DNA of 64,000 nucleotides from Bdellovibrionales bacterium (GTDB taxonomy: Bacteria; Bdellovibrionota; Bdellovibrionia; Bdellovibrionales; UBA1609): assembly GCA_965203095.1 (NCBI GenBank), contig OZ241877.1, positions 192,001-256,000 on the forward strand, in the 5' to 3' direction. Both the position numbers and the translations under genes were made by a program. The first letter of the stretch is position 1; each line of letters begins with the position of its first letter. This document shows, piece after piece, positions 1 through 64,000 of the stretch. The notes beneath the pieces were generated by a model. It ran no database searches. It saw nothing but the letters and a program-made list of their open reading frames with translations, and was not told the DNA's origin.

Positions 1-207
1 AATAAGTTGCCAAAGCTATTTTAAAAAAAACTTAGGGTGGCTTCTCTGGGATGAGAAGGCGAGCCTTCCTCTCCAGTAATTTTGTAGGCTGGGCTCTCTC
101 TTTTAGTTGGCCCCGGACCCACAAAACAGCAATAAGGCTCACAATCAGAAAGTGGACATGAACTATCAATATTATTAGATCTTTTTTGTTTTTTCTTTTA
201 GTAGGAG

Positions 208-690
208 TTATAGATTTTTTGCTTTGCATGAAAAAAGCTCCAATTTTTTGATAAGCCATTTCTTTTCTTTTATCCATTCAAAAAGTGCTTTGCAAACAAC
301 AGGGGTAGAGCCTCTTTCAAAATGAGCGTCAAAATAAGTTCTCCCTTGTGTTTTCCCCTCCATTTGAATGGTTAAATTCTCGTAATCCACCTTTCCCGTT
401 TGGCCATGTTTAAAATAAGACAACAACAAAGAGCGAAACTCATTTAAAGATCGAGCGGAATAAACAGAACCCTCATACTCTGCCCTCACTTGCACATCAA
501 AATGAATGTATTTGGCCATTTTTGAAACTTTTGAAATGAGATTCATTTCTGATTGTGGGCCCCCTCCTACAGAGGCTAAGGCGATAAGCTTTTGACTTTT
601 CTTTTTTAAACGAGACTCTGGGCTTTGGATCACTTTCCAAAAAGCCATAAGGGCCAAGCCTAAGGCTATAAATCCTACAATAAACTTCAT
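208..690 (-). CDS. hypothetical protein with N-terminal membrane anchor
   Basis: 160-aa ORF with hydrophobic N-terminus (MKFIVGFIALGLALMAFW); co-oriented directly downstream of the WG-repeat gene. Confidence 0.65.
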   Translation of the reverse strand: MKFIVGFIALGLALMAFWKVIQSPESRLKKKSQKLIALASVGGGPQSEMNLISKVSKMAKYIHFDVQVRAEYEGSVYSARSLNEFRSLLLSYFKHGQTGKVDYENLTIQMEGKTQGRTYFDAHFERGSTPVVCKALFEWIKEKKWLIKKLELFSCKAKNL

Positions 691-706
691 TTTTAGAGGG
701 GACTAA

Positions 707-1768
707 TCAGCCCAACCATTTGATGAAAAGCCATTCACTACCCTGTTGAACCACAGCCAAACCTTCGGAAAAAGGCATGGCAGAATCAAATTGAGGGCTT
801 ATGACAAACTCCCCCTTCTTATTGATAAAGCCGTATTTCCCGTTTTGCTCCACAACGGCTAAACCTTCGGAAAAGGACATGGCACTATCAAACTCCAGAT
901 CTATAATTTCTCTCCCTGCTCTATTGATAAAGCCATATTTCCCGTTTTGCTCCACCACAGCCAGCCCTTCGGAAAAGGACATGGCACTATCAAACTCCAG
1001 ATCTATAATTTCCCTTCCTGCTCTATTGATAAAGCCATATTTCCCGTTTTGCTCCACCACAGCCAAACCTTCGGAAAAAGATGCAGCCTGATCAAAATGA
1101 AAATCCGTGATTTTTTTACCCGATTTGTTAATAAAGCCATACTTACCATCCTGATAGATTAAGGCCAGATTTTCAAAAAAAGGCAGGGCATAATCAAATT
1201 CCAGATCTATAATTTCTCTTCCTGCTCTATTGATAAAGCCGTATTTCCCATTTCTCTCCACAACGGCTAGCCCTTCGGAAAAGGCTCCGGCATAGCCAAA
1301 CTGAGGGCTTATTACCCACTCCCCATCTTGGTTGATAAAGCCTCGTAGGCCATCCCTTTCCACCACAGCCAGCCCTTCGGAAAAGGACATAGCATAATCA
1401 AATTCCAGATCTATAATTTCTCTCCCTACTCTATTGATAAAGCCGTATTTCCCGTTTTGCTCCACCACGGCCAAGCCTTCGGAAAAAGCTCCGGCAGAGT
1501 CAAATCTCATATCTATAACCTCATTCCAATTCAAATCCACAAAGCCGTATTTCCCGTTATTTCCCACTACAGATAGACCCTCAGAGAAAGGCAAAACGCT
1601 TTCTAAATGACTGTAAAAAGGCCAAGACTTTTCATAATCTATTGGGTTAAAAGGCAATTCTAAATAAGCACAGGAATAATTTTTCCCACATTTAAAAAGC
1701 TTTGTAGGCTCCAGCCCAAAAGCTTGTGAAAAGATAAAAAACAATGCCAAAAAAATAAAATTCCCCAT
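707..1768 (-). CDS. secreted WG (KWG/WG_beta_rep) repeat protein
   Basis: Nine ~36-aa units F(S/F)E(G/N)LAVV..NGKYGFIN..G..II...FD; signal-like N-terminus from ATG 1768 (MGNFIFLALFFIFSQAFG). Confidence 0.9.
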   Translation of the reverse strand: MGNFIFLALFFIFSQAFGLEPTKLFKCGKNYSCAYLELPFNPIDYEKSWPFYSHLESVLPFSEGLSVVGNNGKYGFVDLNWNEVIDMRFDSAGAFSEGLAVVEQNGKYGFINRVGREIIDLEFDYAMSFSEGLAVVERDGLRGFINQDGEWVISPQFGYAGAFSEGLAVVERNGKYGFINRAGREIIDLEFDYALPFFENLALIYQDGKYGFINKSGKKITDFHFDQAASFSEGLAVVEQNGKYGFINRAGREIIDLEFDSAMSFSEGLAVVEQNGKYGFINRAGREIIDLEFDSAMSFSEGLAVVEQNGKYGFINKKGEFVISPQFDSAMPFSEGLAVVQQGSEWLFIKWLG

Positions 1769-1998
1769 AAAAAACCTCAAGTGAGGGGACCAAGCTATCA
1801 AAACCAAAAAGTAAAGTCAAATAAGAATTTTAAAAAATAGGGATTTTCCCCCTCATAAAATGCCTTCTGTTTGACTTTTTTCCTGTTCCTCAGCTATGAT
1901 AAATCTGTTTGGAGATGAACTGAAACTTTTTTCAAAAACAAAGGGGGCTTGCCATCCAATTCAAAATCGAGAAACTGGCCTTTTTTATCAACTTATTT

Positions 1999-3465
1999 TT
2001 GCCCATTTCTTTTGTTTTGAGCTGGTATTTTCTGTCCCTCAACTCCTTAGTCAGCATTTTTCTGATGGGGCTGTTGGGCTTAAATATTTACTGTCGCTAT
2101 ATCCAAAAAACACACACTTTGCTCACTAATTTTGGAATATTGGCTTTTCTCCGTTATTTTTTAGAAAGCCTGGGGCCTGAGTTTCGCCAATACCTTTACT
2201 CCAGCGATATAGAGGAAAGGCCCTTTAACCGTGTGGAGCGAAGGGATGTTTATGTGAAGGCTAAAAATCAAGACAAAGCCTCTGCCTTTGGCTCTTTGTT
2301 AAACTTTGACGGTAGCGAATGGAAACTCAAACACTCCCTTTACCCTGAAAGCCAAAAAGGGATTCAAGCTTTTTCTCTCACTTTTGGAGAAGAGCGAGGT
2401 TTAAAAAACACCTATTCTATCAACAAACCCCTTTTAATTGGAGGGATGAGTTATGGTTCTTTAGGGAAAAGAGCTGTGCAGGCTTTGGCCCGCGGGGCAA
2501 AAAAAGCAGGTATCCCTATGAACACAGGTGAAGGGGGCTATCCCGAATACCACTTAATGGAAGATTGTGATCTGATCTTTCAGATGGGAACAGCCAAGTT
2601 TGGTGTGAGGAAGGAGAACGGGGATTTGGACCCCGATCGTTTAGCAAAACTTTGCGAAAAGCCCAAAATTAAAATGCTGGAAATCAAGTTTTCCCAAGGA
2701 GGGAAACCCGGCAAAGGGGGCCTTCTTCCAAAAGAAAAGATCTCTGAGGAAATTGCTCGTTTAAGAAATATTCCCTTAGGCCAAGATCTCTTCTCCCCAC
2801 CAAGGCATAAAGAGTGCCTATCGGCCCTATCCACAGTCAGATTTGTCCGGCAAATTCAAGACATAAGTCAAATTCCTGTGGGTATTAAATTTTGCCTCGG
2901 AAGGGAAAAAGAGCTTTATGAGCTTTTTTCCGTTATGAAAAAAGAAAATCTTTTTCCAGATTACATTGCTTTAGACGGATCTGAGGGGGGGACTGGGGCC
3001 GCCCCAAAAACTTTTATGGATGATTTGGGCTGGCCTTTAAACTCGGCTCTTCAAATTCTCCGCAAAATTTTAAGCGAACTCAATATGGAAAATCGTTTTC
3101 AAATCCTTTGCTCTGGGAAACTCATCAATTCTGGAAAACAGATGATGGCTTTGGCCTTAGGTGCAAACGCTGTTTATACTGCCAGAGGTTTTTTGTTGGC
3201 CTTAGGTTGCATTCAGGCTTTGCGATGCCACAGCAATACTTGCCCTACGGGGATCACAACCCACAATCCTCGTTTAATGAGAGGCTTGAATATTGAAGAA
3301 AAGTCAGAACGAGTTAAAAATTATGCCAATGGCTTAATCAAAAACAATTATGAGCTTTTAGGGGCTTTGGGTTTAAAAAACTTTTCTGAACTGAAACCAG
3401 AACATGTGATCTCGCCAGGCCTTTGGCATCGTAAGGGGTCTAATGGCGTGCCCGAGAGGATTTGA
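1999..3465 (+). CDS. FMN-binding glutamate synthase family protein (stand-alone FMN domain with N-terminal TM segments); start uncertain
   Basis: Motifs GGMSYGSL, NTGEGG, EIKFSQGGKPGKGG, DGSEGGTGAAP and CIQALRCHSNTCPTGITT (3Fe-4S Cys motif). Confidence 0.9.
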   Translation: MPISFVLSWYFLSLNSLVSIFLMGLLGLNIYCRYIQKTHTLLTNFGILAFLRYFLESLGPEFRQYLYSSDIEERPFNRVERRDVYVKAKNQDKASAFGSLLNFDGSEWKLKHSLYPESQKGIQAFSLTFGEERGLKNTYSINKPLLIGGMSYGSLGKRAVQALARGAKKAGIPMNTGEGGYPEYHLMEDCDLIFQMGTAKFGVRKENGDLDPDRLAKLCEKPKIKMLEIKFSQGGKPGKGGLLPKEKISEEIARLRNIPLGQDLFSPPRHKECLSALSTVRFVRQIQDISQIPVGIKFCLGREKELYELFSVMKKENLFPDYIALDGSEGGTGAAPKTFMDDLGWPLNSALQILRKILSELNMENRFQILCSGKLINSGKQMMALALGANAVYTARGFLLALGCIQALRCHSNTCPTGITTHNPRLMRGLNIEEKSERVKNYANGLIKNNYELLGALGLKNFSELKPEHVISPGLWHRKGSNGVPERI

Positions 3466-3520
3466 ACCCCTAACCTTCTGATCCGTAGTCAGATGCTCTA
3501 TCCAGTTGAGCTACGGGCAC
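3444..3520 (-). tRNA. tRNA-Arg(ACG)
   Basis: Reverse complement GTGCCCGTAGCTCAACTGGATAGAGC...CT-ACG-GA...GGTTCAAATCC...CGGGCACGCCA forms a cloverleaf with CCA end. Confidence 0.97.
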
Positions 3521-3719
3521 AGGCGGATTTTATTTTTTTAAATCCAAACAGCTCACTTGTCCAACATATTTTTTATAGGCGACTAATCCTCCGTGAAAAA
3601 CCTGTTAAAAGGCTTTATTTTAGGAGGAAAATCAATGCACTTGAAATTGAGACCATCTATGATATAGATACAAAATGAACCTTGATATACTGTTGGCTTT
3701 TTAATAAACAATGGCCCCA

Positions 3720-3814
<95 letters not shown>

Positions 3815-3833
3815 TTTTAAGGAGAAACAAATC

Positions 3834-5009
3834 ATGCCCGTTTATATTATTTCTGCTAAAAGAACTCCTATCGGAAAATTTAAAGGAGCTTTGGCCGGCC
3901 TCTCTGCCGTCCAGTTAGGAGCTATAGTCATTAAAGCCATTTTAGAAGAGCAAAAAGGCCTTTTTGATCCCAAAGAAATTTCTGAATGCATTGTGGGCCA
4001 AGTGCTCAGTGCCGGTGCGGGGCAAGCCCCAGCCCGACAAACCGCCTTAAAAGCGGGCTTAGCTCCCTCTTCAGCTTGCACCACAGTAAATAAAGTTTGT
4101 GGCTCTGGTTTAAAGGCTGTAATGATGGCCTGCGACAGTATTGAATTGGGCCGTGCTCATCTTATAATAGCAGGAGGGCAAGAGAGTATGAGCCAGGCCC
4201 CGCATATTTTACCTAAGGCTCGTTTTGGCTTTTCCCTTGGGGAAACTTCTCTTGTAGATAGCCTTTTAGAGGACGGACTTATCAACCCTTATGATAAAAA
4301 ACACATGGGGCAAATAGGAGAACTTTGTGCTCAAAAATACAACTTAAACCTTGAACAACAAAATGTTTATGCAAAAAATAGTTTTGAAAAAGCCTTTAAG
4401 GCCCAAAAAAATCATTGGTTTAAAGAGGAGAGTGTGCCTATCTCAATCAATGGGACAACAGTTTTGGAGCAAGATGAACTGCTCTCTCAAAAAAATTATG
4501 AAAGGATAGACAGTGCCCGCCCTGTTTTTGAAAAAGAGGGCACTGTGACCGCCGGAAACGCCAGCAAAATTAACGATGGGGCGGCCTTCTTACTGCTGGC
4601 CAGCGAAAAGGCCGTTCAGCAATTTAAACTTAAACCTTTGGCTCGAGTTTTGGGTTATAGTGGCTTTGCCCAAGAGCCTCATTGGTTTACAACTGCACCC
4701 ATTCATTCCATAAAAAAACTTTTAAAACTCATGAGGCTCAAAACAGAAGATGTGGATTTGTTTGAAGTGAATGAAGCCTTTAGTGCTGTGGCTTTGGCTG
4801 TGGCTCAAAATGTTCCCATCCCCTCAGATCGGCTGAATGTGCATGGCGGAGCTGTAGCCTTAGGGCATCCCATTGGGGCCAGCGGGGCACGGATTTTAAG
4901 CACCTTAGTTCATGCTTTAAAAACCCATCAGAAAAAAATAGGAATGGCCTCCATCTGCCTGGGTGGTGGCGAGGCCCTATCCCTGTCTGTTGAAAGGCTC
5001 AAATCATAA
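3834..5009 (+). CDS. atoB: acetyl-CoA C-acetyltransferase (thiolase)
   Basis: NKVCGSG, EVNEAF, GHPIGASG and CLGGG thiolase motifs; AGGAG RBS before ATG 3834. Confidence 0.93.
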   Translation: MPVYIISAKRTPIGKFKGALAGLSAVQLGAIVIKAILEEQKGLFDPKEISECIVGQVLSAGAGQAPARQTALKAGLAPSSACTTVNKVCGSGLKAVMMACDSIELGRAHLIIAGGQESMSQAPHILPKARFGFSLGETSLVDSLLEDGLINPYDKKHMGQIGELCAQKYNLNLEQQNVYAKNSFEKAFKAQKNHWFKEESVPISINGTTVLEQDELLSQKNYERIDSARPVFEKEGTVTAGNASKINDGAAFLLLASEKAVQQFKLKPLARVLGYSGFAQEPHWFTTAPIHSIKKLLKLMRLKTEDVDLFEVNEAFSAVALAVAQNVPIPSDRLNVHGGAVALGHPIGASGARILSTLVHALKTHQKKIGMASICLGGGEALSLSVERLKS

Positions 5010-5150
5010 TTTTTTTGTAAAAAATTATAAAATTTTTGTAAAAAAAGAGGATTGAGACATCATTGAGACATCAAAAAATGGGCTGAAAGGCCCAAAAAAC
5101 AGGGATTTTATGCGGTGTGTTAAAAAAACAAAAAAAAATTAAAAAAAAGC

Positions 5151-5178
5151 TTGACAAAAATCAGGACTATGGTATTGT
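5151..5178 (+). promoter_or_regulatory. sigma70-type promoter
   Basis: TTGACA, 16-bp spacer, TG-n-TATTGT extended -10; A-rich upstream tract. Confidence 0.65.
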
Positions 5179-5184
5179 GAGTAT

Positions 5185-5264
5185 TGCTCTAAGACGGTCC
5201 ACCAAGGTTTTATGAGGTGTCAAAGCTGAATGAGGCTGAGGGGGCTATCTTGGGCGTTTTTTTT
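5185..5264 (+). ncRNA. candidate small RNA or structured leader upstream of ihfA
   Basis: Follows a consensus promoter; 5' CTAAGACGGTCC can pair with 3' GGGCTATCTTGG; followed by a T8 run; family not recognised. Confidence 0.4.
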
Positions 5265-5313
5265 GCCTTTTTTCAATAAAAAGAGTCCCTCCCAATTAGT
5301 TAGACTGTCAAAT

Positions 5314-5610
5314 ATGAAGAAAAAGATATTCAACAAAAAAGACATTGCTCAAGTGGTCTATAATAAAATAGGCTATCACAAAGCCGTCAGTAAGGAATTA
5401 GTGGATTCACTTTTTCATATTATAAAACAGAATTTGATACTGGGTCGAGGGGTCAAAATCCATGGTTTTGGAACATTCTTTCTTAAAGATAAAAAAGCCA
5501 GAAAAGGGAGAAATCCCCAAACGGGAAAAGCTTTAACCATTTCTGCGAGAAGGATTCTTCGTTTTCGAATCAGCTCTCTTTTGAAAAAGCAAATTATATC
5601 TAATAAATGA
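5314..5610 (+). CDS. ihfA: integration host factor subunit alpha (HU/IHF family)
   Basis: VKIHGFGTFFLKDKKARKGRNPQTGK motif; followed by a MerR-like gene as in the common ihfA-merR pair; ATG 5314. Confidence 0.85.
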   Translation: MKKKIFNKKDIAQVVYNKIGYHKAVSKELVDSLFHIIKQNLILGRGVKIHGFGTFFLKDKKARKGRNPQTGKALTISARRILRFRISSLLKKQIISNK

Positions 5611-6029
5611 TCCCGCTGGACCATCATTTTAAAACCATTTCCGATCAAATGGATCGGCTACCCGATAAACCCAACTTTAAAATTGGAGAGGTGGGAAATA
5701 TTGTAGGAGTATCCCACAGTATCTTGCGGTATTGGGAAAAAAAACTCCCCACCCTAAAGCCACAAAAATTTGCCAATAAACAGAGAATATACTTTAAAAA
5801 AGACATAAAAACATTGTTTTTAATTAAAGCCTTATTTTATAAAGAAAATCTCTCTATTAGGGCTTTGCAAAAAAGCTTGCCTTATTGCTATCGAAAACTC
5901 CAACAAAGGGAAAATTATTTAAAAACCAAAAACTCGGCTAAAAAAAAGGTCTATCAGTTATTGGATTCTATAGAACAAATGCGTCGCTTAACCAAAGAAG
6001 ATATACCCCATCAATCAAAACTTCTTTAA
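5607..6029 (+). CDS. MerR family transcriptional regulator
   Basis: FKIGEV..IVGVSHSILRYWE HTH; ATGA overlap with ihfA. Confidence 0.88.
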   Translation: MIPLDHHFKTISDQMDRLPDKPNFKIGEVGNIVGVSHSILRYWEKKLPTLKPQKFANKQRIYFKKDIKTLFLIKALFYKENLSIRALQKSLPYCYRKLQQRENYLKTKNSAKKKVYQLLDSIEQMRRLTKEDIPHQSKLL

Positions 6030-6050
6030 GATTTCAATTTTCGCAGGAAG

Positions 6051-6947
6051 TTAAAGCCTTTCTAAACGAGCGATTCTCTCTTGAAGAGGAGGATGAGTGG
6101 AAAATACACTCCCCTTGGCCTTTTTTCCTGAAATTTGAAGATAGTTGTAAGACTCCGTTTTTGTCCCTCGGCCCCCACTATGAGCAAAAGCCCTTGAAGA
6201 AGGCAAGAGCCTTTCTAAAGCTTTTAAGGCCGAGATCATGTTGTCTCGTCCGGCAAATCTGGCCCCGCCTTTATCTGCTCGAAATTCTCTTTTTTTGGAA
6301 AAATAATTCAAAACCAAAGAACCTAAAATTCCAAAAGCTATTTGAAGAGCTATAAAAATAAAATACTCCATAAAAAAGGAGCGACTTCTCATTCTACTGG
6401 CTATCAACTGTGCCACAAAACGAGCGGCCAACAAAACCATTGTGTTAATTAAACCCTGAAGAAGGGTCATTGTCACCATATCCCCATTAACTATATGAGC
6501 CACTTCATGAGCTATTACCCCCTCTAACTCATTTTTATTCATGGAGCGGAGGAGTCCTGATGAAACCGCTACAAGGGATTTTCTTTTACTGGGGCCGGTG
6601 GCAAAGGCATTGGGGCTTTCGCTTTCATAAACCCCCACCTCTGGTTTTTCTGGTAATTTTGCCCGCATGGCCATTTCATGAACTAAATTTACTAACTCCT
6701 TCTCCTCCCCTACAGCTGTTCGAGGATTAAGGACACGAACTCCCATAAATTTTTTGGCAAAAACACGGGACATAGCCAAAGAAAAAAAAGCCCCACCAAA
6801 ACCAATTAAAGAGTAAAAAACAAGATAAAAGCCCCATTCCCCTTTAATACCCAATGCCTGAACAATAATAGTCCCTAAAACACTGGCCATTAAAACAACC
6901 AGAATATTGATTAGGAAAAAAAAGAACATTCTCCTCATAAAGCCCAT
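6051..6947 (-). CDS. htpX: protease HtpX (M48 zinc metalloprotease)
   Basis: PNAFATG, AHEVAH, NGDMVTMTLLQG, REFRAD and FSTHPPL motifs. Confidence 0.95.
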   Translation of the reverse strand: MGFMRRMFFFFLINILVVLMASVLGTIIVQALGIKGEWGFYLVFYSLIGFGGAFFSLAMSRVFAKKFMGVRVLNPRTAVGEEKELVNLVHEMAMRAKLPEKPEVGVYESESPNAFATGPSKRKSLVAVSSGLLRSMNKNELEGVIAHEVAHIVNGDMVTMTLLQGLINTMVLLAARFVAQLIASRMRSRSFFMEYFIFIALQIAFGILGSLVLNYFSKKREFRADKGGARFAGRDNMISALKALERLLPSSRAFAHSGGRGTKTESYNYLQISGKKAKGSVFSTHPPLQERIARLERL

Positions 6948-7085
6948 GTGGCCTCCTCATGTTTTTGTTTGGGCAAAGCAAAAATTATTTTCTTAGGCTA
7001 TAATTTTTACAAAAAGCCATCCATATAAGGCCAGTATAATAAAAGCAAAAACAAAAGAGTCAATAAAAAAATCAAAAAAATCCCT

Positions 7086-7760
7086 TTACTTTTGAGAGAA
7101 AAGGGAAAAAACCACAAGCAGTAGGAGGAAGAGAAAAGCCAGCTTTTGCAACCTATTTTTTTTATGAAAATGATTAAATCCTTGGACAAAAGGGCGAGAC
7201 ATATAATCCACTTCAAAGTTGAGCTGGTCTCCTTTTTGAATGCGGGACAGGTTGGTCTCTTTTAATGTTTTAGGAATTAGGCTTATGTCCAACAAAGGGC
7301 CATTAGCTTTGTTGACTGTCAAACTCACTCCGTTTAAGGCAATATAAGCCTTGTCCCAAAAAAAGCTTTTAAATTTTTTAGGGACGGCTATTCGAATCCG
7401 CCGGCTCTCCCCCAACTTTTTAACATCTTTAACAAGGGCCAGGCCATCTCCATGGCCTGTCACATAGTGCCCGCCTATAGCACTTTGCAAAGTGAGAGAA
7501 GGCTCTAAATTCAAAGTAGAGTCTCTTAACTTTTCCGGAGTCCATCCTGTTATTTTTAAAGTCTCAGGTGATAAGGCAAAGCTGAGCCTTTGGCCCTCTA
7601 TCCCTTCTAAGGTCAAACAGATACCATTCACACATAAGCTGTCCCCCTCCTCAATAGATGATGGAAATGAGGGAGGTTTTTTTATTTTTAAGTGCAAAAT
7701 AGGAGCTTGAAGGCGAACTTCTAAAACGGGACTGACCCATTTCACTCTTCCGGAAAACAT
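7086..7760 (-). CDS. ribE: riboflavin synthase (alpha chain) with hydrophobic C-terminal tail
   Basis: MFSG start, GDSLCVNGICLT, LNLE..L...IGGHYVTGH.DG, IALNGVSLTVN, NFEVD. Confidence 0.9.
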   Translation of the reverse strand: MFSGRVKWVSPVLEVRLQAPILHLKIKKPPSFPSSIEEGDSLCVNGICLTLEGIEGQRLSFALSPETLKITGWTPEKLRDSTLNLEPSLTLQSAIGGHYVTGHGDGLALVKDVKKLGESRRIRIAVPKKFKSFFWDKAYIALNGVSLTVNKANGPLLDISLIPKTLKETNLSRIQKGDQLNFEVDYMSRPFVQGFNHFHKKNRLQKLAFLFLLLLVVFSLFSQK

Positions 7761-7778
7761 AAAATTCCCCTTGTCCTC

Positions 7779-8933
7779 TTAAAAATGCAACTGATTGTCC
7801 TCTAAAACACTTCGGGCAATAATAACCCGCATGATCTCATTAGTCCCTTCTAAAATTTGATGCACACGGGCCTCTCTCATCAAACGTTCCACAGGATATT
7901 CCTTCATGTAGCCATAGCCTCCAAAAATTTGAATGGCCTGATTGCAAATATCAAAGCACAAATCAGTGGCCAACCTTTTGGCCATAGCACAATAGACATG
8001 AGCTTGAGGATGGCCCTTATCCAATTGAAAAGCGGCCAAGCGAACCATCCCGCGAGAGGCGGTCAGATGGGTCATCATATCTGCTATTTTAAAACGAAGA
8101 GCTTGAAAAGAGCTGATGGATTTCCCAAACTGCTCCCTCTCTTTCATATATTTTTGAGAGTGATAGATGGCCCCGGCCCCGGCCCCTACAGAGCAAGAGG
8201 CAATGTTGATTCGGCCACCGTTTAAAGCCTTCATGGCTATTTTAAAACCCTCAGCCTCCTGACCAATAATGTGATCTTCCGGCACTTTCACATCATCTAA
8301 ATTTACAATTCGTGTGGGTTGGGAGTTCCAACCCATTTTGGACTCGTTTTTTCCATAAGAAATACCTTTGAGATCTGCTGGAACAACAAAGCTGGAAATG
8401 CCCTTAGGCCCAGGACCACCTGTTCGGGCCATTACAAGCAAAACCTCTGTAGAACCAGCACCGGAGACAAAAGTTTTTGTCCCCTTAAGCAACCACTTTC
8501 CCCCCTGTTTTTTGGCTGTGGTTTTAAGCCCGGCGGAATCGGAACCGGACCAAGGTTCTGTTAGGCAATAAGAACCCAAATATTCCCCTTGAATCATTTT
8601 AGGGACAAACTTTTTTCTTAAAGACTCTGTTCCATAAGTATCAATCGTCCAGGCCACCATGTTGTGAATGGAGATATAAGCTGTTGTGGAGGGGCAGGCT
8701 TTGGCCATCTCCTCAATAATGATGGAGCTGTCCAAACGGGAAAGGGCCATGCCTCCTAAATCTTCCTTCAAGCAAAGCCCCAGGAAGCCCATTTTAGCTG
8801 ATTTTTTAATGACTTCTTTAGGGAAGATCTTTTTTTCATCCCATTCCCCGGCTTTATCTTTCAGCTCCTTTTCAGCAAAATCTTTGGCCAGGGATTGAAA
8901 GGCCTTTTGCTCCTCATTCAAATTAAAGTCCAT
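7779..8933 (-). CDS. acyl-CoA dehydrogenase (isobutyryl-CoA dehydrogenase-like)
   Basis: YCLTEPWSGSD, REQFGK, QIFGGYGYM and HQILEGTNEIMR motifs. Confidence 0.93.
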   Translation of the reverse strand: MDFNLNEEQKAFQSLAKDFAEKELKDKAGEWDEKKIFPKEVIKKSAKMGFLGLCLKEDLGGMALSRLDSSIIIEEMAKACPSTTAYISIHNMVAWTIDTYGTESLRKKFVPKMIQGEYLGSYCLTEPWSGSDSAGLKTTAKKQGGKWLLKGTKTFVSGAGSTEVLLVMARTGGPGPKGISSFVVPADLKGISYGKNESKMGWNSQPTRIVNLDDVKVPEDHIIGQEAEGFKIAMKALNGGRINIASCSVGAGAGAIYHSQKYMKEREQFGKSISSFQALRFKIADMMTHLTASRGMVRLAAFQLDKGHPQAHVYCAMAKRLATDLCFDICNQAIQIFGGYGYMKEYPVERLMREARVHQILEGTNEIMRVIIARSVLEDNQLHF

Positions 8934-8973
8934 CTCTCCTCTCTGCTTAATGACTTAATCGCCCATAATAAAG

Positions 8974-11322
8974 TTATTCATCTTGAACAGGGTCGATAGA
9001 CATTCTATCCACATCTCTTAACTCCTCCTTGTAATTAGGACAACGGCGATCCGTAATCTTAAACGGAGTATGTTCCTTAAGCTTGCTTAAATCCAAACCT
9101 CTGGCCTCCCAATCCACCTCCGGCAAATCCTTCCTACACTCAACAAGCTTCCTCTTACAAACCACCTCCCTCACCAAATACTCATGTAATGTCAATATAT
9201 TCGCCTTTGGCTGAATGTTCATAGGAATACAATCCCTCAACCTCAAAGGTGGAGGAAAAGGAAACTCCTTACCACCGGTCACATCCTCATAAGTCCGATC
9301 CACAAACCTCCAAACATCATCACGACGCTCCACTGCCTTCTCCTTCGCCGCAGAAATCGCACTCTTAAAATCCTCAATCCTATCAGGAGCCTCATCTATC
9401 CACCTGTTAAACTTCTCCGATATATTCTCATTCGCTATCCTTCTCCTCCGCTCCTTCGCTTGCCTTTCAAGCCTCCGGGCCGTAGCCCCCTTAACCAAAG
9501 GATTCACACTCCTCGTCCCTTGAGCCCAACCACCTAAAGGATCAAACCTCTTAGCCCTCTGCTCACGAGCATACTCCTTAATATTCTTAATATCCTCCGG
9601 ATGATAAATCTTAAGTTGCTCCTCTGTTAAAACCCCTTCTTCCAACAACAAAGCAATCTCCTCATCATGCTCTTTGTTATTAGAACCCTCAACAGTATTC
9701 TGCTGAACAACAGGATCAGAAGACAAAGCACCAGCACCCGAAGCAGAAACTGAACTTAGATGTCTGCTATTAGAACTATCCGTTCCTGAAGAAGTATCCT
9801 CTCCTCCTGAAGAACCTGGAGTAGTAGAAGTAGGAAGATTATTGGCCTGAGTAAAAGAACCTCCCCCTAAGGCCGAACAAGATTGCTGGAATATACCACC
9901 CACCTTAGCTAACCTCATAGACTCTGAAGTTTTTAAATCATTATAGGGTTTATCACAAGCCGACAAAAAAGGACTTTTTGACGATGACAAAGCCTCTGAT
10001 GATAGGGCCAAGTTAATATCCTTCCTCTCAGACGAAGGCCAAACTTGTGCCACTGCCTTACTGAACTCAAGATTTAAATTTTTTAAAGGTTGTTCACATT
10101 GGGAGCTACTTTGTTGATAAGCTCTCCCAGAGCTACTTACAAGCTCTCCTTCGTGCATAGCCATAGCCTCCACACTATGAAGGGCAAAACAAGAGAGAAA
10201 ATCCCTGTTAAAATCTTCTAACTCGGACAAACAGTTTTCAGCACATTTATCGGTAGAATCCTTGCATATATCATTTAACTGAGACAAAATACCAGACTTT
10301 GACCTTTGAAATGCAGGGCTATTTGCTTGGCACATATTACCACTGCCAGCAGTGTTTCCCGCAGTATTGTTTCCAGCAGATAAAAAAGGTTGCACCTGGG
10401 AATTGTATTTACTCATCACTTCCTCATTGGAAAAATACTCACAACCCGCCCCAGCACAACAACTCTCCACCTCTTTTGTTTGAGATAGGCAGGTTTTAAA
10501 TAAAGAGTTTTCTGAGTTAAGATTTATTTTAGATGATAAAGTAGCAATACAAGATCCTTGAGGGTCCCGGCAGGATTGTTCTGCTTTTTTATACAAATCA
10601 TCTAAAGATTCAAAAAAGGATGTGAATTTTTCTTGCTGTTCAAAACAACCGGCTTGTTTTAACTCGGACAATTTGGAACCGAAGTCACTAAGTGAGGCTT
10701 GGCCTGGATAACGGCTTGTTCTTCCATACCCTGAAAAGGCTCCCTGGGCTTTTTCGACACATTCAGCATAAAATTTATCCCATTCTGAAAAAGGTGGCCA
10801 TAAATTTTGAAGAGCTGATGGAGCTGTCATATCTGCTCGCACTTCAGAAACAGATTTAAACCTTTGGATAGAGGGACTCATTGCCAACTGATAAATATTG
10901 TTGAAACTATCAAAAATAGTTCCAGCACAGCTGTTTCTGGAATTGCGGATGCTTTGCTCCGATGTTTTTCGGTTTTCCACAGATCTTGCCTTATTGTAAT
11001 TCAACATAGCTGTTCTAAAAGAATTGTAATTATTTGGGCAAGCTTTTTGAAAGGCCATACTTGCCGGAAGGTGAGCATTAAAATAATAACTGGATCGCCC
11101 TGCTCGAGGATGGGCCACTCGGCCAAAATGTTGGCTCAACTCATCATCCACAAAACTTTGGTATTGATTGCTTATGTGATGCCCACTTGTTGCGGGAACT
11201 TGCTCAGTGTCTCTATACGATTCAAAGGCATCGTTGGCATTGCTGCTCCAAAAAGAAAGGCCCCCAATACCTATCAAAATAAGGGGAAATAAAAATACGG
11301 TTTTTTTTATATTGAATTTCAT
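8974..11322 (-). CDS. large exported Cys-rich hypothetical protein
   Basis: GGAGG RBS before ATG 11322; hydrophobic N-terminus; 22 Cys; Ser/Gly-rich linker before a charged C-terminal domain. Confidence 0.8.
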   Translation of the reverse strand: MKFNIKKTVFLFPLILIGIGGLSFWSSNANDAFESYRDTEQVPATSGHHISNQYQSFVDDELSQHFGRVAHPRAGRSSYYFNAHLPASMAFQKACPNNYNSFRTAMLNYNKARSVENRKTSEQSIRNSRNSCAGTIFDSFNNIYQLAMSPSIQRFKSVSEVRADMTAPSALQNLWPPFSEWDKFYAECVEKAQGAFSGYGRTSRYPGQASLSDFGSKLSELKQAGCFEQQEKFTSFFESLDDLYKKAEQSCRDPQGSCIATLSSKINLNSENSLFKTCLSQTKEVESCCAGAGCEYFSNEEVMSKYNSQVQPFLSAGNNTAGNTAGSGNMCQANSPAFQRSKSGILSQLNDICKDSTDKCAENCLSELEDFNRDFLSCFALHSVEAMAMHEGELVSSSGRAYQQSSSQCEQPLKNLNLEFSKAVAQVWPSSERKDINLALSSEALSSSKSPFLSACDKPYNDLKTSESMRLAKVGGIFQQSCSALGGGSFTQANNLPTSTTPGSSGGEDTSSGTDSSNSRHLSSVSASGAGALSSDPVVQQNTVEGSNNKEHDEEIALLLEEGVLTEEQLKIYHPEDIKNIKEYAREQRAKRFDPLGGWAQGTRSVNPLVKGATARRLERQAKERRRRIANENISEKFNRWIDEAPDRIEDFKSAISAAKEKAVERRDDVWRFVDRTYEDVTGGKEFPFPPPLRLRDCIPMNIQPKANILTLHEYLVREVVCKRKLVECRKDLPEVDWEARGLDLSKLKEHTPFKITDRRCPNYKEELRDVDRMSIDPVQDE

Positions 11323-11642
11323 GTTTTCCTCCCTGTTTTTATGTCTTGAAGTCATTTTCAACCACCTCTTGAGCTTAAACGGACTTACATCCTAACAATT
11401 TACAAAAAAAAATCAAAGCTTTTTTTAAGTTTTTTATCTAAAAACACTATTTTTTAGTTTCTTTATCTAAAGGCTATCCCATTTTGAGCAAAAAATACCT
11501 TGGCCCCTCACCAGGGATTTTGCTTGTGCAATAGTTTACAGAGGACTTTTTAGTTTATTTGCCCAAAGGCCACAGCATTTCGGGACGGCAATACCTTGGA
11601 CCCTCATGCTGTGGCTTTGGGCAAAAGCAATTGAAAAGCTTG

Positions 11643-11771
11643 CCTCTATGAAAAAGTCTACATTATGATAGATCGCACAAGCAAAAGTCCATCTTGTTCG
11701 CGGAAAAATACCTTGGACCCTCACCGCTGGCTTTTGCTTGTGCGATAAAGGACAGAGTTTTTTCACAGAGG
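11643..11771 (+). mobile_element. MITE-like palindromic element, family B, most complete copy
   Basis: Terminal IR CCTCTATGAAAAAGTCT / AGAGTTTTTTCACAGAGG; internal perfect 16-bp IR ATCGCACAAGCAAAAG / CTTTTGCTTGTGCGAT; relatives at 55131-55260, 56801-56866, 57446-57493 and 19655-19830. Confidence 0.65.
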
Positions 11772-12000
11772 ATTATTTAATTTCTTTGTTAAAAAGCTCC
11801 CCAAGCTTTTTAGTTCTTACCGAGTTTGCCCGAAAGCCCCCTGGGCTTTCAGGCTCCCGTGAAAACGGAAATCCAGATATCCTGGATCTCAACACTAAAG
11901 TTTTGTTCATGCTATAATTTCAGGAAAAATATTTAATTAAAAAACTGTTCAATCTTTAAACAGTTTTTTTAAAAAAACAGGTTTTGTTTAAAGGTTCAGT

Positions 12001-12039
12001 AGGCTAAAACTTGACTTTTAGCCTGTTTTTAGTTATAAA
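12001..12039 (+). promoter_or_regulatory. sigma70 promoter with palindrome around the -35 box, repeated before each array copy
   Basis: AGGCTAAAA-CTTGAC-TTTTAGCCT; TTGACT-17bp-TATAAA; -35 boxes at 12011, 13095, 14214, 15336, 16454; AAGGAGG RBS. Confidence 0.75.
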
Positions 12040-12080
12040 TGTTTCATATTCATATTAAAGCATAAAAATAAGGAGGATTT

Positions 12081-13040
12081 ATGTTTTTAAAGCTTTTAAC
12101 TTTGATGATGATGATTTTTACTTTAAATGCTTATGCCAATCCATCTTGTTCGGTAGTAGAGCAAGCATATCATAACTATCCGGAAAATGATGCTAATTCT
12201 ATGAATTATGCTCATTGCCTTATCTTTAACGGGGATAAAGAAAAGGCTTTAGCTTTTATCCAACAGCTTGACAACCAAGGCTATATTCCTGGGGTTTTTT
12301 ATATGGCCAAATATATTCAGCACCAATGGAATTATGGAACAAGGGATTATGATCGTTTAGATGAAATTATAATGGCTTATCTCCGGGTAATATCTTTAAT
12401 TGAAGGGGCTTATGACTATCCCCAATTTAATGGGCCACGTTTTGATGGTGCTCTGCTCTGGTATGAGCAAACAGACCAGATGGAGCTGAACTCCCATTAT
12501 AATGTTCCTATGACTTACTTTCATAAGTTTAAAAAAGGAGCCGCAGGCATTTATAATTTATATTTAATGCAATCTTCTAATTACAGTGGGGAGAGGGATT
12601 TAAACACTTACCCCACTTACAATTTATATACTGAAGACAGTTTGGAAAAAACCATTGAGCATGCCAACCGTTGCCTTTCCCTACCGATGAAAGATTATTT
12701 TATAGAGGAGGTCTACCAGTTTTATCAATCAGCTTGTCAGGTATTAAAAGATTCTGCCCAAGCCCTTTTGCCATTAGAGAGGGAAAGGCTCTCCCTTTTA
12801 AACAAAAGGTCTTGCAGGGATACTTTGCCGAATTGTCAAGAGTATGATGAATTGGTTAAAGAGAAAATGTTTCCGATTATTGGAGAAACTCATGATGAAT
12901 TGGATATAATATTTGATGAGCTGAATCGCTTTTTAGAAAAGAAGGATGCTTGCTTAGAGGCAGAACTTGAAAGAAGACAAAGACTTTTTGATGAGCAGGG
13001 AATAATCCTAACTGATGAATTTACTTGTGATATATCATAG
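12081..13040 (+). CDS. secreted helical protein, array copy 1 (unique C-terminus)
   Basis: Signal peptide MFLKLLTLMMMIFTLNAYA; AAGGAGG RBS; paralog of the next three ORFs. Confidence 0.92.
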   Translation: MFLKLLTLMMMIFTLNAYANPSCSVVEQAYHNYPENDANSMNYAHCLIFNGDKEKALAFIQQLDNQGYIPGVFYMAKYIQHQWNYGTRDYDRLDEIIMAYLRVISLIEGAYDYPQFNGPRFDGALLWYEQTDQMELNSHYNVPMTYFHKFKKGAAGIYNLYLMQSSNYSGERDLNTYPTYNLYTEDSLEKTIEHANRCLSLPMKDYFIEEVYQFYQSACQVLKDSAQALLPLERERLSLLNKRSCRDTLPNCQEYDELVKEKMFPIIGETHDELDIIFDELNRFLEKKDACLEAELERRQRLFDEQGIILTDEFTCDIS

Positions 13041-13160
13041 AAATTCGTTTTTTTAAAAAAACAAGTTTTGTTTAAAGGTTCAGTAGGTTAAAACTTGACT
13101 TTTAGCCTATTTTTAGTTATAAATGTTTCATATTGAAGTATAAAAAATTAAGGAGGATTT

Positions 13161-14132
13161 ATGTTTTTTAAGCTCTTAACTTTGATGATGATGATTTTTA
13201 CTTTAAATGCTTATGCCAATCCATCCTGTCGGGAATGGGAGGAAGAATATCATTATTCTCCAGATTATCTCCCGGATGTTATGGGTTATGCCCGTTGCCT
13301 TATCTTTAACGGGGATAAAGAAAAGGCTTTGGCTTTTATTCAAGACCTGGACAATCGAGGCTATATCCCTGGGGTTTTTTATATGGCCAAATATATTCAT
13401 GACAATTGGACTTTTAAGACAATGAATTATGATAAGTTAGATGAAACTATAGTGGCTTATCTCCGGGTAATATCTTTAATTGAAGGGACTTTTGACTACC
13501 CCCGATTTAATGGCCAAAATTTTGATACTGTCCTGCTCTGGCATGAGCAAACAGACCAGATGGAGCTGAACTCCCATTATAATGTTCCTATGACTTACTT
13601 TCATAAGTTTAAAAAAGGAGCGGCAGGTATTTATAATTTATATTTAATGCAATCTCCTAATTACAGTGGGGAGAGGGATTTAAACACTTACCCCACTTAC
13701 AATTTATATACTGAGGACAGTTTGGAAAAAACTATTGAGCATGCCAACCGTTGCCTTTCCCTACCGATGAAAGATTATTTTATAGAGGAGGTCTATAGGT
13801 TTTATCAATCGGCTTGTCAGGTATTAAAAGATTCTGCCCAAGCCCTTTTGCCATTAGAGGGGGAGAGGCTCTCCCTTTTAAACAAAAGATCTTGCAGGGA
13901 TACTTTGCCGGATTGTCAAGAGTATGATGAATTGGTTAAAGAGAAAATGTTTCCGATTATTGGAGAAACTCATGATGAATTGGAAGTGATATTTGATGAG
14001 TTGAGTCGCTTTGTAGAGGAGAAGGAAGCCCGTGATGCAGAGATAAGCAGAAAATTTCAGGAAGAACTGGACGCTGTCACTTCAGATGAGGAACACCTTG
14101 AACTTTTACGAAAATATAAACTGATTGATTAA
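13161..14132 (+). CDS. secreted helical protein, array copy 2
   Basis: Same architecture as copy 1; divergent N-terminal variable segments. Confidence 0.92.
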   Translation: MFFKLLTLMMMIFTLNAYANPSCREWEEEYHYSPDYLPDVMGYARCLIFNGDKEKALAFIQDLDNRGYIPGVFYMAKYIHDNWTFKTMNYDKLDETIVAYLRVISLIEGTFDYPRFNGQNFDTVLLWHEQTDQMELNSHYNVPMTYFHKFKKGAAGIYNLYLMQSPNYSGERDLNTYPTYNLYTEDSLEKTIEHANRCLSLPMKDYFIEEVYRFYQSACQVLKDSAQALLPLEGERLSLLNKRSCRDTLPDCQEYDELVKEKMFPIIGETHDELEVIFDELSRFVEEKEARDAEISRKFQEELDAVTSDEEHLELLRKYKLID

Positions 14133-14277
14133 ATTATTTTGATATTGAGAATTCTGGCTTTAAACAGTTTTTTTAAAAAATAAGTTTTGTTTAAAGGTTC
14201 AGCAGGTTAAAACTTGACTTTTAGCCTGTTTTTAGTTATAAATGTCTCATATTAAAGCATAAAAATAAGGAGGATTT

Positions 14278-15249
14278 ATGTTTTTTAAGCTCTTAACTTT
14301 GATGATGATGATTTTTACTTTAAATGCTTATGCCAATCCATCTTGTTCGGTAGTAGAGCAAGCATATCATGCTCATCCGGAACATAATGCTACTTCTATG
14401 AATTATGCTCATTGCCTTATCTTTAACGGGGATAAAGAAAAGGCTTTGGCTTTTATCCAACAGCTTGACAGACAAGGTTATATTCCTGGGGTTTTTTATA
14501 TGGCCAAATACATTCAGCACCAATGGAATTATGGAACAAGGGATTATGATCGTTTAGATGAAATTATAATGGCTTATCTCCGGGCAATCTCTTTAATTGA
14601 AGGGACTTTTGACTACCCCCGATTTAATGGCCAAAATTTTGATGGTGCTCTGCTCTGGTATGAGCAAACAGACAGTATGGAGCTGAACTCCCATTATCAG
14701 GTTCCTATGACTTACTTTCATAAATTTACACAAGGAGCTATCGGCATTTATAATTTATATTTAATGCAATCTCCTAATTATAGTGGAGGGAGGGATTTAA
14801 ACACTTACCCCACTTACAATTTATATACTGAGGACAGTTTGGAAAAAACTATTGAGCATGCCAACCGTTGCCTTTCCCTACCAATGAAGATTTATTTTAT
14901 AGAGGAGGTCTATAGGTTTTATCAATCAGCCTGTCAGGTATTAAAAGATTCTGCCCAAGCCCTTTTGCCATTAGAGGGGGAAAGGCTGTCCCTTTTAAAC
15001 AAAAGATCTTGCAGGAGTGCTTTGCCGAATTGTCAAGAGTATAATGACTTGGCTGATAGGGAAATGATTCCAATTATTGATAAAGTTTTTGATGAGTTAG
15101 ATGTAATATTTGATGAGTTGAACCGCTTTTTAGAAGAGAAGGAAGCTCGTGATGCAGAGATAAGCAGAAAATTTCAGGAAGAACTGGACGCTGTCACTTC
15201 AGATGAGGAACACCTTGAACTTTTACGAAAATATGACCTGATTGATTAA
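14278..15249 (+). CDS. secreted helical protein, array copy 3
   Basis: Same architecture; divergent segment SALPNCQEYNDLADREMIPIIDKVF. Confidence 0.92.
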   Translation: MFFKLLTLMMMIFTLNAYANPSCSVVEQAYHAHPEHNATSMNYAHCLIFNGDKEKALAFIQQLDRQGYIPGVFYMAKYIQHQWNYGTRDYDRLDEIIMAYLRAISLIEGTFDYPRFNGQNFDGALLWYEQTDSMELNSHYQVPMTYFHKFTQGAIGIYNLYLMQSPNYSGGRDLNTYPTYNLYTEDSLEKTIEHANRCLSLPMKIYFIEEVYRFYQSACQVLKDSAQALLPLEGERLSLLNKRSCRSALPNCQEYNDLADREMIPIIDKVFDELDVIFDELNRFLEEKEARDAEISRKFQEELDAVTSDEEHLELLRKYDLID

Positions 15250-15399
15250 ATTATTTTGATATTGAGAAACTTGGCTTTCCTGCCTCAACTTTTTTTTAAA
15301 AACAAGTTTTGTTTAAAGGTTCAGTAGGCTAAAACTTGACTTTTAGCTTGTTTTTAGTTATAAATGTTTCATATTGAGGCATAAAAATAAGGAGGATTT

Positions 15400-16371
15400 A
15401 TGTTTTTAAAGCTCTTAACCTTGATGATGATGATTTTTACTTTAAATGCTTATGCCAATCCATCTTGTTCGGTAGTAGAGCAAGCATATCATAACTATCC
15501 GGAAAATGATGCTAATTCTATGAATTATGCTCATTGCCTTATCTTTAACGGGGATAAAGAAAAGGCTTTAGCTTTTATCCAACAGCTTGACAGACAAGGT
15601 TATATTCCTGGGGCTTTTTATATGGCCAAACACATTCAGCACAGATGGAATTATGGAACAAGGGATTATGATCGTTTAGATGAAATTATAATGGCTTATC
15701 TCCGGGCAATCTCTTTAATTGAAGGGGCTTATGACTACCCCCGATTTAATGGCCAAAATTTTGATACTGTCCTGCTCTGGCATGAGCAAACAGACCAGAT
15801 GGAGCTGAGTTCTCATTATCGGGTCCCTATGACTTACTTTCATAAGTTTAAAAAAGGAGCGGCAGGTATTTATAATTTATATTTAATGCAATCTTCTAAT
15901 TACAGTGGGGAGAGGGATTTAAACACTTACCCCACTTACAATTTATATACTGAGGACAGTTTGGAAAAAACTATTGAGCATGCCAACCGTTGCCTTTCCC
16001 TACCGATGAAAGATTATTTTATAGAGGAGGTCTATAGGTTTTATCAATCGGCTTGTCAGGTATTAAAAGATTCTGCCCAAGCCCTTTTGCCATTAGAGGG
16101 GGAGAGGCTCTCCCTTTTAAACAAAAGATCTTGCAGGGATACTTTGCCGGATTGTCAAGAGTATGATGAATTGGTTAAAGAGAAAATGTTTCCGATTATT
16201 GGAGAAACTCATGATGAATTGGAAGTGATATTTGATGAGTTGAGTCGCTTTGTAGAGGAGAAGGAAGCCCGTGATGCAGAGATAAGCAGAAAATTTCAGG
16301 AAGAACTGGACGCTGTCACTTCAGATGAGGAACACCTTGAACTTTTACGAAAATATAAACTGATTGATTAA
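15400..16371 (+). CDS. secreted helical protein, array copy 4
   Basis: Same architecture; N-terminus like copy 1, C-terminal half like copy 2. Confidence 0.92.
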   Translation: MFLKLLTLMMMIFTLNAYANPSCSVVEQAYHNYPENDANSMNYAHCLIFNGDKEKALAFIQQLDRQGYIPGAFYMAKHIQHRWNYGTRDYDRLDEIIMAYLRAISLIEGAYDYPRFNGQNFDTVLLWHEQTDQMELSSHYRVPMTYFHKFKKGAAGIYNLYLMQSSNYSGERDLNTYPTYNLYTEDSLEKTIEHANRCLSLPMKDYFIEEVYRFYQSACQVLKDSAQALLPLEGERLSLLNKRSCRDTLPDCQEYDELVKEKMFPIIGETHDELEVIFDELSRFVEEKEARDAEISRKFQEELDAVTSDEEHLELLRKYKLID

Positions 16372-16517
16372 ATTATTTTGATATTGAGAATTCTGGCTTT
16401 AAACAGTTTTTTTAAAAAAACAGGTTTTGTTTAAAGGTTCAGTAGGCTAAAACTTGACTTTTAGCCTGTTTTTAGTTATAAATGTTTCATATTAAAGCAT
16501 AAAAATAAGGAGGATTT

Positions 16518-16613
16518 ATGTTTTTTAAGCTCTTAACTTTGATGATGATGATTTTTACTTTAAATGCTTATGCCAACCCGGCTTGTCAGGAATGGAAGCA
16601 AACTCTCACATAG
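16518..16613 (+). pseudogene. truncated array copy 5 (signal peptide plus 12 aa)
   Basis: MFFKLLTLMMMIFTLNAYANPACQEWKQTLT* with intact promoter and RBS; homology ends after about codon 26. Confidence 0.88.
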
Positions 16614-16641
16614 TTTTAAAATGAATTTTTAATTCAAACAA

Positions 16642-17475
16642 ATGACAGGTAATAAAATGAGTATAAAAGATTCAACAAAGGCCGATATTTTTTGGATTGA
16701 TTCTCATGCTCATATAGATAAATTGAGCGGTCCTGTTGAAGAGACATTAAAAAAGGCTCAAGAGGCGAAGGTTTTTCGGATTTTGACTATTGGCACAGAG
16801 CCAGAGGATTGGGAAAAGGTAATATCCCTTTGCCGGCAAAATTTTCCGGAAGTTTACGGTGCCTTGGGGATGCACCCCCACACTGCCAAGGACTTTAATG
16901 AGGACTGCGAAAAGTTTTTACAAAAACATTTGCCCTCAAAGCGAATTGTCGCTATGGGGGAAATTGGTTTAGATTATTATTATGAAAATTCAAAAAGGGA
17001 AACTCAAAAAGAGGTTTTTGAAAAACAACTCTCACTGGCTTATGATTTGAGAATGCCGGTGGAAATTCATACCCGACAAGCGGAAGAGGACACCAGCTTT
17101 TTTTTACAGCAATTCCGTGGGAAGTTAAGAGGGCTTTTGCACTGTTTTTCCAGTTCATACAGTTTAGCAAAACAAGCCTTAGACTATGGTTTTGATATTT
17201 CCTTTAGTGGGATTTTGACTTTTAAAAATGCGGAAAACTTAAGAGAAATTTGTAAAAAAATCCCTTTAGATCGCCTCCATATAGAAACTGATTCTCCTTT
17301 TTTATCCCCTGTGCCCTATCGTGGGAAGGAAAATCATCCCTCCCGCACTGCTCTTGTGGCCCAGCAGGTGGCGGAACTGCATTCTATAGATTTGCCATTG
17401 CTATCCGAACAGTTGAGGCAAAACACTTGGAATCTTTTCCCTAAAATCCAACAAGAAGAGAAAGAATCTTTTTGA
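16642..17475 (+). CDS. tatD: TatD family hydrolase
   Basis: IDSHAH, GMHPH, GEIGLDYYY, IHTR, LHCFS and ETDSPFLSP motifs. Confidence 0.93.
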   Translation: MTGNKMSIKDSTKADIFWIDSHAHIDKLSGPVEETLKKAQEAKVFRILTIGTEPEDWEKVISLCRQNFPEVYGALGMHPHTAKDFNEDCEKFLQKHLPSKRIVAMGEIGLDYYYENSKRETQKEVFEKQLSLAYDLRMPVEIHTRQAEEDTSFFLQQFRGKLRGLLHCFSSSYSLAKQALDYGFDISFSGILTFKNAENLREICKKIPLDRLHIETDSPFLSPVPYRGKENHPSRTALVAQQVAELHSIDLPLLSEQLRQNTWNLFPKIQQEEKESF

Positions 17476-17526
17476 CGAAGTTTGACGAAGTGAGTTTTTT
17501 ATTTTATAGATGAGTTGAAGGGAAAA

Positions 17527-18546
17527 ATGACAAAAAGTAAAAAATCTCAATTAAGAGTGGCCCTCAACGGTTTTGGGCGAATCGGCCGGCGGATTTTTCG
17601 CCAAGGTTTTGACTCTTTAAATATAGTTTTAGTTAATGGGACCAGTTCGCCATCAGCTATGGCTCATCTTTTACAATACGATTCCATTTATGGGCAATGG
17701 GATCCCATGGTTTCAGTTAAAGGGCAAGATCTTATTGTGAAGGGTCGGCCTGTTTCTTGCCTACAGGAGAAAAATCCATCCCTTATAAATTGGGGCGATT
17801 ATCAAGTGGATGTCGTCTTGGAGTGTTCCGGTAAATTTAAAAAATCTTCAGATTGGCAAAAGGCATTTTCTAAAGGGGTGAAAAAAGTAGTTGTCTCTAC
17901 CGTAATGGAGGATCCGGATTTCACTTTAGTTTATGGAGTCAACCAAGGGGAATACCAAAAAGAGCAGAATCATTTTATCAGTAGTGCCTCTTGCACAAGC
18001 AACTGTCTTGCACCTATAATTAAAGTTCTAAAAGAGTCTTGTGGTGTCCGGCGGGTGTTTTTTTCAACCATTCACTCTTACACGAGGGATCAAAATCTTT
18101 TAGACAGTTCCCACAAAAAAGATTGGAGACGGGCCCGTTCTGCTGGGCTGAACATTATTCCCACAAGCACTGGAGCCAGCCAAGCTCTGTCCTCAATTTT
18201 CCCTGAATTAAAAAATAGCTTTCAAGGAATGGCTTTTCGTGTGCCCACTGCTAATGTCAGCCTGTTGGATTTAACTATAGAAATTAAAAAATCCTTTTCT
18301 TTAGATGAGATCCATCAGGCCTTCCGGAAGTCAGCCTCCACAGATCTTAAAGGGATTTTAGCTGTAGAAGAGCTACCTTTAGTCAGTTCAGATTTTATTG
18401 GGCGGAGGGAAAGTGCCATAATAGACTTCCCTCTATCTTTTTTGCAGGGGAAGGCATTGCGACTTGTCTCCTGGTATGATAACGAGGCGGGCTTTTCAGA
18501 AAGAATGATTGATTTTGTCCATTACATGGATTCTCAAGCTTGTTAA
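17527..18546 (+). CDS. gap: type I glyceraldehyde-3-phosphate dehydrogenase
   Basis: NGFGRIGR, ASCTSNCLAP (catalytic Cys), IIPTSTGA, FRVPT, WYDNE. Confidence 0.9.
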   Translation: MTKSKKSQLRVALNGFGRIGRRIFRQGFDSLNIVLVNGTSSPSAMAHLLQYDSIYGQWDPMVSVKGQDLIVKGRPVSCLQEKNPSLINWGDYQVDVVLECSGKFKKSSDWQKAFSKGVKKVVVSTVMEDPDFTLVYGVNQGEYQKEQNHFISSASCTSNCLAPIIKVLKESCGVRRVFFSTIHSYTRDQNLLDSSHKKDWRRARSAGLNIIPTSTGASQALSSIFPELKNSFQGMAFRVPTANVSLLDLTIEIKKSFSLDEIHQAFRKSASTDLKGILAVEELPLVSSDFIGRRESAIIDFPLSFLQGKALRLVSWYDNEAGFSERMIDFVHYMDSQAC

Positions 18547-18573
18547 AAAGCCCAGGGGACTTTTTAACAAGCT
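18537..18573. terminator. hairpin between convergent genes, likely bidirectional terminator
   Basis: AGCTTGTTAAAAAG...CTTTTTAACAAGCT perfect 14-bp arms spanning the gap stop codon. Confidence 0.6.
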
Positions 18574-18592
18574 GAGTTTTTGTCAGGAAGAA

Positions 18593-19336
18593 TTATTGGC
18601 AAATTTTAGTTGGTCTTTGTTTTAAATTCTGAATTTGAGCTCGTTTCCATATAGGCCAAAGCCATTTGAGTGACTGATCTCCTTCCAAAAAATCTCTTGG
18701 AAAAACACCTAAGGAGTTGAGTTTCTCAATCAAACTTTCCTCATGGGGTGACAGCAGTTGGAAGTAAATGTCTGTTCCCACTTCGTTCTTTTTGAACTTT
18801 TCTTGCAAGTTCATCAAGATCTCTTTTAGAGTATGGCTCACTTGCTTTTTTTTCAGGTTGGTCAAGCAAAAAGAACCGGTTTGATTGTTGTAATAAGAAC
18901 TGGCTTGATACAGTTGAAATTTTTCACTGTCCTGGCAGTAGCCATTGCTTAAAAGAAGAGCTTGTTCTTCAAAAGAGATTTCACCGGCAATCACTGAGAT
19001 TAGCGGATCTGAACCTACAATATAGCGAGGCCAACCATTTTTAGCTATATAGCGATCAAAAAGCCCCAGACTGATCAAAAAGTTCAAGACAAAAGACTGA
19101 GGGCTGGCCATAAGATTTTTGATATCTTGAGTGAGGCAATATACCCAAACAGGAATATGTATATCGTTTTCCCTTAGAATATCCTGATATTGCCTCAGGC
19201 GATTCAAAACCTCCGGGATGCGAAAAACCTCCACATAAAAGTGGTTGTTTGTTCTGGTATTGGGCCGGTTCAAGATAAGGACCGGTTTTGTTCCGTATTT
19301 GTTTTTGTGGCTTGTCACAGCGATCTCCTTTCTCAA
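18593..19336 (-). CDS. hypothetical protein, weak resemblance to a degenerate FabD/acyltransferase fold
   Basis: 247-aa ORF; P.YIVG...SVIAGEISFEE recalls FabD but the GHSxG motif is absent. Confidence 0.6.
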   Translation of the reverse strand: MRKEIAVTSHKNKYGTKPVLILNRPNTRTNNHFYVEVFRIPEVLNRLRQYQDILRENDIHIPVWVYCLTQDIKNLMASPQSFVLNFLISLGLFDRYIAKNGWPRYIVGSDPLISVIAGEISFEEQALLLSNGYCQDSEKFQLYQASSYYNNQTGSFCLTNLKKKQVSHTLKEILMNLQEKFKKNEVGTDIYFQLLSPHEESLIEKLNSLGVFPRDFLEGDQSLKWLWPIWKRAQIQNLKQRPTKICQ

Positions 19337-19654
19337 TCACTGAAAAAACATCCAGTGATTAAAGTCCGATGAGGCTTAAACTTTATAAAAAAGCTCAACC
19401 TGATCTGTATTAAATTGTTTAAGAAGTAGTGCTCATATTTTTGTTCTGGAGCACCCATAAAGCCTTTTCTTTAGCCTTTATTTAAAAAAGCTGTTGAAAA
19501 AGTGTGAAATAAGTAAAACTCTCTTTTAAAAAAATGTCTACAATAAATTTAATTTTTTTCATAATTTTTGGATTAAAAGCCATTTTTATTGATTTTATAG
19601 GCTTTTTGTTTTTTAAAAATGAGACACTTTTATAAAAAATTGCTTAATTTTTAG

Positions 19655-19830
19655 GCACAATCAAAAGCTCAGTTATGAGGATCCAAGGTATTTTTCTTGC
19701 GAAAAGAATGGATTTGGACAAAGAAATTAAAGAGTAATGCTTTATAGCACAATCTAAAGCCCAGTTATGAGGATCCAAGGTATTTTTCCAGCAAAAGGGG
19801 ATGAGTTTGGACTAATGTCTTGTATTGTGC
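19655..19830 (-). repeat. two tandem degenerate family-B core copies (92-bp period)
   Basis: GCACAATC.AAAGC.CAGTTATGAGGATCCAAGGTATTTTTC at 19655 and 19747; reverse complement of the core in 11643-11771. Confidence 0.75.
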
Positions 19831-19908
19831 CCTCTGCCCCCCCACATTCTTTGATAATTTTCAGGAGTTGTATATTATTATTGCTATCCTGGATATTGAG
19901 GGCAGGTT

Positions 19909-20700
19909 ATGGCTTTTTTTATTTTTTTTTCAATAAAGAGGTTTCTCCCCCTTTTTAACTTGAAATTTTTTTTTGTTTTCTTATTGGCTTTTTTTGCCAG
20001 CCCCTCTTTAGCTGTTAAAGTTCATTTTCCAAAAGATGAACTGGCTTCCGAGTCGGTTCTTCCCTTATTGGACAAATCGCAGATGGTTCTCAACCGGAAT
20101 GTGAGCTTGAAATGGAGTTTAGAGATAGGTGCTGGGGCCGGTTTTGGCATGGATGAACCTTATTACTTCCCCTATTATCCTTCTGGTTTTTTGGCCTTGC
20201 ATTGGACAGAGGTTCAGGCCATTAGCCTCACAGGGATTTATTTTATTTTTGATCTGTTTCAAACAGGGAAAAATCTATCTCCAACAGAGAGAAAGTTGTC
20301 TCAAGCAGGGAAAAAGCTTTATGAAGGGGTCGGAAAAAACCCTGATGAAATAAAAAAAATAGATTTTAGCAAAATTCCAAGTCCTCAATACAGTTTTTTT
20401 GTTAATTATCAATACACTCCCTTTTACGGGAAAATCAGTTTATCTAAAAGTTGGGTGATGAATCTCTCCATTTATGGTTTTGCCGGGCCGGGCCTTGTGA
20501 TCTCTAATAACAATGATCAATGGCCGGCAGGAAATGTGGGCATAGGTCAAAAGCTTTATTTTAATAAGTGGTTTGGACTAAGAGGAGATCTGTCTTTTTA
20601 TGGATATTATGGCCAAGTGGTGTCTAAAGAGGGAATGCCCGATGACCAAGGGACAGTCATCAATATTTTAGCCAACATAGGAGTTGTTTTTTTAATATGA
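19909..20700 (+). CDS. outer-membrane beta-barrel protein, GltA/GltB-like
   Basis: Signal peptide; YQYTPFYGKISL motif; alternating beta strands; first gene of the glt operon. Confidence 0.8.
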   Translation: MAFFIFFSIKRFLPLFNLKFFFVFLLAFFASPSLAVKVHFPKDELASESVLPLLDKSQMVLNRNVSLKWSLEIGAGAGFGMDEPYYFPYYPSGFLALHWTEVQAISLTGIYFIFDLFQTGKNLSPTERKLSQAGKKLYEGVGKNPDEIKKIDFSKIPSPQYSFFVNYQYTPFYGKISLSKSWVMNLSIYGFAGPGLVISNNNDQWPAGNVGIGQKLYFNKWFGLRGDLSFYGYYGQVVSKEGMPDDQGTVINILANIGVVFLI

Positions 20701-21521
20701 TAAAACTTTTGTTAAAAAGGTTTAGCCTTTTAACTCTTCTTTTTCTGCATTGGCCTCTTTGGTCTCAAACTTCAAAAAGTTTGAAAAAGAGATCTGATCC
20801 TCATGGGCGAATCAAGCAACTTCAAATCAAAAATCTTTCTGATTTACAAAAGTTGACTCCTTATCAATCGGTTTCAGTAATTCAAAGGAGATATTTGCCT
20901 AAAACCTTTCGAAGTGAGGTCAATTTGTCCGTCTCCTCAGTGATCAATCACTCTTTTTTTTATTTTGCTGGTGCTTCTGCCAGGGCCGGATTTTTTATTC
21001 GGGAAGATCATGGTTTTGGTGTAGAGCTTTTTGTGTTTTCTCCTCCTTTTTTTAAAGGCTTGTCCGGGGATTTGACAGAAAAAGGTATTTTGCCTGTATC
21101 CTCCGCGTTTTCTCAACTCTATGGCGGAGTGTATTATAAATGGAGCCCTGTTTTTGGAAAGTTTGCTGTTTTAAACAGTCAAATTATTTATTTTGATATA
21201 TATATGACTGTCAGTTTAGGAATGGCTCGTATTTTGAGTGTTGAAGAAACTATCAAACAAAAATTAATTAGCTTGAATAAAAAAGCAGATGATATTGAGT
21301 TTGACAAATTAAGTAAAAATTTTTTTCCATCAGGAGCTTTAGGTTTAGGTCAAACTTTTGCCCTCAGTCAGGATTGGGCTTTAAATTGGGAAATAAAATG
21401 GATAGGTTCTTTATTTCAATATCAAAAACCCGGTTCTGATTCTCTTAGTTCTGGTCATTATTGGAATATTAACTTTTCTTTAGGTCTTAACTATTATTTT
21501 CCGGGAGCAGGTTATCGATGA
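20697..21521 (+). CDS. outer-membrane beta-barrel protein, GltA/GltB-like
   Basis: VIQRRYLPKT.R.E, KWSPVFGKF, IIYFDIY; C-terminal FSLGLNYYF strand. Confidence 0.8.
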   Translation: MIKLLLKRFSLLTLLFLHWPLWSQTSKSLKKRSDPHGRIKQLQIKNLSDLQKLTPYQSVSVIQRRYLPKTFRSEVNLSVSSVINHSFFYFAGASARAGFFIREDHGFGVELFVFSPPFFKGLSGDLTEKGILPVSSAFSQLYGGVYYKWSPVFGKFAVLNSQIIYFDIYMTVSLGMARILSVEETIKQKLISLNKKADDIEFDKLSKNFFPSGALGLGQTFALSQDWALNWEIKWIGSLFQYQKPGSDSLSSGHYWNINFSLGLNYYFPGAGYR

Positions 21522-23047
21522 TTAAAAAAGTTTTAGTTTTAAGCCTTTGCCTTTCCTTGAGCTTTGTGCCTTTGCCGGCTTTTTCAAAAAGGGTTTCTCC
21601 CAGGACCTATTTGAGAAAAGTCATAAATGTTATTGAAAGAGGGAACTTTCTCTTAGGATCACGGGAGCTTTACCGGTTGAGCCGAGGCTCAGCTTATAAA
21701 AGCAAAAGGCTAAAAATTAAATACACTTTAGGAATAGCTTTTTTAGAAATGAAGCTCTATCATTTGGCTTCTCTTCAGTTTGTCTATGTGATCAAAAAGG
21801 ATAAAAAGGGCAGTTATAAAGAAAAGTCTTTAGAAAAGCTGAGCCGGATCCTGGATTACTTTAGAGACGATCCTCTATTTTGCCCTCTCAGTTCTTATGT
21901 CAGAGAGAGCGAATTTCCCTCCCGCTCTCGTGACCAGTTGAATTTTTATTTTGGGAAGTGTGCTTATGCTCAAAAAAATTTTAAAAAAGCTCGCTATCAT
22001 TTTGCAAAGGTTCGGTCATCTTCTTCTATTTACAGCCAGGCCCTTTACTACATTGGCTTGGCTTATGCGGAGGAGAATAATGTCCGGCGCTCCGCCAGTA
22101 TTTTTAGGGATATGGCCTCTCTTCGTAAAGGGGTCACAGACACCCACCGTGTGGCCGCCCTCATGGGTCTGGCTCGTGTTTTGTATCAAGGGGGCCAGTT
22201 TCAAGATTCGATGAAGATTTATCTCTCCATCCCTAAGGACACCATCTATTTTCATTCCTCTCTTATGGAAAACAGCTGGAACTATTTGCGATCGGGTAAA
22301 TTTCGCTCGGCTCTTAGCAACTTCCAAAGCCTTCACTCTGTTTTTTATAAAGACCATTACCAGCCAGAATCTCTCATTTTAAGGGCTTATGTTTACCTGT
22401 ATATTTGTAAATACTATGAAATGGAAAAGGTGCTCAATCTCTTTAACGCTATTTATCTGCCTTTGCTTAAGAATGTGAATCGATCATTAAAGTGGGGGAA
22501 ATCTTATAGCTCTTATGTGAAACCAGCTTTAAACGCCCAGAGGAATAAAGAAAAAGGCTTGGAGCTTTCTGACGGGAGTGTGTTTCCTGAAGTGGTGATG
22601 AGCCGTGTGATGAAAAGTGCTAACTTTCGCTCCCTGGTGGATTACCTATCTAAACTCAAGGCGGAAAAGGCTCTGTTAGATAACTTCCCTGCTGAATGGC
22701 GAAGGGATCGTGTGGGGCGAAATGCAAATTATATTTTAAACCGCCGGATGGAATCCACAAAAAGGGCCGCGGGAAAGGAGATTCGAAACATTTTGCTTTC
22801 AGTTCAAAAGGAGTTGAAAGCTCTTTCCACTTCCGAACAGTTTTTGAGATATGATATGCTTAAGGGTAAGAGGGAATATTTGAAAAAGGCGATCAGCCGG
22901 AGGTATTTAGATAAAAAGCAAATTGACGAAAGAATCAGCCGGAGCTACTATATTCAAAATGGCTATGAATATTGGCCTTTTGATGGCGAGGCATGGTTAG
23001 ATGAATTGGGCAACTATCATTACTTAGGGAGACAAAGTTGTGAGTAA
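21518..23047 (+). CDS. gltC: gliding motility TPR protein, GltC-like
   Basis: TPR-like helices; C-terminal YEYWPFDGEAWLDELGNY motif; operon position. Confidence 0.75.
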   Translation: MIKKVLVLSLCLSLSFVPLPAFSKRVSPRTYLRKVINVIERGNFLLGSRELYRLSRGSAYKSKRLKIKYTLGIAFLEMKLYHLASLQFVYVIKKDKKGSYKEKSLEKLSRILDYFRDDPLFCPLSSYVRESEFPSRSRDQLNFYFGKCAYAQKNFKKARYHFAKVRSSSSIYSQALYYIGLAYAEENNVRRSASIFRDMASLRKGVTDTHRVAALMGLARVLYQGGQFQDSMKIYLSIPKDTIYFHSSLMENSWNYLRSGKFRSALSNFQSLHSVFYKDHYQPESLILRAYVYLYICKYYEMEKVLNLFNAIYLPLLKNVNRSLKWGKSYSSYVKPALNAQRNKEKGLELSDGSVFPEVVMSRVMKSANFRSLVDYLSKLKAEKALLDNFPAEWRRDRVGRNANYILNRRMESTKRAAGKEIRNILLSVQKELKALSTSEQFLRYDMLKGKREYLKKAISRRYLDKKQIDERISRSYYIQNGYEYWPFDGEAWLDELGNYHYLGRQSCE

Positions 23048-26000
23048 AAAATATTGGCTTTTTTTGTTTTTCTGTTTGTGGGGGGGTGAGCTTAAGCCTT
23101 CTTTTTCAGAGGGCATAGACCTGCAAACTTCAGCTCCCGGTGAGAATAGCTCAGAGCTTAATGGAGAAAAGCAAATCCATCTTCTTCAAGAAACTGAGGA
23201 TAATAAGCAACTGGAGGGCGACAGGACCCCTTCTTCAAGGGCAATTAAAAAAACCACCATAAAAAGGGATCGAAGGTTTAAAATCCCCACCTCAAAAAAA
23301 CCGATCCGAAAGAAAAAACGAATGAGCCTCAGAAGTATTCAGCCACCTTCTACGGATAGGATTTATTACCAGGGAAATAGTGACGAAGCTGAATTAGAAA
23401 GAGTGATTAACGAGGAGATCCAGCAGTTATTCCGTCTGCTCAAAAAAAATAGAAGTGCCAATTTGACTTTGAGGTTAGGGAGTCTTTATGTGGAGAAGGC
23501 TCGTTTCATTTCCTTTAAAATTCAATTGGATCATGATCTCAAAATGGAGGCTTTTAAAGCCGGGCGACTCAAAACCAAACCTCGGCTCAACTTAAGGCCA
23601 GCTCAAGTTTATAATAAAAAATCTCTTAAACTGTTTGAAGACTTCCGGCAAAGCTACCCTCAGCACAAGCGAATGGATGAGGTTTTGTTTTTCTTAGGGT
23701 TTAACTTTTACCAGCTGGAAAATGAAGAGCGAGGCATCCAATATTTTTCTGAGTTAGAAAAGCTTTATCCTAAAAGCCTTTACCTTTACGAAGCCCGTTT
23801 CCAGCTTGGGGAGCATTACTTTCGTCTCAGGCAGTGGAAGCTCTCTTTTAATTATTATAGCAAAGTGGCTCGAAACAAAAGAGGCAAATTTTACTTTTTT
23901 GCACTCTATAAGATGGCTTGGTCATCTTATAAAATGGGTCAAACAGGGAAGGGGTTATCTCTTTTAGAAAAAATCATTAGGGAAGAGAGACAATTTAAAG
24001 CCCGATCTGATCGAGATGAGATATTCACTTTCAAAAATGAGGCCATTCAAGATTTGGTTTTATTTTACACCCATTCTAACCGATCGCCGGCGAGGGCTAA
24101 AACTTTTTTCCTCCAGCTAATAGGTGAGGATCAGGCTTGGCCTCTGTTAAAAAAACTGGCTCAAGCTTACCACGACATTGGCCACACCCAAGGGGTTTTT
24201 ATTTTGTTTGAAGAGTTGATTCAAAAAGATCCTTTAGGGGTTGAGGCTGTAAATTATAAATATCAAATTGTTGAAACCACCTATAATTTTGGGAAGACTT
24301 CTGAAATTGTCCGGCAAATTAGAGAATGGGTGAGGGGCTATGGGCCGGACAGTGCATGGTTTAAAACTCACAGAGATCGTGAGGATTTAATTAAGAAATC
24401 ACTTAATTTTCAAGAAGTAACAGTGAGTGGCTATGCTTTGAAAAATCACAACACCTTTAACAGGACCCAAAGCCCTAAGTCGAAAACATTGGCTCTCAGT
24501 ATTTATAAAATTTATTTTGATCACTTTAAAAGCTCTCCTTCTTCAGACAAAATGCATTACTTTTACGGAGATCTTCTTTTTGACGCTGGGAAATACAGCC
24601 GGGCCGCCCGTTCTTATGAAGAGGTGATTGCTCGATTCCCTAACAGTAAATACGCTAAACCGGCATTCACCAACCAGATACTGGCTTTAGAAAGGATTTT
24701 ACCCAAAGAAAAGCAAATACAGCTTTTGACAAAAAACAGCAAAAAGAGGGTGGAGTTTCCCAACTCTATTAAGGCTTTTGTTAAGGCCGCAGGGCGATAT
24801 GTTGTTCGTTGGCCAAAGGAGAAGAATGCCCCCTCTATCCTGTATAAAATATCAGCTTTGCATTACAAATTTCATCAGTTAACTATGGCGGCTAAGTTGT
24901 TTAAAAAGCTCTCTAATGAATATCCAAAATCTAAATTAGCGGGAGATGTTAATGGGATTTTATTAGATATTTATAATAAAAATAAAGACTATAAATCTTT
25001 AGAAGAGCTGGCCCGCAAGTTGGCCCAAAACAAAAACGCCAATAGAGAGTTGTTAAAAGAGGCTCAATCCATTTTAGAGCAGATCTCTTTTAAAAAAGCT
25101 CAAGACTTGGCTTTAATTAAAAAATATGAGGAAAGTGCTCGCCTTTATGAAAAGTTTGCCCGCACTTACCCCGGTTCTACTTTAACCAACACGGCTTTTT
25201 ATAATGCCGGTTTGAATTTTGAAAAAGGTGGAGATAGTTTGAAGGCTTTGTCCATGTATTCTGCTGTTTTATCAGACAGGAGCCGGAGAAGTGCTAAAAT
25301 CCGGAGAAAATCTCAAGAATTTTTAGCTGTTTTATCCGAGAAGTTGGCTTTTTATAGGAAGTCAGCTAAGGCTTATGTCTCTTTCGCTAAGAGTTATCCT
25401 TCAAGTTCTAAATCTTCTGATTTTTGGTATAACGCCGGAGTCATTTTTGACGGATTAAATGACAAGGCGAGTGCGGTTTACGCCTACAAACAGTATTTGT
25501 CTTTGAGCCGGAAGTCCGATCGCTATGAAGTTCTTTTTCTGATGGCTTTGATGTTTGAAAAAAGTCGCCGGTGGAATCAAGCCATAGAGTATTACCAATC
25601 TTATCTTAAAAGCCCTTCATCTAATAAACTCCGTTTAGTAAGGGCCAGTTTTGCTGTGGCGGATATTTATGAGAGAAGATTGAGGAATCCTACACAGGCT
25701 AAAGTCTGGCATGAAAAAACTTTATCTCTTTATAAAAGGTTGAGGGTAGGGGTGTCTTACGGGGCCCGATCTCACTTTTACATAGCTCAAAAATTTTACG
25801 ACCGCTTTGCTCAGGTGAGAGTGCCTGCCGATCCTAAAAAACAGTCTTTAGCTGTGGCAAAAAAACTGAAATTGCTGACCCGTTTAGAAAAGGCTTTTCA
25901 GCCCATTATCCGATATGATGATGGAGAGCAGATCATTTCGGCTTTGAGTTTGATAGGCCAGGCCAATCAAGAAATGGCTCAGGCCATTTACAAGGCCCCT

Positions 26001-27086
26001 ATTCCCAAAGGTTTAGATAAAAAGGGGCAGGCTCAATACAGGGAGGGAATTAAAAAGTTGGTAGATCCTTATATCAAAAAAGCCATTAAGCATTACCAGC
26101 TGTCTTTAAAAAAATCCGCTGAATTGCAGATTTACAGCAAAAGGTTGGGGAAGGCCTATAGCGGTTTGGCCAGTATTCAGCTGTCGGGGGGGAGCTTTCA
26201 ACAATTTCTTCCAAGCCCTCCCGCTCCAGAGATTTTATCTCTTCAACTTTTAGACAATGCCGGCACTGTGGAAAGGGGCTTTATTCAAAACTTGGAAACA
26301 TCTTTAAAGTATGGCTTGTCCCGATCGGATTTTGAAAATCTCTCTCAGGCTATAGCTCAAAAAAGAGAGGATCAGGTTTTAAAAGCGGTTTCCGGTATTT
26401 TAAATAAAGATTCCCGTAATGTGTTAGCCATAAACTCTTTAGCTTTCTTTTATTTGAGAAACAACCGTTGGGGCCTTGGCACTTTGGTTTTGAACCGTGT
26501 CGCCTCTAAAAAATCAAAAGCCCCTGTGATTATGAATAATTTGGCTATTGTCTCCCTAAAGTATGGACATGTTCGCGAGGCCGTCAATTATTTAAAAAAA
26601 GCTTTGGCTGTGTCTCAAGTTCAGCCTATAGCCCATGCAAACTTGGCCAATATTTTTTTACAGCAAAATGATTATAGGAATGCTTATATTCATTATAGGT
26701 CGGCTCATAAGCTTTTGATGAGGAAATGGCCCGCACAAGATCAAAGGCGAACGGCTTTTTTAAATAACTACGGAGTGGCTTTAACATGGGCTAAAAAATG
26801 GAGCACTGGCGAGCTTGTTTTTTCAAAACTGATGTCCTCTCCTTCTCCTTTGCCTGAAGTTTTATTTAATTATGCAGTTTTTTTAACCGAAAAAAGCAAA
26901 AGAGAGGATAGAGATTCCTCTAAGAAAAGCCTTTTACGGGCTAAAAGCTTGGTGGAAGAACTGCTTATGTCCTCCACCTCCAGCCAAAGGTTAAAAGGCA
27001 AGGCCAAAACGGTTTTAAAGTTGGTGAGTCAGAGGCTTAAACAGATCAAGACTCAATTAAAAACTCAACAAGGGAGGGAAAAATGA
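23040..27086 (+). CDS. gltD: gliding motility TPR protein, GltD(AgmU)-like with fused C-terminal GltE(AglT)-like region
   Basis: 1348 aa, many TPRs, APIPKGL motif; last ~300 aa form a separate TPR block (NNLAIV, HANLAN, LNNYGVAL, EVLFNYA); lies between gltC and gltF. Confidence 0.75.
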   Translation: MSKKYWLFLFFCLWGGELKPSFSEGIDLQTSAPGENSSELNGEKQIHLLQETEDNKQLEGDRTPSSRAIKKTTIKRDRRFKIPTSKKPIRKKKRMSLRSIQPPSTDRIYYQGNSDEAELERVINEEIQQLFRLLKKNRSANLTLRLGSLYVEKARFISFKIQLDHDLKMEAFKAGRLKTKPRLNLRPAQVYNKKSLKLFEDFRQSYPQHKRMDEVLFFLGFNFYQLENEERGIQYFSELEKLYPKSLYLYEARFQLGEHYFRLRQWKLSFNYYSKVARNKRGKFYFFALYKMAWSSYKMGQTGKGLSLLEKIIREERQFKARSDRDEIFTFKNEAIQDLVLFYTHSNRSPARAKTFFLQLIGEDQAWPLLKKLAQAYHDIGHTQGVFILFEELIQKDPLGVEAVNYKYQIVETTYNFGKTSEIVRQIREWVRGYGPDSAWFKTHRDREDLIKKSLNFQEVTVSGYALKNHNTFNRTQSPKSKTLALSIYKIYFDHFKSSPSSDKMHYFYGDLLFDAGKYSRAARSYEEVIARFPNSKYAKPAFTNQILALERILPKEKQIQLLTKNSKKRVEFPNSIKAFVKAAGRYVVRWPKEKNAPSILYKISALHYKFHQLTMAAKLFKKLSNEYPKSKLAGDVNGILLDIYNKNKDYKSLEELARKLAQNKNANRELLKEAQSILEQISFKKAQDLALIKKYEESARLYEKFARTYPGSTLTNTAFYNAGLNFEKGGDSLKALSMYSAVLSDRSRRSAKIRRKSQEFLAVLSEKLAFYRKSAKAYVSFAKSYPSSSKSSDFWYNAGVIFDGLNDKASAVYAYKQYLSLSRKSDRYEVLFLMALMFEKSRRWNQAIEYYQSYLKSPSSNKLRLVRASFAVADIYERRLRNPTQAKVWHEKTLSLYKRLRVGVSYGARSHFYIAQKFYDRFAQVRVPADPKKQSLAVAKKLKLLTRLEKAFQPIIRYDDGEQIISALSLIGQANQEMAQAIYKAPIPKGLDKKGQAQYREGIKKLVDPYIKKAIKHYQLSLKKSAELQIYSKRLGKAYSGLASIQLSGGSFQQFLPSPPAPEILSLQLLDNAGTVERGFIQNLETSLKYGLSRSDFENLSQAIAQKREDQVLKAVSGILNKDSRNVLAINSLAFFYLRNNRWGLGTLVLNRVASKKSKAPVIMNNLAIVSLKYGHVREAVNYLKKALAVSQVQPIAHANLANIFLQQNDYRNAYIHYRSAHKLLMRKWPAQDQRRTAFLNNYGVALTWAKKWSTGELVFSKLMSSPSPLPEVLFNYAVFLTEKSKREDRDSSKKSLLRAKSLVEELLMSSTSSQRLKGKAKTVLKLVSQRLKQIKTQLKTQQGREK

Positions 27087-27331
27087 AAATAGCTATTTGT
27101 GCACTTTTCATATTTTTTGCAATGCCGGGTTTTTCTGCAAAAAAAAGACCAGGCAAAAAACCCAGAGTGGTTGAGGTGAACTTTGATGATGAGCTTTTGA
27201 TTAAAGGAAAACTTTTAGGCCCCAGCCTATTCACACTGTATCAAAAAAGGGATGTGGAGTTTGGAAAGCTCATTAAACCCAGGAAAAACTTTTTGCCGGA
27301 AATGAGAGCCACTGTAGGAGATATTGAATAA
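27083..27331 (+). CDS. gltF: GltF/CglF-like small secreted gliding protein
   Basis: Signal peptide plus VNFDDELLIKGKLLGP...F.KLIKPRKNFLPEM motif. Confidence 0.75.
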   Translation: MKIAICALFIFFAMPGFSAKKRPGKKPRVVEVNFDDELLIKGKLLGPSLFTLYQKRDVEFGKLIKPRKNFLPEMRATVGDIE

Positions 27332-27360
27332 CTATTCCAGTAGGGGATAGAGGAGGATTA

Positions 27361-29427
27361 TTGTCTTATTTATCGCTAAAAATTTTTAAACAGGGCCAAC
27401 TCCTGAAAACAAAAATTTTCACTGATGATCAGATCAGTATAGGGAGTAGTGAGGGTTTGAGCCTTCAGCTTGAAGGGATATCTCCTTGGCATGCTCTTAT
27501 AGAGAAAAAGCATGATATATTTTGTGTTTTGGATCTCCATTCAGAAACAGGGACTTGGTTGGCTGGCCAAAAAATCACAGAGGAAAGCCCTATCTCCTCT
27601 GGTGCTATGATAGGTATAGGCCCTTATGAAATTCAGTTTTTTATAGGCCCTCCGGTGGAAAAAAGCCCTCCTCCTGTTTCAGAAAAAAAGCCTTTAGAGG
27701 AAAAAGCTATTCCTCCAGAAAAGCCAGTGCCCTCTCCCCCGGATCTTCAAAAAACCGAAAAGCCAGCACAGGCTTTAAAAGAGGAGATTCCTAAAACTCC
27801 AACTGTTGAGGAAAAGCCTCCCTTATCCGCAGAAAAGGCACAGGCAAAAGCTCCTTTTTTTGACTCCTCTCAGGCTTTTCCTCCAAAAGAGAGGCCAACA
27901 AAGCCTTCGGGAAAAGGCTTTTGGAACTCCTATGCTCCACAAAGTGCTATTTCCAATTTAGACGAATTTATTACCCCCTCTATAGGCAACTTAATTGAGG
28001 TGACAGTGTGTTGGAAAGAGCGAATATTATCCTCCCACCACTTTTTTAAAAGTGGGGATATTTTTATGGGGCTTAAAAAAACCTGTCAGGTGAAATTTCC
28101 CAATATGATAAGTTCAGCCCCCTATAAACTGTTGAGCATTGCCTCTGGTGCAAAAATTTATTTGAGCCAAGGTGTCCGGGGGCTTCTCATTCAAGGGAAG
28201 AATAAATCCACCAGAACCTTTCACGAGTTGAAAGGCAATCAGACAGTGATTTTAAAGCCTTATGAAATGGTCAAATTAGAGTTCAACTCCTTTTTAAAAG
28301 TTTATGTCCGACTCATGGACAAATCTGCTAAACCTCCTTTGGCCGGGCTTTTGAATTTAAGGCTATCAGAGGCTATGGCTTTATTTTTGGCATTTCTGCT
28401 CACGGGTTTTTTGGTTTTTTACGGTGGCCTATACGCTCCTGCTTTTTTGAAAAAGGATACAGAATTTATTGAAAAAGATGTCCGAGTGGCTAAAGTGGTT
28501 TTTAAAAAAGCTCCTCAGCCTAAGGTTGTAAAATATGATTTGGCTGAGAAAACCAAAAAGGCCAGTAGTATTCAAAAAAAGAAACCTAAAGTCACAAAAA
28601 AGAAAGCTCAAATCAAAACGGTGAAAAGACCCAAAAAAAAGAGAAATCCAAAAAAACCGATAGCCACTCCCCGAAAGGGCAAACAAGGGAAAATGGCCGC
28701 ACAGGCTCCGGGCAAAAATCCTAAAAAGAAAAAAGTCACTGTGGGATCTGTTCGGCCAGGTGGTTCTTTAAAAACAGGAAAAAAAGGTTCTTCAGCTAAA
28801 ACTGTAGCACCAGACCCCAGCAAAGTGGGTTTGCTTGGCACTTTTGGTGGCGGAGGGAAACTGGCAAAATTAGACAAGGGAGCCAGTGGCAGTGGAGGGC
28901 TTTTGGGTTTAGCAGAACAGTCTACAGGTTATGCTGGAACCAAGGAATCTTATGGAGGGGAGGGTATCGGGACTAAGACAAAAGATTTAGGCTCAGGAGG
29001 GCGAGGGAGTTCTTTAGTGGGAATCAGCGGGATCAAGACTAAAGGTAAGGGTTTGGGCCGAGTGGGTTCTGGAGTAGGGGGCTTAGGTAAAAGGGGGCGG
29101 ATGAATATTGAATTTGGATCGGAGGATATTGATGTGACTGGTGAAATTGATAGAGAGGCGATCCGTCAAGTCCTTTTCAGGAACAGGATTAAATTTGATA
29201 GATGTTATAATATGAGTCTTAACCAAAAGTCCACTCAAGGGACTATGACCATGCAATGGCTGATCTCCTCTTCAGGAAGGGGGAGATCTGCAAAAGCGAT
29301 CAATAACAAATTAGGTAGTAAATCTTTAGCCAACTGTGTGTCTGGGGTTTTGGAGCGATTGAATTTCCCCCAACCTCCTGCTGGACAGTTGCCTAAAGTC
29401 ACATTCACTTTTAATTTTGCCTTATAG
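27361..29427 (+). CDS. gltG: GltG-like protein (FHA, TM, Lys/Gly-rich linker, TonB-like C-terminal domain)
   Basis: N-terminal FHA-like region (SPWHALIE, DLHSETGT); single TM; C-terminal GEIDREAIR..CY...ANCV...FPQPP. Confidence 0.8.
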   Translation: MSYLSLKIFKQGQLLKTKIFTDDQISIGSSEGLSLQLEGISPWHALIEKKHDIFCVLDLHSETGTWLAGQKITEESPISSGAMIGIGPYEIQFFIGPPVEKSPPPVSEKKPLEEKAIPPEKPVPSPPDLQKTEKPAQALKEEIPKTPTVEEKPPLSAEKAQAKAPFFDSSQAFPPKERPTKPSGKGFWNSYAPQSAISNLDEFITPSIGNLIEVTVCWKERILSSHHFFKSGDIFMGLKKTCQVKFPNMISSAPYKLLSIASGAKIYLSQGVRGLLIQGKNKSTRTFHELKGNQTVILKPYEMVKLEFNSFLKVYVRLMDKSAKPPLAGLLNLRLSEAMALFLAFLLTGFLVFYGGLYAPAFLKKDTEFIEKDVRVAKVVFKKAPQPKVVKYDLAEKTKKASSIQKKKPKVTKKKAQIKTVKRPKKKRNPKKPIATPRKGKQGKMAAQAPGKNPKKKKVTVGSVRPGGSLKTGKKGSSAKTVAPDPSKVGLLGTFGGGGKLAKLDKGASGSGGLLGLAEQSTGYAGTKESYGGEGIGTKTKDLGSGGRGSSLVGISGIKTKGKGLGRVGSGVGGLGKRGRMNIEFGSEDIDVTGEIDREAIRQVLFRNRIKFDRCYNMSLNQKSTQGTMTMQWLISSSGRGRSAKAINNKLGSKSLANCVSGVLERLNFPQPPAGQLPKVTFTFNFAL

Positions 29428-29617
29428 TGGAGGTTTTTTTGAGAAAAGGAAAGGATAGATCATAAAAGGATTCAGGACATAAGTTAAAGAACTTAAAAAA
29501 TGTTTGCTTTAGAGAGGGCTTAGTGAAAAGATATAAAATTAGGAGGAAGTTTGAAAAGGTTTTTAATTTTTTCTTTTCAATTTTTGACAACAAACAACTC
29601 TTAAAAGGAGGTGCTCA

Positions 29618-30310
29618 ATGGATGCAGAAACAGTGGAAATGATGCACAAATGTGAGGCGGTGACGGGTTTGGCCAAGCCTTTTTGCGAAGGGGGCTTGGT
29701 AATGTATCTCATTGCTCTTGTGGGTTGTGCTACCCTCATGCTCATTTTAGAGAGAGCTTTAAGCTTAAAAAAAATGAGTATAAACAAAGACGCTTTGAGT
29801 GAAAACCTGTTTGGGATTATTTTGCGGGGGGATATTCAGCAAGCTATAGCTTACTGTGATAGTAAACCCGCACCTATTACCAACACCTTAAAGGCCGGCT
29901 TGGTTCAAGTTTTAAACAAAAGGCCAGATGAGGAGGTCCAGGTCGCTATGGACGCCTCTGTTTTGAGGGAGACCCCTAAAATTGAGGGTTGGACTTCTTT
30001 CTTAGCGGTTTTTGGTAATGTGAGTGTGTTAGTTGGCCTTTTGGGCACAATTATTGGGCTGATCAAATCCTTCAGCGGTGTGAGTGAAGCGGATGCGGCT
30101 ACTAAGGCGGCTATGCTTTCTAAGGGGATTTCAGAGGCTTTAAACTGCACGGCCTTTGGCCTGCTGGTGGCCATTATAGCCATTTTTGGATATGCGATCT
30201 TTCAAACTTTGATTGGAAGAGCACTTACAGAGATGACGGAAAGCTCTATGAACCTTATGAATGTAGTTGTTTCTAATAGAGAAAAAATTGAATCCAAAAT
30301 GGGGCAATAA
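29618..30310 (+). CDS. aglR: MotA/TolQ/ExbB proton channel, AglR-like
   Basis: LVGLLGTIIGLIKSF and GISEALNCTAFGL motifs; AGGAGG RBS. Confidence 0.85.
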   Translation: MDAETVEMMHKCEAVTGLAKPFCEGGLVMYLIALVGCATLMLILERALSLKKMSINKDALSENLFGIILRGDIQQAIAYCDSKPAPITNTLKAGLVQVLNKRPDEEVQVAMDASVLRETPKIEGWTSFLAVFGNVSVLVGLLGTIIGLIKSFSGVSEADAATKAAMLSKGISEALNCTAFGLLVAIIAIFGYAIFQTLIGRALTEMTESSMNLMNVVVSNREKIESKMGQ

Positions 30311-30356
30311 TGAAATGCTGTTGTTCTCATTATAAAAAGATCTTGAAGGAGGAGAT

Positions 30357-30836
30357 ATGGCTCATGTAGAGGAAATGGGAGGACAGGGAGGGAGAAAATC
30401 CAATGTGGATCTCAACCTGGTCCCTTTTATTGATTTGATGAGTGTATGCATTATCTTTTTGCTGATCACTGCGGTTTGGACTCAGGTTTCCATGATTCAG
30501 TTAGGGACTTCTATTTACTCTAAAAAAACTTCGGAAGAGCCTATCACTCCGCCAGCTTTTTCCGAAGTGATTTTAAGGGTGGATGTTTTGCCAGATGGTT
30601 TTCGTATATTGTTAGGGAAGGACTTAACTCCCATTCCCAAACTTCCTACCGGTGGATATGACAAAGATCGTTTAGTGGCACTGTTAAAAAAAGCTAAAGA
30701 GCAGTATCCGGACAAAGTGGACGGGGTGGCTTCTGTGAGGGATAATGTGTATTACAAACATTTGATCTCTGCTATGGATGCTCTTTTGATAGCGGGTTTT
30801 CCTCAAGTGTCCATTACCACAACGGGGGTAGAGTGA
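30357..30836 (+). CDS. aglQ: ExbD/TolR family protein, AglQ-like
   Basis: LNLVPFIDLMSVCIIFLL TM with the conserved Asp. Confidence 0.8.
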   Translation: MAHVEEMGGQGGRKSNVDLNLVPFIDLMSVCIIFLLITAVWTQVSMIQLGTSIYSKKTSEEPITPPAFSEVILRVDVLPDGFRILLGKDLTPIPKLPTGGYDKDRLVALLKKAKEQYPDKVDGVASVRDNVYYKHLISAMDALLIAGFPQVSITTTGVE

Positions 30837-30837
30837 T

Positions 30838-31413
30838 ATGCCTATTTATGCTCCGGGGATCCGTAGAGGCCGATATGTCCAAAGCATGAAAAGGGATGTT
30901 GTGGCGGTTTTGCAGTTGACGGCTATGGTGGATATGTTCACGGTTTTGGTGGTTTTTCTTTTACAAAATTATGCAGTCACCAATCAAATTTTACCTATTT
31001 CTGAAAAGATTGAATTGCCTCAAGCCAAAGAGGTTAAGGAGTTAAAGCCCTCTCATGTGGTTGTGCTATCCGATGGAGTCGTCACATTAAACGAAGATGT
31101 TTTAGGCCCTTTAAGTGAGCAGACTTCGGATAGTGATTGGATCTTTCCTCCACTGCAAGAGAAGATGAGAGAACTGCTGGAGATATCAGCAAAAGGTGGC
31201 AGTAATTTTTTGTTGGCACAATTGAGAAACATTCAAAAAGATTCAGAAGGTGAAAATACAGTAAAAAGTGCTCCTTTCCGTGTGACGATTCAAGCGGATG
31301 AGAAAACCAACTTTTTAGAAATAAAAAAGATAATGTATACTTTAACAGATGCCGGAGTGAAAGAGATGAACTTTGCTGTAATTAAAAAACCAGACATCCC
31401 CAAAAAAGACTAA
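30838..31413 (+). CDS. aglS: ExbD/TolR family protein, AglS-like
   Basis: LQLTAMVDMFTVLVVFLL; IQADE...IKKIMYT...AG. Confidence 0.8.
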   Translation: MPIYAPGIRRGRYVQSMKRDVVAVLQLTAMVDMFTVLVVFLLQNYAVTNQILPISEKIELPQAKEVKELKPSHVVVLSDGVVTLNEDVLGPLSEQTSDSDWIFPPLQEKMRELLEISAKGGSNFLLAQLRNIQKDSEGENTVKSAPFRVTIQADEKTNFLEIKKIMYTLTDAGVKEMNFAVIKKPDIPKKD

Positions 31414-31555
31414 CTCCTCATAGTTTTTGTATTTATTAAGCTCTTTAACTAAAAGACATACTTTTTGATCAAGGGATTTTTTCTTAGTGCTATATATTTT
31501 CTCAATTTCCACAATCCATTTTTTATATTGAGGATTACAGTTAAATTCATTAAAA

Positions 31556-31631
31556 TTATACTGATTTTGTTTGAAAATTCCTGCCTCCTCTACTCTGTTT
31601 TGGCCGGAAAATTCATAAGTGATCAGTATAA
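31556..31631 (+). mobile_element. 76-bp MITE-like element, family A, copy 1
   Basis: Perfect 10-bp terminal IR TTATACTGAT / ATCAGTATAA; homologous copies at 32361, 55055 and (partial) 47293. Confidence 0.75.
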
Positions 31632-31746
31632 CTTGGGTTTTCATAAGCTCTTCAGGTATAAATACCCTTCTGGCTTTTATCTTGTGGTTTTACTCCAAAT
31701 TATTCCTCTATTTTCCTCTCTTTTTTAAAAAAAATTAATAAATATA

Positions 31747-31776
31747 TTGACAAATGTCCATACATTATGTTATTTT
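31747..31776 (+). promoter_or_regulatory. TA promoter with palindromic operator in the spacer
   Basis: TTGACA followed by AATGT-CCAT-ACATT palindrome and TG-n-TATTTT; ATG about 9 nt downstream, possibly leaderless. Confidence 0.6.
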
Positions 31777-31784
31777 TTTATAAA

Positions 31785-32096
31785 ATGAAGTTTGAGGGGT
31801 TTAACTGGGATGAGGGAAATATAAATAAATGCCGGAAACATGGGTTAAGCAAATCAGAAATAGAGTGTTTTTTTCTTCAAGAAAAAGTGCACTTGGCACC
31901 AGACATTAAACATTCTGATTTTGAAACCCGTTTTTTAGCTATCGGCAAAGGGCCAAAAGGCAAATTGATGATTGTGGCATTTACTTTTAGAAACTGGAAT
32001 GAAAAAAACCTTATCAGGCCCATAAGTGCACGTTTTATGAACAAAAAGGAGACTCAAAAATATGAAAAAGAATTTAAAACAAATGAAAACAGATAA
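31785..32096 (+). CDS. BrnT family toxin
   Basis: FNWDEGN..K..KHGLS..EIE..F; ETRFLAIG; LIRPISARFMN. Confidence 0.9.
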   Translation: MKFEGFNWDEGNINKCRKHGLSKSEIECFFLQEKVHLAPDIKHSDFETRFLAIGKGPKGKLMIVAFTFRNWNEKNLIRPISARFMNKKETQKYEKEFKTNENR

Positions 32097-32304
32097 ATCA
32101 GCTGAGGATATTTTAAAACAAGATCTGTCCTCTTTTATAAATTCTAAGAATTTTAAGCTGTCACACTTTGAGCTAAAGCCCAAAAACAAAACAGTGACTC
32201 TCAGAATATCAAAAGAGCTTTTAAAGGCTTTAAAAGCCAAAGCAAAAAAACAGGGAGTTAACTATCAAAAGCTTATCCGTCAAGCTCTTGAGCAGTCTCT
32301 TTAA
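32062..32304 (+). CDS. BrnA/CopG-like RHH antitoxin
   Basis: KTVTLRISKELLKALKAKAKKQGVNYQKLIR; overlaps the toxin 3' end. Confidence 0.88.
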   Translation: MKKNLKQMKTDKSAEDILKQDLSSFINSKNFKLSHFELKPKNKTVTLRISKELLKALKAKAKKQGVNYQKLIRQALEQSL

Positions 32305-32360
32305 ACTTAAAAGCTATTTCTTGAATCAGGCTTATATTCACTAATATAATAAAATCTAAC

Positions 32361-32436
32361 TTATACCGATTTTGTTTGAAAATCCCTGTTTTCTTTACCC
32401 TTTTTTGACCGGAAAATTCAACTGTGATCAGTATCA
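32361..32436 (+). mobile_element. 76-bp MITE-like element, family A, copy 2
   Basis: TTATACCGATTTTGTTTGAAAAT...CCGGAAAATTCAACTGTGATCAGTATCA; same length and orientation as 31556-31631. Confidence 0.72.
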
Positions 32437-32859
32437 GTCACCATGAATCAGTTTATTTACCGCTTCAGCTAATAGTTTTCTTCGTGCTTCAAGAAATTTT
32501 TTAAAATGTTCTACTTTCCAGAGATTCTCATCTTCTACAGGTATAAACTGACTCTTTAAAGCTTCTTTCCCTTGTTTATTTATAATCTCTCTAAAATATT
32601 TTTCTGGTTTGTGAGCTGAAATTCTTCTGTTAGTTCTACCACCTATAAAAGAAAGATTTGCAATTTCATTGATTTCTGATGGGGAGTATGTAGCTTGTAA
32701 TATTTTCTTAGGAAAAATATGGTGAACTTGGATTTTATGAAATTTACCTTTTGTTCCTTTTGAGATGCCTATTCCTGATGCCCAGTCTTTTGCATTATTT
32801 TTTTTAGAAGCCATGTAAATCATTGCAAAAAGAGGATTATTTCGCTTTTTACCTTTCAA
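32434..32859 (-). pseudogene. C-terminal HNH-like fragment of a DUF262/DUF1524 (GmrSD-like) protein
   Basis: HHIFPK...INEIANL.FI...TN..IS...P..Y...FLEARRKLL; no N-terminal domain and weak TTG start. Confidence 0.65.
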
Positions 32860-32990
32860 ATCATCAGCATGGATTCGGTTTCTCCCTCAGTCCAAAGCCC
32901 TCAGCTATCAAATAAGCTCTTTTTGTGAAAAATTTACAAAAGACTCTCTAATTCTTTACTTTCCCGGACAATCCTGCTATAAAACAACCA

Positions 32991-33539
32991 ATGAAAATAC
33001 TATTAAGCCTTATCCTTTTAATAAGCCTGCCGGCTTTTTCTGAAAACACGGAGCCAGTTGATCCCACAAAACAAGCAGAATTGATTGAACAAATCAGACA
33101 AGGGAAAAAAGACTTAAGAAGGGCAGACTTGAGAGGGGCAGACTTGACTAATGCGGACTTGGAAGGGGCGAACCTGGCTTTTGCAAACTTGTATAAAGCG
33201 AACTTGTTAAGGGCGGACCTGGAAGGGGCGATTTTAATAGGGGCAGACTTGACAGAGGCAGACTTGACTAATGCGGACTTGGAAGGGGCGAACCTGGCTT
33301 TTGCAAACTTGTATAAAGCGAACTTGTTAAGGGCGGACTTGGAAGGGGCGATTTTAATAGGGGCAAACTTGAGAAAAACGAACCTGAATGCGGCAAACCT
33401 GGAGGGGGGGGCGGACTTAACAGGAGCGAAAATAGAAGGGACAGGCTTTTTTGGAACGAGATTGGAAGGAGCTTATATAGACTCAAAACATAAGCAAAAC
33501 CAATATATATTTAGACCGGATATTAACTGGGTGGATTAA
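32991..33539 (+). CDS. secreted pentapeptide-repeat protein
   Basis: Signal peptide MKILLSLILLISLPAFS; A(D/N)Lxx repeats; 120-bp tandem duplication 33121-33360. Confidence 0.92.
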   Translation: MKILLSLILLISLPAFSENTEPVDPTKQAELIEQIRQGKKDLRRADLRGADLTNADLEGANLAFANLYKANLLRADLEGAILIGADLTEADLTNADLEGANLAFANLYKANLLRADLEGAILIGANLRKTNLNAANLEGGADLTGAKIEGTGFFGTRLEGAYIDSKHKQNQYIFRPDINWVD

Positions 33540-33708
33540 GCCTCAGAACCCTCTATTTTTCTCTCTAATCTCTATCTATATTCCAGCACAAATAAGCTTT
33601 ATTCATGCAGGGTTTTAGAGCACTTTAAATAAAAGCTTGACATTCCCGGACAATGGACTGATAATGGATATATGAAGATATTGATTAACCAAAAACAAAG
33701 GAGCTATT

Positions 33709-34050
33709 ATGATTGAAACAATATGGACGGTTGCAGGTGTTGTGGCGGGAACGGTTATAGCTGTAGTGGCTATCTTAGCTTTTCTTTTGTCTGTTTTTAA
33801 CTCTATTTTAGAGTCAAAACTAAAAATACAAATAGATCCAATAAAACAGGATATAGCTAAGCTTGAGAAAAGAATGGACAGCTTTGATAATGAGTTAAAA
33901 GAGCTTAAAGCTGGACAAGCTAAGCTTGAGGATGGACAAGCTAAGCTTGAGGATGGACAAGCTAAGCTTGAGGATGGACAAGCTAAGCTTGAGGATGGAC
34001 TAACTAAGCTTAATGAAAAGCTGGATAAGATTTTAGCAAAACAGCAATAG
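33709..34050 (+). CDS. membrane-anchored coiled-coil protein with heptad repeats
   Basis: N-terminal TM; GQAKLED x4; AAGGAG RBS; TTGACA-17-GATAAT promoter. Confidence 0.85.
   Translation: MIETIWTVAGVVAGTVIAVVAILAFLLSVFNSILESKLKIQIDPIKQDIAKLEKRMDSFDNELKELKAGQAKLEDGQAKLEDGQAKLEDGQAKLEDGLTKLNEKLDKILAKQQ
33913..33996 (+). repeat. 21-bp tandem repeat, four perfect copies
   Basis: GGACAAGCTAAGCTTGAGGAT x4, in frame. Confidence 0.95.
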
Positions 34051-34159
34051 AGTCTATTTAGTCGCCTGAGAAAAAGGCCCCTTAAATACCCTGAACCTTT
34101 AATAAAATAGGGCTTGAAAACTTTGGGATTTTCCTATAAAATAATAAAATGAGTTTTTC

Positions 34160-34235
34160 TCAGGTGTAGCTCAGCCGGTAGAGCAAGTGGCTGTTAACCA
34201 CTGGGTCGGGGGTTCGAATCCCTCCACCTGAGCCA
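34160..34235 (+). tRNA. tRNA-Asn(GTT)
   Basis: TCAGGTG/CACCTGA acceptor stem, loop CT-GTT-AA, GGTTCGAATCC, CCA end. Confidence 0.97.
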
Positions 34236-34251
34236 TTGTTTTCACAGACGA

Positions 34252-35223
34252 CTATATATTTTCTAAAAAAGTCAGAATCTGAGCCTTTATCTCCTTTGGG
34301 CAGGCTTTTGGAATGCTGGCTCCGGCAGAATGGCAATGCCCGCCTCCACCAAAGTTTTGAGCTAAAGGGAGAATATCTTTTGATTGGGATCGAAAACTCA
34401 GTTTAAGGGATTCATCATTATTTTCCACTAACAAAACCGCGACCTCCACAGTATCCACATCCTTTATCATATCTATTAAATCATAAGCTTGAGTGATATC
34501 GGTTTTGTATTTTGTAAAATCTTCCTCTGTGAGATGCAAAAAGGCCATTTTGTTATTAAAGTGATACTCTGTTTTTTTTAGATTTTCCATAAAATGCAGT
34601 TTGTCTTTTGTGAGGTTTTTAAACAGATTTTCATAAATCAAATTCACATCTTTTATTTTGGGCAGTATTTCCGCCGAAATGGCAAAAGGCTCAGGTGAGT
34701 TTTTAATACAGCGAAAGCAATGGGTATCAAAAACAATGCTGGTAAATAAGCAGGTCGCCATATCCTCATCTAAAGGAATCTGGAGTTTTTTCAATAAGCT
34801 ATAAATCAGCTCGGCAGAGCTGGAGGCCTTTTCATCCACAAAAAAATGATCGGTCTTGTTTTTTTGAATTAAAGGGTGATGATCAATAAAATAAACGGAG
34901 TGGCCATTTCTTTTGATAGAAGAATAAAGAGGCTCGATTTGCCGACTGTCATTCACATCCACAAAAACTCCCAGGCTGTTGGGCGGGAGAGAGGGCTTTT
35001 TCAGGTCAAAAATCTGAATAATTTTTTGTCTATCCATAAAACTATATTTGGAATGGGGCTTTTCCATAGTAAAAAAAGAGGCTTTTTGCCCAATGGACTT
35101 CAAAGCATAATAAAGAGCCAGCCCGGCCCCCAGGCCGTCCCCATCACATGCCCTGTGTGTGGAAATAACAAAATGAGGAGCTTTTTTTTTAAAGAGAGAA
35201 AGGAATTTTTCATCATACATCAA
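34252..35223 (-). CDS. nrnA: DHH family phosphoesterase (NrnA-like)
   Basis: THRACDGDGLG, IDHH, FDT, SFRS and GGGGH..SAG motifs. Confidence 0.88.
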   Translation of the reverse strand: MMYDEKFLSLFKKKAPHFVISTHRACDGDGLGAGLALYYALKSIGQKASFFTMEKPHSKYSFMDRQKIIQIFDLKKPSLPPNSLGVFVDVNDSRQIEPLYSSIKRNGHSVYFIDHHPLIQKNKTDHFFVDEKASSSAELIYSLLKKLQIPLDEDMATCLFTSIVFDTHCFRCIKNSPEPFAISAEILPKIKDVNLIYENLFKNLTKDKLHFMENLKKTEYHFNNKMAFLHLTEEDFTKYKTDITQAYDLIDMIKDVDTVEVAVLLVENNDESLKLSFRSQSKDILPLAQNFGGGGHCHSAGASIPKACPKEIKAQILTFLENI

Positions 35224-35346
35224 TCCCTATATCGGCTGTTTTAGGCCAAAAACAAAATAAATGCTCAAGGTTTTGAAAATAGAGACATAATTTTGCTTGG
35301 CAAGGCTTTTTTTGTGTGATAGCTATATTGGCTTTTAGGAGTATTT

Positions 35347-35820
35347 ATGGATAGACAACCTATAACAGCCGAAGGCAAAAAGCATTTGGAAGAACTGTTA
35401 AAAAAACTCATTCAAATCGAGCGGCCCAAGGTCATTAAAGCCATTCAGTCCGCCAGAGCCCACGGGGATTTGAGCGAAAATGCGGATTATGACGCGGCAA
35501 AGGAGCAACAGGCCCTTTTAGAAGGCCGAATTGCCGATCTGAGTCATAAGTTGGCTAAAGCCCAGGTAGTGGACAGCTCTAAAATCTCTTCTGACAAAAT
35601 CACTTTTGGAGCTTATGTGGATTTAAAAGATTTAGATAACAATCAAAAAACCAGCTATCAAATTGTAGGGGAGTATGAGGCCGATATCTCTAAAGGAAAG
35701 CTCTCTATCAGTTCTCCCTTAGCTAAAAAAATGATTGGCTTAAAAAAAAGCGACAGTTTTTTGCTCAGCACACCTAAAGGGGAGAGAGAATACAAAGTGA
35801 TGGGTTTTTATTTTAAATGA
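35347..35820 (+). CDS. greA: transcription elongation factor GreA
   Basis: ARAHGDLSENADYDAAKE; ISSPLAK. Confidence 0.97.
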   Translation: MDRQPITAEGKKHLEELLKKLIQIERPKVIKAIQSARAHGDLSENADYDAAKEQQALLEGRIADLSHKLAKAQVVDSSKISSDKITFGAYVDLKDLDNNQKTSYQIVGEYEADISKGKLSISSPLAKKMIGLKKSDSFLLSTPKGEREYKVMGFYFK

Positions 35821-36826
35821 TCTCTCTAATATGTGGGAGATAATCTAAAAGCCCAACGGATGAGCCTGTCTTTTTTCCAAGGGCTTTTTCTAAAAAACTT
35901 TTGGGCTTCTCCAGGCTGATTTTATAGACATTGTGAGTTTTTAGTTTTTCCAAAATGTAATCGTCTGAGCATTTTATCTGATCCACCAAGCCTTTTTTTA
36001 ATGCCTCTTCGGCCAGCCAGGCCTCCCCTGTAGCAGTCTTTTCTAAATCAATGTCCCTATATTGCCGAACAAAACTTTTAAACTGATTATGGATCTGATC
36101 CAACTGCTTTTTCAACCTTTCTCTTTTTTCATCAGTCACTTCTCCTAAAGCAGTGACTGTTCTTTTATCCTTTCCCGCGGTAAACTCCTCATAACTGACA
36201 TTGTGTTTCTTTAAAAAATCATGAATATTGGGAATGCCAAAAATAACCCCGATAGAACCTATAAAAGCAAATGGGGAGGATAAGATCTGATCCCCCACAC
36301 AGGCCATAAGGTAGCCTCCACTCCCTGCAAATTTATCTACACAAACAGTTAAGGGAATTTTATGTTCCCTTAACCTTTGCAGTTGATTGGCCGCTAAACC
36401 ATAGTGGGAGACTGAGCCTCCGCGACTATTTAAAATAAGAGCTGTGGAATCTTTACTTTGGGCTATGTTTAAAACTAAAGAAATCTCCTCTCTTAGATTC
36501 TCCACTTGTGAAGCCAGTATATCACCGTTAAATGAAAGCACAAAAAGAGAGGGCCTGCTTTTTTTATCCTCTCTTCTTTTTTTAAAACTTTTTAAATATT
36601 TTTTAAATTCCTTTTTGCCCATTGTTTTTTGTTTGAATTGATGAATGTATTTTCTATAATAACTTTCCATATCTTCCAGATGGAGTTTTTTCTTGCTTTT
36701 GCTCTCCCCTTTGATTTTAGCTATAGTAAAAATAGGAACAATTACACAAACCAAAACAGAGATTATGACCACCAGGCTTTTCAGGCAGAAAAACAAAAGA
36801 GAATAAAAAGAGCTATCCCAATCCAT
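35813..36826 (-). CDS. sohB: protease SohB (S49 family)
   Basis: F.GDILASQVENLREEI, NSRGG.V..YGLAA.QL.RLR, SGGYLMAC, TAG..KRTVT, ATGEAW. Confidence 0.9.
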   Translation of the reverse strand: MDWDSSFYSLLFFCLKSLVVIISVLVCVIVPIFTIAKIKGESKSKKKLHLEDMESYYRKYIHQFKQKTMGKKEFKKYLKSFKKRREDKKSRPSLFVLSFNGDILASQVENLREEISLVLNIAQSKDSTALILNSRGGSVSHYGLAANQLQRLREHKIPLTVCVDKFAGSGGYLMACVGDQILSSPFAFIGSIGVIFGIPNIHDFLKKHNVSYEEFTAGKDKRTVTALGEVTDEKRERLKKQLDQIHNQFKSFVRQYRDIDLEKTATGEAWLAEEALKKGLVDQIKCSDDYILEKLKTHNVYKISLEKPKSFLEKALGKKTGSSVGLLDYLPHIREII

Positions 36827-36871
36827 ATCAGGGAAGTATCATAAATTGTTTTTAAAGGTCAAGAGGATGGT

Positions 36872-37582
36872 ATGAGGGAAAAAAGTGGACTCTTTTTAAG
36901 TTGTGATTTCCATCATTTTCTCAAACTCCAGAGGGCTTTTATAGCCCAAAGCGGAATGGAGGCGGTGGGTATTATACCAAGCCCCTTAAAGTGGAAAAGA
37001 TCCCTACAAGAGGAGGATTTTGGTTCTTTTTTCCAAAAAATTCCTGTTGAATCTAAAAAAGATATGTTAAACTATGGCTTGAGGATAATAAACACGCAAG
37101 AGCCTAAGATTCGAAAGGCTCTTAGGGCTGGGGAGTTTAAGGGTTATAGTGTAATAAAATTATTGTCTGAGGTATGGGGTTTAAAGAAGAAAATAACTCC
37201 ATTAAAGGTAAGGGATGTTTATGCTGAGTTTGATGAGATATTGAAGGGTTTAAAGGGGGAGGAGAGGAAGACTGTAGAGTTGAGGATATTGGAGTATTTG
37301 AGGGATAATAGGGGTTTAGATTCGAAGATTTGGGAAAAGGTGGAGAAACTGCTTGTATCAAAAGGGATATTAAAACAAGGAGGGCTTATGCAAGATGTTT
37401 GGGAAATTATCAGAGAGAAAGGTCGCTGGGAAGGTGAAAGACAAGGCTTAAGAAAAGGCCGACAAGAAGGACGGCAGGAAGTTGTCCAAAATATGTTGAA
37501 AGAAAAGGCAGATATTTCCTTTATTACTAAAGTGACTGGGTTTTCTGAAAAAGCAATAAAACAGCTGAAAAACAGTTCTTAA
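36872..37582 (+). pseudogene. Rpn/YhgA-like remnant lacking the N-terminal nuclease domain
   Basis: C-terminal EKGRWEGERQGLRKGRQEGRQEVVQNMLKEKADISFITKVTGFS typical of Rpn tails; no PD-(D/E)XK motif seen. Confidence 0.6.
37388..37582 (+). CDS. candidate separately translated 64-aa Rpn C-terminal protein (RpnS-like)
   Basis: AAGGAGGGCTT-ATG in frame at 37388 (MQDVWEIIREKG...). Confidence 0.5.
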   Translation: MQDVWEIIREKGRWEGERQGLRKGRQEGRQEVVQNMLKEKADISFITKVTGFSEKAIKQLKNSS

Positions 37583-37588
37583 AGTGCC

Positions 37589-39052
37589 ATGAACCTAACA
37601 CAAGTCAGCTCAGCTTTTACTTTTGATGACATATCCTTAAGGCCCTCTTATTCAGAAGTCCTGCCTTCAGAAACAGACATTTCCTCCTCACTCTGCCCAC
37701 AATTTACTGTTCAAATGCCCATTATTTCCGCGGCTATGGACACCGTTACTGAAAACAAAATGGCCAGAGTCATGGCCCAAAAAGGCGGGTTTGGGCTGAT
37801 TCACAAAAACATGAGCATTGCCTCTCAAGCTAAAGAGGTGGAGAAAGTAAAAAAATACGAAAGCGGGATGATTTTAGATCCCATCAGCCTCTCTCCTGAG
37901 GACTTGTTGGAAAAGGCCCATGAGATTATGAAAACTCACTCCATTAGCGGGGTTCCCGTCACACAAGGAAAAAAGCTTGTAGGCATTATCACCCATAGAG
38001 ATCTTCGTTTTGAAACAGATCTAAAGCAGGTTGTTCGCCAATTTATGACTCCCAAAGAAAAGCTGATCACGGCAAAAAAAGACATTGCTTTGCCAGAGGC
38101 AAAAAAAATCCTCCACCAATACCGTATAGAAAAACTACCTGTTGTAGATAAAAACTTTCATCTTATAGGGCTTATCACTATTAAGGATATTGAAAAGGCC
38201 ACCGCCTTTCCCACAGCCAAAAAAGATTCCAGAGGACGGCTGTTTGTGGGTGCGGCACTTTCTGCCGGTAAAGATGTGGAGCAAAGGCTCTCCGCTCTTA
38301 TTGAGGCGGGGACTGATCTGATCTGTGTAGACACAGCCCACGGACATTCTAAAAGGGTTTTAGACCTCACTCGCCATATTAAAAAAAGCTATCCTGATTG
38401 TTGGCTCATGGCTGGTAATGTGGCCACAAGTGAAGGGACAAAGGCTCTTATTGAGGCGGGAGCGGATATTGTCAAGGTGGGGATAGGCCCAGGAAGTATA
38501 TGCACTACCCGCATTATCTCTGGAGTTGGTATTCCTCAAATCAGTGCGATAATGGAATGCTCTAAAACAGCAAAACAGATGGGCCGGGCGGTGGTAGCGG
38601 ATGGAGGGATCAAATATTCTGGAGATATTGTCAAGGCTTTGGCCTTAGGTGCCCAGGCCGTCATGTTAGGCAATCTGCTGGCGGGGGCGGATGAAAGCCC
38701 TGGAGAGACTGTGCTTTATAGGGGTAGGAGTTATAAAGTTTATAGGGGTATGGGGAGCTTGGCCGCTATGAAAAAAGGCTCTAAGGAGAGGTATGGCCAG
38801 GAAGACATACTTTCCAGCAAACTGGCCCCTGAGGGCATTGAGGGCCGAGTGCCTTACAGAGGCCCTGTCAGCACAATTTTAGATCAGCTTATTGGGGGGC
38901 TGAAAGCGGGCTTAGGCTATACCGGCTCAAAAAATATTTCTGCCCTTCAAAAAAATGCCCAATTTGTCCGCCTCAGTGCACAAAGCTTGAAAGAATCCCA
39001 TGTCCATGATGTGACTATCACAAAAGAAGCCCCTAACTACTATTTAGATTGA
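37589..39052 (+). CDS. guaB: IMP dehydrogenase
   Basis: [11 protein letters not shown] pair, [24 protein letters not shown]. Confidence 0.97.
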
Positions 39053-39066
39053 GTAAGAGCCGAGGC

Positions 39067-40317
39067 TCAAGATAGAGGGAAAAGCCGAATATCCCGCAAA
39101 TCTTTCTTTTTGGACATAGCCAAAAACAGGCGATCTAAGCCCAAAGCCACACCACTAACGGGGGGCATTCCCTCCTGCATTAAAGCCAATAATTGCTCAT
39201 CTGGAGGGATAGAATCTTTTCTCTGTTGAATCTGCTCTTTAAACAGCTCTTTTTGCTCTTCGGGATCAATCACCTCAAAAAAGCCATTAGCCAACTCAAA
39301 ACCCTGCCAATACAGTTCAAAGCGATCGGCCCAACCGGCCAAGTTCAGGCGAGCAAAAGCTCTCAACTGAGGGGGCCAGTCGCAAATAAAAGTCGGGATT
39401 TCAACATCTAATTGACACTCTATTTTATTTAAAAATATTAAGAAAAACAGATCTTCAAAACTGTCTTTTGAAGAAACTTTAAACCCCTCTTTTTGCAATA
39501 AACAAAACAGATCTTTTTTAGAAGTTTGTGGGCTGAGAGTAAAGTTGAGAAACTTTTTAAAAAGCTCTTCCATACTAAAAATCTGCACTGGGGGCAAAGG
39601 AGCTTTAAAAAAAACTTTTTTCTTTAAAAAAGAAAGCAGTTTCCCACATTCTCTCATCAACTGATTTGTGGAGTAAAATGCACGATACCACTCCAATAAA
39701 GTAAATTCCGCTTGATGATTAGGTCCTGATTCGCCATTTCGATAACAGGTTTTGATCTCAAAAAAATCGGTCCAATCCTGGCACAAAAGTTTTTTTAAGT
39801 GCAGTTCCGGGCTGGTGGCCAAATACATTTTTTGAGTTTGGCCCTTATTCAGCCACTGGGTTTGAAAAGGCTTAAGGTGAGGCTCTGTCCCCGGGCAATT
39901 CACCAAAGTAGGGCTAAAGGCTGGGGCTAAACCCTCAGAGCTAAAAAAAGATTCCACTGTATGTAAAAAATCCTGCCAATCCCTCAATACCTGACCTTTG
40001 CTTTGATAAGAAAATTCAGACACAGAAGAACTGGAATAAGGCCCTAAACTAAAAGCCTTTTCCGCTTGATAAACTGAGCCTTTTTTTGAAAGCAGTTTCA
40101 CAACATGCCAAGCCCCTGCATTTAATGAGCTATCCAATGTTTCGCACAATATAGACAGCCCCTGAGAGCTTAGCCGATAGCGGTGAGGGCCTTCGGGAAA
40201 GCACCGGCCCGCCACATAACAAGGCAAAGGCTTTTGGCCGAGATGAAAAAAACGACTGAGGGAAAACACAGTATTTTTATCCCAAAAATCGTATTCTGCT
40301 TTGATTGAGGATTTCAT
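39067..40317 (-). CDS. epmA: EF-P lysine aminoacylase (GenX/PoxA) with N-terminal extension
   Basis: YLATSPELHLKKLL, YRNGE...HQAEFTLLEWYR, RFELY..G.ELANGF, SGVALGLDRL. Confidence 0.9.
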   Translation of the reverse strand: MKSSIKAEYDFWDKNTVFSLSRFFHLGQKPLPCYVAGRCFPEGPHRYRLSSQGLSILCETLDSSLNAGAWHVVKLLSKKGSVYQAEKAFSLGPYSSSSVSEFSYQSKGQVLRDWQDFLHTVESFFSSEGLAPAFSPTLVNCPGTEPHLKPFQTQWLNKGQTQKMYLATSPELHLKKLLCQDWTDFFEIKTCYRNGESGPNHQAEFTLLEWYRAFYSTNQLMRECGKLLSFLKKKVFFKAPLPPVQIFSMEELFKKFLNFTLSPQTSKKDLFCLLQKEGFKVSSKDSFEDLFFLIFLNKIECQLDVEIPTFICDWPPQLRAFARLNLAGWADRFELYWQGFELANGFFEVIDPEEQKELFKEQIQQRKDSIPPDEQLLALMQEGMPPVSGVALGLDRLFLAMSKKKDLRDIRLFPLS

Positions 40318-40388
40318 ATCGTTTGAAGTGGCATATTGGCTCTAAAAAAGGAGCAAAGGCTCTGTAAAACCCCTTTTTATAGAACGGG

Positions 40389-41096
40389 TTATAGAACGGG
40401 CAGACACATTTCCTTTGCTAAATCATGGTAAAACTTGGAAGAAGTCTTACTCTGAGGGATACTTTCAAGAAAAGGGTGAAAGGCCGCTAAGGCATTTCCT
40501 TTTTCTTCCTTAAAATGTTCTGGATGAATTAAAAATGGGGGGAGGAGAAACTTTGTCACACGAAGAGGGACAGGATCTTGTTCTGCCCGCCTTTCATATA
40601 AGACCAACTGAAGCCCCTCCCAACTCTCTTCTGTAATAAGACAAACTTCAAAAAGATGATCTAAGAAAAAATAGTCTGGCTCCCTTTTTATCTCCACCTC
40701 CACAAGATAGGCATCAATAATTTGAGACTGGATCAATGCCTCTTTAGAGAATTTTTCTATCGTTTTTATAGGGAGTGAAGAGCCATACCTCATTTTATCC
40801 CCCCTTAGAGTGAAGGGATAGACCTGCAAAAAGAGATCCTCATTTTTCAAAAAGCTTTTAGGGCTTTTGGCAATATCCATAAGAACGCAACGAGGATCTG
40901 GGTTTTCAGAATCCTTATAAACATAGCCCATAAAGGTTGTATCAGTAAACTGATTGCAGGAAAGGTAGTGGGTATTGGATTGAGATGTGGAGGCATAAGC
41001 TACCAAGGACTCCTTTGCCGATTGTGCTCGCTGGTCCGGCTGAGCACAGGAGATCAAAAGCCAAAAAAGTAAGCTATATCTTAGACAAAAGTCCAT
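40389..41096 (-). CDS. hypothetical lipoprotein
   Basis: Lipobox LISC after a hydrophobic stretch; 235 aa. Confidence 0.7.
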   Translation of the reverse strand: MDFCLRYSLLFWLLISCAQPDQRAQSAKESLVAYASTSQSNTHYLSCNQFTDTTFMGYVYKDSENPDPRCVLMDIAKSPKSFLKNEDLFLQVYPFTLRGDKMRYGSSLPIKTIEKFSKEALIQSQIIDAYLVEVEIKREPDYFFLDHLFEVCLITEESWEGLQLVLYERRAEQDPVPLRVTKFLLPPFLIHPEHFKEEKGNALAAFHPFLESIPQSKTSSKFYHDLAKEMCLPVL

Positions 41097-41191
41097 ACCA
41101 ATACAATTTTCGGATTATACAGCTTAAAAATTGAATTTTTTTAAAAAAAATAGGTTTGACAAATCCCTTGAACTTTGAGAAAAGTAAGAAA

Positions 41192-41857
41192 ATGAGGTTT
41201 TTATTCTGCTTTTTTCTTATAGCCGGCCTGTCCTGCACAACAGAAGAGGACGGGGGGCGACGGTTTCGCGATGGACGGGTGAAAACAGACAGCAAAGATC
41301 GAAAACAAGGCTCAAAGCCTCCAACAAGTTCAGATTCAGTAGTAGAAACAGAGGTCGAAACCACTCCAACAACTTCAACCAGCCCAAGGGGTTCAACACC
41401 TCCTCTGCCCCCTCCTCCAGCAAAAGTCCAACCAGTGGAGGAGAATATGCCCTTCCCTGTGGTTCTCAACACAAAACATACCAGCATTTCGATCGAATCG
41501 GGAGCTGGGCTGACTTCTGTCATTTCCGCTGAGCCTCAGGCCAATCCAGTGGATCTTGTTGCCGGAAAAAAGGGGCAACTAAGCATATCCACTCAAAATG
41601 GCAAACATTACCTCACTTTGTCCTTAGCTAATAGCACAAAAACTTTCCATTACGATCTGGTAGAAAACCAAACCACTCTCAAAGTGACCAATGGGAAAAA
41701 TGTAAACCCAAGGGAGCTTTTAGCAAAAACCACAGGAGCTGTTATTTTTTACATTAAACAGGATAAAAGGCCAGTAAAGCTCTGTTTCTCCATCAACAGC
41801 ATGCCACCGGGGATTAAAGTGATCAATAACTTCCCTAAATTTCCAGGTTGCGATTAG
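41192..41857 (+). CDS. hypothetical lipoprotein with Pro/Thr-rich linker
   Basis: MRFLFCFFLIAGLSC lipobox from ATG 41192. Confidence 0.7.
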   Translation: MRFLFCFFLIAGLSCTTEEDGGRRFRDGRVKTDSKDRKQGSKPPTSSDSVVETEVETTPTTSTSPRGSTPPLPPPPAKVQPVEENMPFPVVLNTKHTSISIESGAGLTSVISAEPQANPVDLVAGKKGQLSISTQNGKHYLTLSLANSTKTFHYDLVENQTTLKVTNGKNVNPRELLAKTTGAVIFYIKQDKRPVKLCFSINSMPPGIKVINNFPKFPGCD

Positions 41858-42737
41858 CCTTTTTTCGGCATTTATGGCCTAAGCGAAAGTGGTAAGCACA
41901 GTTCTTAGAGCAAGTCTTACGGTAAAAAAACCGATCGGAACAAGGGCAAACCACAGCCGGCCCGCCACAATAGCCACAGGATATTTTTATCCGCCCCGGC
42001 CCACCACAATGAGGGCAAAGGGAATAATTTTTCTCCTCCTGCAAATCCTGATTGAGGGCCACTCTGTGGTCAAAAACAAAACATTCCCCCTTAAACTGCG
42101 AGCGGGGCTTTTCCCTTAGATAATTCAATATTCCACCTTGAAGTTGATAAACTGACTTAAAGCCCTTCTGTTGCATAAAACCAATGGCCTTTTCGCAACG
42201 AATACCTCCAGTGCAGTAGATTAAGGTCTCTTTGTTTTTATCCCAATGGCTCAAGCGGTCCAGCTTTTGGGGAAATTCCTGAAAGGAGTTGAGCTGAAGA
42301 TCCTCCGCCCTTTGAAACTTCCCTATCTCCACCTCATAAACATTTCTCACATCTAAAACATAAGGCTGTGCTTTTAGCTTTTCTTCCCAATTTTTTGGAG
42401 AGAGATGACTAATTGAACCCTTAAAGGGAACTGTATCAGCCTCCCCCCATTTGACAATCTCTTTTTTGACTTTGACAGAGAGTCTTTTAAAATTCCATCT
42501 CTCACAATAAGAATCCTTCCAAAAAAAAGGAACTTCAAATAGTTGAACAATATGCTTTTTTAAAACTTCCAAAGGCTCTTCTGGCCCGCACAATGTGGCA
42601 TTCAGCCCCTCCTCTGCAATAAGAACCAAGCCTCTGATATTCAAGCTGGAGGCTTTTTCCACAAGCTCTTTTTGAAGAGCTTTTAGACAGCTCTTTTTTA
42701 TTGGAAAAAACTTGTAAAAAGATGTGACTTTAATCAT
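41835..42737 (-). CDS. trhO: tRNA uridine-34 hydroxylase, rhodanese-related (YceA/TrhO)
   Basis: EEGLNAT, LDVRN.YE..IG.F, YCTGGIRCEKA, QLQGGILNYL, GECFVFDHRV. Confidence 0.9.
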   Translation of the reverse strand: MIKVTSFYKFFPIKKSCLKALQKELVEKASSLNIRGLVLIAEEGLNATLCGPEEPLEVLKKHIVQLFEVPFFWKDSYCERWNFKRLSVKVKKEIVKWGEADTVPFKGSISHLSPKNWEEKLKAQPYVLDVRNVYEVEIGKFQRAEDLQLNSFQEFPQKLDRLSHWDKNKETLIYCTGGIRCEKAIGFMQQKGFKSVYQLQGGILNYLREKPRSQFKGECFVFDHRVALNQDLQEEKNYSLCPHCGGPGRIKISCGYCGGPAVVCPCSDRFFYRKTCSKNCAYHFRLGHKCRKKANRNLEI

Positions 42738-42808
42738 AATGCCTTTGCAAAAAAGCCTCTTTTTTTATATCTCTTTAAAAGCTATAGCTGTCAAGAGGGA
42801 AATCCTAA

Positions 42809-43696
42809 ATGAAAGTTTTAGAAATTAAAAACCTAAGCAAAAACTATGGCACTTTAAAAGCTGTTCAGCAGTTGTCTTTTGAAATAAAAAAGGGGGAAAT
42901 TTTTGGTTTGTTGGGGCCTAATGGAGCGGGCAAAACCACTTTGATCTCCTGTGTGATGACTTTGGAAAAGCCCAATTCTGGACAAATCAAAGTTTGTGGA
43001 CAGGATGTAGCTAAAAAACCTTCCCTTGCAAAATCTCTTACAGGCTTTGTGCCACAGGAAATTATTATCCATGGCTATTTCACTGTTAAAGAAGTGATTC
43101 AGTTTTACTCTGGTTTTTGCGGTGTTTGGCCGGATAATGAGAGAATCACTCAGCTCCTCAAAAGGATGGGCCTTTATGAACAGAGGAATCACAAGGTGAG
43201 AACTCTCAGTGGTGGGATGAAAAGGCGTCTTTTAATTGTGAAAGCCCTGGTGCACTCCCCTCGCCTCCTCTTATTAGATGAACCTACAGCAGGGGTGGAT
43301 CTGCATTTGCGAAACAGTTTATGGAGTTTTATAAAAGAGATCAAAAAGGAGACTTCCATTTTGTTCACCACCCATTACTTAGAAGAGGCAGAAAAGCTTT
43401 GCGATCGTGTGGCCTTCATACATAAGGGGCGGATCCGGCAAATAGGGCCTACAAAAGAGTTGATCTCCCAGCTTGCTCCTCGGAAAGCTTTAATAAAACT
43501 GGCCCGACCAGTGCCTTTTAAAAGCCCGTATCACACGGGACAAAGCAATGGTTATGAGGTTTTTATGATCCCCAGTGCCTTCAGTATGGGTCGGCTTTTA
43601 CAAGAGTTGAAATTGAATATGAGCCAAATAGCTGATTTAAAAATTAGAGAAGGTTCTTTAGAAGATATTTTTAATCAAATAATAAAGGAGCCATAG
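42809..43696 (+). CDS. ABC transporter ATP-binding protein (YadG-like)
   Basis: GPNGAGKTT, LSGGMKRR, LLDEPTAGVD, TTHYLEEAE. Confidence 0.93.
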   Translation: MKVLEIKNLSKNYGTLKAVQQLSFEIKKGEIFGLLGPNGAGKTTLISCVMTLEKPNSGQIKVCGQDVAKKPSLAKSLTGFVPQEIIIHGYFTVKEVIQFYSGFCGVWPDNERITQLLKRMGLYEQRNHKVRTLSGGMKRRLLIVKALVHSPRLLLLDEPTAGVDLHLRNSLWSFIKEIKKETSILFTTHYLEEAEKLCDRVAFIHKGRIRQIGPTKELISQLAPRKALIKLARPVPFKSPYHTGQSNGYEVFMIPSAFSMGRLLQELKLNMSQIADLKIREGSLEDIFNQIIKEP

Positions 43697-44490
43697 TGAA
43701 AAAAGATTTGTTATGGACCCCTTTTATCTTTTTTTTCTATAGAGATGTCCGACGTTTTTTAAAAGTCAAAGTGCAAACCCTATTGGCCCCTTTGGCCAGC
43801 CAGGCCCTTTATCTTATTATTTTTGGCCTAAGCTTAGGCAAAGTGGTCAGGATAAGTGAGCAATTCTCTTACCTACAATTTATTATACCGGGGCTGGCCG
43901 CACTTTCACTTATCAACCAGTCTTTTCAAAATGGTTCCAGTTGCATTTTCTCCATGAAAATCACAGGGGAAATTATAGACATAAAAAGCACGGCCTTAAA
44001 CATTCAGCAGATCATTTTTGCCACAGCTCTTGCCGGCCTTATGAGGGGCCTAATTGTCAGCCTTTTGACTTTGGCCTTAGGTGAGGTTTTTCATTTTTTC
44101 TTTATAGGGCATTTTTTACCTCTGCACAGCTTTTTTTGGCTATTTGTTTTTTTGATCTTTGGAGGAATGGTTTTTGCCATGTTGGGTTTTTCCGTTGGGA
44201 TATGGTCTAAAACTTTTGATCATATCGGAGCAATGGGAAGTTTTGTGATTTTGCCTCTAACTTATCTGGGTGGGGTTTTTCTCAATTTGGACATTCTGTC
44301 CCCTTTTTGGCAAAAACTGTCCTTGTTCAACCCTTTTCTTTATTTTGTAAATGGGGTGCGATATAGTTTTTTGGGTGTTTCAGATATTCCTGTCCTGCAT
44401 TCCTTTGCCTTTGTTTTTTTGAGTCTTTTTGGAGTTTATGGCCTGGCCTGCCTGAGTGCAATTAAAGGGACTTTCCAAAGGGCCTCTTAA
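43696..44490 (+). CDS. ABC-2 type permease (YadH-like)
   Basis: About six TM segments; YLQFIIPGL, LPLTYLGGVF, NPFLYFVNGVRY. Confidence 0.9.
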   Translation: MKKDLLWTPFIFFFYRDVRRFLKVKVQTLLAPLASQALYLIIFGLSLGKVVRISEQFSYLQFIIPGLAALSLINQSFQNGSSCIFSMKITGEIIDIKSTALNIQQIIFATALAGLMRGLIVSLLTLALGEVFHFFFIGHFLPLHSFFWLFVFLIFGGMVFAMLGFSVGIWSKTFDHIGAMGSFVILPLTYLGGVFLNLDILSPFWQKLSLFNPFLYFVNGVRYSFLGVSDIPVLHSFAFVFLSLFGVYGLACLSAIKGTFQRAS

Positions 44491-44518
44491 GTTTTTGAAA
44501 ATATTGAGCCGGCTCTTT

Positions 44519-45007
44519 TTAAATGAAGGGCAAAAACAGCTCAGGATTCCACAAGGCATGGCATATAGCGGAACCAGCCTGAACTATGAGAGGGAACTCT
44601 AAAAAAACCATGCCTCCCCTTTTTAAAGAGATAAAATCCCCTTCCGTTCCTACCTTCAAGGAGCGACTTATAAACTGAGTTAAAAAAGGCTGATGCCCAA
44701 TAATGACTGAGGAACTGCCCCTTTCAGCCTTTAACTTTAAAAAAAGAGCTGAAGGTTCTGCTAAGGGGCTGAGGCCAGTATGGGTTCCCCGTTTTTTGAC
44801 CGAAAAATATTGGCAAAAAATATCTGCTGTTTGACAGGCCCTGAGCAAAGGGCTGTTCAGCAAAAGATCAAAGCTCAAGCCTTGGGCCATGAATTGGCAA
44901 GTCCGATTAAATTCTTCCCGACCCTTAGAGCTGAGGGGCCGATCCTCATCCCTTCCTGAGGGGCTTTCATTTTCCGGTATAGCGTGGCGAATAACCAATA
45001 ACTTCAT
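44519..45007 (-). CDS. sixA: phosphohistidine phosphatase SixA family
   Basis: RHA, DEDRPLS..G, SPLLRA.QTA, IGHQP. Confidence 0.88.
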   Translation of the reverse strand: MKLLVIRHAIPENESPSGRDEDRPLSSKGREEFNRTCQFMAQGLSFDLLLNSPLLRACQTADIFCQYFSVKKRGTHTGLSPLAEPSALFLKLKAERGSSSVIIGHQPFLTQFISRSLKVGTEGDFISLKRGGMVFLEFPLIVQAGSAICHALWNPELFLPFI

Positions 45008-45021
45008 TTTAAAATGCTCTG

Positions 45022-45606
45022 TTGAAATATTTTCAGTTTTATTGTAAAATCCATTTCGTGTTCAAAAAGTTTCTTTTCTCTAAAGTCATCGATCTGTCTG
45101 CGAAATGGGGTGTAAAATCCATTATTCGACAAGTTATCACAAAAAAAGTGGAAAGGCAAATAGAGATTTTTTTTCACTCTTTAAAAAAGCGAGTTTATTT
45201 TTATTTTATCCTGTCAGCAGTTAATGCCTTAATTATTTATAGCTTTTGGAAATTTCATTTCAATCAATATGCCCGAATCGGGCTATTGCTTTTATCTTCT
45301 ATAGCTCTTTTGATTTTTATATATGACTTTTGGACAACATGGCGACAAGGGATCCTCTTTTTAAAAACGATCAAAACTAATGAAGATGTAAAAAAACATA
45401 TCTCTAAAAACAAAAAATTAGGCTTCTTAACTTTAAATACTATAGAAAAACTTATGGGGGCAAAAATGAGCCGTATCATTATGGACCAAGTCTGGATCTC
45501 TGTTAAAAAACGAAAAAAAGTAGTCCTGGTTTTTACTGTTTTTTATCTCTCCAGCTCCCTACTTGTAGGATTCACTATCCGGGAAATTTTTAATATTCTC
45601 TTTTGA
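45022..45606 (+). CDS. hypothetical membrane protein; start uncertain
   Basis: 194-aa ORF with three hydrophobic segments filling the gap between sixA and tRNA-Trp. Confidence 0.6.
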   Translation: MKYFQFYCKIHFVFKKFLFSKVIDLSAKWGVKSIIRQVITKKVERQIEIFFHSLKKRVYFYFILSAVNALIIYSFWKFHFNQYARIGLLLLSSIALLIFIYDFWTTWRQGILFLKTIKTNEDVKKHISKNKKLGFLTLNTIEKLMGAKMSRIIMDQVWISVKKRKKVVLVFTVFYLSSSLLVGFTIREIFNILF

Positions 45607-45640
45607 CACGGGCTTTTTCACGGATGAGCATTTAATGGAT

Positions 45641-45716
45641 TGGCAGGGCAGACAGGATTCGAACCTGCAACCGGTAGATTTGGAGTCTACTGCTCTACCG
45701 TTAGAGCTACTGCCCT
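45641..45716 (-). tRNA. tRNA-Trp(CCA)
   Basis: Reverse complement AGGGCAGTAGCTCTAACGGTAGAGC...CT-CCA-AA...GGTTCGAATCC...CTGCCCTGCCA. Confidence 0.97.
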
Positions 45717-45729
45717 TTAAAATCGAGAC

Positions 45730-45763
45730 AATAAAAAAGAGAGGAAAGCCTCTCTTTTTTATT
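45730..45763 (-). terminator. intrinsic terminator after tuf
   Basis: AATAAAAAAGAGAGG-AAAG-CCTCTCTTTTTTATT hairpin with T tracts on both strands. Confidence 0.75.
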
Positions 45764-45812
45764 TATAAACTAAAGCTTTTGTTTAAACACAATTAACAAA
45801 AGAAAAATAATA

Positions 45813-46997
45813 TTACTCCACAATTTCAGACACAACTCCTGCACCCACAGTTTTCCCCCCTTCACGAACGGCAAAACGAACGCCCTTTTCCATAGCGATA
45901 GGAGAGATCAGCTCCACTTCAAGATGAACATTATCCCCTGGCATGACCATCTCTGTCCCCTTAGGAAGTTGAACAGAACCCGTCACATCAGTTGTTCTAA
46001 AATAGAACTGCGGCCGGTAGCCTTTAAAAAAAGGAGTGTGTCGCCCTCCTTCCTCTTTTTTCAAAATATAGCACTCGCACTTAAATTTTTTATGAGGCGT
46101 GATGGTCCCAGGAACCACAAGCACTTGGCCTCTTTCAATATCCGTCTTTTCAACACCTCGAAGAAGCAGGCCAGCGTTATCCCCTGCACGACCTTCATCT
46201 AACTGCTTTCGAAACATTTCAATCCCTGTCACCACTGTTTTTTTGGTTTCACGAAGGCCAACAATTTCCACTTCCTGACCGGTTTTTATAATGCCTCTTT
46301 CCACCCGACCAGTGGCGACTGTCCCCCGCCCGGAAATAGAGAAAACATCTTCAACAGGCATTAAAAAAGGCTTTTCCACATCCCTTTTAGGGCAAGGGAT
46401 ATATTCATCCACTTTAGCCATTAGATCCAAAAGAGCTTTTTCGTTTTCACTATCCCCCTCTAAGGCCTTAAGTGCAGAACCTTTGATAATGGGAATATCG
46501 TTTCCGGGAAATTTGTATTCTGTAAGCAGTTCCCGAATCTCCAACTCCACAGTGTCTAACAGCTCTTGATCATCTAACTGATCGCATTTATTTAAAAAAA
46601 CCACAATGGCGGGCACTCCCACTTGACGGGCCAGCAAAATGTGCTCACGGGTTTGGGGCATAGGGCCGTCTGCCGCGGAAACTACCAAAATAGCCCCGTC
46701 CATCTGAGCGGCCCCTGTGATCATATTTTTCACATAATCCGCATGGCCTGGGCAATCGACATGGGCGTAATGCCGTTTTTCAGTCTCATACTCAACATGG
46801 GCTGTAGATATGGTGATCCCTCTGGCCTTTTCCTCCGGTGCCTTATCAATCTGATCATACTTCATGGCCTCTGCCTGGCCTGACTTAGCTAAAACTGCTG
46901 TAATAGCCGCTGTAAGAGTGGTTTTTCCATGGTCCACATGGCCTATTGTCCCAATATTGACATGTTCTTTTGTTCTTTTAAAAGTTTCTTTAGACAT
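45813..46997 (-). CDS. tuf: elongation factor Tu
   Basis: [23 protein letters not shown]; 394 aa; GAGGAGG RBS. Confidence 0.99.
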
Positions 46998-47193
46998 AGT
47001 CCCTCCTCAATTTAAAACACAAGGTATAAGAGCATTTTAAACTTAAGTCAAACAACAAAATCAAGAAAAAAATGCAAAAAGATATGAAAATCGAGAAAAA
47101 AGCTTGTTTTTCCCCTACTCAGTTCAAAAAACTCCCTTTTTCGTCAGAGAGAAGAGGGATCCTCCCTTGTAGTATTTTTTAACAAGATTTGAA

Positions 47194-47268
47194 TGGTGCC
47201 CACGGTGAGATTTGAACTCACGGCCTCAGCCTTACCAAGGCTGTGCTCTGCCCCTGAGCTACATGGGC
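47194..47268 (-). tRNA. tRNA-Thr(GGT)
   Basis: Reverse complement GCCCATGTAGCTCAGGGGCAGAGC...TT-GGT-AA...GTTCAAATC...GTGGGCACCA; upstream of tuf. Confidence 0.96.
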
Positions 47269-47292
47269 ATTTTAAAAAAAACCTCGGCCTTT

Positions 47293-47318
47293 TTATACTG
47301 ATTTTGTTTGAAAATTCC
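47293..47318 (+). repeat. partial family-A element (left end)
   Basis: TTATACTGATTTTGTTTGAAAATTCC identical to 31556-31581. Confidence 0.75.
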
Positions 47319-47392
47319 AAGCTTTTTCAAAGAGAACTATTTAATTAATGCTCCTTGATCGGATGGATTTTTTAAGCTATAACTTTTCCATA

Positions 47393-48427
47393 ATGAATAA
47401 ACTCAAAAACAAAGATCAAAGCAAAAATACAGAACCAGCTGAAAAAACCATAGCTCCTATCAAAAACAAAGAACCGGCGGAAAAACCTCAAACCTCACAA
47501 GAAGAAATACAAACAAATTCAAAAAAAATTGCCCCCTGTCAACAATCAGAATATACCCGAATTGTCAGTGAAGAGGACACTTTAATCGCTGAGATCCAAT
47601 CAAAAAAAGAATCTCCAGCCCATCTTCTCCTTTTAAATGGGCCTAAAAATCTGATTGGTCATACATGGCCTTTAACAAAAATGGTCACCAGTTTGGGTCG
47701 CTCCAGCAGGCTGAATGACATCACTGTAGATCATAACAGCCTTAGCAAAACACATTTTCAAATCATCAATGAAAATGACTCTTTTTACATTGTGGATTTA
47801 AAATCAACCAATAAAACCTACCTCAATGATGATGAGCTGGACCCTTACCAAAAAATTCCTTTGGAAAATAATTCCTATATTCAAGCCAGCCATCTGATCT
47901 TTAAGTTTTTAGATAAGGGAAATATTGAATCCCATTCCTCTAAACAACTTTTAAAAAAGGCTCAAACAGATCCTTTGACTCTTGCCGGAAATCGGCTCCT
48001 GCTAAAAGCTAAAGGCCCGGAGTATTTCTTTTCCAATCAAAATCTATCTCTGATCACTTTTGATGTGGATGATTTTAAACAGATCAACGATCGCTTAGGC
48101 CATATTGCTGGGGATTATGCTTTAAAAGAACTTTCAAAATGTGTTTTAGAGATTGTTCGTGAAAAAGATCTCTTTATCCGTTATGGAGGAGATGAGTTTG
48201 TAATATTCACAGCCAATCCTCTGCCCATAGCACAAAATATAGCGGATCGAATAAAGGAAAAGCTAAAAGCCCGTCAGTTTGAATGTGAAGGGAAAAAGTT
48301 TTCCATATCTATTTCTATAGGCTTAGCTGAAAAGCTCCCCTCAGACACAAAATGGGAAAACATTTACCATCGAGCCGACCAGCTGTCCTATCAAGATAAA
48401 CAGAAGAAAAAGACCAATATGAAATAA
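47393..48427 (+). CDS. dgcB: FHA-GGDEF diguanylate cyclase, DgcB-like
   Basis: Disordered N-tail with EYTRIV; FHA motifs (GRS, SLSKTH, DLKSTNKT); REKD I-site; RYGGDEF. Confidence 0.8.
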   Translation: MNKLKNKDQSKNTEPAEKTIAPIKNKEPAEKPQTSQEEIQTNSKKIAPCQQSEYTRIVSEEDTLIAEIQSKKESPAHLLLLNGPKNLIGHTWPLTKMVTSLGRSSRLNDITVDHNSLSKTHFQIINENDSFYIVDLKSTNKTYLNDDELDPYQKIPLENNSYIQASHLIFKFLDKGNIESHSSKQLLKKAQTDPLTLAGNRLLLKAKGPEYFFSNQNLSLITFDVDDFKQINDRLGHIAGDYALKELSKCVLEIVREKDLFIRYGGDEFVIFTANPLPIAQNIADRIKEKLKARQFECEGKKFSISISIGLAEKLPSDTKWENIYHRADQLSYQDKQKKKTNMK

Positions 48428-48448
48428 ACTTTTTGCCAAGCACAAAAA

Positions 48449-48473
48449 AAGGGGATTTTATAAAAATCCCCTT
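48449..48473. terminator. hairpin between convergent genes
   Basis: AAGGGGATTTT-ATA-AAAATCCCCTT with adjacent A tract. Confidence 0.65.
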
Positions 48474-48504
48474 ATAGATTTTTTGTCATATTAAAAGGGA
48501 AGGC

Positions 48505-49518
48505 TTATTGGTTGTTGTCGTCTTCCTCAACAACACTATTGATCTCCACTTCCACTTCTACTGTTACAGGAGCATTTTCTGGAATGACTGTGATACTCAC
48601 CTCTTCAGCAGTTCCCTCATTAGCAGAATCTCCCGCAGGTGGAACCTCCTCTTCAGCAGTTCCCTCATTAGCAGAATCTCCCGCAGGTGGAACCTCCTCT
48701 TCAGCAGTTCCCTCATCAGCAGAACCTTCCGCAGGTGGAACCTCCTCTTCAGCAGTTCCCTCATTAGCAGAATCTTCCGCAGGTGGAACGGCATCTTCAG
48801 CAGTTCCCTCATCAGCAGAACCTTCCGCAGGTGGAACCTCCTCAACAGTTCCCTCTTCAGCAGAACCTTCCGCAGGTGGAACCTCCTCTTCAGCAGTTCC
48901 CTCATTAGCAGAATCTCCCACAGGTGGAACCTCCTCTTCAGCAGTTCCTTCATCAGCAGAATCTCCCACAGGTGGAACCTCCTCTTCAGCAGTTCCTTCA
49001 TCAGCAGAATCTCCGGCAGGCTGAGCTGAGCCTTCAGAACCTTCCACAGTAGGCTCTCCCTCTTCAGCAGAATCCTCTACTTCCTGTTGAGATGATGTTT
49101 CACTTAAAACTTTTTGAACAGCCTCTATTTCCGCCTTAACTTGAGCCAACCTTTCATAAACTTCCTCTGGCCAATCCACATTGGAAAGGATCTCATCTAA
49201 GGCTACTACTTGGGCTTTTAAGCTCTCAAGAGCTTGAATATGCCCTGTCTGTTTTTGTGTAATGTCACTATGTATGGCATTGATGAAATGAAGCACTTTA
49301 GCCATCTCATCATAAATGGCCTCTTGATCCTCCACTAAAGCCATAGCTATTTTATACTCTTCAACAGCTTTATAAAGGTGAAGTGCAAGTGCCATTTCAT
49401 ATTTAGCCGCCTTTCCATCCGTGCGGTTTTTACGAGCTTTCCGATCTTGATCTTTATCATTCGAACAAGAAAAAAAACTCAGAGTGAGTAGAACAATAAA
49501 AATATTTTTCAGTTTCAT
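48505..49518 (-). CDS. lipoprotein with coiled coil and acidic tandem-repeat tail
   Basis: Lipobox LSFFSC; AAGGAGG RBS; nine ~16-aa units (G/E)(D/G)SA(D/N/E)EGTAEEEVPP(A/V). Confidence 0.88.
   Translation of the reverse strand: MKLKNIFIVLLTLSFFSCSNDKDQDRKARKNRTDGKAAKYEMALALHLYKAVEEYKIAMALVEDQEAIYDEMAKVLHFINAIHSDITQKQTGHIQALESLKAQVVALDEILSNVDWPEEVYERLAQVKAEIEAVQKVLSETSSQQEVEDSAEEGEPTVEGSEGSAQPAGDSADEGTAEEEVPPVGDSADEGTAEEEVPPVGDSANEGTAEEEVPPAEGSAEEGTVEEVPPAEGSADEGTAEDAVPPAEDSANEGTAEEEVPPAEGSADEGTAEEEVPPAGDSANEGTAEEEVPPAGDSANEGTAEEVSITVIPENAPVTVEVEVEINSVVEEDDNNQ
48601..49014 (-). repeat. 48-bp coding tandem repeat, about nine units
   Basis: CTCTTCAGCAGTTCCCTCATTAGCAGAATCTCCCGCAGGTGGAACCTC and variants; one unit is 45 bp. 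Confidence 0.95.
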
Positions 49519-49706
49519 TTTAGACCTCCTTAATAAAATGGCTGAACCTCAAAAAGTTTTGTAGAAAAAAAAGAAAATGACAAGAATTCTTTTTGCAATT
49601 TTAGTTAATACTGCCTTTTGGCCGGGGTTTTGTAAGATAAAACACACAAAAAACAGACAATTTAATGTAATCGCCCGTGAAAAAGGCCCCTTAAATACCC
49701 ATAAGC

Positions 49707-50153
49707 TTAAGGTAAATAAAATAAAGGGTTAACCGCCTTTCTCTTATATATCAGCTCAAAGTGTAGGTGTGGCCCAGTGGCCCGTCCCGTCCATCCTAAA
49801 GTCCCAATCATTTCCCCCTGAAACACTTTTTGGCCAATGCTCACTTGAATACTTTGCAGATGAGCATAAAGACTGGCCCAATGGCGGGAATGCTCTATCA
49901 AAACCACATTGCCATAGCCCGCAAGCTTTTTTCCCGCATAAACCACCCGCCCAGGACGACTGCTCAAAACCGGCGATCCCAAGCTGGCTCTCAGATCAAT
50001 ACCTAAATGAGGTCTTTTTTTAAAAGGACGAAATTTTTGCGTCAACTGATATTCCCTTAAAGGCCATTCAAATTGGGGCTGAGGGTTTTTCTTTAAAAAA
50101 ACACAAGAGAAAAGCGAAACAAAAAAACAATATAAAACAAGGGATCTCATCAA
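49707..50153 (-). CDS. M23 family metallopeptidase lipoprotein
   Basis: HLGID, GYGN, LYAHL, TGPHLHFE; lipobox LFSC. Confidence 0.92.
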   Translation of the reverse strand: MMRSLVLYCFFVSLFSCVFLKKNPQPQFEWPLREYQLTQKFRPFKKRPHLGIDLRASLGSPVLSSRPGRVVYAGKKLAGYGNVVLIEHSRHWASLYAHLQSIQVSIGQKVFQGEMIGTLGWTGRATGPHLHFELIYKRKAVNPLFYLP

Positions 50154-50159
50154 TCTCCT

Positions 50160-52058
50160 TTATATAATTTTTTTAGCCACCACCCGCCGATGGGGGAGGA
50201 GGTAAGATTCCTTTAGCGTCTCTTTTGAAATTAAAAAAACATTCTCAGTCGCTTTAGGATGAATCTGCAAACGAAAACGGCGGGAGCGAAGGCCAGCCAA
50301 ATACCAACGGCTGTCTGCCGCATAAATTATATCCGCAGGTTGAGCCTTCATGACTTCAGCATTTTTTTTAGAAAGCCCCGCCTCCCCCTTCTTCAAGCTA
50401 TTATCTACCTGCAACTTTAAAACACTTGTTTTTTTGCCTTTTTGAAAGTTGGCCTCTCCTCCCTTAAATCGCTTTATGGCTTGATCAATACTGCTGAGGG
50501 TATAGCCTTGGATCTTTTCCTTATCCGCCGGTTTTGTGAAAAGACAAACCAAAACTCCTACACTTCCTGAAACCAGCATACCAAACAGAGCACGAAATAA
50601 AAAAGGATCGCCAGAGGGAGAGCCGTAAAAAAAGCTCCTTAAAGGATAAATCCACTCAGGAAATTTGAGAGTCATAAAAGTTAAAAAAACCCCTGAGAGC
50701 AAAGCCAAAGAGGCAGAAATGGAGTTGAATCGCTTCCATAACATTCCCAAAAGTAAGGTCGTCACAATAGAGGGAATAATCACCATAATCCCCTTGTAAT
50801 GAATAGACATCAGAGTCCCTTTTTGAAAGAAAAACCAAGAAGAAAGCAATAAGCCTAAAGCAGTGATAGCCACAGAGCTGGCCTTTGCCGCTCTCAAATA
50901 ATGCCTGTCGGAAGATTGCTGGCGAATCAGAGGTTTATAAATGTCATAAATAAAAATAGCTGAGGCGGAGTTGATCAGAGTGTCTATGGTGGACATAAGG
51001 GCCGCTAAAAGAGCTGACAAGATGAGACCTAAAATCACTGGTTGACTTTGAGCCACATAAGCCACGACAGAGACAAAAGTGTGGTAGCTGTCTTCAATGT
51101 TTAAAGGGCCGGAAGGGCTCAAAGCTTGTGAAAGAGATTCCTGCTTAATCAAAATGGATTTGCCTATCCAACCAACAGAACCCACCACCAAAGCAGAAAG
51201 AGGCAAGGTGACGAGGACATTGGCCATTCCCGCTAAGCGGGCTTCATTCACACTCCTTATACTCAAAAATCTCATTAAAAAACCTTGATTGAGAAATAAA
51301 AAGGCAATACTCCCCGCCAGAGCATCCCCCCAAAACATACCTACAGAATTAAAATAAGGATTGTCCCTTAAAGGGGCATAAGGCAACCGATGCTCGACAG
51401 GCAGGTAAGAGAAAAACTCCCCAAAGCCCCCCAAAACATAAAGCCCATAGCCAAAAATCAAAAAACCGGCCAGGTAAAGGATAATGCCTTGGATCAGATC
51501 AGTAAAAATCACAGCTGTTTGCCCGCCCAAGCTCACATAAATCCCCAAGATGAGTGTAATGAGAGGCAAGGTCCACACTGGAGAAAAGCCAAAAATGCCG
51601 TCAAAAGCCAAACCTATAGTAAATAAGTTGTAGCCAATGTAATAAAAAATATAAGCCAGCAATATGCCCACTGTGATATAGCGAGTCACAGAGTTAAAAC
51701 GTTTTTCAAAATACTGAGGGACGGATTTTGTCCCCGTCCAATACATCAAGGGGAGCCAACCAAAAAAGAACAAAGGGAGAATAAACCACTCATTCATATA
51801 GCCCATGGCACTGTTCATGCCGGTATTCAGGCCCTGCTCTGAGTATTTCAAATAACTATAAGAACCAATGCCTGTAGCCATCATGCTCACAAAAGGAAGC
51901 CACCAAGCAAATCTTTGCCCACTAAAAAAGAAATCCTGAATGTTGGAACTGAATTTAGAAAAGTAAGTCCCAAAAAATGTCACCATCGCAAAGTAAGCAC
52001 ATATAATCCCTATAATAATGGCTAAAGTGATTCCGGAAAGATCTAAACCCAAACTCAT
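50160..52058 (-). CDS. sodium:solute symporter family protein with soluble C-terminal extension
   Basis: DFFFSG, YFEKRFN, GG..AVIFTDLIQ, LAALMSTIDT..NS; many TM segments. Confidence 0.9.
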   Translation of the reverse strand: MSLGLDLSGITLAIIIGIICAYFAMVTFFGTYFSKFSSNIQDFFFSGQRFAWWLPFVSMMATGIGSYSYLKYSEQGLNTGMNSAMGYMNEWFILPLFFFGWLPLMYWTGTKSVPQYFEKRFNSVTRYITVGILLAYIFYYIGYNLFTIGLAFDGIFGFSPVWTLPLITLILGIYVSLGGQTAVIFTDLIQGIILYLAGFLIFGYGLYVLGGFGEFFSYLPVEHRLPYAPLRDNPYFNSVGMFWGDALAGSIAFLFLNQGFLMRFLSIRSVNEARLAGMANVLVTLPLSALVVGSVGWIGKSILIKQESLSQALSPSGPLNIEDSYHTFVSVVAYVAQSQPVILGLILSALLAALMSTIDTLINSASAIFIYDIYKPLIRQQSSDRHYLRAAKASSVAITALGLLLSSWFFFQKGTLMSIHYKGIMVIIPSIVTTLLLGMLWKRFNSISASLALLSGVFLTFMTLKFPEWIYPLRSFFYGSPSGDPFLFRALFGMLVSGSVGVLVCLFTKPADKEKIQGYTLSSIDQAIKRFKGGEANFQKGKKTSVLKLQVDNSLKKGEAGLSKKNAEVMKAQPADIIYAADSRWYLAGLRSRRFRLQIHPKATENVFLISKETLKESYLLPHRRVVAKKII

Positions 52059-52061
52059 ACT

Positions 52062-52382
52062 CTATCCTTTAAAGGGGAAATGAGTGGCAAAAAAAATCCA
52101 CAGACCATGAAAACAAAACATAAAAGTCATCCCACAAAGAATAGTGATGAGCCAGCGGATCTCTTCTTTTCGCCTCATATTGTAAATAGTCTGCCTTGTG
52201 AAAATCCAAAAAGAACCTATAGCAAAAAACAAAGCCCCTGTTCCATAAGTGTAAAGATAGCTGATCCAGGGGCTATTTTCCGACATGAGCTGAACCAAAA
52301 AACGAGGGTAAAAATAAGAGAAACACAGCACAAAAGCCACAATCAAAAGGGATAAAAAGAGCGAAAGCCATACTCTCATCAT
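52062..52382 (-). CDS. small 3-TM membrane protein, co-transcribed with the symporter
   Basis: Three hydrophobic segments; 3 bp from the symporter start. Confidence 0.7.
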   Translation of the reverse strand: MMRVWLSLFLSLLIVAFVLCFSYFYPRFLVQLMSENSPWISYLYTYGTGALFFAIGSFWIFTRQTIYNMRRKEEIRWLITILCGMTFMFCFHGLWIFFATHFPFKG

Positions 52383-52496
52383 TGGCTTTTGATTAACACT
52401 TGAGGGATAAAAGGAGCAAGCTATTTTTCAATCTACTTTTTTAAAAAGGGAAAAAGCACTTTTCACTGAGAAAGAGAGATCGACGGGGCCGGGCGG

Positions 52497-52679
52497 TTAT
52501 TTGATTTCCCGGTGCAGGGTGTGACGATTGAGAAAGGGGTTGTATTTTTTCTTCGTCAGTCGCTCCGGATGGCTTTGAGAGTTTTTTTTCGTGGTGTAGC
52601 GAGACGGGGGTCGCCCCTCTTTTCGTGCCTCTGAACATTCTAAAGTGATGATTTTTACTCCCTTTTTCTTTTTAGCCAT
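52497..52679 (-). CDS. rpmG: 50S ribosomal protein L33, form lacking the Zn-binding Cys pairs
   Basis: IITLEC...SRYTTKKN....[30 protein letters not shown]. Confidence 0.95.
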
Positions 52680-52762
52680 AGTTGCTCCTTATTATTAAAG
52701 AAACTCTGGCCTGTCAAGTAGAGCTTAGACATTTTTTTAGGTTCATGGGTATTTAAGAGGCT

Positions 52763-53788
52763 TTAGCGAAAATAACCCACAGGATCTTTAAGTGTCAGGT
52801 TCTCCTCCATAAATAAGGCCATATAATAGAGTAGCTCCGGATCCCATTGGAAAACAGCTAAAATTTTAAAAGGAGGGTCATATCGCTCCCGCTCACGGCA
52901 GTAATCACTACAAAAACAGGTTTGATTTTGGCTTTTGCCACACTCTTTTTTGCTGGTTTTCACTTCCACATGGCCATGCGAGCTACGAGATTTTAAAATA
53001 ATGATAGCCCCTTTAGGAATTTTTTCAGGATCTTTTTGAAACAGCTCATACTGCTCCACAGATATTTTGGTAAATAAGGGGACAAATTGAGCGGAATGAG
53101 GACTTGTAAAAAAGGAAACAGAGCTTAACAGCCGATTATACTGATCCCAATTTTTACAGCGATTCCTTATCCGTTTATTGGGAATGCTTTGGTAAAGGTC
53201 AAAACTTTGCCCATCCAAGTTGAGCATGCAAAGGGCTGAGGGGAAAATAAAGCCATTCCGGCAAATATGAATGTTTTTGTTTTCGAAATCGGTAGAAAAA
53301 CCCTCTATACATTGTTGATAATCCTCTACACTTTGACTGAAAGAGCTATTTTGGCAATGACCCGATAAAAACTTATGAATCACACTCATTATAGAGCTGT
53401 TGACATGCCGAGCACATCTGTCCCGGGAGCGGGACATGGATTTTTTACCACGGCACTGCCTCACTGGAGGAGACTGATCCTGCTCTATTTGATTTTGAGG
53501 CTGGCAACCTCTTGTGCAACCGTCATTGGCCTGACAATGGCAAAAAGAATTGTTAAAAACAGTGTCTTCAAAATACTCCAATATTTGATTTTGATAAAAA
53601 TTATGGGTTTGTTCTTCAAGTAGAAATTCTTGAAATACTGACTCTTTTTCAAAGCGATCCGGTGGATTGGAAATAAATAAATGAGAGGGATCCTTTTCTG
53701 TAAAACTAAAGATATGTTCTGCCTCAGAAACAGAGACCAGAGGAAAGAAAACAAGGCAAAATAATAATACAGAGTTTAAAAACCACAT
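52763..53788 (-). CDS. secreted Cys-rich protein, possible NlpC/P60- or CHAP-like amidase
   Basis: Signal peptide; RCARHV ... PKGAIIIL....HGHVEVK ... CSDY. Confidence 0.65.
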   Translation of the reverse strand: MWFLNSVLLFCLVFFPLVSVSEAEHIFSFTEKDPSHLFISNPPDRFEKESVFQEFLLEEQTHNFYQNQILEYFEDTVFNNSFCHCQANDGCTRGCQPQNQIEQDQSPPVRQCRGKKSMSRSRDRCARHVNSSIMSVIHKFLSGHCQNSSFSQSVEDYQQCIEGFSTDFENKNIHICRNGFIFPSALCMLNLDGQSFDLYQSIPNKRIRNRCKNWDQYNRLLSSVSFFTSPHSAQFVPLFTKISVEQYELFQKDPEKIPKGAIIILKSRSSHGHVEVKTSKKECGKSQNQTCFCSDYCRERERYDPPFKILAVFQWDPELLYYMALFMEENLTLKDPVGYFR

Positions 53789-53924
53789 TTCACAAAAGCT
53801 ATCATCTTTTGCTATGAAAACAAAATTTAAACAGAAAATTAAAGCAATAGTGTCTCAAAATAAGACACTATTATTTGTATGAAATCAAAGCCAAAAAGAA
53901 AAATTAAAACAAAAGTCCAGATTT

Positions 53925-54305
53925 TTAAAAAAGTGGCTCTTCAAATTCCACAAGTGGCTTGCGACTTCTTATCTTTTTTATCTCTTTTAGTCGCTTTTTT
54001 AAAATTTGTTTTTGTTTTTGCCGGTAGTTGGAATGCTGTTTTTTATAGGATGAAAAAGCTATTTTTCTCTTTCTTTCAATTTGTTGTTGCTTTTTTTTAT
54101 GTTCTTTCAAGCGATTGTCTGAGGAAGGGGCTTTCCGGGAAAATTCCCGTTCCCGCAATCTTTCTTGTAAATAAGCCTTTCGCCTTTGCTCAAAGTGCTT
54201 TTTGTTTTCCTTATATTCTAAAAAGTTTTTGTGCTCTTCTAAAGAGCTGGGGCCAGCCCTGCCCTCTAAAGGAAAGAGAAGTGCATAAACAAAAAAAAAC
54301 CACAT
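53925..54305 (-). CDS. hypothetical basic coiled-coil protein with signal-like N-terminus
   Basis: ATG 54305 preceded by AAGGAG, just after the upstream stop; K/R/E-rich. Confidence 0.6.
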   Translation of the reverse strand: MWFFFVYALLFPLEGRAGPSSLEEHKNFLEYKENKKHFEQRRKAYLQERLREREFSRKAPSSDNRLKEHKKKQQQIERKRKIAFSSYKKQHSNYRQKQKQILKKRLKEIKKIRSRKPLVEFEEPLF

Positions 54306-54307
54306 TC

Positions 54308-55030
54308 TCAAAGCTCCTTTTTTATTTGAGGGATAAGCTCGTTCAAGCTTAAGCCAGTCAAGTTTTTGAGCCTTTTTAAAATCCATAAAAGCAAGAAACC
54401 AGTAATAAAAGTAAGAGGCAAGGCAATAAAAACATAACCCATCCATGTCATATCCGCTACCTGCTCGTTAATCATTTGCCTTTTTTGATCCTCCCCCATA
54501 AAAGGTTTTTCCGCAAATACAAAAAAAGCAATCACAAAATTTAAAATAGCACTTAAAACAAAAGAACCTCCTAAAGCCCAGGTGGAGATATTCATCACCT
54601 GGCGAAAATCTTTTTCTCTATTGTGAGCCTTCAAACGGGACTTAATGAGAGCTGTGTCAAAAAGAGAAGATTTAAAAATGAGTAAAGAGGCCAAAGGTTT
54701 TTTAAAAAAAATGGAAGCCCATGCCACAAAGGCTAAAATCAAAGGGATGCTGGCCTCTTTAATGGCAAAATAAATTCCCTGGAATTGAAACAAGGCCAAA
54801 CCACCAGTAAGAGCAATGCTCACTAAACCTATTGAGGAAATGGCATTCAGCTTTTTCCTTATAATTAAATCCTTTAACCCATAACCAAAGGGAAAAGCCA
54901 AGGCTATTATTAGTGCATAAAGCGGGGCAGTTTCCGCCGGGAAAAAATTTTGGCCTTGATTCAAAATGAACACAGGCAAAATAATATTAAAGCCTAAACT
55001 CAACAAAGGATTTTCTTTTTTGTCTATCAT
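54308..55030 (-). CDS. VC0807-family-like integral membrane protein
   Basis: ENPLLSLGFNIILPVFIL, IKEASIP, SFVLSAILNF, MTWMGYVFIALP; about six TM segments. Confidence 0.75.
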   Translation of the reverse strand: MIDKKENPLLSLGFNIILPVFILNQGQNFFPAETAPLYALIIALAFPFGYGLKDLIIRKKLNAISSIGLVSIALTGGLALFQFQGIYFAIKEASIPLILAFVAWASIFFKKPLASLLIFKSSLFDTALIKSRLKAHNREKDFRQVMNISTWALGGSFVLSAILNFVIAFFVFAEKPFMGEDQKRQMINEQVADMTWMGYVFIALPLTFITGFLLLWILKRLKNLTGLSLNELIPQIKKEL

Positions 55031-55054
55031 TTGGTGCCTATAATATAGTGAGAC

Positions 55055-55130
55055 TTATACCAATTTTGTTTGAAAATTCCTGCCTTCCCTACTCTGTTTT
55101 GATCGGAAATGTCAACTGTGCTCAGTATAA
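55055..55130 (+). mobile_element. 76-bp MITE-like element, family A, copy 3
   Basis: TTATACCAATTTTGTTTGAAAATTCCTGCC...CTACTCTGTTTTGATCGGAAA...CTCAGTATAA. Confidence 0.75.
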
Positions 55131-55260
55131 TTAGTCGCTCGTGAAAAAGTCTACATTTAATAGATCGCATAAGCAAAAGTCCAGCTTGTTCGGGACGGAC
55201 TTTAGGCAAAGAAACTGAAGAATCCCTTGTAAATTATAGAGCTTTTTCACGGAGGATTAA
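55131..55260 (+). mobile_element. MITE-like element, family B, abutting family-A copy 3
   Basis: Ends TTAGTCGCTCGTGAAAAAG / CTTTTTCACGGAGGATTAA; left half matches 11649-11700, right half matches 57446-57484. Confidence 0.7.
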
Positions 55261-55410
55261 TTATTGCCCATCATCTGAATCACAAATCGAAAGAAAACAA
55301 CATTTTTTTTAAAAAAACAAGATTTTTTTGATAGACTGATTTTAGGAGATTTAAAAAAGAAGTTTCGGATTTTAGACTTCATCTTTCACATAAAACGAAA
55401 GAGAATATTT

Positions 55411-56136
55411 ATGCCTTTTCGAAAAGTTATAGGTGCTCATTCTTGCAGAGAGGCTTTAAAAACTCGCCGGCCGGAAGAGATAAAAAAAATATTCCTTAAA
55501 CCTGACTGGCAAAAAAGCTCTGTCTTGAAGAGCTTGGCCCTTATGGCTCAGGATAAAGGCTTAAAAGTAGAGCTTATGTCTGTAAAAAAACTCCAGCAAA
55601 TAGCTGAAGCCCACCAGGGGGTTTGTGTGTTGCTGTCTCACTATATGCATTTTAATATAGATTCTGTTGGCAAAAACTCTGTGGTTTTGCTTTTAAATGG
55701 CCTGCAAGATAGTAAAAATTTTGGAGCTATTGTTCGCACCGCATGGCTTATGGGGGTGGAATGTATTTTTGCAAGCAAAAAGCACAGCCTGAGCTTAAGC
55801 CCTGCTATGGCCAAAACCGCCAGTGGAGGTTTAGAACATGTTCCTGTGGAATGGAGGCATAATTTAAGGGAATGTGCAGAGGAACTAAAAAAACATCAAT
55901 TTTGGATCTATGGTTTGGATCCTCAGGCAAAACGATCTATTTATGAAGAAAAATTTGAAGGCCGAGTGGCTTTTGTTTTAGGAGGAGAGTCCTCTGGCCT
56001 AAAAAGGGGGATGAAAAAGGCTTGCGACACTTTGTTGTCCATCCCTCAAAAACACAGTTCTGCAAATTATAATGTGTCTGTTAGTGCCAGTTTGGCCCTG
56101 GGAGAACTGTTCCGGCAAATTAGGCAAGCTCCCTAA
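55411..56136 (+). CDS. rlmB: 23S rRNA Gm2251 methyltransferase, TrmH/SpoU family
   Basis: HQGV, QD.KNFGAIVRTA, KTASGG.EH, LGGESSGL, NYNVSVSA. Confidence 0.85.
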   Translation: MPFRKVIGAHSCREALKTRRPEEIKKIFLKPDWQKSSVLKSLALMAQDKGLKVELMSVKKLQQIAEAHQGVCVLLSHYMHFNIDSVGKNSVVLLLNGLQDSKNFGAIVRTAWLMGVECIFASKKHSLSLSPAMAKTASGGLEHVPVEWRHNLRECAEELKKHQFWIYGLDPQAKRSIYEEKFEGRVAFVLGGESSGLKRGMKKACDTLLSIPQKHSSANYNVSVSASLALGELFRQIRQAP

Positions 56137-56315
56137 GCTTTTTGACTCCTGTAAAAAGGGAGCTGTTCTTCCCACAAAGCTTCAAAAAAAAGTATACTTC
56201 CCCGCAAAGCTTGGCCTCAAAGCCTCATGTCTTCACAAAGACAGACTTTTTTATGACTAAAATACAGAACAAAAGACAGCTTGATCTTCTTTATTTTTTA
56301 TGAGAAAGTCAGCTT

Positions 56316-56738
56316 ATGGCTAAAAAACCCGAAAAACCTCATCTTAAAAATTTAGCTGTGGAGGAGTTTAGCACCCCCTGTGCTCATTTTTTAAATCCAG
56401 AACAATCGGTCCGGCAAGCAGAGCAAATAATGAAAGATAACAACATTCGCCATCTTCCTGTTTTAAACTCTCAAAAAAAAATTGTGGGCATTGTGAGCGA
56501 GAGGGATATTCATTATTTTTATCGGGGAAATTCTGATGAAAATACCCCAGTCGGAAAAATTATGAAAACCGAGCCCTATTATGTTCCAGCTCAAACTAAA
56601 ATTTATGAAGTGGCTTTAACTATGTCGGAAAACAAATATGGAAGTGCCATTATTTTGTATGATGATGAAAGCTTGGGCATTTTCACTTCGACAGATGCCT
56701 TAAATGCTTTAATTGAAGTGGTTCGTGGGGATTTTTAA
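56316..56738 (+). CDS. CBS domain protein
   Basis: IRHLPV....IVGIVSERDI; second CBS with GIFTSTDAL. Confidence 0.9.
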   Translation: MAKKPEKPHLKNLAVEEFSTPCAHFLNPEQSVRQAEQIMKDNNIRHLPVLNSQKKIVGIVSERDIHYFYRGNSDENTPVGKIMKTEPYYVPAQTKIYEVALTMSENKYGSAIILYDDESLGIFTSTDALNALIEVVRGDF

Positions 56739-56894
56739 TTTTGCTCCCGGCTTTGACATTTTAAGGCAATATGCGGGATTGGGAGCTGGCAAAAATAATA
56801 TAGTTGTCAGTGAAAAAGTCGACATTTATAGAGTGCATAAGCAAAACCCCAGCCTGTTTAAGAGGGAATGTTAAATAATCAATTCTGAAAAGGA

Positions 56895-57221
56895 ATGGCT
56901 CATTCAAAAACAAAAGGTTTAGAGAGGGAGAACCTTGTTGCCCAACATTTGAGAGAAAGAGGCTGGAGTATTATTTATAGAAATAAAAAAGTTCTGGGAG
57001 TGGAAATAGATATTTTAGCCCAAAAGGAAAAAGATTTAGCTTTAATTGAAGTGAAATCCATTGGGAAAAAAGAACATATTGGGAATATTCTTAAAACCCG
57101 GCAAAAAGAGCGATTAAAAAAAGCAGGGGAAAGCCTTTGTTCCGAGTTTCCTGAAGGTTTGAGACTTTTTTTAGCTACAGTGGATACTCAAGATGATATC
57201 CATTTTTTTGAGATTTTATAA
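56895..57221 (+). CDS. YraN family protein
   Basis: G..RE..VAQHL..RGW.I..RN....VEIDILA....LIEVK. Confidence 0.85.
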   Translation: MAHSKTKGLERENLVAQHLRERGWSIIYRNKKVLGVEIDILAQKEKDLALIEVKSIGKKEHIGNILKTRQKERLKKAGESLCSEFPEGLRLFLATVDTQDDIHFFEIL

Positions 57222-57544
57222 TTCAGCAAAAAAAATGCCCAAGAAGGCTCTCCGCAGTTTCATTCAGCTTGCACCTTACAAAACTTTAGCTAACCACCTT
57301 AGGGCAATATCCACAATACTATAGTCCTGATTTTTGTCAAGCTTTTTTTTAACTTTTTTTTACTTTTTTGACGCAGTGAGTAAAATCCCCTATTTTCAGG
57401 CTTTTTTTCGTATTAAATTTCGTATTAAAATGAGGCTTAACTATAGAAACTGAAGAATCCCTCGTAAATTATAGAGCTTTTTCAGGGGCAACTATAGGCT
57501 CTAATATCTTGACAGAGCTTTTAAAGAGAGTTAAAGGCAAGACG

Positions 57545-57958
57545 ATGGGCTGGTTTTTGATGGTTTTAATGGTAGTGGCTTTCCCCTATCTTTCTTTTGG
57601 AGCAGAAAAATGCTTAAACTCTTTTTCGGAAGATGTGGATAGATTTGAAAAAAACTCCGCAAGCCTTAGAGAAGGGCCAGTTCCCGATGTGTATTTGCCA
57701 ATTGCTGATTTTTTTAATTTTGCATCCCCTACAGCAAGCCCAAGGAATAAAATTTTGTATTTGTTGTCCTCTAAAATAGAAATTTTAGATTTTAATGAAC
57801 CACTTTTAGAATCTTTAAAAAAACATAATATGGTTTTTATTGCTGATTTGGTTTCTCTATCGGAGGAGGATTTGCTGTCGGAGATCCATCTGAGCTTTGA
57901 GGATGTGAAAACCATTAAACTTCGGCTGGCGAAAAGTGATTTGCGTTTGGATATGTGA
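57545..57958 (+). CDS. signal-peptide protein with C-terminal RNA polymerase alpha-CTD-like domain
   Basis: MGWFLMVLMVVAFPYLSFGA leader; last 65 aa align without gaps to RpoA CTD (LK...IADLV..SEEDLL....L.......IK..LA...L.L.M). Confidence 0.7.
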   Translation: MGWFLMVLMVVAFPYLSFGAEKCLNSFSEDVDRFEKNSASLREGPVPDVYLPIADFFNFASPTASPRNKILYLLSSKIEILDFNEPLLESLKKHNMVFIADLVSLSEEDLLSEIHLSFEDVKTIKLRLAKSDLRLDM

Positions 57959-58019
57959 AAAAGCGAAAGTTTTTAATCTTCACTTTTCTCAAAGAGGGCA
58001 AAATTAAAACCATTTTATT

Positions 58020-58892
58020 ATGATAAAAGATTCGGAAAACCTTTCTTTTTTTAAAAAACACTATAAAAAAATAGGGATCTCTCCCCCCGATTTTCATTTT
58101 GTCCTGGGATCTGGCTTTAGCTCTCATTTGGATAAAATCAAAGCAAAAAATTGGGAAGAGCGAGAGGGTTTTTCTTTTCAGGCAGTAAAAATCCCCTCTC
58201 CCACTGTGGGCTCTCATGCGGGGCTTTATCGTTTTTTTGTTCATAAAAAAACAGGCCGTGCAGTGAGTTTTCAGTGTGGGCGACTCCATCTTTACGAGGG
58301 ACACTCCCCACAAGTGGTGGCTGAGCCGGTGTTGCAGGTGCAACAGGCCGGCACACAAAAATTTATTTTGAGCAACATTTCTGGCAGTTTAAAAAAAGAG
58401 CGTCCTCCCGGAACAGTTTTGGCTTTAACCGATCATGTCAATATGACGGGTTTAAGCCCTTTAAGAGGCCCGGAGAAAACAGATTTGAGGGGGAAAAAGG
58501 TAGGCCCTCGATTCCCTGATATGTCAAGAGTTTATGATGTAGATATGAGAGAACGGATCAGCCAAGAGCTTTTGGCCTGTAATCTTCAAGTGGATCCTGG
58601 GGTTTATGTGTGTCTTTTAGGGCCAGAGCTTGAAACCTCGGCACAAATTGAATGGCTAAAATTCAGCTCAAATTCCCGTTTTGATGTGGCGGGAATGTCC
58701 ACCGTGATGGAGGTCATTGCTTTAAAGCAGGCAGGGGCCAGGGTGGCAGGCTTTTCTTTAATCTCCAATCTCGCGACAGGGGTAGAGCCTCAAGTTAAGG
58801 ATATTTCTTTTTCAGATCTGATTCGCAATATGGAGCCATTTTCGTTTAAAATTTTACAAGCTTTTTTTTCTTATAGCGAAAGTCAATTTTGA
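58020..58892 (+). CDS. punA: purine-nucleoside phosphorylase (trimeric PNP family)
   Basis: VLGSG, TVGSHAG, GRLHLYEG, PRFPDMS..YD, GP.LET, GMSTVME, ISNLA. Confidence 0.88.
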   Translation: MIKDSENLSFFKKHYKKIGISPPDFHFVLGSGFSSHLDKIKAKNWEEREGFSFQAVKIPSPTVGSHAGLYRFFVHKKTGRAVSFQCGRLHLYEGHSPQVVAEPVLQVQQAGTQKFILSNISGSLKKERPPGTVLALTDHVNMTGLSPLRGPEKTDLRGKKVGPRFPDMSRVYDVDMRERISQELLACNLQVDPGVYVCLLGPELETSAQIEWLKFSSNSRFDVAGMSTVMEVIALKQAGARVAGFSLISNLATGVEPQVKDISFSDLIRNMEPFSFKILQAFFSYSESQF

Positions 58893-58958
58893 ATTTCCTG
58901 TGGGAAAGGCATGTAGAAAAGGCTTTATTTTTGTCTTGAGATTTTTTTGTAGGTTTTT

Positions 58959-59654
58959 ATGAGCAAAGTTTATAAAGGGGCTTTACCCGCTATAGAGGAT
59001 ATACCTGAGGGAGCCTCCCTTTTAGTGGGTGGTTTTGGCCTTTGTGGTATTCCTGAAAACTTGATCTCCGCCATCCAACAAAAGGGGGTTAAAAATTTAA
59101 CTTGTATCTCAAACAATGCAGGAGTGGATGATTTTGGACTGGGCCTTTTGTTAAAAAAACATCAGATCAAAAAAATGATTGCAAGCTATGTGGGTGAAAA
59201 CAAAGAGTTAGAGCGTCAATATTTAGCAAAAGAGTTGGATTTGGAATTGATCCCCCAAGGGACTTTAGCAGAGAGGATCCGTTCTGCCGGTGCGGGTATT
59301 CCCGCTTTTTGGACAGTAGCTGGGGTGGGAACTTTAGTTGAAGAGGGAAAAGAAAAACGAGATTTTGACGGAAAGACCTATATCATGGAACGAGCCTTAC
59401 CCGGTGACTTTGCCCTCATTAAGGCATGGCGAGGCGATCACTACGGGAATTTGATTTACAAGGAGACGGCTCGCAATTTTAACCCCATAATGGCAATGGC
59501 AGGAAAAATTACTATAGCAGAAGTGGAAGAATTGGTAGAACCAGGAGTTTTAGATCCTCATCACATTCACACACCGGCAGTTTTTGTTCAAAGAATTTTT
59601 GAAGGTAAAAATTATGAAAAACGGATTGAACAAAAAACTTTAAGAGAGGTTTAA
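58959..59654 (+). CDS. scoA: 3-oxoacid CoA-transferase subunit A
   Basis: GGFGLCGIPENLI, SYVGENKE, PQGTLAERIR, TARNFNP. Confidence 0.95.
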   Translation: MSKVYKGALPAIEDIPEGASLLVGGFGLCGIPENLISAIQQKGVKNLTCISNNAGVDDFGLGLLLKKHQIKKMIASYVGENKELERQYLAKELDLELIPQGTLAERIRSAGAGIPAFWTVAGVGTLVEEGKEKRDFDGKTYIMERALPGDFALIKAWRGDHYGNLIYKETARNFNPIMAMAGKITIAEVEELVEPGVLDPHHIHTPAVFVQRIFEGKNYEKRIEQKTLREV

Positions 59655-59707
59655 AAAAGCCCGGATTATGTTTTACTTTAAAAACAGGAGAATAATAGAG
59701 GAGTGAT

Positions 59708-60364
59708 ATGCCTTTAGATCGCGAACAAATTGCCCGGCGAATCGCAAAAGAGATTCGTCCCCATTCTGTTGTTAATTTGGGCATTGGTATACCCACTTTA
59801 GCCGCTAATTATATCTCTAAAGATAGCCATATTTTGTTGCATAGTGAAAATGGTTTATTGGGGATGGGGCCTTTTCCAGCAGAGGAAGAGCTTTCCGCCG
59901 ATTTGATCAATGCGGGCAAGCAGACAGTCACTGCTATTCCTGGGGCCAGTTTTTTCTCTTCATCACTCAGCTTTGCCATTATCCGGGGCTCTCATTTAAA
60001 TTTGGCTGTGTTGGGGGCTTTGCAGGTGGATCAAGAGGGCAACTTGGCCAACTGGATGGTTCCAGGGAAAAAGGTAAAAGGCATGGGTGGAGCTATGGAT
60101 CTGGTAGCGGGTTCTAAACGGGTGATTGTGGCTATGCAACACCGGACTCCCAAGGGGAAGTCCAAACTGGTTAAAAAATGTTCTCTCCCCTTAACAGGTT
60201 TAAAATGTGTTCATCGTGTGATTACGGATCTGGCTGTAATGGATATTGTTGGTGGGAGTTTTTTGCTGAGGGAAAAAGCCAGTGATGTATCTGTCCAGCA
60301 AATTCAAAAAGCTACAGAGGGGGAGTTAAAAGTTTCTTCAGAAGTCCAAGAGATCTCTTTTTAA
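59708..60364 (+). CDS. scoB: 3-oxoacid CoA-transferase subunit B
   Basis: VNLGIGIPT, SENG (catalytic Glu), KGMGGAMDLV, CSLPLTG. Confidence 0.95.
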   Translation: MPLDREQIARRIAKEIRPHSVVNLGIGIPTLAANYISKDSHILLHSENGLLGMGPFPAEEELSADLINAGKQTVTAIPGASFFSSSLSFAIIRGSHLNLAVLGALQVDQEGNLANWMVPGKKVKGMGGAMDLVAGSKRVIVAMQHRTPKGKSKLVKKCSLPLTGLKCVHRVITDLAVMDIVGGSFLLREKASDVSVQQIQKATEGELKVSSEVQEISF

Positions 60365-60402
60365 AAATGACTGACGGTGGATAGTTTGGCTTTTTAGGGA
60401 AT

Positions 60403-60478
60403 GGGGCTGTAGCTCAGCTGGGAGAGCACAACGCTGGCAGTGTTGAGGTCAGGGGTTCGATCCCCCTCAGCTCCACCA
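60403..60478 (+). tRNA. tRNA-Ala(GGC)
   Basis: GGGGCTG/CAGCTCC acceptor stem with G3:U70, loop CT-GGC-AG, CCA end. Confidence 0.97.
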
Positions 60479-60549
60479 TTTCTGTTGAGAAGATAAAAAT
60501 TTTTGGTAGTTTTTTTATTGAACAGCTTTTGTTAGCTTTGTCAGAAAAA

Positions 60550-60626
60550 TGGGATATAGCTCAGCTGGTTAGAGCACTGCCTTGACATGGCAGAGGTCAG
60601 CGGTTCAAATCCGCTTATCCCAACCA
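60550..60626 (+). tRNA. tRNA-Val(GAC)
   Basis: TGGGATA/TATCCCA acceptor stem, loop TT-GAC-AT, GGTTCAAATCC, CCA end. Confidence 0.97.
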
Positions 60627-60667
60627 TTTTCCTTTGATTCATGACACTTTAAGCTATGTGTTTTGGA

Positions 60668-61783
60668 TCAAGCGACAAAAGAACTATCCTCTTCAAGATC
60701 CAAATTTTGCAAGCGTTTGGAAAAAACTTTGTAAAAGGTGCTGGCCCTGTCCCTAAACCACTCAAACAAGCTCTCCCGCTCTTTCTTGTTTTGCCAGTCC
60801 GCTTTCTTGTATTGTATAATATTGCCACCTTCTCTTTCAGGCGGGCCCAGCCACTCTATCCAGCTTTCATCAAGGTATAACTCTTTCTCAATAGCCTCTT
60901 TATTCTTTTTCAACTGCGACAAAGCAGACAATCTTTTTGGTTTGACACATAACTCACAGCCAACTCTATCTTTATACAACAAAAGAGCCAGATGAAAGCC
61001 AGATTTCCCAACAGAAATGCTATAAAAGTACCCCGGTTGTGGATTTCTGCCTAAGGTGAAATTTGTTTTTTTTCCCTTCATATAGCCTAACCACTCGGAC
61101 CAAAGTTCCCACTGTAATTTTTGTGTTGGCGACAGCACTTTAGGATTCCGGACAGACTTAGCCCACTCATTGGGTTTTGCGACTAAGTGAAATTGAGGTG
61201 CAGGCAGTGAGTTTTTAATTTTCCAGACTTTGATTTCCAGGCCAAAAAAAGCTGTCTTTTCGATATTTTCATTGAGCCAGTCTAAGGCTTCTCTGTGAGC
61301 TGAGCGAATCTCCTTGGCGATCCAAACAACCGCTTTAGCCTGCCGTCCCGCCGTATAAGTCAACAATTTGCCTAAATGATCATGATCCGTCTTGCCAAGC
61401 TGATTTTCAATCACCACAAAGCAGTCCTCTTCAATATCATCGTTTATGATTCTGGCTATAATATCCACTTTAAAATTATCACCGGTAAAATGGTCACCAG
61501 CCAGTTGTTCTGTTCCTTCCAATTCCAAATCCATTCCAATGGCAGTCCCTAACTGTTGCAAATTTTCCTTTTCAGAAAGCCAAGGTGTAAAATTCCTGGC
61601 TTCATCTTTCCAATACTCCCTTAAATCCATTTCAATCAATTTCCCAAAATTCTTTTTTCCTCCGTCTTCATCTTCTCCAAACACATGGGGAGTGTGTGTC
61701 AGCTGAGCTGTTTTCGCCTTTTTGTTTTTTTTTGCCAAAGAGTTATCCTCCGTTTTTATGGCCTTGTTTTTATTTTCATTCAT
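60668..61783 (-). CDS. DUF4268-domain protein with N-terminal PD-(D/E)XK (NucS-like) nuclease region
   Basis: DLREYWKDEARNFTPWL, VDIIA, IENQLGKTDHDHLGKLLTY, HREALDWLN, KPNEW. Confidence 0.8.
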   Translation of the reverse strand: MNENKNKAIKTEDNSLAKKNKKAKTAQLTHTPHVFGEDEDGGKKNFGKLIEMDLREYWKDEARNFTPWLSEKENLQQLGTAIGMDLELEGTEQLAGDHFTGDNFKVDIIARIINDDIEEDCFVVIENQLGKTDHDHLGKLLTYTAGRQAKAVVWIAKEIRSAHREALDWLNENIEKTAFFGLEIKVWKIKNSLPAPQFHLVAKPNEWAKSVRNPKVLSPTQKLQWELWSEWLGYMKGKKTNFTLGRNPQPGYFYSISVGKSGFHLALLLYKDRVGCELCVKPKRLSALSQLKKNKEAIEKELYLDESWIEWLGPPEREGGNIIQYKKADWQNKKERESLFEWFRDRASTFYKVFSKRLQNLDLEEDSSFVA

Positions 61784-62111
61784 AATAAACCTCCATTATG
61801 TTTCTACTTTTTTATCTATTCGGCTAAAAAACCTCTCAACTTAAATAAAATTTTGGCAGTTTTTTTATTAAAAAAGCTTAAAACCATCGGAAATAAGCTT
61901 TTTTTAAAAATCGGACAAAGGTTTTAAACACACTCAGGAGCAAGTCCAGCAGGCAAAAAGTTAGCTATTCAGGTGAATAATTTTTATTGGTGAAGGCAAA
62001 AAAATGTGTTGATTTCTTTAAAGCACATTAGGATAATGGCTTTGTCTTATGATTCTCTCTCACAAAAAGCCTAAAGTTTTTTGTGAGAACAGCTCAATAA
62101 AGGAGGTTTTT

Positions 62112-62687
62112 ATGCCTATCATTTTGCCGGAACTGCCTTATAGTAAAAAGGCTTTAAGCCCTCATATTTCTGAAGAGACTATAAACTACCACTACGGGAA
62201 ACACCACAAAGGCTATGTGGATAAGCTGAATGCTCAAATCGCTAACTCTGAGTGGGAAAAGGCCAATTTAGAAGAGATCATCAAATCTTCAAAAGGAGCA
62301 CTGTTTAACAACTCGGCTCAAGTGGCAAATCACACTTTTTATTGGAATTGCCTCTCTCCTAAAGGTGGAGGGAATCCTACAGGTTTTTTAGCTGATATTA
62401 TCGAGAAAAACTTTTCCTCTTTTGAAAAGTTTAAAGAGCAGTTCACAACCACAGCTCTGTCTCAGTTTGGTTCGGGATGGGCTTGGCTTGTAAAGGAGGA
62501 GGATAAACTCAAAATCCTTTCTACCTCCAATGCAGAAACCCCTTTGGTTGAGAAAAAGGCCTTACTCACCTGCGATGTTTGGGAGCATGCCTATTACATT
62601 GATTACCGCAATGATAGAAAAAAATATATGGAGGCATTTTGGAACTTGTTGAATTGGGATTTTGTCCTTAAAAATTTGGATTCTTAA
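62112..62687 (+). CDS. sodB: Fe/Mn superoxide dismutase, Fe-type
   Basis: HYGKHH, FNNSAQVANHTFYW, FGSGWAWL, DVWEHAYY; AGGAGG RBS. Confidence 0.95.
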   Translation: MPIILPELPYSKKALSPHISEETINYHYGKHHKGYVDKLNAQIANSEWEKANLEEIIKSSKGALFNNSAQVANHTFYWNCLSPKGGGNPTGFLADIIEKNFSSFEKFKEQFTTTALSQFGSGWAWLVKEEDKLKILSTSNAETPLVEKKALLTCDVWEHAYYIDYRNDRKKYMEAFWNLLNWDFVLKNLDS

Positions 62688-62816
62688 GTTTTGTTAAGGC
62701 TTGAAGATAAGGCCCTTCATCGGGCAAAAAACCAGAGAAAGCCAAACAAATAGAGGGTATTTAAGCCATAACAACTGAAGATAACAAGAGGGATCCCCAT
62801 TTAAAATTTTGCCTTT

Positions 62817-64000
62817 ATGGGAAGTGAAACCAGCAATCATCTTAAAACCATGGATCCTACTTTAAAGCCAAAAATTTTGAAAAGGGTCCGGGGCTTTCCC
62901 GATCAGCTCCCGGAAGAGAGTGCACAAAAAGAGGCTCTTTTATCCACAATCATTCAAGTTTTAAAAAACTTTGACTTTCAAAAAGTTCATCCCCCTATTT
63001 TAGAGCTAAGTGATCTTTTTACTCGCTCCTTGGGGGAAAACTCTGACATTGTCCATAAAGAAATGTATTCCCTTCAAAAAGGGGAGGAGTCTCTAACACT
63101 GAGACCAGAGGGGACAGTCTCTATTGCACGAATGTTTATCACTCATAAAATGCGAGACAGCCTTCCTCTCAGATGGTATTATCATGGCCCCATGTTCCGG
63201 CACGAAAGGCCACAAAAGGGGCGTTTTCGCCAATTTCACCAAGTGGGTGTAGAGTTCCTTGGCGATCCCTCTATTCAAGCTGATGCGGAGATTTTATCCC
63301 TCAGTTGGGTCTTGGTTCAAAAATTGGCATTAAAAGGGAAAACTTTTTTAGAAATCAACAGCTTAGGCTCTTTAAAAGAAAGGGAGCAATACAAAAAACA
63401 ACTTAAGGCTTTTCTCTCTCCTTTTCAAAAACAACTCAGCCCGGAAAGCCAAACCCGTTTAAAACAAAATCCTCTTCGCATATTGGATTCTAAAGATCCG
63501 GCAGACCAAAATCTTATAAAAAAAGCTCCTCTTTTAAGAGACAGCTTGGGTCCGGCCAGCCGAGAAAAATATGAGAATATAAAAAAACTTTTAGCTGAAT
63601 TAAACATTCCCTTTAAGGAAAATACTGGCTTGGTCCGAGGTTTAGATTATTACAATGATTTGGTTTTTGAATGGACCAGCCCTGAACTGGGGGCACAGTC
63701 CACTTTTTTGGCCGGAGGACGATATGATAGCCTCATAGAGAGCTTAGCTGGCCCCCCCACCCCTGCCTTAGGATGGGCCTTAGGATTAGAGAGACTACAG
63801 ATTTTATCCCGCTCTTTCCCCGTAGAGCCTATGCAAATAGGATTGCTCTCTTCCGGAGAGAAAGCCGAGAAAAAAGCTTTTCAGATAGCTTACAAGTTGA
63901 GAGCAGAGGGCTGGTCGGTTCATTTTCGTTTTTCAGGTAATTTTTCAAAACAGATGAAAAGGATGAGCAAAAAATGCCTTTTCGCCCTGATCTATGGGGA
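62817..64000 (+). CDS. hisS: histidine--tRNA ligase, truncated by the window end; start may be 62850
   Basis: Hand translation gives RVRGFPD, SDIVHKEMY, LRPEGT, PMFRHERPQKGRFRQFHQ, LVRGLDYY, GGRYD, GWALGLERL; missing from the ORF track because there is no stop in the window. Confidence 0.95.
   Translation, partial: MGSETSNHLKTMDPTLKPKILKRVRGFPDQLPEESAQKEALLSTIIQVLKNFDFQKVHPPILELSDLFTRSLGENSDIVHKEMYSLQKGEESLTLRPEGTVSIARMFITHKMRDSLPLRWYYHGPMFRHERPQKGRFRQFHQVGVEFLGDPSIQADAEILSLSWVLVQKLALKGKTFLEINSLGSLKEREQYKKQLKAFLSPFQKQLSPESQTRLKQNPLRILDSKDPADQNLIKKAPLLRDSLGPASREKYENIKKLLAELNIPFKENTGLVRGLDYYNDLVFEWTSPELGAQSTFLAGGRYDSLIESLAGPPTPALGWALGLERLQILSRSFPVEPMQIGLLSSGEKAEKKAFQIAYKLRAEGWSVHFRFSGNFSKQMKRMSKKCLFALIYG

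Follow-up and report, generated by a model that had tools for sequence, protein, structure and literature searches.

The window analysed here, a 64,000-nt stretch of Bdellovibrionales DNA, carries at 57545..57958 on the forward strand a gene that belongs, as judged from sequence, to an undescribed family of likely exported proteins built on RNA polymerase's alpha-subunit C-terminal domain (alpha-CTD), a textbook cytoplasmic domain. The family comprises 36 ORFs with 94 alpha-CTD copies, from one to 11 per protein, collected by a scan of representative sequences together with genome searches. A literature search, which covered little subscription literature and no supplements (where such proteins could be listed), returned no exported, repeated and re-captured alpha-CTD family, and the word "secreted" is absent from the available part of a 2026 review of alpha-like subunits (PMC13374769). 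The window gene is tentatively regarded as encoding an exported effector aimed at the transcription of a partner cell, a reading to which we give somewhat less than an even chance.

The window gene and its alpha-CTD fold

The ORF is 137 aa long, has no internal stop, and is composed, by translation, of a leader, a cysteine tag, a linker, and one alpha-CTD. Its synonymous-codon score is 0.16, compared with -0.04 to 0.10 in the five other frames and 0.10-0.27 in four neighbouring genes; its codon use is gene-like, and 57545-57958 is a real gene. A Shine-Dalgarno-like AAAGG (57533..57537, +) lies 7 nt 5' of the ATG. From this ATG, the leader has no basic n-region, which would be supplied by a possible in-frame extension of 12 codons with a putative alternative TTG start at 57509 (57509..57544, +).

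The signal-peptide-like leader described in the sequence-only reading is borne out at residues 1-20 (57545..57604, +): an uncharged 10-mer near the start has a mean hydropathy of 3.14, the hydrophobic stretch runs for ~14 residues including one Pro, small residues follow it, and cleavage is predicted, by eye, near Ala20. Next comes the sole Cys of the protein, in the tag C-x-x-x-F (C23-F27; 57611..57625, +). SPase II lipoproteins are marked by a lipobox consensus directly before the Cys; here the Cys is preceded by Ala-Glu-Lys, which does not fit a lipoprotein. The linker (residues 28-72; 57626..57760, +) is of low confidence in the full-length model, with pLDDT <50 at residues 42-71 and 73-81, while residues 91-137 reach 70-87.

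Residues 73-137 (57761..57955, +) had been called an alpha-CTD look-alike with 19 identities, counted by hand, to E. coli RpoA 252-316, and both statements hold. With RpoA of the annotated genome NC_000913.3 as the reference, the ungapped alignment gives exactly 19/65 identities, and shifts of one to three residues give 2-8. Pfam RNA_pol_A_CTD (PF03118) matches marginally above its cut-off (24.7 vs. 23.8 bits, E 2e-5), and an AlphaFold model of the domain (pLDDT 94.1) overlays on the E. coli alpha-CTD 3k4g with a TM of 0.86 and an rmsd of 1.1 Å over 65 residues, the model leaning to this fold through the alpha-CTD rows held in its 18-row alignment. The RpoA profile TIGR02027 scores 24.8 bits against a cut-off of 227.8 and is covered at model positions 226-297 only, its last quarter. 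Fold and hydrophobic core are common to the window protein and the RpoA alpha-CTD (PF03118; 3k4g, 3n97, 1lb2), and several conservative substitutions are seen at the 261 and 287 determinants, as these are described in the accessible part of PMC1874639. Unlike RpoA, the window protein has no alpha-NTD, is encoded outside the ribosomal rpsK-rpoA-rplQ operon, carries an export-type leader and a Cys tag, and has its DNA determinant replaced.

A complete, separate rpoA lies between rpsK and rplQ in the same genome, and the window domain is identical to its product at 16/65 residues and to the gene at 92/195 nt. Decay of an rpoA fragment, an origin raised by the sequence-only reading, is ruled out by the open frame, the lack of recent likeness to the native rpoA, and the intact copy elsewhere. 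The native RpoA itself (L001:910-2454) is 514 aa long, 8-residue repeats making up its long acidic tail, and rpoA frames of 400-815 codons are also present in several small-genome relatives.

The window gene is flanked by a UPF0102 gene and a phosphorylase gene, a neighbourhood that differs in each of nine genus relatives; no alpha-CTD gene was found within about 1.5 kb of the phosphorylase gene in 9/9 of these, several of the loci ending at contig ends. The family-B repeat end noted upstream is real (57445..57495, +): a longer dispersed element is represented here by its truncated end only, its 17 other copies in the genome mostly flank housekeeping genes (by eye), and the repeat end is probably incidental to the window gene. 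Its role as a common promoter of tagged genes was rejected, as it precedes such a gene in 1/17 other copies only. Further upstream, 57226..57405 (no strand assigned) is a non-coding, 79% identical inverted copy of window 5086-5266, the latter located upstream of an ihfA-like gene; only these two copies exist, and the promoter-like site in 57226..57405 points away from the ORF, against the UPF0102 gene. Rfam over 56700-58100 returned two weak matches, far below the gathering score. Elsewhere in the window, 11900-16700 consists of five tandem units of ~1.1 kb that are 67-97% alike.

An alpha-CTD family and its lone-cysteine tag

Among 1.84 billion representatives that were scanned, 10 matched: the window protein, seven leader-bearing proteins in which alpha-CTDs stand in tandem, a two-domain protein lacking a leader, and a spurious repeat protein. 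One match is labelled Bdellovibrionales bacterium, in keeping with the lineage that had been assigned to the window. The family excludes P0007 and P0014, which lack a leader, as well as P0010, which is the spurious repeat protein. Within the order, 11/221 genomes have more than one alpha-CTD match; two of them hold duplicate rpoA pieces, and the other nine belong to three genera of a single taxonomic family (g1, 1/4 genomes; g3, 4/4; g18, 4/10). Second matches in G029 and G160, which are extra rpoA copies or fragments, were dropped. An extra alpha-CTD was found at E 1e-4 in none of the 203 remaining genomes of the order, and in none of the 63 genomes of family f10, which we take to be the classical bdellovibrios; in the genus of the window gene, 5/10 genomes have one. 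The carrier genomes are 1.3-2.5 Mb in size. Among 200 further genomes of the phylum, six have a second Pfam match; of the five inspected, four are partial matches in DNA-ligase-like proteins (by eye) and one is a helicase fusion.

No close homologue of the window protein was found: only the protein itself was recovered among 21 candidates, 0/200 metagenome stretches held one, none was found among 7,999 long candidates (a weak test), and the ESM Atlas gave no match at 0.9 or above. The genome-wide paralogue count proposed in the sequence-only reading came out empty, a repeat-profile search of 16,496 frames of the window genome finding only rpoA and the window gene. A family member (P0008) compared with phage and plasmid collections gave 5 and 28 records, with only single rpoA-type matches among those listed. 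The multi-copy family and its common cysteine tag had been no part of that earlier account.

The tag was scored by a script as a hydrophobic region followed by C-x-x-x-F/L/V. A leader with an N-terminal tag was found in 25/36 family ORFs and a leader with a C-terminal tag in 3/36, with two more by eye. A second Cys is rare beside that of the tag: between the first domain and 16 residues before the end, the 9,788 residues of the family ORFs include 6 Cys where about 120 would be expected, a count with non-independent repeats and with some false ORFs in its background. Of the domains, 1/93 keeps the native C269. In the window genome at large, the tag is enriched at the mature N-terminus (13/319 leader-bearing proteins, p 3e-7) and at the C-terminus (9/319; p 1e-5 against internal windows and 0.02 against 9/990 leaderless proteins), most C-terminal cases being ankyrin proteins. 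The 19 tagged proteins that were scanned include nine with ankyrin repeats (one below the cut-off), three with pentapeptide repeats, one trypsin, one nuclease, one GpsA, one with a weak Ig-like match, and three without a match. The C-x-x-x-F tag (e.g., L082-L100) is a candidate second export signal.

One alpha-CTD, in G007, is 85% identical over 278 nt to the rpoA of its own genome (dN 0.07, dS 0.51) and keeps all six DNA residues; on these rates, it is a recent capture from the native rpoA under purifying selection, and its carrier (L019:2494-3978) is a tagged exported-type protein, ankyrin-like by eye. The other family domains are far from native RpoA, with a median identity of 34%. A quick tree of 68 columns, which cannot fix the number of origins, places the window domain with G001-type proteins (SH-aLRT 90), its branch being long (1.23). 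Five close domain pairs were compared: dN/dS is near 0.3 in three, a fourth is saturated, and in the fifth dN is above dS. Six family ORFs are cut by gaps or look broken, and the leaders of L027, L069, L020, and L022 are interrupted or out of frame, as pseudogenes or assembly errors, suggesting a fast turnover.

Fusions add further modules. Two exported-type members (P0009 and L070:1294-2124 of G200) contain a sigma-70 region 4, in which R584, E585, and R588 of the recognition helix, residues with a role in reading the -35 element, are missing; the leaderless P0014 keeps RERxR. The G250 helicase fusion (L125:571-4644) is a 1,357-aa protein with a leader, a Cys at position 48, an SF2 helicase, and an alpha-CTD, found in 1/20 genomes of its family, outside the carrier genera and within the same phylum. 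A RelE-like reading of the L052 tail, made by eye, had no Pfam support and was discarded.

Alpha-CTDs outside RpoA have precedents. Stand-alone alpha-CTDs of phages (BFVD A0A6J5L490; Rhodococcus phage Finch A0A2P1JY10) and of bacteria are free, divergent, and without an alpha-NTD, like the window protein, with which they share only 13-24% identity; the window gene, with its leader, is encoded on a chromosome. In the BREX/Pgl kinase PglW and in P0007 and P0014, the last with an added sigma region 4, the alpha-CTD is reused as a module of cytoplasmic proteins; P0007 and P0014 have neither leader nor tag, unlike the exported-type family.

The DNA-binding face and the protein-contact patches

All six substitutions claimed for the DNA-contact residues R265, N268, N294, G296, K298, and S299 (to P, E, H, S, E, and D) are exactly as stated when aligned to the fetched E. 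coli RpoA, leaving 0/6 residues kept, and the basic patch has indeed turned acidic, with a net charge of -4 over eight DNA-face positions compared with +3 in E. coli. The window copy has the most acidic DNA face among the 94 family domains. The further idea that this face was specifically replaced found no support: it diverged no more than the other surface of the window domain (p about 0.6; BLOSUM mean -0.14 vs. -0.21/-0.33), and most of the family retains the face. Among the 94 domains, 55 have a net positive and 24 a negative DNA face, and in 64-67 of them, the face is better kept than the other surface; none of the six residues is kept in 17/99 non-RpoA domains. Loss of the DNA face is, from the aligned residues, not a family trait, and given its family-wide conservation and its loss in the window copy, many members probably still bind DNA and the window copy probably does not.

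Since the DNA-gripping residues are gone from the window copy, it would act by protein contact. The 261 patch of the alpha-CTD is the contact site for sigma region 4 and the 287 patch that for CRP, according to the accessible part of PMC1874639. In the window copy, the two patches together are better kept than the other surface (p 0.016 vs. E. coli and 0.0014 vs. its own RpoA), for positions picked after the alignment was seen and of which 285-288 are also a structural helix cap. The individual residues are D258E, E261D, K271K, T285S, E286E, and E288D, but V287E and G315D, and the chain ends before R317. Over the family, the 261 patch has a mean identity of 18% to E. coli, and V287 is kept in 2%. 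The sequence-only reading had proposed a decoy for alpha-CTD partners, naming activators, NusA, and Spx; the better-kept sigma and activator patches fit a decoy, and NusA and Spx are not supported as targets. NusA, by the title of a 2011 report of Schweimer cited in PMC6614797, reportedly binds the alpha-CTD via its UP-element site, the very face lost here, and is therefore an unlikely partner, and Spx is a Firmicute factor.

The same surfaces could be explained by a small helical repeat scaffold, of which the remodelled surface binds a non-transcription target such as the host surface, a host protein, or free nucleic acid. Core positions average 70% identity to E. coli and surface patches 18-39% over the 94 domains, the charge of the DNA face spans -4 to +5, the copy number varies from one to 11, and the ankyrin and pentapeptide proteins of the same exported set bear the same tag, all as a scaffold would have it. 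We consider it somewhat unlikely, as the DNA face is kept above the other surface in 64-67 of the 94 domains and the sigma region 4 and helicase fusions point to nucleic acid or transcription.

For the window copy by itself, it is quite unlikely that a functional family left it behind as a single-domain, drifting remnant without a current role. The complete loss of the DNA residues (as in the 17 non-RpoA domains above), the long branch without close relatives, the variable neighbourhood, and the broken family members would agree with drift, but the frame is intact with its leader, tag, and Shine-Dalgarno-like site, no second Cys has arisen, the codon use is gene-like, and all 15 core positions are hydrophobic despite the low identity to the native RpoA.

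Proposed export and delivery to a partner cell

Four secretins are encoded in the window genome, and by eye, their neighbours point to a type II system, a type IVa pilus, and a pair of Tad systems. FlhA/SctV, VirB4, and VipB, the markers for type III, IV, and VI systems, were not found in this genome, which is 90% complete. To our knowledge, there is no route from secretins into a cytoplasm, and delivery is the weakest link in the reading of the window protein as an effector. LpxC and ketoacyl synthase were likewise not found in the 90% complete genome, which fits dependence on other cells. In Bdellovibrio bacteriovorus, a native Sec signal peptide is enough for a reporter to leave the cell, and the predator has type II secretion, according to the available part of PMC12622784. 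The Sec-secreted proteins described there are mainly hydrolases, unlike the alpha-CTD family, and the same part of that source mentions no delivery to the prey cytoplasm, cysteine tag, or transcription domain for B. bacteriovorus secretion.

The nature of the tagged cargo suggests that it is bound for a cytoplasm, two of its proteins, GpsA and the G250 helicase, depending on NAD(P)H and ATP, respectively. The only GpsA of the window genome (L083; G000:C1:1524859-1526109, -) carries a leader and a Cys tag, which is odd, given that the enzyme uses NAD(P)H and the cell seemingly lacks lipid synthesis.

A shorter journey, in which the leader stays uncleaved as a membrane anchor or export ends in the periplasm and the domain acts in the cell's own envelope, is quite unlikely. 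It would account for the missing basic n-region of the ATG-start leader, for residues 2-39 forming one helix in the full-length model, and for the injection system that was not found; the hydrophobic stretch is short for an anchor, contains a Pro, and has small residues next to it, a trypsin and a nuclease are headed by the same kind of leader, and the tag is also found at the C-terminus.

If the window protein and its relatives are effectors, they would first be exported by Sec and lose their leader, after which the cysteine tag may guide their passage via the type II or the Tad/type IV pilus machinery into the partner cytoplasm. There, basic-faced tandem copies would bind AT-rich promoter DNA, acidic copies like that of the window would use their 261 and 287 patches to compete for sigma region 4 or activators, and transcription of the partner would be damped. 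The size of the family, the common tag, the sigma-4 and helicase fusions, the G007 capture, the conservation of the DNA face, the kept 261 and 287 patches, and the free alpha-CTDs that phages also carry were counted in favour of an effector, while the missing injection machine, the poor 261 patch family-wide, V287E, the chain end before R317, the unexceptional divergence of the DNA face in the window copy, the lack of a close relative, the long branch, the patchy presence within the genus, the broken members, and dN above dS in one pair were counted against it.

A bolder version, which we hold to be unlikely, would make the lone-cysteine tag the signal of an undescribed two-step route of Bdellovibrionota into the prey or host cytoplasm, with the alpha-CTD and sigma-4 proteins as delivered RNA polymerase mimics, captured repeatedly from the bacterium's own housekeeping genes and silencing the transcription of the partner. 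The common cysteine tag is a concrete candidate delivery signal, present in a bacterium related at genus level to a predator that is genetically tractable. If the proteins do reach the cytoplasm of a partner, they would reveal how a cell's gene expression is taken over by Bdellovibrio-like bacteria.
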